Shown here piece after piece: positions 1 through 51,753 of a stretch of 51,753 bases of DNA. The position numbers and the translations under genes are program-made. The notes under the pieces were generated by a model. The model saw only the letters and a list, made by a program, of their open reading frames with translations, was not told where the DNA came from and did not search any database. Source of the stretch: Neophaeotheca triangularis (Eukaryota). Numbering within the stretch: the first letter of the stretch is position 1; each line of letters begins with the position of its first letter. The stretch covers positions 1-51,753 of the forward strand of contig BAAIJX010000094.1 in NCBI GenBank assembly GCA_054600435.1, written 5' to 3'.

Positions 1-174
1 AATAAATTAATTTTTTATTTTAAATAAATTATATTTTAAAAAAAAAAAACCCCCCCCCCCCCCCCCCCCCTTCCTTCACCCCTAAACGGCGGAGAAAAAA
101 TAGAGGAAAAACAAAACAAAAACAAAAACAAAACAAACAGCAAAGGAAAAAAGGGGGAAAAGGAAAAACCAACA
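1..174. other. Low-quality contig end (AT-rich run, poly-A, poly-C, degenerate A-rich repeat)
   Basis: Homopolymer runs grade into a corrupted version of the adjacent hexamer repeat and mirror the poly-G at the other end. Confidence 0.7.
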
Positions 175-305
175 CAAAAGCAAAAGCAAAAGCAAAAGCA
201 AAAGCAAAAGCAAAAGCAAAAGCAAAAGCAAAAGCAAAAGCAAAAGAAAAAGCAAAAGCAAAAGCAAAAGCAAAAGCAAAAGCAAAAGCAAAAGAAAAGA
301 AAAAG
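175..305 (+). repeat. (GCAAAA)n hexanucleotide microsatellite
   Basis: About 20 near-perfect tandem copies. They produce the spurious FAFAFA, CFCFCF and poly-L ORFs. Confidence 0.95.
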
Positions 306-855
306 CCAGCCAAGTAGCAACTCCGATTAAAAATCCAGGGGTATCATACCACATCATATCATATAATAAATACGCCACTTTTCCAATTCCCGCCATGATC
401 CATCTCGACAATGCAGTGTTCAAAAATCGCCTAGCCTCCAACGCCATCGCTCGAGAAAAGTCATCGCTCGAGGGGAGAAAAAAAAAAAAAAGTCCGCTGG
501 AGGAATCAACCTCAATCGCCGGTTGCCCGCCGGAAAGAAAGGGAAGCCCGCTCCTCGTTCGTTGAGGACCGCTTCGAACGCTTGGACTAAATGAATCGAC
601 TTCCCCCCTTGCCACCCCTATTTCATGGCGGAAATCCTTCCTTCCCCCAGTAGGACCAGTCGCACGTACCCAACCCCTCGTATGCGGCGGGTCTTGAGTT
701 TCGACAGCGTAGCCGTTCTCGCCTTGGTCTCGGTGTCTCTGTCTGTCTGTGCCTTTGCCTTGAGCAACAGAGACGGCAAAGCAGAAACCCAGGCACGGCC
801 GCTCGGTCCAGTTGCCGAGTACGAGGTAGAGTCTCACCAGCCCAGTCCGGCGCTC

Positions 856-3800
856 TCAAGCCGTGCTAAAAGGACTGACAGGCTCGCCGTCAACCTCCCT
901 CTCAACCTCCCTCTCGACTTCGTCGGAAGAAGCTGCCGACGCTCTTCTGAAACCATCATACCCTGATCCATCGAGCCCAGAGCCCTCGCTCTCGCCCCTA
1001 CTCTTATTGCCATTGCTGCCACTGCCACTGCCACTGCCACTGCCACTGCCACCACCACTACCACTACCAACAACAACAACCGTAGCTCCATCGCCACCCT
1101 GCCCGACCGTCGAGCCAAGTGGCGCTATTACCGTAGACGCAGAACCCCCAGACCCGGAAGATAGACCGTGGTTGGCCGTGAAAGCGGCCTTGTTGGCGGC
1201 ACTAGCGCTAACAGCAGGAGGAGAGGTCGTCGCAACAGGTCCAGCTCCAGCTCCAGCTCCACTCGCAGACTTAGCGCCAGTGGCCAAGAGTGGGACATCT
1301 TCACTCTCCTCCTCGGGTATAGGAGCACAGTATTGCTTGAGAACCTTTTTCAGCTGAGGGCGGCGAATGGGTTTAGATCTGGATATTTTTTCAACGTCAG
1401 TTTGACCGTCTTGTCTCTAGGGATTCCAGTTTGTCGCAGCCAAACCAGTTTCGAGAGAAACAAAAGGGCGGGGGAAACGATAAACTCACAAGAAATAATC
1501 CATGCCACTGTCCAAACAATCCTTGATATTGCTCTCCTCGGCAAAAGCCGTAAGCGCCACAATGGGCGCGCGGTAGCCAATCTCGCGAATCAAACGCGTA
1601 GATTGCAGCCCGTCGACATTCGGCATTTGAACATCCATAAAGATGAGATTATAAGGCTGCGGCCTTGGACCTCCGTCATTGCCGTTGTCGTCGTCGTCGT
1701 TGCCGTCGCCAGTGCCCAGACTCTCTCGCACCAGATCCAGCGCTTCTTGTCCGTCTCGCGCGACTGTCACGTCGTAGATGTCTTCGAGTTTCAGCATGCG
1801 GAGTACCACTTCTTGGTTGACTTTGTTGTCTTCGGCGACGAGGACGCGAATACGGCGTTCGTGGATTTTCCGCGTGGCGGAAGTTTGCATGGCTTCCATG
1901 GCGGCGGGTTGGGTCGTGCGGGTTTCGAGTGGTTGGGAGGTGGCGAAGAAGGGTTGAGAGAGGCCGATTAAGCGCGGTTGCGAGTCGAGTGTTGTGGTTG
2001 CTGGGGTGGGTTGTTGAGGGGGTGGTGGGGTTGAAGAGGCGTGGGTTGGGGTGGAGGAGGTTTTGGGGTTGGAGTTGGCGGGTGGGGGTGTGGAAGGGGG
2101 GGAGAGTTCGGAGGGGGCGGAGCGTGAGTGCTGCCTGGCTGGGGGACGTAGGCTGCCAGAGTTGAAACTTCCCGTGCGGCTGTCGTTGTCGTGGAAGGAG
2201 GTACTGTGGCGGTTGGTGAAGGTTTCCCCTGTTGTTGCGCCGGCGTCTCGACGCAGGTCTAGTGAGGACGAGGCTGTCGAGTCTGCGCGGTTCTCAAGAT
2301 GGCGAAGGGGAATCTTCATGGTGAAAGTGCTGCCTAGACCGGGCGTGCTCCGGACGCCAATGGTGCCGCGCATTAGGCTTGAGAGCTGCGAGCAGATGCT
2401 CAATCCCAAGCCTGTGCCGCCAAACTTCTTGCTTAGGCCTAGGTCGCCTTGGACAAAGGGCTCGAAGATGCGTTGTTGTAGGTTTTCAGGTATACCTGGG
2501 CCAGTATCTTGGACTTGGAACTCGAAGAACAGGTACTTGCCCGGGGGAGGACTGTTGGTGCGTTCAGAAGCCGTGGCGTGGGCGTAGGGTCTGTCGATTG
2601 CGTTAATTGCGTTGGCGGTGTTGGTAGGGTTATTGATGGGTAGGGTCGCATTCGAGTCCTTGTGCCTGGAACGTTGTCGAGACTGTCGGGACTGGACGCT
2701 GCCTTTTCTAGAGCCAACGTCTGGAATTTCAGGAAGGCATCTAATAGTCAGCACCACCGATCCACCTGGCGGCGTAAACTTCAGACTGTTGGAGACCAAA
2801 TTGATGACAACCTGCAGTATGCGATGCGTATCACCCCAGAGAATCATGTCCTTCATCCTGCCCATGCCCGTGGGTCCATGGGGGTTTCGTTGAGGCGAAC
2901 CACTGAGTTCATTACCGCCGAACTCAACACCCTCCCACTCCACCCTCAAATCAATCTGCCCTTCTTTCGCTTGCTTGTCAAAGATGGCCAGAATCTGCGA
3001 ACTGATATCACGCAAGCGAAACTCCTTCTCATCCAAGCTCAAATGCTGTCCGACCTGATTCTTGCTGAAAGTTAGGAGATCCGTGAGGAGGTTCAGAAGC
3101 AAATCACCACTCTTGTAGATGATGCCCAGACTTCTCTTCAGCCGTATCGGGTCATCTTCCTGCATGCACACAGCACACATTCCGAGGATACCGTTCAGCG
3201 GCGTCTTCAATTCGTGAGAGATGTTTGCGATGAAAAGCGTCTTGCTCTCGTTGGCAGCCTCGGCAGCCTTTTTGCTGAGTTCCAGCTCCTGGGTGCGTTG
3301 CTGCACTCGCTCCTCCAGCTTCTCATACTGCATCATCAGTTCGTCAGACATTTCGTTGAAAGTATACGTCAAATCCGTCAGCTCGTCATTGACAAAATGT
3401 TTGCGCTCTCTCACTTTGCCCGGAATGCGGAAAGCGCGCCGCCGTCGCTCTTCGCGCCTAGCTTCCTGCTGGGCGTTGCGCTTTTTTCGCCACTTGGTGA
3501 TGGGGTTGTGAAAGCCTTCCTTCTTCGCTAGCACTGCTGCCCCTCCGCTGGGATCGTTGTCATCGCTTGGTCCATCGCGTTGATCCGAGGAGGAGAAAGA
3601 GTCGAAGCTCGTCCTACTAAAGCTCGAATTCGGCGGTTCCACGGACTTCTTGGTCGCCTCTCGCAAGCGTCGTATGGGTGCGCTACCGAAGTGCGCGATA
3701 GGGTAAGAGACGATGACCATGAAGGCTGCCGTTGCGATAACGGAAGCGATCAGAATGTTTCGAAGGTGATCGATTGGACGCCAAACCTCGCTTCGCGCTT

Positions 3801-4908
3801 GCTCGACCATCACCACCCAGTCTACGACATCTGTTTGAGGTATCGCGAAGCCAACCGAGACTTTCTTGCCTGCCTCATTTCTCGATGAGATGAAAGCTCC
3901 ATTGTTGTCGCGGCCTTGGTTCCTCTGCGTCAAGACCTGTTCAACAGCTGGGTACTCGTCTGCATTGAGAGGGTCGTTTGCGGTCCCAATCACATGATCC
4001 GGATGCCTGGTCGAGGCCGTTTCGTTGAGTGCAGTGACGAATCGAACAGGTAATGGTTGGTCCACGCTTTCATCACGCAGATAAGGAAAGCCGTTTGGAA
4101 ACCTGTTGGCGTCGTTCACCGGACCGATGAGCAAGGTCTGTCCCGTCTCAAACAGCCCGTCTCTTGAGTCAATAACCGCCTGTATCAATCTCGCGTCCAT
4201 AACGACGGTGAGCCATCCGAGTACATCCACTGCCGAGGTATTGTTGATGATTGGCATCGTCAGAGATACCATGGAAAAGGTCTCATTAATACTCCACGGG
4301 CCGATGAGCAGGGTCGAGCTCGAGTTCAGAGTGACACCCTCAAAAGTCGCCACGGGCATGTCAAAAGTGCTGTTGTAAGGCTCGGTGGAGTATGTGAAGT
4401 TTGGGTATAATGGCGCAGGATATCCCAACCTATCATCCCCAAGAAAGACGTCATTGCCATTCTCGTCCTCGTACGGTAGTCTGATTCCGCTGTCCCCAGT
4501 AGAATTCAAGACATCGTAAGGCCCATTAGGCCCATCGTCGTTCAACGGATGTACGACAGCTTGCAACAATAAGGCTTGTCCCAGCGACCCATGACCACTT
4601 AGAGCCGCATCCAAGTCTGCTTGTGATTGATCCCAGCTGACATCCGTGTTATCCCCCTCATTATACCTCTGCAGGGCTTCCTGGATCAGTACTCTAGTGC
4701 TGACAAAGTTGGCGGTAGTTTGGTAGAGGTTGATAGCTGAAGCGATCTGGGCGGCTTTTAATGAGGCCGTCAGAGAGAGCCGGCTGGAACGGATATCGAC
4801 GACAAAGTTGTGGTTAGTAATCCAGGTCGCGATTGAGATTACGGCGAGCGAGATGAGCGAGGCGAGCACTATGATGGCGGCCAATTGTTCGCGGATTGGT
4901 ATACGCAT
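856..4908 (-). CDS. SLN1: Membrane hybrid histidine kinase, osmosensor SLN1/TcsB type; exons 4908-1490 and 1378-856 (1313 aa)
   Basis: Two TM segments, H-box ANISHELKTPLNG, N-box NLVSNSLKFT, G-boxes DTGPGI and GGTGLGL, receiver LIFMDVQMP. Intron 1489-1379 (GTGAGT..CTGAC..CAG) joins MDYFL to SKPIRRPQLKKVL, completing the receiver, followed by a Gly/Ser tail. Confidence 0.93.
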
Positions 4909-5311
4909 GGCTGGCGGTGACTAGATCGGGGTCTCTGGCGTGAACCTCGTGCAACCTCTGGAAGACCTTGGATAGATAACAGAAGATGGTTCTCGAGGTA
5001 TGCGGCCTGTGGTGAGTAGTCGAGTCCGAACAGTAGCTTGGTGACTTTCTGGATGCGAGGGACAGTGCCCCGTCAGCTATGTGCAAGCTTAAGGTACGTT
5101 TCGAGTCGCATTTCAGGCAGTCTATGCTAGCGTGACAGACGGCACTTGTGAAGGGTGAAATGTAGATCTGACGTGAAGTTGCGGACCAAGAAGGGGGAAA
5201 TTGGGTATTCGGAGCGGAAAGTAAGGTAGGTGGTGTTTGCGGCGAGGTAAGCTGGGTGGGTAATGGCAGAAACGTGGGGGTCCAAAAGAGTGAAATTCAG
5301 GCGTTTTGGTA

Positions 5312-5353
5312 CGTGGTGGTAGTGGTGGTGGTGGTGGTGGTGGTGATGGTGGT
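5312..5353 (+). repeat. (GTG)n microsatellite
   Basis: Imperfect trinucleotide run upstream of the kinase. Confidence 0.85.
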
Positions 5354-6624
5354 GCTACTCGTTGCTTGTGTCTTTGGTGAGCTCGAGTAGTGAGGTGGTA
5401 AGTAAAAGTGGTGTGAAGAAGGTCAAAAGTCGCCGGCAGAGTGGTCGTGGGGAAAAACGAAGGTGCAGGTGGTAGGTGAAAGCGGGTGCAAGCGCATGCT
5501 CATGAGCGTGTAGGGATGGACACAGGTAACGGGCATGGATGCTCACTTCTTTGCCGGTCTGGAACATGGAATGTAATAAGTTGGGTAGCCAGCCCTTCGC
5601 CCCGTCTAATACATTAGTAACTCTAGGTAATTCACCTATCCATCGGCTTCCATTGCCTTGGGTTCCGATTGAGTGGATATGCTATCTACCTCTACACGCT
5701 TGTGATTATATATAAGATACATACCTACTGACCATGTTCATGTCGAGGAAAGGTAAAGGCAATGCCAAGCAAATCGACTAATACTAAAGTTGGACATGTC
5801 GATCACTCCACCTCAGTTCTAGACTCTACCTCTGCTAACTTTAATACGCGGGGAATACAACCTGGAAGGTCCCGTCGCGTGTTTACAGCCGTTGACCCGC
5901 TCAAACCGCTGCCACTGAGAAGTCAAGTTACTCGACTACTCCCGTCTGCTACAGCTAGTATCTTCACATAACCCTGAGCAATAACAGATACCTCGTATAT
6001 ACTGCTTGAAAACACTCGAGCTCTTACATCAGCGCGAACACCAAGGTAACTTATGTTCAATAACAACAAGGCGCGACCGCGACTCTATTATATACACGCG
6101 CAGTACTAGTACACATGATAGTAGTATAGTGCGCGCTTAAAAGTCTACATCATTATTCGTCCGCTTCTCTTCCTGAAACACACTTCCAAACTTCCTCTGC
6201 TCCCGTCTACCGACCCGACTGCAACCCCCAGCCTCTCCTCCGACCTCCGGCCAAACATCACGTCTACAACGTTCACCTTTCGCGATATCCTCGTGTTCTT
6301 CTCCCTTCGATGCCGCTTTAGCTTTGCATCAACCACAGCATTTCCTGCTCTTCACATCCACAGCTTGCCGTTTGTGACTCACCCTCTTTGCGGATAGTCT
6401 TCTTGCATGCTGCTGTGAAGACTTGCGACGAGCAGGATGCGAGAGAGTGTACCTCCAGAGGTAGGTATAAGCCCAATGCCACTGCGATCCCAATGCCTTA
6501 TAAGTCTCTTCTCTTTCCTTCTTTACTCTCTCCATCCCCGTACTGTACCTGCACCTGCAAGCGCCATCGCGATCGAATACCATTCTCATCTCCACTCTTC
6601 ACCTCATATCAATGAAGCTGTATA

Positions 6625-8646
6625 ATGGCAGAATACCAAGCAAGATCCAAAGCCTTCCCGCTGGCTAGCAAGCCTTCTACCGCCTTCTCGACCCATTCTT
6701 CGGCCGCTTCTGCTACCTCGGCTGGTACCGCGCGTAGTGGCGGGAGTAGGTTGCTCTTTGGAGAGATAGATACGAGCAGCGATAGATGTATGGTTCTATA
6801 TCAACCTGACATATCAACGGCCTTCAGCTGACCGGTTAATGCTGCAGCTTCAGAGAGTTTCGCTAGCGTCTGCAGCCTGGTGCTGTCGGACAGCTCGACC
6901 TTTCTCAAGTTCTGGCTGGCGGAAGAATGTCGCGAAACCTTTATCAAGAATGTAGCGAGGGACGACCTCTTCAACTTGCGACTCGTCTGTCATGACTTTA
7001 GTGTTCGAGCAGCGCCTGCGCTTTTCGACCAATTGAGCATTACATTCCGACCTAGAACCTTCACAAGACCAGCAAGACTAGCCGCGCTCGACCGCATAGG
7101 CTACCATGTCAAGACCCTCCAATTCAATCTCCCGCGCACGGCCGAATCGTTCCTCCCACCCCTCATCCACCCCGAGACAGGCGAAGAGCTCAACTTCCCC
7201 TATACGCCGCAACTCGAAACCTCCCGCCACCCCAAATACAACGACACGAACACCACAGAACTCCTAACGCAACAATACCCACCTCTCTTTCACGCCGCCA
7301 CCAACGTTCCAGCCTTTATCCACGCCTTTGCCTCCCTCCCCGCCCTCTCCCATCTTCACATTGACTGTCCAAACTACACTCTAAGTTCAACCCCTAGCCG
7401 CCGGAGCATTATCGACTTCGCCCTCATCTCCCTCCGCATAGCCATTGAGCGCAACCCCCTACCCGCCCTAACAGCCCTAACCCTCTCCAACCTCCATCCA
7501 AACGCCATCCTCTACTTCTCACCTCTACTAGGCTACGCCGCAACCCCAACCTCCGCCAAAACATGGTCCCGCATCACCTCCCTCAGCATAAGCATGCACC
7601 CACCTCCCCCACTCGCGCAAACAACCGCAGAACACCCGAACCACCTCATCCTCCTGCAAACCTACCTTCGCAACTTCCGCGCCGGTCTAAAACAATTCTC
7701 TTTCACCTGGCTAGGCGAGACGAAAGGCCCTCTCCCCTTCCCGGTCGCGAGTGCAGCACCCCCTCACAAACCCAACTCCAACCACTTCCCCCTTCTCCAC
7801 TCCCTACACCTAACAAACACAACAACCACCGCCACAGCTCTAGCAACCTTCATCTCAACCCACAAACCCTCCTTACAAAACCTAAAATTCACAAACGTCG
7901 CCCTGGAAACGGGAAAGTGGGAACAAGCCCTAGAACCAATAACGCGCAAGCACCGCACCGCGAGCGCAGGCAGCGACAAAAACGTCGCCAAGCGCAGCGA
8001 ACACCAGAACGCATGGCTTTTCCCAGAAGTTCTGGGCCATATCCCCATCATGCTGAGCCCTTCCACCGCTTCCCCGACGAGCGGCAGGGCTGTCGAGACG
8101 GGATCTCGTGTTTCTTTCGCCCGCGGGGCTGTCTGTTCTGCGTCTTCTTCGTCATCGCTGCCGAGCGGAGGCCCCGATCTCGATCGTGGGCTGGGCTGCC
8201 ATCCGGCCCTGGCGCCATTGTCGCTGCCGCCACCGCTGCCGCTGCCGCCGCCGTCGAGGCTGCCGTCGAAGCTGCCTTTCGTTGCTGGACGTGCGAAAGT
8301 CGCTGATGGGCGAGGGGCTGAGGGATTCGAGGCCACGCGCGAGCGTTCTCGGTTTCTTTGTAATCGTCACGGCCAGCGCGGCCAGCACGGCCAGCATCGT
8401 CGGCCGAGGCGTCGTCGTGAGCACGAGCGCGAGCGCCGGCTTGGACGTGGACGTGGATGTGGATGTGGATGTGGATGTGGATGTGGATGTGGATTTGCGC
8501 GGGACGAGGAATCGGGACGTGATGAGGTGGTCGAAGGCACTGTGCCTGCGACTGTTGTGGTTGGGGATGGAGTGGTTGATGGGAAGGCTGTGGGGAAGTG
8601 GGCTAGGGTCTGTGAGGGGTTGGGGAGGATTTGGGGGAGGGGGTAG
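6625..8646 (+). CDS. Fungal hypothetical protein with F-box-like N-terminal motif; exons 6625-6787 and 6848-8646
   Basis: Intron 6788-6847 (GTATGG..GCTGAC..CAG) joins ORF 6625 in frame with ORF 6880. DDLFNLRLVCHDF is F-box-like, followed by Leu-rich segments and a low-complexity tail. Confidence 0.72.
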
Positions 8647-10044
8647 GGTGTTGGTTTGTAGTTGGTGGTTAGTGGTTGTTCGGGTTTTATAGGGGGCTGT
8701 GATTGGGTGGGCGGTGGGTGGTGATGGCTGTAAAGTGGGTTTGTTTGCAGTTTCGAATGGGGGGGTTTTTTTTTTTCTTTTTGAGACGGCCGCTGTTGGG
8801 ATGGTTCGTAATGAGTGTGTTTGATTTGATAACGTGTGTGATGAGATATGATGAAACGTCATGAGACACGATCTAAGTCATTCGACATTGTTGTTTTGTG
8901 ACGGCTGTATTTGGGGAGCCTGTATTTCGAGGTTTGCATGGACTGGACTGCTTTGGGAAAGAAATTGTGGCCAAGGTTTTCTTGTTGGGTAATTGTCGAC
9001 TAGGTGCAATGTTAGGGGGGAGGCAAAGATGTCTAGTCGTATTTCAATTTAAGGTGGCCGAAGGTGGCGGGGGAACTTTGTACGGTACTCCCAGGAGAAC
9101 CGTCCTAAAAAAAAACAGGGGTGAATTTGGACGGTACTCCAGGAGAACCGTCTGAGAGAAATATAGGGGGGGGGGACCACCAGGCCCTGGCTTACTCATC
9201 AACTGATATGGATTAAGGCAGCATTCAGCGTCAAGCCTCTTAGCCTACAGGGTTAGGGTTTCGAGGTACCTAGGGTTCGAGTTGTAGAAGTGGAAGCGAC
9301 CACGGTTTTGCGGGGATAGCCGTTATTAGTCTTGTGACATATGGCCAGGCAGCATCACGTGGCTTCGTGAAGCGTTATCGCGGCTCACGAAAAACAACTT
9401 CGGCTAGTTGTGATTGTGCATAAGGTACTGTACAGCCTACTGCGACAGCGTCCGTCTACTATTACAACACCACCTGCACCTTACCAACACCTCTTCTTGT
9501 CTCGTCGCCGTTGCAGCAAACCCCACCCCCCCCCCTTCTGCTTGCATCACTGGCACTGTTCTCCTATCTTCTCGCCCTACCTTCTCCGCAGCGCACTACA
9601 TCTTCCCCACCACCGCTTCGAGGCGCGCAAGGCAGGCAGCCGAGTCAGGTTTCAACCCGCCATCGCGACCCGTCACAAAAAGAGGCAACCAGTCCGGTCT
9701 AGCGGGGCGAACTCGATCCGACAACACCTCACTCAGCCTTGCGACTTGCGCCTTGAGACTTGCGTGCGACTTGTGACTTGCCCTTCACTTTCTTCACCGG
9801 AATAACAAGTCACTCAGTCACCTACTCCGCCACGGCTGCCTTTCACCGCGGCTCGACGAGACACTCTGCCAAAGACATGCAGTGATCCTCCCTGCTCCGC
9901 CGCCCTGCTCAACTCTGATCTCGGTACACCTCACACCCTCGCCTCGACGGAACCCACGTCTTGTCGACATCTTTTTACCAACATCCATTTCTTCACTTCT
10001 CCCTTCTTTCGTTCAACGATACCCAACGTCCGCCATCGGGAGTC

Positions 10045-13000
10045 ATGACATCCTCCAACATGTCTCGAGACCAACTTGAGGAGGATCTGGCCTTCACTGA
10101 AGTCATGCTACAGTCGCTCGATTCAGGCGCCGACGATTATGCTGTGAGACTGGGTGAACTTCTCGCAGAAAAGGAGGATTTGCAGAACAAGCTCGAAAAC
10201 TTGAGCAGCGCCTCCTCGCAACAACAGAATCAGGCGCGAGGATCATATCAGAACGGTGACGGCTATAGTAACGGCAATGCCCATCCACAGAGTTCGGATT
10301 TCTGGCAGACTGCTATGAACGGTCACTATGGTGGTGCTGGTGCTTCTGGCAATGGAGCACCTGCTAGCAGTAGGACGGTATCTGCTGCTTCGTCGTTCGG
10401 CAACCAGAGCAACAAGCGTCCACGCCCTCAATCTTCGACGTTGGGGATTGAAGAACGTCCATCCAAGATTCGTACGCCTGACCATTCTTCTCCTGACGAC
10501 GATACCTCTTCCATGGACGACTTTGAGCTCATCGAGAACCCGGATGCTGCCATTACTGAGAAGCACAGGAAGCGCCAGCTAGAGATTGAGGCGACTATCG
10601 CGCAGAAGCGCGCGGCAGTCCAGGCTGACGCCGAATTTGCCCGACGTTTCAGCCAGCAGAACGGCTACCAGCAGGGGTCGACCTCGTCAAATTCCAGCTC
10701 CAGTAATGGTCATGTTCAAACCACGATCGGGCATGGAGGCAGCTTCGCCAAGCCGCCTCCGTCGCAGGTCAAGACAGAATACTCAGGACAGGTGGCTCCT
10801 TCTCCAATGCGAAATTCGATGACCAGCAGGCCTTGGGAAGCAAACTACAACGCCCGCACCCCGCAGGTCAAGCCAGAACCGGGACCCAGCCGTCAGCCAC
10901 AGCGTCTTCCTCAGCGTCTGCACGATACTGGCACTGTCGATCTTACTGCTAGTGACAGTGAAGATGAGCCTCAATTCGTAGCACGACCTACTCCTACCGT
11001 GCAGCGTTCGAACCCGTATCCATACGCAAACTCCACTCAACACACACCCCACAGACCCTCTATGCCTGGCAGCTACCCGTCTGCGTATGGAAATAACAGT
11101 CCGTATGTGTACGGGAACGATGGTCCACGTCTGCCTCCGGTTATGCAGAATGGCGGCTATAACCAAGCTCTTGCCGAGTCATTGAGGGCAGCCAGAAACG
11201 CCGCCAGCGGTGCGTATGGTCAGGGCATGTCGCATCTTCAACAGCTTGGTGGCTTGATCGGCGGAAGTTCAGCAGCTGGCTTATCCGCGTATGGTGGCGA
11301 AATTTCCGACGACGACGATGATGACGCGCCGAGGTGGACTGGTACTAGGAATGTCAGCCACTACGCTGGTATGGAGGAACTTTACAACAGCCGATACCGC
11401 GAGATTGCTTCGTACGATCCGGCCAAAACCAAGGAGGAGATCAACAGTCTCCTTGAGAATATTCGCCCGGACGAGGACTTACCCGCCGATGCGCTTGTCA
11501 AAACCCCTGAACCGATGTCGATCAAGCTTCACAAGTACCAAGAGATGGGTTTGACTTGGCTGACCAAGGCTGAGGAAGGCAAGAACCAGGGTGGTATACT
11601 TGGTGACGAGATGGGTTTGGGAAAGACAATTCAGATGCTTTCACTCATGGTCAGCCGCAAGTCCGATGATCCTCGCTGCAAGACCACCTTGATTGTTGCG
11701 CCTGTGGCACTGCTCCGTCAGTGGAAACAGGAGATTCAGCACAAGATCCGGCCAGGCAGACACGCTCTCTCTGTCTACACCCACCACGGCGCCTCCAAGA
11801 AGCACGACTTCAACGACTTCCGTCATTACGATGTTGTCTTGACTACTTATGGTAGCTTGGCTTCTGAGGTCAAGAGGCAGGAGAAATTCCACCTCCGCAA
11901 AGCCACAGACCCGCAAGCGCAGCCTCGCAAAGACGAGAAGTGTGTTCTGATCGGCCACGACAAACTCTGGTATCGCGTCCTGCTCGACGAAGCTCAGTGC
12001 ATCAAGAACAAGGGCACGCAAACTTCCAAAGGCGCTTGCATGCTCAACGCCAAATACCGTTTCTGCATGACCGGAACTCCGATGATGAACAACGTTGAGG
12101 AACTCTTCTCGCTTATCAAGTTTTTGAAGGTCAAACCTTACTGCGTTTGGGAGAGTTTCAGGAAGGACTTCACTCAACCCCTCAAGAGCGGCAACGATGA
12201 CACCAAAGACCGCGCAATGCAGAAACTGCAAGCCCTCTGCAAAGCCATCATGTTGCGTCGTACCAAGAGCTCCACGTACGAAGGCAAGCCCATATTGGTT
12301 TTGCCACAACGCACTACCGACACGGACAATGTGGAGTTCTCGCAGGATGAAACCGACTTCTACAAAGCTCTGGAGTCGCGCTCGCAGTTGCAGTTCAACA
12401 AGTACCTCAAAAAGGGCACCGTGGGTACCAATTACTCTGCCGTTCTTGTGCTGCTTCTCCGTCTTCGCCAGGCTTGCTGCCACCCTCATCTCATCCGCGA
12501 CTTTGGCGTCTCTGCTTCCGCCGATATCACTCCCGATGCTATGGTCGAGCTGGCGAAGCAACTAGAACCTCATGTCGTCACTCGCATCAAAGAGACCGAA
12601 GGCAACTTTGAATGTCCCGTGTGTTACGACGCTCAGACCAACCCTGCCATCTTCTTCCCATGCGGCCACGACACTTGCCAGGAATGTTTCGCCAAGATCG
12701 CCGACCCCGCTGCCGCCCTTCAGCAGGGCAATGAGGGCAGCGTTGCTGCCAGGTGTCCCGAGTGTCGCGGTGCTATCGATCCGAAGAAAGTCACGGACTT
12801 TGCCAGTTTCAAGAAGGTGCACATGCCGGAGTTGTTGACCGAGGCGGAGAGAGCGGGGATGCAAGAGGAGGATGAGGATAGTGATTCGGATAGCGAGGAC
12901 GATGATAATGAGGATGAGCCGGAAAGTTGGGATGACGTTGACGAGCAGGGTAATCTGGATGGCTTTGTTGTTGGTGATGAGGAGGTTGAGATGGACGTCA

Positions 13001-14091
13001 AGGATAAGAAGAAGAAGAAGAAGGCGGTGGACTTCTCGGAGAATGACGATTTCCCTCCTGTGAGGCGTCGCAAGGTTGTTGACGAAGCGTCGGAGACGCA
13101 GTCTGAGGACGGCCAACCGGGACCTAGCGGCAGTGGCGTCAAGAAAGAGCCGGGAATCAAGAATGAGCAGCATTATGACGATGAAGAGGCCGACATTCCC
13201 GATATCTTCAAGCAGTTCGCCACGGCACGTACTGACAAGGGCAAAGGCAAGGCCAAAGTCAAGGACGAGGCCGGAGAAGACGAAGAAGACGTCAAGCGCG
13301 AAGACTCCAACTCCAAGCCGAAGAAGGCCAAGAAGTCGAAGAAAGCGCGCGGCAAGGAGAAGAAGGAGAAGAAAGAAAAGCGCGCCAGCAACGCAATCAC
13401 CCTCGCGCAGCTCAAGAAGGATTCCACCCGCAACAACGCCGCGCGCAAACGCTACATCAAGCGTCTCCGCAAAGACTACGTCTCATCGGCGAAAATCGAC
13501 AAAACCATGGAAATCCTCACCAACATCATGAATACGCCTCAATCCGCAGACCACGCCGAACCCGAACGCATCCTCATCTTCTCTCAATGGACCTCCCTCC
13601 TCGACCTGGTTGAAGTACCCATCGACAACGCCGGCTGGGGCTACCGCCGCTACGACGGCTCCCTTTCCGCCCGCATGCGCGGCGACGCCGTCGACGACTT
13701 CAACGACCCCCGCGCCAACGTGCGCATCATGCTCGTTAGCCTCAAAGCCGGCAACGCCGGTCTCAACCTCAACAAAGCCAGCCAAGTCATCATCCTCGAC
13801 CCCTTCTGGAACCCCTACATCGAAGAGCAGGCTATCGACCGCGCCCACCGCATCGGTCAAGAGCGCGAGGTCAAAGTCCACCGTGTCCTCGTTCCGGAGA
13901 CTGTGGAAGATCGTATCATCGCGCTGCAGGAGAAGAAGCGCGAGTTGATCTCCACGGCTTTGGATGAGAAGGCCGCGGCTAGCATTTCTCGCTTGGGCGT
14001 CAGGGAGCTCGCGTATCTCTTCGGTGTCACTGGTAGTGCTGAGCAGAATGTGCAATACCAGGCTCAGCCGCCTAGACCGCGCGGGAGGTGA
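10045..14091 (+). CDS. SNF2-family ATPase with inserted RING finger (Uls1/Ris1-like, Rad5/16 group)
   Basis: GGILGDEMGLGKT, LLDEAQ, MTGTP, LLRLRQACCHP, C3HC4 RING (CPVC..CGH..CQEC..CPEC), helicase-C SLKAGNAGLNL/QAIDRAHRIGQ. First in-frame ATG is 10045 (alternative 10060). Confidence 0.92.
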   Translation: MTSSNMSRDQLEEDLAFTEVMLQSLDSGADDYAVRLGELLAEKEDLQNKLENLSSASSQQQNQARGSYQNGDGYSNGNAHPQSSDFWQTAMNGHYGGAGASGNGAPASSRTVSAASSFGNQSNKRPRPQSSTLGIEERPSKIRTPDHSSPDDDTSSMDDFELIENPDAAITEKHRKRQLEIEATIAQKRAAVQADAEFARRFSQQNGYQQGSTSSNSSSSNGHVQTTIGHGGSFAKPPPSQVKTEYSGQVAPSPMRNSMTSRPWEANYNARTPQVKPEPGPSRQPQRLPQRLHDTGTVDLTASDSEDEPQFVARPTPTVQRSNPYPYANSTQHTPHRPSMPGSYPSAYGNNSPYVYGNDGPRLPPVMQNGGYNQALAESLRAARNAASGAYGQGMSHLQQLGGLIGGSSAAGLSAYGGEISDDDDDDAPRWTGTRNVSHYAGMEELYNSRYREIASYDPAKTKEEINSLLENIRPDEDLPADALVKTPEPMSIKLHKYQEMGLTWLTKAEEGKNQGGILGDEMGLGKTIQMLSLMVSRKSDDPRCKTTLIVAPVALLRQWKQEIQHKIRPGRHALSVYTHHGASKKHDFNDFRHYDVVLTTYGSLASEVKRQEKFHLRKATDPQAQPRKDEKCVLIGHDKLWYRVLLDEAQCIKNKGTQTSKGACMLNAKYRFCMTGTPMMNNVEELFSLIKFLKVKPYCVWESFRKDFTQPLKSGNDDTKDRAMQKLQALCKAIMLRRTKSSTYEGKPILVLPQRTTDTDNVEFSQDETDFYKALESRSQLQFNKYLKKGTVGTNYSAVLVLLLRLRQACCHPHLIRDFGVSASADITPDAMVELAKQLEPHVVTRIKETEGNFECPVCYDAQTNPAIFFPCGHDTCQECFAKIADPAAALQQGNEGSVAARCPECRGAIDPKKVTDFASFKKVHMPELLTEAERAGMQEEDEDSDSDSEDDDNEDEPESWDDVDEQGNLDGFVVGDEEVEMDVKDKKKKKKAVDFSENDDFPPVRRRKVVDEASETQSEDGQPGPSGSGVKKEPGIKNEQHYDDEEADIPDIFKQFATARTDKGKGKAKVKDEAGEDEEDVKREDSNSKPKKAKKSKKARGKEKKEKKEKRASNAITLAQLKKDSTRNNAARKRYIKRLRKDYVSSAKIDKTMEILTNIMNTPQSADHAEPERILIFSQWTSLLDLVEVPIDNAGWGYRRYDGSLSARMRGDAVDDFNDPRANVRIMLVSLKAGNAGLNLNKASQVIILDPFWNPYIEEQAIDRAHRIGQEREVKVHRVLVPETVEDRIIALQEKKRELISTALDEKAAASISRLGVRELAYLFGVTGSAEQNVQYQAQPPRPRGR

Positions 14092-14462
14092 TACTGCTGA
14101 CGACGACGATTCCTCGCTTCCTTTTCGGCATCGGCCGTGAAGCGGAAGCCGGATTTGAACCTCTCTTACTTTTACTTTTACTACTACTACCACACGACAT
14201 GGTGCGGCGTCCCGGGCGCTTTTGGGCTTTCGCCAGACTATGAACAATAAATTTCGAGCGCAATATTGATACCCCAGGGATTGGCAAGGCAGGGTTGCTT
14301 ATGTATCTTTCACCCCATGGCGGGCTTTCGACGGATGAACGAACGAACGAGTGGGCGGGAGTGTGTCGGGCCGTTGGCGATGGCGGCTGCGTTGCTTGAC
14401 CCTTGCATTGTTGCATGCACCTGCTGAACTATCATCACGATCATTATCAAATTACGATTACG

Positions 14463-14506
14463 AAGATGAGGATGAAGATGAAGATGAAGATGAAGATGAA
14501 GATGAA
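14463..14506 (+). repeat. (GATGAA)n microsatellite
   Basis: About 7 tandem copies in the intergenic region. Confidence 0.85.
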
Positions 14507-15284
14507 ACTGCGGGTGGAGAGGGTGCATGCATGCAGGCAGGCAGGCCGTGGGTCGGCTTTGACTCTCCTAATTTCTGAGAACATGGGAGATGGAGATGGG
14601 GTGTGCATAGTATAGTATAATATAGTATAATATGATGTGGGTGGGTGTCTTTATGTGCATAGCTGTTACGATGCCATCATGATCATATGAAGTTTTTCTC
14701 TTTTTCCAATTATATTGTGCTAGAGAGGAAATGGGGACGGCGTGTGGTAGTTGGCAACCAAGCAAGTCATCATGGCATGATTCATTCACTTTACGGTATG
14801 TGCGCGTGTTGTAGATGGTAGGTTGCTTTTGCATTTAGATTTTGTTGCTACTTTATAGGGGGTTTTGGCTTTGTTGGCTGGGTAAGGTACTTTCCCACTT
14901 TGACATCAAGTCGTCTCTTATCCACGGCCGTGTGCTAGTGAAAAGAATACCGAGCTCGCGGCAGGAGATTTGAACGTCGCTTGCACGCCAAGATACGCGC
15001 ACGTGAAGAGGACATGTAGGGCGGGGTTCGCAACTCACTTGAAAGCCGGCCTCGAGGAAGAAGGATCTCAGGAGCCTCTTCAGGACCGCGAAAAAGCCAG
15101 GTTAAGAATCTAAGTCCGTCTGTACTTTAGGAGATAGGGAAGAGTAGCACCAACACACAGCAGCAGCGAGTGGCTATCGACCCCAGCCCCGACCCTCTGC
15201 CTTCTGCCCTCTGCCCGCTCCCTCGGCAAACCCCTTTGCGCTTTCTTTCCCCCCGAATCCCCCATCACCCCAAAGCCCCCCCAC

Positions 15285-18200
15285 TCACGCTTTCCCCTTC
15301 CCTCTCCCACCAACCCCCCTCCCCTCCCCGGGAACCAACTTGTTCAACTTGCGAATCTCCGTCCAACGACTCAGCGCCCCCAGTTCCAACAAATTCACCC
15401 TCCTCACCTTACCACTCGGATTCCCAATCACCACAGCCTTGAAAGCCGGATCTTCTGTCCCTTCCTCGGGCAGCGAACCGGGGAAAGCGGCACTAGCACC
15501 GCCACCGGCCAGAGCGCGACTCGGTCGTCGGCTACCGTGCAGAGTGCCGTCGGGGATGACTTGGACTTCTTTGAAACGGCTGAGGACGAGGATGAACATG
15601 ATGGTGATGAGGAGTAGGATGCCCGCGACGATGGCCGTGGCGGTTTGCGCTCCTAGGCTGCGGGTGATGTCGCCGCTGACACCCGTGGCTGCGGCGGCGA
15701 GGAAGAAGCCGAAAGCTTGGGCGGCGAAGAAGCCGGCGCAGATGCGTGGGAAGGCTGAGTAGTTTGTGCGCCGGCGGAGGTTGATCTCGCCGAGGGATTG
15801 CAGGCGGTGTTTGGTGTTGACGCCTGGTTGGAGGTCGCAGGTGTCAAAGGTTTCCATGATGATGCCGATGCATTCTGAGATGGCGAGGTTGGAGAGAAAG
15901 CCGACGAGCGCGGCCATGGTGCAGGGGACGCCCCAGTGGACGGATTGCCCGGGGGAGGCGAGGGTGTAGGCTAGGCCTGCGAAGGGGAGGAGGATGGAGA
16001 AGAGGCTGCGGCGGAGGAGGTGCGAGGACCAGGTTACGCTGGGTTGGAAGGTCATGCTGTCGGTGCGTTGGGGCTCGAAGCGCGAGCGGGAGAAGAGGTT
16101 GGCGTGGGAGAGAGGGATGGCGAAGAAGGCGCCGATGGCGAGCGAGAGGGCCGCTAGTCCGACGTATTGAGGGTGCCAGCGGTATTCGCGGGACATGAGG
16201 GCGCCGATGAGCTGGCATCGTTACTGTTAGCATGATTAAGTCCGAATCGTGGCTGGTTGGACTCACCAAAATCACAAACACCACTTGGCAGTAAATCCAC
16301 GCCAGATAAACCATCAACACCGCAAACCCGGGCTGAAATATCATCCTCTTCATCAACACCACGCCCGCCCAAGCCTCGTGCCACCACCACTTGGGCCCTT
16401 CGTTGGAGATATGCAACTTGATCTCGCCCCTGGCAACCCGTCTCCTCAACTTCTCATCCTCATCCAAAAAGTGATGGATAGAGCGTCGATACGGCGCGCG
16501 CCTTGTTTCCGGCGCCACCACGTTGACGAGCAAGAAGAACGCCAGCAAGATCACAACAATGTAAAAGCCCCACCCGGGGTCCAAGTGATCGATGATCGTG
16601 GCCCCGATCCAGAACCCAATACTCAGACTGCCGACGAAACACCAGCTCCATAGACCCAACCACATCCCCATGCCCCCGCCTTGTCTGCGAACATCGTCTG
16701 GATTGACGACTTCTTGGTGCGGCTTGTAGCTCATCAGCGAGGCGCCGTACAGATCAAGGAGCGTGGGCAGGAAGTTGATGTTGGCGAAACCCATGGCTAT
16801 ACCGGTTAAGACTCGAGGGAGAAGGAGACCGACGCGGTAGGTGGCGGTGTCCGGGTTGCGGTAGCTCGAGACGACGATGGCTTGGGGGAACTGCAAGGGT
16901 AGCATTACGGCGAAAGCGACGAGGGTGTAGGGTTTGCGGCCGTGGAGAAGAGGGAGGGGCCAGGCTAGGAGGGTTGTCAAGGCGAGGCCGATATAGAGGC
17001 TGGACAAATATCTATTAGCTGTGGCCAAGTGAGTTGTCCCAGCATGAGGCGACTTACAGCACATTCCCCAAGATGACGTTGTTGTTCAAATCGGCCAGCT
17101 GGTATTGGATCCTGGGCACTTCTCCGGCCTGTAGAAACTAAAGTCAGCACAAGACTCATCTATTGCGCGTTTACCACCTGTCCCCGTTCAAGCAGTTGCT
17201 GTGACCGAATGTCAACCCCTCGAACCCCAGCTGCTGTCCCTTTCACATCACGCGGGAGTCCAAACTCCAGTCCAACAGCCTGCCGACACAACGCCTTCAT
17301 TTGTTATCTTCACCGCTCCCGCTCCACCATCCTGAGCCCATTACCCCATCCAAACCTTCCTGGCCTATCCCCTCCCTCGCTCGTCACCCTAACCACACAC
17401 CAGAAAAGAAGAAAGACAAACTCACATAAATCCCACTAATCAACCCAATAAACACAGTATTTGCGCACGCGATAACCGCCGTAATCCTCTTGCGGTACAA
17501 GTTCTACTCCCGCGCAATCGGCTGTCGTTTATGATGCCTTCCTAAACTGAAACCCTGGTTTTCCCGCAAACTGATATGGCGGCGTCGGGGATGCCGGAGG
17601 TCGAGGCCGTTTTGGATTCCATTACGGGAGATGGTGGTGCGTCGGGGACCGTTGGTTGGGGTGGGGGTTGAGGAGCTGGCGGAGAGGGGTGTTAGTTCTG
17701 AGGCCTGAGGCGGGAGCTGTTGGGAATGCGGGGGAGGGGGGGGGAGGGAAGGGCGGGCGCTTGGGTTCGAAGCCTAGGAAAGAGCATGGGACCAGTGTGC
17801 GATTGAGCTTGGCGGGGTTGGGATGATAGAGATGTGGAAATCCAGAAGAATAATACATACCTATTTCCCCCTCCCTCCCCAGTCCCCGTAGCGGTCGAGT
17901 CCACTCTCCTCGGCTGATCCATCTGGCTCGCAGTCACAGCATGCAGAATCCTCGGATGCTGTTCGACGCGCTTTCGCAAATGCAGGTGACCCGCTTCCGG
18001 CGCTATACCTACCATGGCCGCTCTGCTTTCGCTACTGCTGCTGCTGCTCGATGGAGAGTCTGCGCTATGTAGAGTCACCATTGCATCGACTGGGTCGATG
18101 TGCATGAGGGGCGAGGCCTGGGACTTGGGTTGCGGTGGCTGTAGGGTTGGTGAGGTGGAGCGGCGCATGGCGCGTTGCATACCTTCCTTTCCCGGGGCCC

Positions 18201-19878
18201 AATAGGCGAAGTCTCGGACTACGAATTCAGCTGATGGCGGGTGGTAGAGGACCGACGGCGTTGGGTGGATTGAGCCGGTCTCACTGGCTGGTTTCTCCGT
18301 TCCTACGCCCAAGGGTTGACGGCTTGGTTGCGCGCTGTTTGTGAAGAGTGTCGGGACTGTTTCTTCGGAATTTGCGCGGCTGTGGTAGGGGGTAGAAATG
18401 TCGGAGTGCGAGTCGAGGTATTCGATCGTGCTGTCGTCGTCTGTAAGATCGTCGCTGGCGTCAAGGTAAGCTTCGGAGTCAGAATGAGACTGTGGGCGGA
18501 CGGGCGGGGCGTAGGGAGATGTTGGGGCCTCGGAAGGCCCGGTAGCTGTGGTTATCAGAGGCTGGCTCATTCTGGTATGGACGGTGCTAGCTTTGCGAAG
18601 AGTTGCTGCGGCACTGTCGAGGATATTCGTTGCTTCGTCGCTTTGGCCACGTTCGGCGGCTTGTTGGGCTACGAGGACTGCTTGATCGACTAGATCGCCT
18701 AGGCCTATGACAGCGTTGTTGAGCTCGGTTGGGTGGACTGAAGAAGTGGAAGAAGACGGCGGCGAGAGGTCAAGATGCTCCGGCAGGGGCATGAGCGTGT
18801 CTTTCCTGGTTATGGCTCGCTCTGGTGATCTGAGTGGCTCACTGCTCGACGGCGTCTCCGAGGTAGACAGCATCATGTGACTTGGCATTCCGGTAATCGT
18901 TTTTCGTCTAACGGAAGGTAGGGTGTCATCAGTGGCTGGCGAAGTAGCCCTTCGCGACACTGCATCCACAGCAGGCAGTTCTCGCAACTCAACTTCGTGA
19001 TCGCAGGAGGTACAGCTAAGCGAGCTTGGACGACTTGCTTCAGATCCATAACCCGGTAGGACGGGATTCCAAGTCGCATGAACGCCTTGGGCTCGCAAGT
19101 CCGCTTTCGTTTTAACATACTGGCTATATGAGTCGGATGACTGCTGCACCTGACGAACGAAGGGGGCCGAATCGCGCCTCACGGAGCCCGTTGGTGAGCT
19201 TTCGGCTTCCGTCGAGGGCATGGTTGCGCTGTACTCCGAGGGCGAGGATTCAGCCGTATTGATTGGTTTGGCTTTAGGCTTCTTTAGGGTCGCGAGCGGC
19301 GTCGCGTCCTCCTGAAAGCGTGATTGACGTTCGCCAGCACGAGAGGTTGGGTTAAAAGATCCGCGGCGTGCTATTGGTTCCTTCTTCAGCTCACGAACAG
19401 ATGGTGTGGACACGGTCGGACGTAGAGTCGAATCTGCGTCAAATCTGGGCTTGCCTTGCACTTGCTCTGCGGCTGTTGGAGATAGGATAGGCTGTTCCAC
19501 GTCGCCTGTTGCTGGCTGCGGCAAGACAGTCTCTTCGAGACTGAGTTGTGAGTCGAAACTACCAGGTATGAAGCCCGGTCCACGAGCAAGCTTCGAACCT
19601 TTCTGACCATCGAGCCAGGGAAGCTTTTTGCGAGGCACGGCCATGCTTTCAACGGAAGCATGCTTTCCTTGAGCACCTGGCAGCGCAGAATGACCACCTG
19701 CTGTGATGCCCGTTGCACGTTTGTTGACACCGCTCGCAGAGGAGTCAGAGGCCACCGAGACGCCTTTGTCCAATGCCGCTTTGCTCGAATGTGCGATTCG
19801 GCGAAAGCTCCCACTTCTACGATTCTTGTTGCCCGAGTCCGGCGCCTGACCCGGTAACGTTTGGTTCATCATCACCAT
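15285..19878 (-). CDS. MFS-domain protein with long disordered N-terminus, AMD1-like; exons 19878-17861, 17675-17426, 17128-17058, 16999-16267, 16211-15285; one in-frame TAG at 17506-17504
   Basis: Four introns, each with GTATGT/GTGAGT/GTAAGT donor, CTAAC/CTGAC/CTAAT branch and CAG acceptor, all phase-compatible (3999 nt). Spliced product reads ...QPIARE*NLYRKRITAVIACANTVFIGLISGIY|AGEVPRIQYQ..LHGRKPY.. with multiple TM helices. Start codon uncertain. Confidence 0.85.
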
Positions 19879-20475
19879 GCTGGTATTAAGCTTACTGGCC
19901 GTGAACGTTCCTGCTTCGCCGGCGGCTGGCCTTGGCTGCACGCAAGCGAGTGCGGACTTGCACCTAGCAGGTTCGGAGAGTGACGAACTTCTGTGCCTGG
20001 TTGATCCGAAAGCTGGGAGAGCGTGAGGCGGTTTCGCGTTTCTTGATGGAGATGTAGGCGGCTAGATCATCTACTGTGAAGGCAGAGGGCATGCAGGGGA
20101 GGTTGAGAAGGCAGATAACGTTAGAGTGGACAACAAAGGATATGAAAAGAACGGAGACTGTGTCATGAGGTGGAGATACAGGCTTGACGACCAGCGCGCA
20201 AGTCTGTGTAGGGAAGCGAAACGGTGTTGAGGGCCGCGAGGGAAGAAGAGTGATGTCGACCTCGGGAGGTCGGATGAGATGAGAGATGAGTTGATGATGT
20301 CGAGAGCTCGTGTTGTTGATACTCGTACGTGTCTGAAGAAGGTCCGAGAAAGTGCTTCGGCAGGGCGCTTGCCAATTGATCGTGACGACAACGGGACCTG
20401 CCTTGTGCTCTCCTTGCAGAGCGGTCCAATTCTCGCATCCAATTGCTTCAACCATCACTCATAACCATCATAAAG

Positions 20476-21369
20476 TCATTCCTCATACCGAACCTTGCCC
20501 TGACTCACGTCAGGATAAACATCAAACCTCCTCTGCCCATAAATCGGGATGCCCTTCCTAGTCTCCTCGATAGTCTGCCCATCCAATTCGGCGTAAGTGA
20601 TCCCCTCCTCGGGGCCCAACTCACTCACAATCTTCGCATTCGGCTGCACAACCATCGAATGCCCCCAAGCGTTGTAGTCCGCTTGCATATCTCTTGCCGG
20701 ACTGCACATACCAACGTAGACCTGGTTATCCATAGCCCTAGCTCTAGCTTGCAGTTCCCAGTGCAGCTCGCCCGTTGTCAAGTTGAAAGCACCCGGGTAG
20801 ACGAGCAAGAAGCAGTCCTTGCGCGCAGCGATCATTGCAAGTTCCGGGAAACGGACATCGTAGCAGATGGCGACTGCGATCTTGCCGTATTCGGGGAGGT
20901 CTACCAGAGTGACTTTGTTGCCCGGGGACAGCACTTCGGACTCGTGGAAGGAGATCTTACCCGGGATATCGATATCGAAGAGGTGCACTTTGCGGTGGGT
21001 GGCCAGGAGCGTGCCGTCAGGGCTGAAGGTTAGGGAGGTATTGTAGTGTTTTTGTGTCTCTGTCGACCATTCGGGGATGCTGCCGCCAACGAGGTAGGTT
21101 TTTGCTTCTTTGGCTAGAGCGGAGAGGGCGTGGAAAGAGGGCGATTGCTCTTTGGTGGGCGGGGAGGGTAGTAGGGTCTCGGCATATTTGGGAAAGTGTT
21201 TGGTGCCGTACGGGGAGTTGAAGCATTCAGGGAGGACGACCAGGTTGGCGCCGTTAGAGGTTGCTTCCAATACTTTGGACCGGGCTCGCGCGAGGTTTGC
21301 TGCCTTGTCGGCGCCGGTGGACAGCTGCACCAGCGCAAGCTTCAATGGCTTCTTCAGGAGTTTGGACAT
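20476..21369 (-). CDS. NIT3: Carbon-nitrogen hydrolase, omega-amidase Nit2/NIT3 type
   Basis: Catalytic triad motifs LPECFNSPY, HRKVHLFDIDIPG and ICYDVRFPE. Probable start MSKLLKKPLKLALVQL; the frame is open upstream to 21564. Confidence 0.88.
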   Translation of the reverse strand: MSKLLKKPLKLALVQLSTGADKAANLARARSKVLEATSNGANLVVLPECFNSPYGTKHFPKYAETLLPSPPTKEQSPSFHALSALAKEAKTYLVGGSIPEWSTETQKHYNTSLTFSPDGTLLATHRKVHLFDIDIPGKISFHESEVLSPGNKVTLVDLPEYGKIAVAICYDVRFPELAMIAARKDCFLLVYPGAFNLTTGELHWELQARARAMDNQVYVGMCSPARDMQADYNAWGHSMVVQPNAKIVSELGPEEGITYAELDGQTIEETRKGIPIYGQRRFDVYPDVSQGKVRYEE

Positions 21370-22009
21370 ATTCTCTGCTTGACCGTCAACGAGGACTTGT
21401 TTCCAGACGATTGGATAAGGTATCTGGACGGCTTGTCCGAAATAGGAAGTGATGTCGACTGGAGCCTGGGGCGGGAATCTAGTAAGCTTACTTAAGCAAG
21501 TCGCCGCCATTGGAGTCCAGTTCACCACATGAGAATGAGATATACAGAATGAGATATACAGCATCTACCTGTCGGTACCTTCTCTATGCTTTTCTTCCGC
21601 CCACGACATAGCACCGACACATCTCGCAAATGTATCTTTGGGAGCCTGTGCGCAAGCAACGCACATCACAAGTCGTTTTGGCCGTGGGAGACGAACGTAA
21701 AAGCAGCCCGGTTTCAAGGCGTATGCTGAGGGACAGAACAACGATGGTCGCCCTATGGTAAACGTGTGATGATTGTGAGCATACAGCCATGGTTGTAGTG
21801 GTGTCAACAAAATTCGCGTCAGGAATGTAGACCATTCCGCTACAGGTAGGTTATCAACAAGCCAAAGGCTTCGGCCGGCAAGCATGTATGTTTGCCTCAT
21901 CCTCTTTGACCATCCCCCTTCTCCTCTCTCTTTCCCTTCTTATTTCCTCAATAATCGGAATCAAAATATCAGATTTACCTAGGCAAACCCCCACCTACAC
22001 TCACCAACC

Positions 22010-23906
22010 ATGGCACCCAGAAACCCCAGCTCGACAAGGGGTCAGGCCAACACAAGACGAGGTGAGCGCCACGTCCGTCTAAGCGAAGAGCCTGGGACTC
22101 CCGAATTCCGCTCTCCTAGACGTAACTGGGACCGCAATGCCTCCCCCAATCGTCCGGCTCTGAGGCATGCCTCTGGTGCCGGTAACAGCGCTGACCCCAA
22201 CCAAGACCAGAATGCGCAGCTCCCCAGTCCCGAATCTCTAGAGTTTCCAGACGACAACCAGACGGCGCGTGGAACCAGGGCTAGAGCCCATCACACGCAA
22301 CGAAACACGCAGCGAAACACGCAGCACAACACGCAGCAGAATGCTCGGCTTCCAAGTCCGGATGCTACGCACTTACAAGAGCATCAAACGGCTCGTGGAA
22401 CACGCGCCGGGCCGCATTCGAGACAACATCAGGCAACTCACGAGCAACGCGGTGATTCTGCTGTTGAAATAACGAGTGCCGCGCCGACCAACAAAAAGAA
22501 AACCGCCGCCCAGACTCAAGCCACTGCTGGCAAGGCCAAAGCCAAATCCACCTCGAAAATGGAAAAGACTGCTCCGATAGAGAACGACGCATCCATGGAA
22601 ACAGCCAACGCAGAGAATGAATCCGACGTTTACGTTTGTGAAGCCTTGCACGACATCCGCGATCTGCTAAAGGAGCTCGCTGAGAGCGTCCCGAACTTGC
22701 CCAAAAACGTCGACAAGGCCAAGCTCCTCGACGACCTTGTCGTTCCTGCCAACAAGTGTTTGGTCAGGTACATTGGTTGCCTTGCCATGGGAGGGTCAAA
22801 TGGCGTTAATGGTTGGCGCGAGCTGTACAGCGACGATGCATGCCGCCAAGCGTTGGTCCATGGTGTCGTCGGCCGCGCCCTCAAGGAAACAGCTTTCAGC
22901 AAACTCTGGTTTGGCGCTGCGCCTTTCGAGGAGCGCAAACTGCATGAGCTTGAAGTCAAAGGCAGAGACAAGGATGGTAAGCAGCCCACCCCTCCTCTCC
23001 TCGCTTCTATTTTAACACCCACTAGGTTTCTACCGCACCGAGCAGCGCGCAGCCGAGTGCGCCCGCCTCCACGCACAAGACCCCAATGGCACCTCCGCCG
23101 CCGCCGTCGAAGCGCAAGCCACCCTCTTCACCCAACTCCAACATCTCGTCATGCCCCTCTTCAACAACCGCATGTCCTCCGCCTCTTCCCACACTCTGGC
23201 CGACCTAGTCAACAAATCCTTCAACCTGGCCCGCCACCTCCGCCTTCAACCCCACTCCCTCTACCACTGGACGTCGGTCTTCAAAGACGAAGAATTCGAC
23301 CCCAGCCGCATGGAAGTGCTGAACCTCGAAGCCACGATGAAAACGTCCCCCTACGAAACCACCAAAATCAACGGCATCAACCGCGCCGTTCTCAAAAAGG
23401 GCCAGGAGCACCGCGACGAAGCCATCGTCCGCGTCGTATGCTTGCCAGCCCTGTCAGTCTATCGTCGCTACGGGGGCGCCCTCTCCGCCCACGAACTCGC
23501 CACGGAACTCGAACGCACCGCTTCCCACCCTCCAGACGTCTTGGCTTCCTACTCCCGCGACCGCAGCTCCGCTCACAACCTCACCGGCGATGAGGGCTAC
23601 CGCTCGCGCCCACTTGGTCTAGCTGTCGTGCACTTGCAGTGGGGCAAGCAACGCCTCTTGACCAAAGAAGCGGGCACGAGTGCTTTTCTTGCCGAGAGGA
23701 GGTTGAAGGGTTTCAATTCCAAGTACGAGAAGGATTACGAGGGCTTCACCGAATTGTGGAACTGGGCTTGGGATAAGTGGGACAGGGAGGGCAAGTTGGA
23801 AGAGGTGTGGGATGCGAGTGATCAGAAGGAAGCTGATGGGGGCGAGGAGGTTGGGGGTTCTGTGGGCGAGGATGCTGAGGGGGATCTCGTTATGCATGGG
23901 ACTTAG
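22010..23906 (+). CDS. Hypothetical fungal protein; exons 22010-22976 and 23026-23906
   Basis: 49-nt intron 22977-23025 (GTAAGC..TTAAC..TAG) joins ORF 22010 to the frame of ORF 23151 (DG|FYRTEQRA). Disordered N-terminus, helical-looking C-terminal half. Confidence 0.75.
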
Positions 23907-24455
23907 ATTGGAGGCAGGAAGGGACGAAATGATGTGGTTCCTTTTCTTTGGCTAACTAGAAGGAGTGGTCTGTTGAGCCGCTTTCATCGCTTCTGGCCAA
24001 CGCAGGTGCTTCGTGGGGCGTTGGAATGCTATCGTGGTGATTTGCAGCCTAGGAGAATTTTGTTTCTGTGTTAGACGCCTGGTTATCGAGTATTAATGTG
24101 TTACTGAGCTTTTCGCCCACTTTTCAGTTCTGCTCTGCAACGTTAGGAGTAAAGACGAGCGCCAGAATTACGTTTCAACGCTTTAGACGGGCTGTAGTAT
24201 CATCGGTAATGCCTCATAGCGAGTTTGTGGTATGCTATTTCCCGAATAGGAAGGTAGCTATCTATATACTCGTATCTCCACTTTCACTTTCAACACCTGT
24301 TGCTACCTCTAGTAAGTACTTCTCAAATCTTCCTCTAATATGAAACATCAACTTCGTTCTTTTGCACTACACGATCAAAAGTTGGAAACTCGTAGTTAGA
24401 ACTTTTCGGACTGCACCTAGGTAGAGCCTGATCTTCCACATCTCGATAAGTGAAC

Positions 24456-25977
24456 ATGGCAGAAACCTTCGATATCGAAGCGGTCCGCCGCCACTTCCCG
24501 GCTCTCAACCAAGATCAAGTCTTCTTCGACAACGCCGGCGGTAGTCAGGTTCTGAAAGAAGTCATAGACCGGTATTTTAAACCAACCCAATCCAACCCAC
24601 CAGTGATGGATTCCTACTCAAAAGCCCCAGCCTCACCAAAACTAATACCTCCTAAGCATCTCCGAATATCTCTCCTCCACCAATGTGCAGATGGGCGCCT
24701 CCTACCCAGTCGGTCAAGAATCAACGACAATCTTCAGCAAAGCGTGCGCAGCCGTCGCGACCTACATCAACGCCAAAGGGCCCGAAGAAATCGTCCTCGG
24801 CCCGAGCACAACCCAACTCTTCCGCAACCTCTCCCAAGCCCTACACTCCCACATCCAACCGGGCGACGAAATCATCATCTCCAAACTCGACCACGAAGCC
24901 AACATCGCCAGCTGGGTACGACTCGCGACCGACCGCTCCGCCAAAATCATCTGGTGGCAGCCCGCCTCCTCCCCGAACCCGCAACTCTCCCCCTCCAACC
25001 TCACCCCGCTCCTCTCCCCCCGCACCAAACTCGTAGCCTGCACCCACACCTCCAACATCCTCGGCACCATCCACCCGATCCGCGCCATCGCCGACACAAT
25101 CCACGCCCTCAGCCCCTCAGCCCTCCTCTGCGTCGACGCCGTCGCATACGCACCCCACCGCGAAATCAACATGGCCGAGCTCGGCGCCGACATCTACTCC
25201 TTCAGCTGGTACAAAGTCTACGGCCCGCACATGGCGTGCATGTACGCGTCCAGCGCGGCGCAGAAACGGCTCAACACGCTGGGCCACTTTTTCAAACCGA
25301 CCGACTCTCTGGAGAACTTGCTCGGGCTCGCGGCCGCCAATTACGAACTCACTGCTTCTCTGCCGGCTGTGATTGAGTATTTGCAAAACATCTCTTGGCC
25401 GGCTATTGCCGCTTATGAGGAACGGTTGCAAGCTATTTTGCTCGAGTTTTTGACTTCCAAGGACGGTGTCACGGTTTATGGGGAGCCGGTGCCAGATAAG
25501 GAGAAGAGGGTGCCGGTTGTGAGTTTTGGGGTCAAGGGGCGGAGTAGCCGGAGTGTGGTGGAGGCGGTTGAGGGGAGGAGCTTTTTCGGTTGCAGGTGGG
25601 GCAGCTTTTACTCGAATCGCTTGGTCGAGGAGGTTTTGGGGTTGGATGCGGTCGATGGGGTCGTCAGGGTCAGTTTGGTGCATTATAATTCTGGTGAGTT
25701 TGATCTTTTTCCTCTTGTTCGACTTCTGGGTTGTGTCTTCTGGGTGTGGGTGGCTGCGATAAGGAATGAGTTGGCTTGTGGTGCGTGCAGAGTTGGACTG
25801 TAGGCAGATGGTGAATTGGTTGGTGAGCTCGTTGATGGGACCGTTGGTAAGACAACGAGTGAGATGAGGGAGGATGAAGTCCGGCTTGAGGTAAAAACAG
25901 ACTAAAGCTAACACCACACAACAGAAAAGGAAGTCCGAGACTTCATCAAAGTCCTCGACCAAGTGTTGTCTTCATGA
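24456..25977 (+). CDS. Class-V PLP-dependent enzyme (cysteine desulfurase/selenocysteine lyase-like); exons 24456-24571, 24657-25693, 25925-25977
   Basis: FFDNAGGSQ, DHEANI, SNILG, VDAVAYAPH, PLP lysine in FSWYKVYGPH, RVSLVHYN. Introns GTATTT..CTAAT..AAG and GTGAGT..CTAAC..CAG preserve the frame. Confidence 0.88.
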
Positions 25978-26263
25978 TCGACCGCGTCAACAGGGTTGAC
26001 ATGTTGTCATCCACTATGGACACTTTGCGCAGCCGTTGTAGCTGCTTTGCATATTTACACAAGCAAGAAGATTCCGTTAACGCCCCCATCCGTCACTCAG
26101 AAGCTGCCCGTGATCGATGTCTCTCTTGCCATTGTTGACAAGACAGTTGCTAACAAATAACAATCCCACCTTCCCCTCTGAATCACGAGCCAGCTGTTAT
26201 AAACCCTTCTCCTTTCCTCTTTTGCCGTCGGTGCAATCAATCACATGCACACCCCCCCACGCC

Positions 26264-27952
26264 CTAATACCCACGCTTCTTCTTGTCATCCTTTTGCGCC
26301 CTAATCTCTTGCTTAGTCGGACGCTTCGCGTTCCCCTCGGCACGGATCTCACCCTGCCCGGCACGACGCACGAGCTTGAATTGATGGCGCTGCCTCATCG
26401 AAGCCTGGGAATCCAGGCGCCGAGAATCGACGACATCATAAAGCCCATCGTACCGAAATCCCATTTCAGGGGCATATCTGCCGTGAAGGTTGTGGGAACG
26501 AATGAGACGGACCGGGTGGTTGTTGACGGACTCGAGCAGGCGCCTGGTGTGCTCGGTCGGCTCGCCGGTTTTGGAGTCCGTGCCGCAGTAGAGCACTGTG
26601 TCGCCCTCGTCTTTATCTGGGTAGGCACAGCCTTCCGAGTCTTTGCCACCTGACATGATCACAGACCAGGCACCTTCGTTTTCTGCCCCGCAGATGCCGG
26701 CGATCATGGCGTTGTGGGCGCCGTCACGGACTGTGCAGAGCTGGGTTGGCCACCATTGACCGTTCACGAGCGCGCCGTTGCCGAAGTAGGTTCCCGTGAC
26801 GCGATCTTTGTAGTTGTCTTTCAGCTTCTCCGCTCGGAAGCCTTGGGGGTGGCTTGCCGGACGACCAAGATCAATGCCACGGAGCAGGTCTGTATCGAAG
26901 ACGCGCTTGCACCACTTCGTATGGAGCTCCTTGGCGTCGGCTTTGAGATACTCGGGCCATTCGACGCCGTTATCGAAGTGGGGATCGAACAGGCGAGGGA
27001 GACCTTCGGCTGGATGAAGGATACGGGCAGCCCGCACAATCTTCTCGTTGACTTCCAGAAACGCAGCATCGTGAACACGCTCGAGCACGTCGGCGAAATT
27101 CCTGGCGCCGATGGCATCCCTAAGAGAACGTAGAGTCACCACTGACGAGTGCTGAGAAACGGGCCCGACTTCGCGTTGGGTCAATGCGCCATACCACTGT
27201 GGCTGGCTGCTGGGCGCCGAGGAGGTGGCGGCATGCTGCGCAGCAGACGGCGTGTTGACGTTTTGTGGTGGACCCGACGGTCCAGCGGTCGCACGCGAGT
27301 TGGTGCGAGCCGCGACGTTGCGATGGGAACCCTCGCCGGTGGAGGGAGGAGAGTGCTCGCGCTTGTCACCGCTCAAGGCGGAGGCACGGCGCTCATCGGC
27401 ATATGCGGACGGGGCAGCAGGGCAAGAGGAGGGACCGGTCCGTCCATTGCCGAGAGCAGAGCCCCGGCGCTCATCGGCAAACGCGGAAGGGGCAGTAGGA
27501 CGAGACGGTGGACCGGTGCCTCTATTGCTAGGAGCGGAGCCGCGGCGCTCGTCGGCATAAGCGGAAGGGGCGGTAGGACGTAGGGGTTCACTAGGACGCC
27601 CGTTGCTAGGGGCAGCAGCAGTGCTGTCCGCGTGGCTCCTACGGGAACTCACTTCTCCGTTCCTAGCTGGTGGTGTGTTAGAAGAAGACGAAGACCTAGC
27701 AGTCGTAGTAGCGGGTGGCACCTCGCGGCCGCGGCTGCCGTTACGTCGCACCGGAGACTCGCGCTTGATGTCGCGACTAGGAGACTCTCGTGACGCCGAG
27801 CCTTGGCGCGCAGACGACTCGGAAATAGGCGCATTTTCCCCCATCTGGGAGCCGAAACCTAGCGCCTCGTTGCTATACTTTTTCCAATACGCTCGCTTCA
27901 CTGCGGGCGTGGCATCCTCGTATTCCTTCGGAACCTGCGGAACGGGAGCCAT
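26264..27952 (-). CDS. Stand-alone SRA/YDG (PUA-like) domain protein
   Basis: C-terminal GQWWP..RDGAH..AGICG..SVIMSGG..YPDKDEGDTVLYCG..PVRLIRS..YAP..GFRYDGLYDV; disordered N-terminal half. Confidence 0.85.
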   Translation of the reverse strand: MAPVPQVPKEYEDATPAVKRAYWKKYSNEALGFGSQMGENAPISESSARQGSASRESPSRDIKRESPVRRNGSRGREVPPATTTARSSSSSNTPPARNGEVSSRRSHADSTAAAPSNGRPSEPLRPTAPSAYADERRGSAPSNRGTGPPSRPTAPSAFADERRGSALGNGRTGPSSCPAAPSAYADERRASALSGDKREHSPPSTGEGSHRNVAARTNSRATAGPSGPPQNVNTPSAAQHAATSSAPSSQPQWYGALTQREVGPVSQHSSVVTLRSLRDAIGARNFADVLERVHDAAFLEVNEKIVRAARILHPAEGLPRLFDPHFDNGVEWPEYLKADAKELHTKWCKRVFDTDLLRGIDLGRPASHPQGFRAEKLKDNYKDRVTGTYFGNGALVNGQWWPTQLCTVRDGAHNAMIAGICGAENEGAWSVIMSGGKDSEGCAYPDKDEGDTVLYCGTDSKTGEPTEHTRRLLESVNNHPVRLIRSHNLHGRYAPEMGFRYDGLYDVVDSRRLDSQASMRQRHQFKLVRRAGQGEIRAEGNAKRPTKQEIRAQKDDKKKRGY

Positions 27953-28237
27953 TGTCGATGCTGGCGGGAGTGTTTTTGATGTTGATGTTGATGTTGTTGT
28001 TGTTAGACTAGGAGTGAGATGTTAGTCAAGTTGAACAGCCGAGAAGGCCTCACGCGGTGCAAGATCTTATGAAGCCAAGTGGTGAAGGAGGAGTGAGGTT
28101 GTGGTGAGGGAAAGGTGAGTTTGTGGTGAGCGCGGAGTGAGGAGGTCCCAATCAGGCCCCTTGCGGGCTGAATGAGGTGAAAGTGGTCGGGATACTGGAG
28201 TTATACTAACCTTGATCTGATATGTCCTACGGCTGCT

Positions 28238-28292
28238 GATGGTGGTGGTAGTGGTGGTGGTGGTGGTGGTGGTGGTGGTGGTAGTAGTAGTG
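28238..28292 (+). repeat. (GGT/AGT)n microsatellite
   Basis: About 18 trinucleotide units upstream of the SRA gene. Confidence 0.9.
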
Positions 28293-29446
28293 GGGCGTGG
28301 TGTAGGAGAGAAGGTCGAGAAGCGGAAGCGGGAGGAGAGCTGGTTTTGTAGAAGCCGGTCTGTACTTCCTGTCACGCTACCGGGACTTGCCGGTGACGTC
28401 GTCGGCGGCAGCAAGGCCAGGTACGACTGGCAGGAAGGTGGGTGACCACTAGGATGGCGGGGCAGATGTTTTCGAGATGCAGTCCAGGACGGTGGTACGT
28501 GTCAATGGGCTGCGAGGAAAGGTGTCAGTAGCGGTCACTGATCTAGTGTTGCTAGGAAATGAACAGCAAGACGAATTGGATTGTCCAGCGTACTTACAAC
28601 GAGGTTTCGAACCTGGTGTCAACCCCGGAATCGTATAAAATTGCTTGATATCGTAGCTTGGTAAAGTAGGACGAATGATCTAGCCAAGATTTAGCAATAG
28701 AAGATCAAATCGATCGGTTAAAAACATACAAAACCATCGGTTCTTGATACAGACATCAGATCGGACCCCCTAGCTCAGACAGGCTACAAGGGGATTCCCC
28801 CTAACCTAGACACCAAGTCGGCAAATCATCCATATATCAACCCGTAAGGTAAAGGCCACGAACCAAAGAAATCCTACTCAAGTACCCGATCAAAAGGATA
28901 TATTTAACTTTGCGCCCTTTGGTTTCGTAAATCAGCACCGCCCATCGGCATCCAACAACCTCGTATCCAAATCCAGCTCGAGTACTCACCTCGCCATCTA
29001 AAGTCGGAGTGGCTCCGCGGTAGACTAAGGCCACAGCACTAAGGGCCACAAACGTTCGTTCGAAACCCGGTAAACGACGCCTTTGTTGGGAATATAAATG
29101 GGTTTGCCGTAGTATATCTGGAGGACACATAGGGTTTGAAAGTGGTTCGCGCCTTTGGTGTTAAGAGTTCGAGACGCGGGTGAAGAGAAGATTGTGGGGC
29201 GCGTCGTGCTGAGATATGCGCGGGGCGTGATGGAGGCTGCCGCGGGGGGTTTCCTTTGGCCTTGGCGGTTCACGGTGGTGGCAGTGCAGTCGAAGAGAAC
29301 TGCAATGGTCCCTGGCGAGGATCATGGGTGTGCGTGATGGCAGAGCCTAGGTTGAAGAGCCAAGACGTAGGGGCCTGGTAGTGCCTGCGTTGCGGTCTTG
29401 GACTGTCTTGATGCGAAAGCCGGGAGAAGCATCGTAGCAGCAAGTG

Positions 29447-30856
29447 TCAAAGACGATGCTTGCGAACAACTTCACTTACGAACCCGACCACAGCTTCCCT
29501 CCCCTCGACCCTAGTACTAGCCTCATTATGCAAAGCCCCAACAACATTCCGCCTCTCGCACCACAACCCAAGCTCCTGACATAGCCCCTCCAGTTCACTG
29601 ACGTGCTTAGCAGGCACAACTTCATCGCGCGTAGCCGCTAGTAATAGAACTTTCGGCAACTTCGCAGAAACATCACCACCATTTCCATTCGAACCCGCGC
29701 CCCTAGTTCCACACCGAGCAATACGCCCCAAAGCCATAGGCAAGTCCCAGAAATTCCGCAGAAACGGGTGTAGATACCGATATGGGAGCCATTTTTGCGG
29801 ATACAGGTTTTGCAGCATGCTCTTGATGCTCGTGAATGGCGTTTCCAATACTAGAGCTTTGATGGGGAAATTTTGGCTCCCCAATGGGGTCGAGCGGGCG
29901 GAGAGGTGTGCTGCGGTTGCCGTTGCTGCGACGCCTGCGCCGAGGGATTGCCCCCAGAGGATAAGCTCCGGGTTGGTGTCGGTGTAGGTCTGCCCGATGT
30001 AAGCTAGGAGACCGGCAGCGTCGCTTTCGAGGCCGGGTTGGGTTGCACGGCCTGAAGAGGTCCAGTAGCCGCGGTAGGAGAGCGCGAGGGCGGTTATTCT
30101 GACTTTGCTTTGGGAGTCTGTGGCTAAGCGGGTTTGGAGGGTTTTGAGAACGTTGGAGAGGAGCGGGAGGCGAGGCGGCACGCTTCCGCCATTGCCGTGG
30201 AAGTAGCATAGGATGATGTGCTTGTCCTGTCTACCAGGATACTGCGGCACAGGTTCAGGAACCGAGGGGTCTGTTACCGGGCTACGCGGGCTGGAAATCT
30301 CCCCCACGCAGACCGCGATCTTCGTGCCGTCCGAACTCCTGATGCTTTCCTCCCGCCACTCCACTGGCGCGCACGCCTGCGCATAATCGGCGACTTTTTC
30401 CGAGCGCGTGAAAGGCGGCATGTACGGCATGTAGATGATCTTCTCCTGGAAGATGACGGTCATGAAGCATTTGTAAGTCCAAAGGGCAATTAGAAGGCCA
30501 AGGAAGACTACAGGTGGTATAAGGACGGTCGGAACGGTACCGGTGAGGAAGGGGCGACGTTGGAGCCCTACGTGACCAGATGTACTGCCGATGCCTGGCC
30601 GACGCGAGTGCCATGATAGGATTGGGCAAGAGAATTGGTGATGACCCCGGACCTGTTGTCGAGCCATATGGCCGTATTTGAAGGGACCTTGATCAGGCTG
30701 GCTCATGAGCCGGCTTTCCAAGGCGTTGATCAGACAGCCCTGTCGTAGAAGAGGGAAACCCGCGATGCCATCTCGTCCGAATGAATTGACCCGGCGACAG
30801 GCCAGTCTTAGTCTCAGGGGTATTGCTGGCATGAATGCTCGAAGAGGGAGCGACAT
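29447..30856 (-). CDS. Alpha/beta hydrolase, BEM46/ABHD13-like
   Basis: TM segment then FQEKIIY, YFHGNGG, SYRGYWTSSG, nucleophile GQSLG, LETPFTS, DEVVP, HNE. First in-frame ATG is 30856; start uncertain. Confidence 0.85.
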   Translation of the reverse strand: MSLPLRAFMPAIPLRLRLACRRVNSFGRDGIAGFPLLRQGCLINALESRLMSQPDQGPFKYGHMARQQVRGHHQFSCPILSWHSRRPGIGSTSGHVGLQRRPFLTGTVPTVLIPPVVFLGLLIALWTYKCFMTVIFQEKIIYMPYMPPFTRSEKVADYAQACAPVEWREESIRSSDGTKIAVCVGEISSPRSPVTDPSVPEPVPQYPGRQDKHIILCYFHGNGGSVPPRLPLLSNVLKTLQTRLATDSQSKVRITALALSYRGYWTSSGRATQPGLESDAAGLLAYIGQTYTDTNPELILWGQSLGAGVAATATAAHLSARSTPLGSQNFPIKALVLETPFTSIKSMLQNLYPQKWLPYRYLHPFLRNFWDLPMALGRIARCGTRGAGSNGNGGDVSAKLPKVLLLAATRDEVVPAKHVSELEGLCQELGLWCERRNVVGALHNEASTRVEGREAVVGFVSEVVRKHRL

Positions 30857-30971
30857 GGCATGCTGTGTCGCTCCATGACAGCCACGCGCAAGAGCCACTA
30901 TGCCTGACTATACCTGAAGATTCTCTGCAAAGTCGTCGAGGACAAAAGTTTGTCTGACATCCGAGGTGTCG

Positions 30972-31185
30972 TGATTCACCTTGACTATTCCTTTTGATGA
31001 AATAAGTCAACACTAAAGTGTATTGGAATGCGTATCTGAAGGGAGCTTGAGAGCTCGAGAGCCTTCCAAGGTTTCAAGCGCGACGATCGGGACATGCAGG
31101 GCTCAAAGTGGGGGCCAGGAACGACATGCCACTTTCAATGACAAAACTTGCCCTCTGACTCGAACAAAAGGTTACCTTTGATTCA
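30972..31185 (+). promoter_or_regulatory. Putative Gcn4/CpcA response elements upstream of HIS4
   Basis: TGACTC at 31156-31161; one-mismatch TGATTCA at 30972 and 31179; TAAGTCA at 31003. Confidence 0.5.
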
Positions 31186-31272
31186 CTTTATTACTTCGAT
31201 TCCCAATCAAACACCATACCTTCTCGCCCTCACCCTCACCCTCACCCTCACCCTTCCTTCCCGGCACCAAAC

Positions 31273-33924
31273 ATGGCCGAACACAACGAGACAGAGCACC
31301 TCCCGCCCTTTCTAGCTGCCATTGATCTCTCCGCCATCAATAATGCCACCCACGTTCACGAGAACAAAACTCTCGCCTACGCTGGTGGACTATTTGCCCA
31401 CGTCACCACTGAACAACTCGACAACGCCTTTGCACTGCTCAAATCTACCGTGGGAAGGTATTCGGTCTACCTCGAAGTGACAAGTCTCGACAACGATCAA
31501 GACGTCATCGACCTGCTAGACGGCGGTGCGGCCAAGGTCTTCGTTTCCAACCCCCAACTGTCAGCGCTGTCGTCGACAAAGAACCTCGATCAGAGCAGGG
31601 TGGTGCTCTCTCCGAGCGGGGACCTAGGCGATGCGATTGCGAAGCTCGAAGGAACGCAGTTTGGACTGTATCTGGCCGGCGACTTGAACATCGAGGCTAC
31701 TGGAGCTATATTGCACGAGTTGGGCAAGAGGCGGCCGCCTGTATACGTCTCCAAAACAAGCGTGAACGAGGCTGAGGCTGTTACACTATGTCAGCAGAAC
31801 GCCGTACCTGTCGTTCCCGCAACGAGACTATCGGTCGAGTCGCAAGCTAATGACTCTCAAATCGCTGTTTCTAGCCTGGTTCTCGCCAAGGCCAAGTCGG
31901 ATCGACCAGATTCTTTGATGACGACTTTGGTGACGGATGTTCAGGGTATTGCTTTGGGCTTGGTATACAGCAATGAGGAGAGTGTCGCGGAATCACTACG
32001 AAGTGGGAGGGGCGTTTACTGGAGTCGCAAGAGAGGTATATGGCGCAAGGGCGACACGAGTGGTGATTGGCAAGAGTTGGTGCGGATAGAGTTTGACTGC
32101 GATCACGACTGCTTAAGGTTTGTTGTGCGGCAGCAGGGGGTTGGGTTCTGCCACTTGCAGACGTCCACTTGCTTTGGAGAGTACAAGGGCCTGGCGAAGC
32201 TGCAAAAGACACTGCAGAGCAGGAAGAGGTCGGCTCCAGAGGGCTCATATACCGCGAGGTTGTTCAACGACAGCAAAATGTTGAACGCAAAGGTCATGGA
32301 GGAGGCGCAGGAGCTTTGCGAGGCCACAGACAAGGAGGAGATTGCAGCGGAGGCTGCAGACGTGCTGTACTTTGCTATGACCAAGGCTACAGCAGCTGGC
32401 GTGACATTGGAGGATATTGAGCGAAATCTCGATGCGAAGAGCTTCAAGGTCAAGCGTAGAAAGGGTGATGCAAAGGGACCTTACGCTGAGAAGTTCGGCG
32501 TCAATGGCTCGTCCCCTGCAGCCAACGGCGAGCCAAGCAAAGACACTGTCAAGGAGGCGGCTTCGATACCAAAGTCCAAGGACGATCCCGCGGGCAAGAC
32601 TGAGGACGGCAGGATAGCCATGCGCCGCCTCGATACCACTTCCGTCTCTCCTGAAACCGTAACCGAAGCTCTCAAACGACCCTCTCAACGCGCCACCGAC
32701 AAAATTATGAACATTGTCAATCCAATTGTCAATGACATTCGTGACAACGGCGACAAGGCTCTTCTTTCTTACACTCACAAATTCGAAAAGGCCACTTCCC
32801 TCACTTCTCCAGTCCTCACGGCACCTTTCCCACCCGAGCTGATGCAACTTCCACGAGAAACTATCGATGCCATCGACGTCTCTTACGCCAATATTCGCAC
32901 CTTCCACGCTGCGCAAGAGACTCAACCCCTCCACGTCGAAACCATGCCCGGCGTGACTTGCTCCCGCTTCGCCCGTCCCATCGAACGCGTCGGCCTTTAC
33001 GTCCCAGGTGGTACCGCAGTTCTTCCCTCCACAGCGCTCATGCTCGGCGTGCCAGCCATGGTCGCGGGGTGCAAAACCATTGTTCTTGCCTCCCCACCGC
33101 GCAGCGATGGTAGCCTGACCCCTGAAATCGTCTACGTTGCGCACAAAATCGGCGCTTCGCAAATCGTGCTCGCAGGTGGCGCCCAAGCTGTGGCAGCCAT
33201 GGCCTACGGCACACAAAGCGTTAGCAAATGCGACAAGATCCTCGGCCCCGGCAACCAATTCGTCACGGCAGCCAAAATGCTCGTCTCAAACGACACGACG
33301 GCCAATGTCGCCATCGACATGCCCGCCGGACCCTCGGAAGTCCTCGTCATCGCCGACGCCACGGCCAACCCAGCTTTCGTGGCTTCCGACCTGCTCTCGC
33401 AAGCCGAACACGGCGTCGACAGCCAAGTCATCTGCATCGCCGTAGGCCTCACAGAACAGCAAACCGCAGCCATCGAGCAGGAGTTGCACTCGCAAGCCTT
33501 GGCTCTGCCCCGCGTGGACATGGTCCGCGGCGCCATTGCCCACAGCGTCCTGCTCACCGTCCCAGATATCACAAGCGCCATGGAGCTCTCCAACCAATAC
33601 GCTCCAGAGCATCTGATCCTGCAAGTCGACTCCCCCCTCGCCGTCCGCGAGAGCGTCATGAATGCCGGTAGCGTTTTCGTCGGTCCTTGGACCCCCGAAT
33701 CTGTCGGCGATTACTCCGCAGGTGTCAATCACTCGCTCCCGACTTATGGGTATGCCAGGCAGTATTCTGGTGTCAATTTGGGAAGCTTTCAGAAGCATAT
33801 TACTAGTTCGTATTTGACCGAGGACGGGTTGAGGAGGGTTGGTAAAGCTGTTATGCGATTGGCCAAGGTGGAGGAGTTGGAGGCGCACCGCCGGGCTGTG
33901 GAAATCAGGGTCGGGGAGTTGTGA
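31273..33924 (+). CDS. HIS4: Trifunctional histidine biosynthesis protein (PR-AMP cyclohydrolase / PR-ATP pyrophosphohydrolase / histidinol dehydrogenase)
   Basis: YWSRKRG.W.KG.TSG, DCDHD, FCH..C, SYTARLF, KVMEEA.E, EAADVLY, GLYVPGGTA, GPGNQFV, DMPAGPSE, SQAEHG, YAPEHL, GDYSAGVNHSLPT. Confidence 0.97.
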   Translation: MAEHNETEHLPPFLAAIDLSAINNATHVHENKTLAYAGGLFAHVTTEQLDNAFALLKSTVGRYSVYLEVTSLDNDQDVIDLLDGGAAKVFVSNPQLSALSSTKNLDQSRVVLSPSGDLGDAIAKLEGTQFGLYLAGDLNIEATGAILHELGKRRPPVYVSKTSVNEAEAVTLCQQNAVPVVPATRLSVESQANDSQIAVSSLVLAKAKSDRPDSLMTTLVTDVQGIALGLVYSNEESVAESLRSGRGVYWSRKRGIWRKGDTSGDWQELVRIEFDCDHDCLRFVVRQQGVGFCHLQTSTCFGEYKGLAKLQKTLQSRKRSAPEGSYTARLFNDSKMLNAKVMEEAQELCEATDKEEIAAEAADVLYFAMTKATAAGVTLEDIERNLDAKSFKVKRRKGDAKGPYAEKFGVNGSSPAANGEPSKDTVKEAASIPKSKDDPAGKTEDGRIAMRRLDTTSVSPETVTEALKRPSQRATDKIMNIVNPIVNDIRDNGDKALLSYTHKFEKATSLTSPVLTAPFPPELMQLPRETIDAIDVSYANIRTFHAAQETQPLHVETMPGVTCSRFARPIERVGLYVPGGTAVLPSTALMLGVPAMVAGCKTIVLASPPRSDGSLTPEIVYVAHKIGASQIVLAGGAQAVAAMAYGTQSVSKCDKILGPGNQFVTAAKMLVSNDTTANVAIDMPAGPSEVLVIADATANPAFVASDLLSQAEHGVDSQVICIAVGLTEQQTAAIEQELHSQALALPRVDMVRGAIAHSVLLTVPDITSAMELSNQYAPEHLILQVDSPLAVRESVMNAGSVFVGPWTPESVGDYSAGVNHSLPTYGYARQYSGVNLGSFQKHITSSYLTEDGLRRVGKAVMRLAKVEELEAHRRAVEIRVGEL

Positions 33925-34579
33925 GGAGTCGGAGTGAGGTCTCGTTGGTTGTTTGATTTGTTTGCTGAAAGACTAGGTAGAACTGAGCTGGTCTGATAGA
34001 ATTCTTCGAACTTGCTTCTACACGTCACTGGCTTGCCTCCTGGTTTGTATCTTGTTAGCCTGGCTTGGAGACTTTGGCTACTAGCGGATGATGTTGCTTT
34101 TGCATAACTCCAACATGCCCCTTTCTTTTCTGTTCTGCTTTGTACCTTTCCACTGAGCTATGTAGACTACTCGACGAAGCCTGCCACTTGCACTTAACCT
34201 GTCAAGTCCACCGCAACATTTCACTTCCCCGGCCAGCCAGGCACGTAAGATGCACGTTTCGAGTGGACACGTCTGCAGTGCTCGTGGCCCAAGACGGCAC
34301 GAAGGTAGCATGTTCGCGTTCCCGTTGATGCGGATAGAGTCGCCTCCCGTTTATACTCGATGCCCAATTGTGACAAGAGAAGCATTTGAATTGCAAGTAC
34401 ATTCCAGTGACAAGAGCGCCGGCAAATGCTATCAAGACCAACGCCCCCAACGCCATGCCTCAGCGGTATGCTGCCGGCCAGACTCCAAGCCTGTACATCT
34501 TATACACAACACCGCCACCATACCATCCCGTTTGCATCCTCTTCTCCATCAGACGACGAACCCTCGCCCCCTCCCACCT

Positions 34580-35121
34580 CTACTTCCCCTCCCCCTCTCT
34601 ACCCTCAATCTCCGCCAACTCCGCCCCACTCTTCCCATCCTTCCTCCACCATTCCCGCCAAAACTTCTCATCGACCTTCCTCTTCCTCTCCTTCTCCTCC
34701 CGCTCCTCCCTCCGCTGATCCATAGTCGCGAACCACTCCTCCCGCGCCGCGTCCTGCTCCTCCCTGGTCGCAAAAAGTTTCATACAAGCATTCATGGCCT
34801 TCTGCTGCGGCCGACACATGAAAGTCGCCGTGAACGTCCTGTTGGTCGCGCACGCTGCGAAGTCTACACGCAACACACACACACCCGGTTGTCGTCAGCT
34901 CGGAAAACTTCGCGAGGGGTAAGGGTGGGTTAAGAAAGGGAGGGAGGGAGTCTCGTACCTCGTACTTCGTCGGCGCATTTTGTGCGCACGCGCTTGTAGT
35001 AGAGCTCGCGGACTTGGGATTCTTGGCTCGCGGAGAGGGGGAGCGGGTTGCGGGAGGGGAGCGCGGCGGGGCTCGGGGCGGCGAGGGTCTCCTTGTTGGG
35101 AGGCTGTGGCATTGTTGTCAT
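34580..35121 (-). CDS. CMC1: Twin CX9C mitochondrial COX assembly factor; exons 35121-34959 and 34863-34580
   Basis: Intron 34958-34864 (GTACGA..GCTGAC..TAG) yields C-ADEVRDFAA-C and C-RPQQKAMNA-C. Confidence 0.85.
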
Positions 35122-36683
35122 CTCATTGCTGCAAGTCTGCGTGGGTGGATTTGAGGTCGCCGTTGGGTTTGTTTCGATTAGCTAGCTGTAGGGATGGCGT
35201 CGGCCGCCTTGAGCTCATATGTCCGGATTGGGAATGGTCGGGAGTTGCGGGTGCCAAGACTTTTGGACTTCACCACTGTTCCATGGGAAGAAGGTTAATG
35301 GAAGCCGGCCGCGTATCGTCCTTGCGATATGTGCCTTAGCAGGGGTTGAACGATTAGCGACCGAAACACCCTGAAAAGGACGAAGACCTAGGATAAAATC
35401 TAGCTAGAGACGTCTAGATTGATACCTTTCCGCTCCCCCTTTTTCTACAGTAGGAAGCACACGGCGACATGAGGACGAAAAAAAAAAAACACAAACGTGA
35501 GTATAGCGACGCCGAACGAGCGATAAAATCCGAAGACAAGCGCGTGCAACTAATGGAGCAAGCCTTAAGTGTTCTCCATCTTTACACCGAGTAGATCGGT
35601 CAGACCAAAATCAACCACCGCAATCGAAGAGGAAAAAAAAACACCCAATTGTCGCCAGCAGATACAGGACCGGACATATCATCCATGCCGTTGAACGGAA
35701 GAGTCAAAACCTCACCCGACAGGCTACTGACGCCGTTGTCGAAGAGAGAGCAAAGGACCAGCTACCTGCATACTCCTTTCGCTATGGCAAAAAGAATACC
35801 CATCACCGCTCTCTGTTTTGCAAAAAGCGCTGGAGAAAACTTCGCCACAGTCACGAGGCGGCCTCGGAGTTCCTTGGTAGTATTCCATGACATTCGAGAG
35901 CTGGAGGAATCGAGAACTGGAGGAAACTATTACCGGGTTGGTAGAGGGCCCGTTTGATGATGGCTTGGGCGTGTATTTACAAGAGCGACATCGATGCACT
36001 AGAACTATACCCGGCATATCCTTCCGAGGGCCGGCTGTTGTCGAAAGGGCGGACAATGGATACAAAGATGGCTGGCCTGTGTTTTCTTGGGCCGCTGGGC
36101 TATGCAAGGGGAGCGGCCGTATTGGCGCTTCCTGTCGAGGGCCGCTAGGCGCTGCTGCGTTTTTTTTAATGGCCAGACGGATGACTGGGGAGTCTTGAAA
36201 AAGCTTTTTGCTTGCTTTGCTGGTACGCGTGTCTGATTCGCCTTTTGATTCGGAGAAGGGTGGTTACTTCCTATAGCCCTCGAGCAGAAAGCCTTGAATG
36301 AATGACTGGCTCTATATCAAAGCTGTTGCCCATCGATGCAGTTGGGAAAACAAGGATTAAAAAATCAGTCGAACTGACTTTGAGATCGAAAGAGAACATG
36401 AGGTGTGTACATTCTGTTTGCAAAGCTACCGCTCCAAAGGGTATACTACTGATTCCCCACAGCTCCGAGGACGCAACCGACCGACGAGAGCAGCCTCCAT
36501 CCGTCGCCTATAGACAGCACGTCCACAAACCCGCAATTGACCAACCACGAGCCATTGTGCTGGCGGTAAACAGCACGCCCACAGCTCCAAGACCTCCCAA
36601 CACCGACGCCTAGCTAAACCGACGAAGTTCCATTTCCGCAGGTAAACAACACTTAGCCCCCCATCCCCCGCTATGCTACCAGC

Positions 36684-39038
36684 TCAACGCCCACCCTTGA
36701 TACCACCACGAATGAACTCCCCCACAAGCTGATCTGCCGCCAAATCCTCCTCACCCTCGCTACTGCCATCCAGCCCTCCGAGCGCCATCTTTTTCCTCTC
36801 AGGCGACTCATCCAAAACCATAGCTCCACCCTCCCCGCGACTACGCTTACTACCAGCACTACTGGCAGAAGAAGCGCGTCCTCCATCACCATCACCATCA
36901 CCATCTTTCTCCTCCTCCTCCTCCTCCCCCCCACCACCCTTAGCACTAGCCCCCAAACTCAAAGCAACCATGCCACTCCCCCCACCGGCATTCCGAGCCC
37001 GAGCAATAACCTCACTCTCCCGCCTCCTGGCCTCCACCTCCCTCTGCCGCTCCAACTTCTCCCTAGCCCCCTGATCCCCCTCCAAAACCCTCAGCGCATC
37101 GCGCCAAGTCTCCAACCGCGGCAACGAACGCCTGGCGTCCTGCCCACCGACAGCTTTGCCGTTGACTTCCCACAGATCGAGAGCGTCGATGCGCGTGTTG
37201 GCCCAGTACCAGGATTTGCCTGCTTGGCGGAGAATGCGGGTGTCGGTTTCGGTGGCGAAGGAGCGAGCGGTGCGGAGGCCGTCGAGGGGCCGGGTGAGAG
37301 GGGCCGAGGGGTTGGAAGTGTTGGAGGGGACGGCGTTGACGGCTTGGAATCCCGAGGTTGAGGGCCGGGAGGTGGCCGGAGTGAACCAGGAATTTGTTGC
37401 TGCCGGTTCGAGGACGCGGGACAGGATGCGGGTGAAGGGGACTTCGAGGCGGGAGGTTGGGGAATTGGGGTCGCTGACTGGGTAGAAGGGGCCGTAGGTT
37501 TCGAAGGGTTGCGGGAAGCGGGGGTCTTTTGATGGATCGATGGGGAGTTTGGCTAGGTTGAAGGCGCGGGCTGCTGAGGTGGTGTACGCGCGGCCGCAGA
37601 TGTGGAGGGCGTGTTTGAGTGGGGTCGTGGTATAGTTATTGTCGTATCCCTCTTCGAGGTCGATGTATTTGAGACGGATGGAGGTAATTTTCATAATATC
37701 TGTGACAATGTCGCCATCTTGTTCGCTGTACAATGGCTCGACGAGGACGGTATCGCCGACTAGGAAAAGCTCGGCGCCTATATACACGCCTTCGTAGAAC
37801 ATGTCGGCGTCCGGCCAGGTGCCGAAGAATTTGTACTTGCCTACGAGGGAGAAGGAGGTGGATGATCTGAGAGCGTTCTGCACGGTAGGGCGAACGACCT
37901 CGGGGTTCTTCACGAGATCTTGTAGTTGGACGTTTGGAAAGCAGTATTGCCAGTACGAGAGAGGCCGAATCGCATGAAGCATAACAAACTTGTACTGTGT
38001 TTGAAAGGCTTTTTGGTTGAGATTAGCAGGGTCCGATAGCAACTCGATGCGGAAGCCATGGTAGTTGACTGCTGTTTTCTTGCCTGGATCGACGGTTTTG
38101 AGATCGAGCTCGGTGATAGATTCCGTCGGAAGTTGAGTGACTACTCCTGCTTGCCAGTTCGGCTTGCTTAGTTCCCCCTGCTCATCGCTTACATACCACG
38201 TCTCATTCTGCCATAGGAGCGTCGAAGTCTGCTTCAAGCTAGGCACGAAGAGAACAATCTCCCCCAATCTTGGCACCCAATTCGGTAGCTTTTTCTGAGC
38301 CTTCAGACTCTGTAGCAAATTCTTATAGCCCACAGCTCGGTCCGGTGAAAGTGGCTCCTCGACGCGCTCGTTAAGCTCGGCGATAGGACCATTTGCAGCG
38401 TTCTTCAACTTCTCGATCAGCTGACGGGCCACATCTGGCGTGCCTTCGTCATCCACAGCTGGCCCCTCCCTGTCCTTCTCGGATAGTGGCAATGTCGCAG
38501 GAGCAAAGTTGCCACCAGCCCATTGCTCACTCTGCACCTTCGCCGGCAACCCATTCAGTCTCAAACCACCAGCCGTAGTAGCATCCGTAGTCGCAGCGAG
38601 AGTCCCAGCCGCGGAACTCCCACGCGCACTACCCCCAACACCAGTCTCACTCTTCCTCTTCTTCGCGGACGCCGGCTGACAAAGACGGCACTCACACCCC
38701 ACACTCCCACCTTGCTCGACCAGCGCCAAGAAATGCGGCCAAAACTCCGCCAAACTGCGAAACTGCCGTCCACTAGGATGCCCATAAGTGTAGCGATCCA
38801 CGTGCTTGGAATCGCCTCCGCCTCCACCTCGACGTTTCTCGAAACCCGCGTAGCCGGTGGGGAGACTGCTGAGGCGGGTGTTGGCGGCGGTGGCTTTGTC
38901 GGCGCCGCGGTGTTTGGCCCATTCGCGGCCGAGGGCGGCGAGGAAGTAGTCGTCGTTGCGGATGTAGCCGGTTGTTGGCCAGGAGGAAGTGTCGCCGTCG
39001 GAGCCGCCGGTAAGGCTGAGGGTGTGGATTGTAGCCAT
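36684..39038 (-). CDS. clr2: Cryptic loci regulator 2-like heterochromatin silencing protein
   Basis: SDGD near the N-terminus, LSSLPTGY, DRYTYGHPSG..FRSLAEFWPHF, CECRLC, PRLGEIVLF, WQAGVVTQ, BAH-like YEGVYIGAELFLVGDTV. ATG at 39038. Confidence 0.85.
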   Translation of the reverse strand: MATIHTLSLTGGSDGDTSSWPTTGYIRNDDYFLAALGREWAKHRGADKATAANTRLSSLPTGYAGFEKRRGGGGGDSKHVDRYTYGHPSGRQFRSLAEFWPHFLALVEQGGSVGCECRLCQPASAKKRKSETGVGGSARGSSAAGTLAATTDATTAGGLRLNGLPAKVQSEQWAGGNFAPATLPLSEKDREGPAVDDEGTPDVARQLIEKLKNAANGPIAELNERVEEPLSPDRAVGYKNLLQSLKAQKKLPNWVPRLGEIVLFVPSLKQTSTLLWQNETWYVSDEQGELSKPNWQAGVVTQLPTESITELDLKTVDPGKKTAVNYHGFRIELLSDPANLNQKAFQTQYKFVMLHAIRPLSYWQYCFPNVQLQDLVKNPEVVRPTVQNALRSSTSFSLVGKYKFFGTWPDADMFYEGVYIGAELFLVGDTVLVEPLYSEQDGDIVTDIMKITSIRLKYIDLEEGYDNNYTTTPLKHALHICGRAYTTSAARAFNLAKLPIDPSKDPRFPQPFETYGPFYPVSDPNSPTSRLEVPFTRILSRVLEPAATNSWFTPATSRPSTSGFQAVNAVPSNTSNPSAPLTRPLDGLRTARSFATETDTRILRQAGKSWYWANTRIDALDLWEVNGKAVGGQDARRSLPRLETWRDALRVLEGDQGAREKLERQREVEARRRESEVIARARNAGGGSGMVALSLGASAKGGGGEEEEEEKDGDGDGDGGRASSASSAGSKRSRGEGGAMVLDESPERKKMALGGLDGSSEGEEDLAADQLVGEFIRGGIKGGR

Positions 39039-39831
39039 AGTGGAGGGAGAAGTCCGGTAAATAGACCAAGTCCACAGCAAGACTATCCACCCGTCAAAGC
39101 AGTGGAGATCAAAATCCCCAATATTCGCACGCCAGAGACAATCTAATTGTGAAGAACCCCAAGTTTCCAAGGGGAAGAGGAAACCAAAGCTGTTAGAGGT
39201 GAAGTGAAAGCACAAAGACAATGGCAGGAAGTGTCGTGAACAACTCTCCGCACTACTCCGAGTATGAGGTGAAGTCGAAATCGAGACTGAACTCAATCAA
39301 AATTGGTTTCGCATAGTAGCCCGATTTGAAGGTAAAGTCAAAGTGATGGATGGTTCACCAAAGAAGCAAAGCGACGCGGGCGGCGGTTGATACAGTAACG
39401 ACGCGCCGGTTCGCGTGCTTATATATACTGTAGAGGTATCGTTTTAAAAATGGTCTGTGCGTATCGATAACATGTAGACGTCTCGACCTCTCCCAGTCTT
39501 CGGGTCGATAAAGTACCTCCTACAACTTTGGGAGGGAAGATGGAAGGTGTAAAGACAAGTGAAGAGCATGCATGTAGTGGCGGTCAAGTGGAAAGATAAG
39601 AGACTACTCTATGTACAAGACGCCCTTCCCCACGGGTCAGCTCTGCGAGCAACCCTACCTAACCGTGTCCTGCCACTTCCCTTCCACGAACGAACCCAGC
39701 ACACCACAACACCAAACAAACGCCCAGCAAAAACGCTCCACGAGTTACCCAACCCAGCAGTAAAACTACCGCCCTTCCACTCCCCTCCGACTCGACTCCA
39801 CCATCATCCCCAACAAACAAAAACTCAAGCC

Positions 39832-41886
39832 CTACCACCTCCGTCCCAAATCCCCAACATCGCCCCTAACCCCCACCAAACCCCCAGCCCCACCCTTCGC
39901 CCCCGCCATCCCAAGAAGCGTGTCAGTCTGCGCAGCGACAACTTCCAGTGCCGCGGCCGCCGGCTCGCCCAAACTCATGAGGATAACGCCATTGACTTGT
40001 TCCCCCAGAAGAGCTCGGCCGTCCGTGCTGAGCAAGCCGGCCAAAGGCGAAGTGTAAGGGTCGCGATAGGCAATGAGGGCGAAGAGTTGACGGAGAGAAG
40101 CGGTTTCGCTTTTAGCATTGGGGTGGTCGGGAGCGGCGAAGTCGGTCTCGAGGCTGCGCCCGTAGGTTAGGGTTGCTGTTAGGTATGATTGCGGAGAGGA
40201 CATCGTGTTTGGTTTGACGAGCGAGGGGTGTGATGTCTGCATTGCGTCTTGCTCATCGTTGGCTTCCGAGGTTGGGGTAGTGACTTCGCGGTGCAATTGG
40301 TCGTCGATGTCCATTTGCTGGTCGCTGTCTTGGTCGCCGTCGGCTGTAGCACTGATATCGTGCTCTGGGGCTGGGTTCTGGTGACCATTGGGTGAAGCAG
40401 CTTGTTGCCCCGCCACCATTTCCGTATATGTGCGCATCATCTCGATGAACTTTCGGCAGCGGAGTTTGAAGTAGACTTCCCTGTTGCAGTCTTCTTCGAG
40501 CACGTTGGGGTAATACGACGTCGTATACTTGAGCGCCTTATCGATATCACCATCGAGGATCGCTCTGCGGATCTTCTGCCTGTTAATAGCGTGCACGTCG
40601 TCCTCGTCGCGGACCTTGATAGCCGGAGGGGGGTTCTGGCCGGGATTACGGGGCAAGTTAAGACTCCTCTTCTCTAAATCGTCGGTGAAAGCTCGCGCAG
40701 TCCCCACATATCCTTCATGTACGAGGTACTGGCCCACAAGCTTCTGAATGAGACTGGCTTTGTCGTCAGGTGGATGTAGCGAGCTGATTTCCTCTTTCTT
40801 CATCATGGCAAAAACCTTCTTCCGCTCTTCCGCCATGTACCCGTCGATATCAAAAACAAACGGCAGCTTTCCAAAATTGGCGCGAAGATGCTCGCCAGGT
40901 TTCTTCATGCCCACAGACGGATACAGCTTGTCTGTCTTGATGCCAGTGAACGCTGTACCCAAGTCTTTACCGTTCTTAGTGAAGAAGGCATTGCCAGTGC
41001 GGTAGTTGATGCCGCAGCCCACAACATCCAGCGAACCGTACTTGGGTCCATAAGCCTTGCCGGATGCATGACAAGCAAAGCTGAAGCCGTCGTCGCCGTG
41101 GTACGCCCAAGATTCCTGCTCCCAGCCGGGAAGACGATTCAGGGAGACTTTACTGGTAGAAAAGCCGATGCCTATCAGTCCATCGCGGCCTTTGCTGAGG
41201 ACTGTGATTTCGAAGTAGTAGAGGCCGCATTCTCTTGGCATAGGATTGTCGGTTCGAACAGCAGCTGCCTCATCACTAGTGCGGGTGGTGCCGTTGAAAC
41301 GTATCTCTGTGCCGTCGCCGAGGATGTCAAGGCCTGATTGCTTGTCGTTGCTGTTCCAGCGCGTAGGAAGGGGATGAGCTCTGCCTGACTCGCTCGTGGG
41401 CGACAAGCGCTCAATAACAGCGTGGGTTACTTTCCGGTGAGCGTAGCTAGGACCCATCTCCTTGACAAAATTCGTCGTGCTTGATGTCCTGGAGATGGAC
41501 TGCGAGGATTGCTGCTGGGCATCAAGCCGGGCGGATTCCTGCAGCTCCCGAACGTGCTCCATGTATCTCTCCTTGAGCTGTCGCACGTGCGAGGAGTACC
41601 TGAGGTATGATGGTGTAAAGAATGGAGGATGATCGTCGTGGTCCCCACACCCCAGTCTGTCCACGTACCTTCCCAGCTCACTCGACCACTTGCGCCCAAA
41701 AGCACTCGTATCCGCATCCATCCTCCCATCAATATCCATCTCCCCAGACGTATGTTCTGACAATCCCTCTGGGCCAGCAGACCTAGCAGTACCCGCAGCA
41801 ACTGTCGCATAAGAAGGTCTCCTCATACTGCTCCTCCTCGCATTCCCAGCACCACCGTACCCAGCACCCGGATACGGCCCACTCAT
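39832..41886 (-). CDS. RanBPM/RanBP10 (GID1/Vid30-type) SPRY-LisH-CTLH-CRA protein; probably extended N-terminally (see findings)
   Basis: SPRY (YYFEITV, RLPGWEQESWAYHGDDG, DVVGCG, FFTKNG), LisH (LVGQYLVHEGY..TARAF), CTLH (RQKIRRAILDGDIDKAL, FKLRCRKFIEM), CRA (FALIAY.DP). Confidence 0.88.
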   Translation of the reverse strand: MSGPYPGAGYGGAGNARRSSMRRPSYATVAAGTARSAGPEGLSEHTSGEMDIDGRMDADTSAFGRKWSSELGRYVDRLGCGDHDDHPPFFTPSYLRYSSHVRQLKERYMEHVRELQESARLDAQQQSSQSISRTSSTTNFVKEMGPSYAHRKVTHAVIERLSPTSESGRAHPLPTRWNSNDKQSGLDILGDGTEIRFNGTTRTSDEAAAVRTDNPMPRECGLYYFEITVLSKGRDGLIGIGFSTSKVSLNRLPGWEQESWAYHGDDGFSFACHASGKAYGPKYGSLDVVGCGINYRTGNAFFTKNGKDLGTAFTGIKTDKLYPSVGMKKPGEHLRANFGKLPFVFDIDGYMAEERKKVFAMMKKEEISSLHPPDDKASLIQKLVGQYLVHEGYVGTARAFTDDLEKRSLNLPRNPGQNPPPAIKVRDEDDVHAINRQKIRRAILDGDIDKALKYTTSYYPNVLEEDCNREVYFKLRCRKFIEMMRTYTEMVAGQQAASPNGHQNPAPEHDISATADGDQDSDQQMDIDDQLHREVTTPTSEANDEQDAMQTSHPSLVKPNTMSSPQSYLTATLTYGRSLETDFAAPDHPNAKSETASLRQLFALIAYRDPYTSPLAGLLSTDGRALLGEQVNGVILMSLGEPAAAALEVVAAQTDTLLGMAGAKGGAGGLVGVRGDVGDLGRRW

Positions 41887-43199
41887 CCTGAATACCAAAG
41901 CACCCGAAGACGCCCTAACGAGATCACCCTTCCTCTCAGCAAGCAAAATTCTCAACCCGAACACGACGTCCTTGAAATTCCCGGGCGTCAGGAGGAATAT
42001 CTTCCGCGGCAGAACAACAGGCCTCACTTCGACTTCGTACGAATCCGTCACCAGTTTCTGCACAAAGTATTTTTCTGGGTACGTAGACCCGTCGCCTAAA
42101 ATTTGCTGAAAGTCGACAAAGAACTGCGAGTCTGGGGCGAAGACAAGAGCGTGCAATATCGCGTGCGCGGCGAGGTCGGAGCAGACGGGCTCGAGGTAGC
42201 TATCAGCAACTTTGTCGCTTCCGGTGATGATCAGCCAGGTGTAGCTGGATGCCGGGTAGGAGCCGTCTGGCTCAAGTCTGAGAGTGGGGTCCGATTTGTA
42301 GAACTCGGCGAGTAGCTTGACGGCGTAAGTGGCTTCGGGGATGTGGCTGGCCGGGTAGAGATGTGATGGGTATGCAAAGTATGTGTGCCCGCTATTTATC
42401 AACACCAAGGCACCGCTGGGGTCAGTTTGGAGGCTTTGGTAGTAGGAGGAAAGGTGATGTGGGAAGTGCGTGTCTTGCTCAGCGCAGCCACTTGAGGTTG
42501 AGTGGACTGGACTGGACGGTTAAGTATAGTTACCGTTGCTGCTGAGCGGACGTGGGTCTGGTGGGAGTTGACATGGCGGCGAGCAGTTGATGGTGCGTTG
42601 GCAGTGTGTGTCTGTCGAGAACAGAGGAGAGGCGGGAAGATTGGAAGGATGCAAGTGAAGCAAGACGGCCATATGACGAGAGGCTCAAGGTGCAGGTGAG
42701 CTCGGGCAAGCCACGCTAGGTACCTAGGTAGTGGGCGATAAGGCCTGATAAGACGTGCGTGCAGGTGGTCTGTGGGGAGACCTCCAGCTCTTTTAGTATG
42801 GCCCAGGCTCCTCCAACATCGTATAATGAACAGCGTACTATCAGTATATCGCGGCACGGCAACAGGACTCTTTCAAGTCTGTTACCTTAGAGCCTCGTGG
42901 ACCGTTTTGCAGTAGCCAACCTAGCCCACCCTCCTCTGCCAGTGGAGACATTGCATCTATCTATCCTCGACCCCTGCAAGCCAAAGGGATATACATTTCT
43001 CGCAGCCTGCTAGAGGCGCGATCCTTTGCGCTTCAGGGAAGAAGTCGACTGATGTCCCTGACCCTTCCAAACTTTAGCCAGCGGCCGCAAAACCGGGATT
43101 TAAGCACACCAGCTTTACTAGAGCCTTTCACGTAGCACTTCTAACCGGGGTATCATCCAAACAATATAAACTTCTAGCCATCGAACTGCCTCCAGACTC

Positions 43200-45791
43200 T
43201 CACCCTCTCCCGCCCTTTCTTAGATCTCCAGCCTTCCTAGGCGTAGCGCCCCGACTCTCAACTTCCAAACCCGTCGCGCGCATCTCCGGCGTCGCAGGCC
43301 CGGACCTCACCACGCCCTGACTCAGAGCCTCGTCCGCACTGTCCTCCTCACTATCATCCTCACTGTAACTCTCGACCTCATACCCGTCATCCTCATCGTC
43401 TTCCTCGCCCTCGAGCAAGTCCCTCGCCTCTTCCCTTTCTCTCCTCTCCCCTTCCCGCTCCAACTCCAGACTCCTTAGCAAGCTCCCCTCCAAACTTCCC
43501 CTGCCATCGCCACTCCCAGCCCGGCCCTGCCCACTAACGGCACTTAGGTAACTCTCCGCCATCTCCTCCTCTCCGCCCTCATCCTCACTGAGCACAGTCT
43601 CGCGCGTCAAAGTCGTCAACTGCGTATCCACCCTCTTCAACTCCGGTCTCCCACTAGCCTTGCCCCGCCAGCCCTTCGTAACAGCTTCCTCGGGCCTGTC
43701 TTCTTCGTCCTCGCTATCCGTGAAATCCACTTCCTCAGGCCGCTCACGCCAGTAGTTGAAATCTGTAAACTCCTCGCCACCACCTTTGACCAACAAGCCC
43801 ACGGGCGGGAAGTAATGATCGACGATCTCGCGCATTGAGGCGTAGCCAGTTTTGTACTTGTTCAGTGAGAGCAAGTCGAGGCTGACTTCGGAATTAGAAT
43901 TGATAGTGAAGATGCGCGTGCTAGGAATGTTGACACTGCGGTAACTGAGAGCGTCGGTCAAGCGATTGCCGAAGCCGGCGTAAAAGGGGCTGCCGCCGCG
44001 GCCGCGACCGGTCCCGAGACCGCCCGGAAGGGGTGTTTGGTGGTAGACGTCGGCGTGGGTATCTTCGGCGCCGCCATGCCCGGAAAATAAGGCCATGATG
44101 TCACGGAGGCAGGCCATTTTGAATATTTCCGGCTTGCGGAGGTAGACTTCGCGGCGGAGGGCGGCGATTGTACGGTCAGGCGAGAGGATTACAGGGCCTT
44201 TGGGGAGGCGAAAGCCGTTTTCTTGGGTCACGTTTTCGAGATAGGCGCGCGTTGTGTCGGCTTGGCCCACGGAGCGCGAGGTTAGATAGAGAAGATTGTA
44301 GCCGTTTGATGCGATGTCGGTATAGAGTTTGGCGACGCCTTGATGGGTCCAGTCACGGCCGAGTGTGTTAAGGACGTGGCCCAGGACGTCGGATTTTGTT
44401 ATTGTGCCGTCAATGTCGCTGATGACGATGGGCACGTCGTGGCGCCAGTACCAGAGGTGAGCTGTGCAGGTCGCGCGATTGACCGTGAAGGACATGGTGT
44501 TGGCGCCTGGTTTGAGGTCCATGCTTTGTAGTTGGTCTGAGGTTAGTCGAAGGGTTTTGGCGTAGTTTCTGTTTGGGTCACCCATGGATGGTTGAGGGTT
44601 GGAATCGGTAGGAGAGGAAGGTTGGGAGGGGAGGCCGACTGCACTGTCAGAGTCGCGGCGATAGTGAGAACCAGTCGGCCCTGCTGCTTCGCTGCGGGTG
44701 TCGTCTGAATGGTACCCGGGATCGGAAATAGCATCTGTGGAGGCATAGGCGGCAGGGTTGAAACTGCCCATGGCTTGTGCTGCTTTTCGACCGGCTGCGT
44801 CTTTGGATTCTTCAGAGCTGTAAATCCACAAGTTACCCTTTTCGTCTGCGCCAATGAGCGCTCCAATATCGTAGGGTCCATCAATCTCCTCTGACAAGAT
44901 CTTACGTGCGATGACTTCAGCACGAAGAGCTTCATCGTCGCTGGACTTATAGCTGGTCATATCGAGCATGAGGTCGCCATCATCTGTGACTTGGGTGGGA
45001 ATGTTGGATGTCCACAGTTTCTTGGACAGGTTGATGGCTCGAGTGACTGCCTCGCTCTTCTCAAGCGGAGGTGGGCTTGCAGATCGGTCCGTATTGGTGC
45101 GTAGAGAGGATGGCCGTTCCTGCGCTGTTGAAGGAAACGGTTCGCTACCCTCAAAAGACTTGTTGAGCGCGGCCTTTACAGCCGGTAGTTCATCGTCGGT
45201 GGCTGCCCTGCCCAACTGTGGCATCTTTGCAGCTGGCCCATGGCTCGGTATGACATGCTTCTCCGGGTCTGACGGGGCGCTAGACATGGGAGCAAGCTTC
45301 CCGCCGATATCACTCTGTGCTTTACGTCCCTCTCCAGCGGCATGCAGAATGTCTGGGCTACTTTTCGACTTGTCCCTGCCATGCGATCCGTCTCCTCCTG
45401 AGCCGTCCAGTTCGAAGGGATCCGGCTCTTGCAGTGTCGGACGATCCGGTTCACTCGGATGAAGCCCCGGGCTCGTAGCAGGGCTGACCAGTGGGCTTGT
45501 CTGTAATGCCTCGGGTACATTCTCTTGTGTCTCAAAAACGAAAAAGGCCTCCCCTCCCTCTGCCAACTTCATGGGAAAGTGCTGTTTGACTCCATTGACC
45601 TTGAACTCCACCTTCTTCTCGTACGGCCGGAGTAATGAGAACTTGCCGAAGCGTATATGGAAGGGTGAGCATGCCAAAGACCCGTCTTCTTGTTCCACTA
45701 CTATGACATCGATTGCGCCAGAGAGAGTAGCCGGATTGATGCTGTTCCATGTCCGCGACACGGAGCCGCCGAGGTTGCGAACGTACTGCAT
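43200..45791 (-). CDS. PAH1: Lipin phosphatidate phosphatase (Pah1/Ned1)
   Basis: N-LIP (INPATLSGAIDVIVV..CSPFHIRFGKF), HAD motif SDIDGTITKSD, YLTSR, FYAGFGNRLTD, FNYWR. Confidence 0.96.
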   Translation of the reverse strand: MQYVRNLGGSVSRTWNSINPATLSGAIDVIVVEQEDGSLACSPFHIRFGKFSLLRPYEKKVEFKVNGVKQHFPMKLAEGGEAFFVFETQENVPEALQTSPLVSPATSPGLHPSEPDRPTLQEPDPFELDGSGGDGSHGRDKSKSSPDILHAAGEGRKAQSDIGGKLAPMSSAPSDPEKHVIPSHGPAAKMPQLGRAATDDELPAVKAALNKSFEGSEPFPSTAQERPSSLRTNTDRSASPPPLEKSEAVTRAINLSKKLWTSNIPTQVTDDGDLMLDMTSYKSSDDEALRAEVIARKILSEEIDGPYDIGALIGADEKGNLWIYSSEESKDAAGRKAAQAMGSFNPAAYASTDAISDPGYHSDDTRSEAAGPTGSHYRRDSDSAVGLPSQPSSPTDSNPQPSMGDPNRNYAKTLRLTSDQLQSMDLKPGANTMSFTVNRATCTAHLWYWRHDVPIVISDIDGTITKSDVLGHVLNTLGRDWTHQGVAKLYTDIASNGYNLLYLTSRSVGQADTTRAYLENVTQENGFRLPKGPVILSPDRTIAALRREVYLRKPEIFKMACLRDIMALFSGHGGAEDTHADVYHQTPLPGGLGTGRGRGGSPFYAGFGNRLTDALSYRSVNIPSTRIFTINSNSEVSLDLLSLNKYKTGYASMREIVDHYFPPVGLLVKGGGEEFTDFNYWRERPEEVDFTDSEDEEDRPEEAVTKGWRGKASGRPELKRVDTQLTTLTRETVLSEDEGGEEEMAESYLSAVSGQGRAGSGDGRGSLEGSLLRSLELEREGERREREEARDLLEGEEDDEDDGYEVESYSEDDSEEDSADEALSQGVVRSGPATPEMRATGLEVESRGATPRKAGDLRKGGRG

Positions 45792-46811
45792 TGTACAAGG
45801 ATATCGAGGTGCCGACTACCTAGGTAGATTCGAAGAGGATGTGGTGTGAGGTAGCAGCAGAATCTGCGTTTTGGAGCTGCTTAGTCTATCACAAGGTCAG
45901 GCCCCCAACATGCGACCCGGTCTCGTGAGTTGCGTAAGAATGACAAGGCTGAAACGCTAGAGATGGAACATGCAAGACGGCGAGCTGTAGAAGAGATGGT
46001 GCCAGATTAGGAAGGCATGTCTAGACCAGATGGAAGCGTTGAGGATGCACACTGCACAGCGACGACGAGGAGGAGAAAAGGAGTTGAAGAAGAGCTTCTG
46101 GGCACCGCAAGCTTGGGGCTTGAGTGTTGAGTCTTGAGTCTTGAGAGTAGTAGACTGCCCAGGTGCCTAATAAGTTAGGGTGGATGGGGATGCAGCTTGT
46201 TTCATGCGGGATGATGCCTCCCGGCCAAGCTTCCTGTCTACTACAGTAAGGTAGGTAAGTTACCTAGGCATTACCTACTGTACCTATTCGGGCTATATAC
46301 ACAGGTGTATAGGTACCTAATCTAGGTAAGGTATCCAGGCTTTTCTTCGGCTCGTTCCCGGTAGACGCCGACGTGTGTAACGCGGGGAGAGTCACGGTCG
46401 CTCCCGCCGCTACTTTCAAGAATGATTCGGTCAAGTTGCCCAGATTTCGACTTCAAAGCTCTTCGTTTCTGTACTTGTAAGTCTTCTTACTCCGATCAAA
46501 CTCATTCCATCCATACCAACATCTGAATCGCTACCACGAATCCATACCGCCAAACATCAATGCGATTGTACTTTCTTGATCCTCGTCATGGGGAGCGTAT
46601 AGCGCAGCATCCCCACTAAATTACAGACCCGCGCGCAGTAGGCTGTTTCTCGCCATTTCGGAGTAGGAACATTGAAACAGCTGCTTGAGAGATCCCAAGT
46701 CTCTCGACAGGAAAGCTGCGGGAAAGGCTGAGCAAGCCTATTGTGCCGACTGCCTAGATACGGTACGGGAGGCAAGGGTGCACTCCGCCTCGGGAACTTC
46801 GCTGTCCCATC

Positions 46812-49800
46812 ATGTCTTCCGACTCGACTTCATCGGCACCCGTCGCCGCTCGCCGACCACACATCTCCCCCGAGACGGCCGCGCAGATGTGGCAATTCTT
46901 CCAAATCTACGCCTGGCCGTTTGCCATCTGGTTCAAGCCCATTTGTTTGGCGACTGCCGCGCTATGGCTGGTCTACCGCGCTTACCACGTCGTTAACAAG
47001 CCTCTGGATGAACTTGCGCAGCTGCTAGGATACGATGTACCACCAACCCCCCTCATTGACTTGGCTGGCATCAAATCGGACGGGGCCATCATCCATTGGA
47101 CCGTACCTGAGAAGCAGAAACTCAAGACTACATTGAAATATGAAATACACCTTAACGGGGTTGTCATCGATTCGGTGGCCAGCAGTGAATCGGCCGTCAC
47201 AATCACTGGTTTGCAGCCAGGGGGCTATTATGTGGTCAGGGTAGCGCTAGTTAACAGCAGTCTCTCCTCGAGGAGTACCCCGATTCGTTTCCGCTCCAAG
47301 CCTGCAAGCTCCTCCGACACATTCGCTACTGGCTCTGAGCATGGTCATGAAACCGAGCATGAAAGCGGTCAGGATAGCGCTCCTCGCATCAAAGCATACC
47401 GTGGCCTGAAAGATATTGCGCCTCCTTCGCCAGAGGCTGCACCGCCAATGACACGGGAGGGAAGCTCACAGCGTCATCATCAACGCAGCATAAACGGTAA
47501 TCGGCCTTCACCTGCTGCGCTTGGAATTGACAGACAGGATCCGGTTTCTGATTCTGCCGGTTCTGCTGAATGTGAGGAAAGCATACATCAACTGACAGAA
47601 AGACTCGATACACTGCGGCAAGAGTTGGAAGACGTGGAAAGGCAGTCGAGAATTGATGAGGAGGAGGACCTCAAGGCTCGTGAGGAGTTGAACAAAGAGC
47701 GCGACGAGCTCAAGGCTGAATTGAGCAAAAAGGACAAGGCAAGCAAAGACTTGAAGAAAGAGGTTGGCATTCTTGAGCGTCAGAACACTTCGGCGCAGAA
47801 CGAGAAGGAAAAGCAGAAGAGGACCCTTGCTCAAAAGCAACACGAGTACGAGAAACTGAAGGAAGATACTAAACGCTGGGAGCGCGAGACTGTAGAGTTC
47901 AAGGCGGATGGAGAGCGCATTCAAAAAGAACAGGCCGATCGTAGCAAGCAGTTCGAGCAAGAAAGGGAAGAGCTCCGTCTCAAACAGGCTGAGGCTTCTG
48001 CCGCATTCAAGGCCCTTGATGACGAATTCCGAGGACAGCAAGCCGAGATCAAGAAGATTGAACGTGCGAAGAACAGCTCACCCAACGGCGCAGAACCTGA
48101 ACGAAGTTTTGTCCAGCAACAGCAGCAAGAGGCTGAAGAGGATCGCCAGTGGAACGTTACCCGTGCAGGCCTTAATCAGCAGTACAGTAACGCTGCTCAA
48201 CGTCTGGAATCGATAAGACAATTCCATCGTGACCAGGTGTCTTATTTGGAACAGGTTAGGGATCAAAGCAGACGACAGCAGCGTGACGCACAGCTTGCGT
48301 CAGCAAACTCCAATCAAGAACGTCAGCTTGGGCGTGGCGACAGTCAGCGGAGTAGGCATGGTACAGCAGCTGATAGTCCCAGCATCAGTAACTTTCCGAC
48401 ATCCAGCTCGAGTCCTTTCGGTAATGGAATCAATGCTATCTCACCAGGCTTTCCCCACCAAGCCGGGCCGAGTCCGTTCTTGAACATCAGTAATGGTATG
48501 ACCATTGCGGCGCCCACAGCGGACATCTCGCTTTCGGATGAAGAGAAAGATAAGCTCACCGGTGGAGCGCCCATGTCTCCTGGCACAGGCGCCGGGTTAA
48601 TACCCGCTGACCTCTTCTCAAACGACGACAATAACAACAAGAATGGTTCTGATGCCAGGTCAAACGTTCAACCTCTTCCTGGACTGGGCGCTTTGCCTGG
48701 TCTTGGCGGAATACCTGGCCTTGGCCAACAGCCTCGCGGCATCGCTGAGCATCCCTCTTCTGGTCCAGCGTCTCCAGCTTCAATTCCCAGCAGGCCAGCA
48801 TCGACGTTTGCTAGTCCGCAAGCGAGCCAAAACAACATCCACCTTGGTAGCCCCGACGCCGTTATGGACAGCGATAGACGCTCGATACGATCTAACCGCT
48901 CGAATCGTGCCATCTCTGGTAGTGGTGGCCATAACGGCGCTCCCGCAGCTAGTCGTTTTCAGGGGATATTTGGTATGAAACAGCGAAGTAAGACATCGGC
49001 TGCTGATGATTCAGGGTTGGCGTTGGGAAAGGCTCAAAGCCATAGTATGCCAAGGCAAGATCAAGGGTTACCCGGCTTGGATACTACCACAACGACTAGA
49101 AAGCGGAACAGCAGTATTTCCGGCGGACTTTTTGGAGGTGCGCTCAGCAGACCTGGACAGAGTGGTGTCGAAGGAAGCCAAGACAACGATGCTGACAGAG
49201 CCGATGGCCCGACCGCTAAGACTAGACGCCCATTCGCTTTCTTCAGCCAAAAGGCCGACGGCTGGCCAAGCTCATTCACCTCCCTCGGTCGACGCCCAGC
49301 AAGTCCCCGGCCAGGTAGTACCCACTCCACCGAACTGCCGCGCCCCAGCCTCGATAGCTCTAGGTGGGGTGTGGATAGCTGGGCTAATAACGACGCTGCC
49401 TCTGGTGCCCGTAACAGCCCCCTTTCATTCGGTCCCACAGGCCCGGGGCCCGGCTGGGGGATGCCCTCGAATCGCTCCTTTGGCTCTAGGCACCCGTCAA
49501 GAAGACCCAGCATCCAGCAAGGCGCCTCTTCCGGGCCACCAGAAGATATCATCGAAGACTCCGACTCGGACGCGCTCGACCCAAAAGACGAACCCCACCT
49601 CGCCCCGATCGGCACAAAACCTGCTACCACCACCGACAAAGAACCCCCCGGCTCCCCCCACCTCAATCCCAACGCCAAAGACTTTCGCTCCTTCTTCAGC
49701 AGCATGAAACCCAGCAGCAGCAAAAACAAAGACACGGCCAACGCCAACGTCACTGCCGCCGCCGCTGCCACCTCGACCACCTCCACCCCCGGCCCCAGCT

Positions 49801-50465
49801 CAACCAACGATGCCGAATCCCCGCCAATCTCCCGTAAATCCCGCTCCGACGTCCGCTCCCTCGCAATGTCCGAATCCACCACCCACGACTCCAACAGCGC
49901 CCGCCCTTCCAACGAATACTTTCACCTCACCCGCACCCCCTCGCATTCAAACTCGTACCTCTCCTCTTCCGCCGGCGACAGCAGCCTCCTAGCCCCTACC
50001 AACTCTTGCGCCGCGAACGCCAACAACACCAACAATGCCAACAACCTCAGCAGCAGCCTAAGCTCCTCTTTCAGCGGCAAAGAAACACTGATGCAGAAAA
50101 TCCAGCGCAAATCCAGCAGCGGCAAGTTTTCGCTCCCGGCTTTCACTAAGCGCGATCGCGCGCGCCTGGCTTCTTCGGCATCGGCGGCTAGAGAGAGTGC
50201 TGGGGGTGATGCGACACCTTTGGCTACGCCGGCGGATGAAGGTGATGAGGAGACGCAGGGTTTGGCGGCGGGGGGAAGTGGAGAGGGAAGGGGGAGTTTT
50301 GAGCGTGGGGCTGGGAAACAGGGTGGTAGTGGTGGTGGTGGGAGCGGGAGTGGGCGAGGTTGGAGTAATGTGCTGAAGTTGGGCAAGGGGAAGGAGAGGG
50401 AGAGGGAGAGGGAGAAGGAGAAGGAGAAGAGGGGTGAGGGGGAGAGTGAGGTTGACGAGGAATAG
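46812..50465 (+). CDS. Membrane-anchored fibronectin type III / coiled-coil protein with long disordered tail
   Basis: N-terminal hydrophobic segment, FN3 pattern (IIHW..YEIHLNG..ITGLQPGGYYVVRVALVN), E/K/Q-rich coiled coil, Ser/Gly/Pro tail. Confidence 0.82.
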   Translation: MSSDSTSSAPVAARRPHISPETAAQMWQFFQIYAWPFAIWFKPICLATAALWLVYRAYHVVNKPLDELAQLLGYDVPPTPLIDLAGIKSDGAIIHWTVPEKQKLKTTLKYEIHLNGVVIDSVASSESAVTITGLQPGGYYVVRVALVNSSLSSRSTPIRFRSKPASSSDTFATGSEHGHETEHESGQDSAPRIKAYRGLKDIAPPSPEAAPPMTREGSSQRHHQRSINGNRPSPAALGIDRQDPVSDSAGSAECEESIHQLTERLDTLRQELEDVERQSRIDEEEDLKAREELNKERDELKAELSKKDKASKDLKKEVGILERQNTSAQNEKEKQKRTLAQKQHEYEKLKEDTKRWERETVEFKADGERIQKEQADRSKQFEQEREELRLKQAEASAAFKALDDEFRGQQAEIKKIERAKNSSPNGAEPERSFVQQQQQEAEEDRQWNVTRAGLNQQYSNAAQRLESIRQFHRDQVSYLEQVRDQSRRQQRDAQLASANSNQERQLGRGDSQRSRHGTAADSPSISNFPTSSSSPFGNGINAISPGFPHQAGPSPFLNISNGMTIAAPTADISLSDEEKDKLTGGAPMSPGTGAGLIPADLFSNDDNNNKNGSDARSNVQPLPGLGALPGLGGIPGLGQQPRGIAEHPSSGPASPASIPSRPASTFASPQASQNNIHLGSPDAVMDSDRRSIRSNRSNRAISGSGGHNGAPAASRFQGIFGMKQRSKTSAADDSGLALGKAQSHSMPRQDQGLPGLDTTTTTRKRNSSISGGLFGGALSRPGQSGVEGSQDNDADRADGPTAKTRRPFAFFSQKADGWPSSFTSLGRRPASPRPGSTHSTELPRPSLDSSRWGVDSWANNDAASGARNSPLSFGPTGPGPGWGMPSNRSFGSRHPSRRPSIQQGASSGPPEDIIEDSDSDALDPKDEPHLAPIGTKPATTTDKEPPGSPHLNPNAKDFRSFFSSMKPSSSKNKDTANANVTAAAAATSTTSTPGPSSTNDAESPPISRKSRSDVRSLAMSESTTHDSNSARPSNEYFHLTRTPSHSNSYLSSSAGDSSLLAPTNSCAANANNTNNANNLSSSLSSSFSGKETLMQKIQRKSSSGKFSLPAFTKRDRARLASSASAARESAGGDATPLATPADEGDEETQGLAAGGSGEGRGSFERGAGKQGGSGGGGSGSGRGWSNVLKLGKGKEREREREKEKEKRGEGESEVDEE

Positions 50466-51182
50466 GGGTGGCATTGGTGAGAGGCTTCGAGGTCTAGGGG
50501 TGTCGATAGAGGCATAGATGATTGGTATGGATACATACGTCGCAGGATAGATGTTGTAGCTTTGTTTTTTCTTTCGCTCATCATCTTGGAAAACGACTTC
50601 CATCCACCACGTTTCTCTCACTACTCGATAAAAATACTAGAGAACTTGTACACCCTTGCTTTGACTGTATGCCTTACCTAGGTATGTAGGTGTATGGGCT
50701 TGGCATAGGTACAGTACATGTTGTGGGAGGTGGCGGGAGCAGCCGAGAGAAAGTCAAGTCATCCTGCTTTGTTGGCTTGCGACCGGAGTCAAAAGTGAGC
50801 AGAAGCAGGGCCATCTCCATACTACTAGTATCTCCTTCAAAGGGCGAAGACACGCACGTTCCGCACCGTCGCAATGGGATCTCAACGCCAACACCCACCC
50901 AACCTTCTCTTCTCTTTCCGTCAATATCATCACTCCATCATCACCACCACCACCAACACCACCACCAACTTCAACACAATACCACGACATCACCGCTGCC
51001 TACCGGATACGGCTAAACGCGACCGACGACACTACTCACCACAACTGACATGACACGACTGCCCAGCTAATAAGGAGACGACCGGCCATCACCCGTACCA
51101 TCCAACACAATAACGACAACAACCTCTCGCCAAACCAACGATATATCATCAAATCACACCAACACCGCCCACCAACACAACA

Positions 51183-51571
51183 ATGTCAACACCAAAACCC
51201 AACCCCAAATCCAACAAAAAACCCACCTCCCTAACCATAACCCTACGCCTTCCCTCGGACAAACTCGCCCAATGGCCTTCATCCACAACCACAACCAACG
51301 CTCCCACCAACTCCCAACCCGCCGACCAAGCCGACACACCTCCCCCTCCAGCCGCAAGCGACAAAGATCCCGCAGCCGACTCCAACAGCACACCCGCTCC
51401 CAATGCTGACGCCAACGGTGGACCGAATGCTCAAGGCAAGGGAGATGCTGCTGGCAAAAAGAAGCGTGGGGGTGGTGCTGTTGCGGGTAGGAAGAGGGCG
51501 CCGCCGAGTATTGATCCTAACGGGCCTGTCAAGGAGAAGGGCCGGCCGGGTCCGAAGAAGAAGCCTAGGTT
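51183..51571 (+). CDS. First exon of a probable INO80 complex subunit Ies4-like protein (3' part lost at window end)
   Basis: ITLRL N-terminal motif and basic GRPGPKKKPRL resemble filamentous-fungal Ies4 (recognition from memory). GTGAGT donor at 51572. Confidence 0.6.
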
Positions 51572-51641
51572 GTGAGTTCTGTCACCTTTGATTTGCTTTT
51601 GTTGTTGTGGTTGTGGGGATTTGAGGGGGGCTACCCCCCCG

Positions 51642-51643
<2 letters not shown>

Positions 51644-51740
<97 letters not shown>

Positions 51741-51753
51741 CGGGCGGGCCGGG
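51644..51753 (+). other. Terminal poly-G tract, probable sequencing artefact
   Basis: About 97 consecutive G at the window end, typical of no-signal calls in two-colour sequencing. Confidence 0.8.

Follow-up and report, generated by a model that had tools for sequence, protein, structure and literature searches.

The closest described counterpart of the gene examined here is AMD1 of Fusarium graminearum (FGRRES_10094/FGSG_10094; PSC04), in which the edited premature stop codon lies at nucleotides 631 to 633 (codon 211), within the N-terminal region (PMC5496914). A broader account of restorative editing lists 71 F. graminearum pseudogenes that are restored by A-to-I editing of premature stops, together with cases in other Sordariomycetes (PMC10776026). 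According to that account, the TAG at restorative sites derives mainly from TGG, the same site has originated repeatedly (six times for PSC33/FgAMA1), the stops are selected, and many of the targets are disordered; for the Sordariomycetes, it takes repeated TGG-to-TAG change at a single site, with correction by editing in the sexual stage, as the mark of restorative editing. An origin of A-to-I mRNA editing in the Sordariomycetes, through an interaction of Ame1 with Tad3, has been described, together with a separate origin in the Pezizomycetes; according to the same description, such editing has so far not been detected in the Leotiomycetes, the sister class of the Sordariomycetes (PMC11087585). 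For the Dothideomycetes, our literature searches turned up no report of A-to-I mRNA editing, and this was counted against editing in the analysis below.

Here we compare with these systems a gene of the black yeast Neophaeotheca triangularis, a member of an order whose published description covers asexual endoconidial forms and gives no sexual stage (PMC7426231). As judged by sequence comparison, this gene is an AMD1 ortholog under purifying selection that carries a real TAG, common to two strains, at an invariant Trp codon and shows no other defect.

Gene structure and position of the stop

The gene extends over positions 19878-15285 on the minus strand of the window, by which we mean the whole 51,753-nt stretch of N. 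triangularis DNA that was analyzed, and consists of five exons (3999 nt spliced, 1332 codons). Exon 1 (17861..19878) starts with the ATG at 19878 and encodes an N-terminal region of 672 residues, rich in S, P, T, and A, for which no Pfam match was obtained. Exon 2 (17426..17675) carries the conserved ISLRENQGFSLGRHHKRQPIARE-[TAG]-NLYRKR motif and the first transmembrane segment (TM1), while exon 3 (17058..17128) agrees with the deposited model P0154. The first half of the MFS core is encoded by exon 4 (16267..16999), and the second half by exon 5 (15285..16211), which also contains the C-terminal tail and the terminal TGA at 15287-15285. The four introns, on the same strand, are all bounded by GT..AG (intron 1, 17676..17860, 185 nt; intron 2, 17129..17425, 297 nt; intron 3, 17000..17057, 58 nt; intron 4, 16212..16266, 55 nt) and have branch sites of the CTAAC/CTGAC/CTAAT type. 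The spliced frame has a single internal stop, the TAG at codon 730 (17504..17506), and a terminal stop at codon 1333; all 602 codons after the TAG are open. The first-pass annotation, which had read exon 2 at 17675-17426, the stop at codon 730 of 1333, and four intact introns as well as about 600 intact codons downstream of the stop, is matched by this gene model, with no second internal stop. Two candidate introns ending at the TAG were rejected. With the TAG taken as an intron end, exon 1 (phase 2) runs into a TGA within 20 codons, and an intron from the GT at 17553 to the AG of the TAG would be 50 nt long and out of frame.

A hydropathy scan placed TM1 at residues 737-755 (17429..17485, minus strand), beginning seven codons past the TAG. 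The scan found nine distinct strongly hydrophobic segments, all from residue 737 on, along with weaker ones, and no strongly hydrophobic segment upstream of this residue, in agreement with the earlier statement that the stop falls just before TM1. Exon 4 alone matches Pfam MFS_1 only weakly (E=5.6e-05, under the gathering score for a single piece), and the homologs of the gene carry PF07690. The same exon is 60-77% identical to named Dothideomycete orthologs and 91% identical to the closest relative (P0155/P0403), whose open reading frames begin downstream of the TAG site.

The product of exon 1 is identical to the N terminus of the database model P0154. This deposited model leaves out exon 2 and therefore loses the invariant motif and TM1, and its splicing out of the region could be taken to mean that the two halves of the protein are made separately, as a 729-residue N-terminal product and a membrane part that is either initiated internally or translated from an alternative transcript, or that a splice variant drops the stop. 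Constraint on both gene halves, which is seen in relatives, would also suit such an arrangement. We regard it as very improbable, given that the motif and TM1 removed in P0154 are present in 88 of the 120 homologs listed and that the conserved peptide runs across the stop, on both sides, in all lineages. In addition, the first in-frame Met past the TAG sits beyond TM1 and TM2, and splicing to the AG within the TAG itself changes the reading frame so that it meets a stop.

Orthology with AMD1 and comparison of two strains

On the minus strand, the codon and its surroundings read CAG CCG ATT GCG CGG GAG TAG AAC TTG TAC CGC AAG AGG ATT. Codon 730 aligns to W in 150/150 of the best representative homologs, which share the motif P-I-A-R-[DEN]-W-x-x-x-R-K-R at this site; this alignment and the gene model together uphold the first-pass observation that an MFS gene with no other defect is interrupted by one in-frame TAG, at a Trp codon. 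Residues 694-1317 of the model are 47.7% identical to FGSG_10094 (P0391, residues 579-1197) over 625 residues (E=0). The gene tree (69 rows) matches the class phylogeny, with every named species present once and with support of 99/96 for the Dothideomycete clade and 100/94 for the Sordariomycete clade, and a neighboring CN_hydrolase gene is conserved next to the orthologs. On the evidence of identity, tree, and gene neighborhood, the gene is the N. triangularis ortholog of F. graminearum AMD1, in a single-copy ortholog group. The gene is more than AMD1-like, and the assignment of the host to the Dothideomycetes was borne out by the homolog comparison. An alignment of the stop with the edited codon of AMD1, which had been suggested as a check, was not obtained: the edited codon is codon 211, and F. 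graminearum has W (TGG) at the position of codon 730.

Of nine sequencing runs listed, X2, X3, X4, and X7 were placed on the window. X2 is another sample carrying the window's organism label; it represents a diverged strain, and its contigs have a depth of ~100x. Over 17237-17721, these contigs show 12 differences from the window, none of them at 17504-17506; those nearest to the TAG are 5 and 9 nt off. The TAG, which was to be confirmed in raw reads, is therefore carried by X2 as well. The chance that it is a sequencing or assembly error, with TGG as the true codon, appears negligible: although run X1 may be the window's own source, X2 is independent and diverged and has the same codon.

The other runs yielded short pieces. 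From X7, which is a marine metatranscriptome, came one 40-nt piece and, within exon 1, two contigs of 151 nt, with 17426-17584 not covered; X3 gave one 168-nt contig and X4 eleven short contigs, in neither case over 17426-17584. The contigs from X3, X4, and X7 contain no splice joints and have no bearing on expression or editing.

The listed coding differences between the window and X2 downstream of the TAG (n=20) comprise 14 synonymous and 6 nonsynonymous changes. The neutral expectation is 24-29% synonymous, and the binomial P for 14/20 is 2e-5 to 2e-4. The X2 contig over 15200-17161 holds 23 differences in all, 20 of which were listed. Three indels separate the two sequences, all in introns (intron 1 and intron 2 only); intron 2 differs by 8 substitutions and 1 indel, and divergence between the strains at synonymous and intronic sites amounts to ~3%. 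From these differences it follows that the TAG predates the split of the two strains and that the part of the gene downstream of it is under purifying selection.

This pattern bears on the interpretation of the locus as a null allele or young pseudogene, according to which a transporter with an ascus function would be dispensable in an effectively asexual fungus, the nonsense mutation tolerated, and the frame still intact since the event is too recent for decay. Several circumstances would suit this interpretation: the order is described without a sexual morph (PMC7426231), mRNA editing is unreported for the Dothideomycetes, TpG-to-TpA is a common transition, and the deposited annotation was forced to skip exon 2. 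However, a TAG older than a strain split of ~3% synonymous and intron divergence has left a downstream region with a 14:6 excess of synonymous changes (P<=2e-4) and no frameshift. With the comparisons among lineages described below, which also speak against it, we consider a null allele quite unlikely.

Recurrence of the stop in other lineages

Metagenome contigs were scanned with a degenerate DNA pattern that allowed TAG or TGG at the codon, TGA and TAA being outside the pattern, and the relatives found in this way were seen within 1.5 kb on each side of the site. The scan returned 35 loci, all of them true homologs, with TGG in 29 and TAG in 6. Together with the window, the TAG sequences fall into at least four distinct parts of the tree, of which three belong to the Dothideomycetes and one to Fusarium: Neophaeotheca itself, L028/L031 beside Neohortaea, L007 and L014/L024 beside Myriangiales, and L013 beside F. 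graminearum. The TAG is the sole stop in the aligned codons of L007 (683 codons), L014 (686), and L013 (873), and the remaining stops of L028 sit in introns. A private allele, which had been named as a possible refutation, is thus not what we observed: the TAG is common to two strains and recurs at the same codon in other lineages. Recurrence in at least three further lineages, in genes that are otherwise open, is likewise not what a null allele would lead one to expect.

An all-frame scan for stops with conserved flanks was carried out on 36 sequences. Every credible stop was a TAG aligned to W; such TAGs occur at three sites, in 18 of the 36 sequences, and the scan found no credible TGA, TAA, or frameshift. 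This uniformity, too, argues against null alleles. Two weak TGA matches (L001 227 and window 1889) were rejected as intronic, read by frame-blind database proteins. One of the three sites, site C, has a TAG common to five Dothideomycete sequences whose DNA diverges by 5.6-17%. In the region that follows this TAG, the MFS exons have a dN/dS of 0.04-0.12 and the part before TM1 has one of 0.11-0.22, and the stop has been kept through a dS of 0.1-0.7. A stop that persists over such distances ahead of a constrained coding region (dN/dS 0.04-0.22) is hard to reconcile with loss of the gene.

Elsewhere in the window, other pairs of long frames are joined by a single TAG, at 37 of 124 junctions. Two of these pairs were translated, one near 12564 (minus strand) and one at 3073/3529 (plus strand); both resemble frames antisense to other genes and were rejected.

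RNA context of the stop

In the window, the UAG is enclosed by a 5-bp stem whose 5′ arm, UUGCG (17513..17517, minus strand), comes from the Ile-Ala codons ATT GCG and whose 3′ arm, CGCAA (17490..17494, minus strand), comes from the Arg-Lys codons CGC AAG. The complete UUGCG/CGCAA stem is present in 6 of 7 TAG sequences versus 1 of 29 TGG sequences (Fisher P=2.4e-5) or, counted by lineage, in 4/5 versus 1/17 (P=0.0033), an association that was spotted post hoc in the same data. The arms arise from synonymous codon choices. Median fold energies are -16.9 kcal/mol for TAG and -13.0 kcal/mol for TGG sequences, a weak difference (5 versus 23 distinct sequences; one-sided P=0.03). In the window, the proposed target A at 17505 sits in the 3-nt loop of a predicted hairpin that is itself weak, the 61-nt fold being no stabler than shuffled sequence (z=0.01). 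At site C, the fold of L004 (one of the five sequences of the clade) puts the A third in a loop of 7 nt (CUAGCAC), a placement that we liken to position 34 of an anticodon loop.

The flanking nucleotides agree with the F. graminearum preference at only three of six positions. The favored editing context proposed in the first-pass annotation, U at -1 with purines downstream, was recovered in part: the nucleotides at -1, +1, and +3 are preferred ones, while those at -2, +2, and +4 are depleted ones. Beyond the TAG, the next codon varies by lineage (AAC, AAT, CAT, and TCA).

These features also bear on translational recoding in which the mRNA stays unedited and the ribosome reads through the UAG by means of a near-cognate or suppressor tRNA, so that some full-length protein is made. 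Selection after the stop demands that it be decoded but is silent on the route, and the editing machinery in print is placed in the Sordariomycetes (PMC11087585); both points leave room for readthrough. Nevertheless, every maintained stop is a TAG at a Trp-aligned codon, as editing predicts, and Trp is invariant at the site in the homologs compared. In yeast, the residue incorporated when UAG is read through is mostly Gln, Tyr, or Lys; Trp goes in at UGA. The differing codons after the TAG provide no common readthrough context, and a genome-wide suppressor is improbable because sister lineages use TGG. We therefore view readthrough as unlikely.

Discussion

The claim that the gene is not a decaying pseudogene has gained considerably from the comparisons: the shared TAG with purifying selection behind it, the recurrent change of TGG to TAG, and the TAG-linked stem strongly argue that the TAG is maintained and decoded. 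Maintained TAGs at Trp codons of the AMD1 ortholog in several Dothideomycete lineages, ahead of sequence under strong purifying selection, are hard to explain unless they are recoded. The repeated appearance of TAG at the same codon, with selection ongoing, points to correction at the RNA level, in a group where this is not known.

The interpretation that we favor, and hold to be somewhat more probable than not, is that the TAG at this Trp of the AMD1 ortholog is maintained and restored by A-to-I editing, with UAG converted to UIG and read as Trp; we infer that the recoding is stage-specific and Trp-restoring editing of this kind. The invariant Trp codon before TM1 would have mutated from TGG to TAG in N. 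triangularis, after which the stop would have been maintained rather than followed by decay, and a full transporter would be made only if the UAG were turned back into a Trp codon. An activity of the tRNA-deaminase type, with the UAG inside the local stem-loop as its target, would deaminate A17505 in the mRNA. The unedited mRNA would give at most a soluble N-terminal fragment of 729 residues, or be degraded, and the stop would in this way confine the transporter to a particular stage. Confinement of the stops to UAG at Trp-aligned codons would be expected under editing because editing turns UAG into UGG.

We are evenly divided over a wider reading, that restorative A-to-I editing operates in the Dothideomycetes with AMD1 orthologs as a repeated target. 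Conversion of the Trp codon to UAG would have happened at least three times among the Dothideomycetes and one further time in Fusarium, with a stem-loop that co-evolved each time, stage gating, and presumably a hidden sexual cycle. If the recoding is indeed editing, the system would be older than described, or would have arisen again, or another enzyme route would exist. The result also suggests that a black yeast for which asexual forms alone are known has a functional sexual programme. Finally, annotated genomes probably contain more such cases than have been counted, because gene predictors bury such stops in false introns, as happened with P0154 here and with AMD1 in F. graminearum.

Of the known systems, fungal programmed readthrough resembles the present case in having an in-frame stop and a selected downstream part. 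To our knowledge, known fungal cases involve leaky UGA contexts and C-terminal extensions. The stop described here is instead a UAG at an invariant Trp, in the middle of the gene, and followed by varied codons.

AMD1 is more similar. Like the N. triangularis gene, it has a long N terminus that lacks a domain match and is followed by the MFS core, and one premature TAG that gene predictors have hidden in a false intron. The proteins are of comparable size, 1386 aa with 11 TM segments for AMD1 (PMC5496914) and 1332 aa here. The stops differ in position: codon 211, in the N-terminal region of AMD1, versus codon 730, at the Trp before TM1. In Fusarium, AMD1 is a late-sexual-stage MFS protein of the ascus membrane with a long disordered N terminus and a role in ascospore discharge, whereas the present host is a Dothideomycete of an order described without a sexual morph. 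The editing of AMD1 (97.6% at 8 days postfertilization) and its function have been demonstrated experimentally, whereas editing and function of the N. triangularis gene are putative.

With respect to the preferences described for FgTad2-FgTad3-Ame1 (PMC11087585 and PMC9600606), the site has a U at -1 and purines at +1 and +3, and its A falls within the loop of a predicted hairpin; it departs from them in the depleted nucleotides at -2, +2, and +4 and in the weakness of the hairpin. The features given for restorative editing, namely TGG-derived TAG, repeated origins, a selected stop, and disordered regions, are all seen here too. The published account places all origins of such sites within the Sordariomycetes and the system in their last common ancestor (PMC10776026), whereas, of the four lineages in which codon 730 is TAG, three are Dothideomycete, as is a further site.

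Gene structure and orthology

The gene of interest was modeled on the minus strand as five exons (exon 1, 19878-17861; exon 2, 17675-17426; exon 3, 17128-17058; exon 4, 16999-16267; and exon 5, 16211-15285); the four introns between them have GT..AG ends and normal branch sites. The first-pass annotation described a single in-frame TAG in an otherwise intact gene, and the model agrees: the TAG at 17506-17504 (-), within ...CAG CCG ATT GCG CGG GAG TAG AAC TTG TAC CGC AAG..., is codon 730 and the sole internal stop of the 3,999-nt spliced coding sequence. The first strongly hydrophobic segment starts at residue 737, with none upstream, and the 729 residues before the stop have no domain match; the stop thus divides a domain-less region from the whole membrane domain. 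A short-period repeat lies 3′ of the gene (window ∼14400-14580) and has HLHLHL..., EDEDED..., or MKMKMK... as its translation, depending on the frame.

The product is 47.7% identical to Fusarium graminearum AMD1 (FGSG_10094) across 625 residues. A maximum likelihood tree built from the region of exon 4 (69 rows, one entry per named species) recovered the class phylogeny, with AMD1 placed within the Hypocreales and the window gene within the Dothideomycetes. The exon 4 protein matches, with 100% identity, a database protein labeled Neophaeotheca triangularis, a dothideomycete species of the order Neophaeothecales; the first-pass annotation had anticipated this class. Directly upstream on the same strand (20476-21564, -) is a carbon-nitrogen hydrolase gene of the omega-amidase type (PF00795, E = 4.5e-66). 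The hydrolase and transporter are fused or mislabeled in database models from Ascochyta, Caloplaca, and Teloschistes, and the two genes are thus conserved neighbors across classes. Based on the identity, the tree, and the conserved neighbor, we conclude that the gene is the AMD1 orthologue.

Exon 2, with the TAG read as tryptophan, was searched against 1.84 billion representative proteins and returned 312 matches (E ≤ 0.001). Tryptophan occupies the aligned position in all 150 of the best 150 matches listed, within the motif P-I-A-R-[DEN]-W-x-x-x-R-K-R. AMD1 also has tryptophan here, and its own edited stop is codon 211 (nt 631-633) (PMC5496914); the suggestion that the focal stop would align with the edited codon of AMD1 therefore did not hold. 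The stop is hidden in the deposited model P0154 (1,176 amino acids), which joins ...PVDAM directly to AGEVPRIQ... by treating 17129-18085 (-) as one long intron; the final part of exon 1 and the entire exon 2, with the conserved motif and the first transmembrane segment (TM1), are thereby lost. A false intron in the annotation likewise concealed the edited UAG of AMD1 in F. graminearum (PMC5496914). Two other models likewise skip exon 2 and could conceal further stops: P0156 from Acrodontium crateriforme, the closest named relative, and P0174 from Hortaea.

Age of the stop and selection between strains

A second sample carrying the same organism label, X2, supplies contigs at a depth of about 100 over 17237-17721. 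They differ from the window at 12 positions, all of them listed, none within the focal codon and the nearest 5 and 9 nt away, so that the TAG is confirmed in independent DNA. Among the listed coding differences 3′ of the stop, 14 of 20 are synonymous, against a neutral expectation of 24 to 29% (binomial P = 2e-5 to 2e-4); for the contig over 15200-17161, the listing covers 20 of 23 differences. The N-terminal region, partly sampled with differences listed to 18224, has 3 synonymous and 4 nonsynonymous changes among those listed. All three X2 indels fall in introns. Within intron 1 (17692-17897), X2 has two distinct contigs with depths of 50.3 and 43.7, compared to about 100 elsewhere, and two indels (10 nt and 1 nt) distinguish them, which suggests two haplotypes in the sample. 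The stop is real and is ancient relative to the divergence of the strains; it lies at an invariant tryptophan, and the AMD1 orthologue that carries it is intact and subject to purifying selection. That the TAG is instead a young null allele appears quite improbable.

Recurrence of TAG across the gene family

Metagenome contigs were scanned with the degenerate pattern R-[QK]-P-I-A-R-[DENK]-(TAG or TGG)-x-x-x-R-K-R, which retrieved 35 loci, all clear homologues, with TGG in 29 and TAG in 6. Two mutually identical TAG loci (L028 and L031) adjoin Neohortaea acidophila and a TGG locus in the tree. Another identical pair (L014 and L024) groups with the TGG locus L009 beside Elsinoe and Myriangium, together with the single sequence L007, while L013, also a single sequence, is sister to F. 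graminearum AMD1. On this topology, TAG at the focal codon has at least four independent origins including the window, three of them in Dothideomycetes. It is the only stop in the aligned codons of L007 (683), L014 (686), and L013 (873), and the remaining apparent stops of L028 fall within two short introns. Between L007 and L014, synonymous sites are saturated (dS above 1) and dN/dS 3′ of the stop is 0.026, a value mostly reflecting earlier history if the two stops are separate and recent in origin. The Myriangiales-related L007, L009, L014, and L024 have one open frame of 683 to 689 codons across the intron 2 and 3 positions of other Dothideomycetes, and hence lack these introns.

The 35 loci and the window were further compared with about 400 homologous proteins, and a stop was retained only where the residue aligned to it had conserved flanks. 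Three sites emerged. Site A is the focal codon before TM1 (TAG in 7 sequences including the window). Site B, in the membrane domain (TWR*ALL), has TAG in six Sordariomycete-like loci (L005:1202, L021:1202, L034:1202, and L025:1202, all -; L016:1471 and L033:1840, both +); the aligned residue is tryptophan in Cladorrhinum (P0069), but most family members have V, T, or I, and the window gene has V. Site C, in the N-terminal region (SSPYL*H), has TAG in five loci that group with Cryoendolithus (L003:796-798, +; L004:170, +; L008:1983, -; L011:796, +; L030:2243, -), with tryptophan in the aligned P0022. Every credible stop at these sites is TAG and aligns with tryptophan in the nearest homologue, and the 35 loci and the window yielded neither a credible TGA nor a credible TAA. 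Two weak TGA matches were rejected, as their positions fall within introns.

The five site C loci, whose best named matches are all Dothideomycetes, differ by 5.6 to 17% at the DNA level, yet all retain the TAG and have no other stop. Their dN/dS 3′ of the stop is 0.04 to 0.12 in the MFS exons and 0.11 to 0.22 from the stop to TM1. Site C is the clearest evidence, at the level of sequence, that dothideomycete TAG in this gene is decoded and not a defect. Decoding by readthrough of UAG is an unlikely account of the focal codon. The best explanation, of moderate probability, is restorative A-to-I editing. It alone predicts TAG, and not TGA or TAA, at tryptophan codons.

Sequence context and comparison with published editing

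The nucleotides preferred around edited sites in F. graminearum are C or U at -2, U at -1, a purine at +1, G at +2, and purines at +3 and +4; over 62% of the sites fall within predicted hairpin loops (PMC9600606). As to the editing-type flanks noted in the first-pass annotation, the focal context, G-U-[A]-G-A-A-C, has the preferred nucleotide at -1, +1, and +3 only, a combination rich in editing sites (PMC9600606), and lacks it at the other three of the six positions. The predicted hairpin is weak, with the focal A in its 3-nt loop, and shuffled sequence folds equally well (z = 0.01). On either side of the UAG, the Ile-Ala codons ATT GCG pair with the Arg-Lys codons CGC AAG as a predicted 5-bp stem (UUGCG/CGCAA). 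The full stem occurs in 6 of 7 sequences with TAG versus 1 of 29 with TGG (Fisher P = 2.4e-5), or by lineage in 4/5 versus 1/17 (P = 0.0033), a pattern noticed post hoc; L007 has a different predicted stem. At site C, a CCU/AGG stem in L004 closes a 7-nt loop (CUAGCAC) with the A as its third base, placed as A34 is in the anticodon loop. This was also noticed post hoc and seen in one of five folds: the loop in L008 is 6 nt long, and the A of L003, L011, and L030 is either base-paired or part of another element.

We found no report of A-to-I editing in Dothideomycetes in the accessible portions of the open-access literature. According to PMC11087585, the Ame1-Tad3 interaction of the F. graminearum editing complex originated in Sordariomycetes, and Pyronema is a case of separate origin. 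The order's description, in the part available, records endoconidial asexual forms only (PMC7426231), and a maintained ascus-type gene in such an order hints at an unseen sexual stage. By the pattern across loci, the focal TAG is one case of recurrent TGG-to-TAG change in this gene, Dothideomycetes included. For the 71 premature-stop pseudogenes of F. graminearum, PMC10776026 describes stops that originated within Sordariomycetes, several independent changes at the same sites, TAG derived chiefly from TGG, and selection in favor of the stops.
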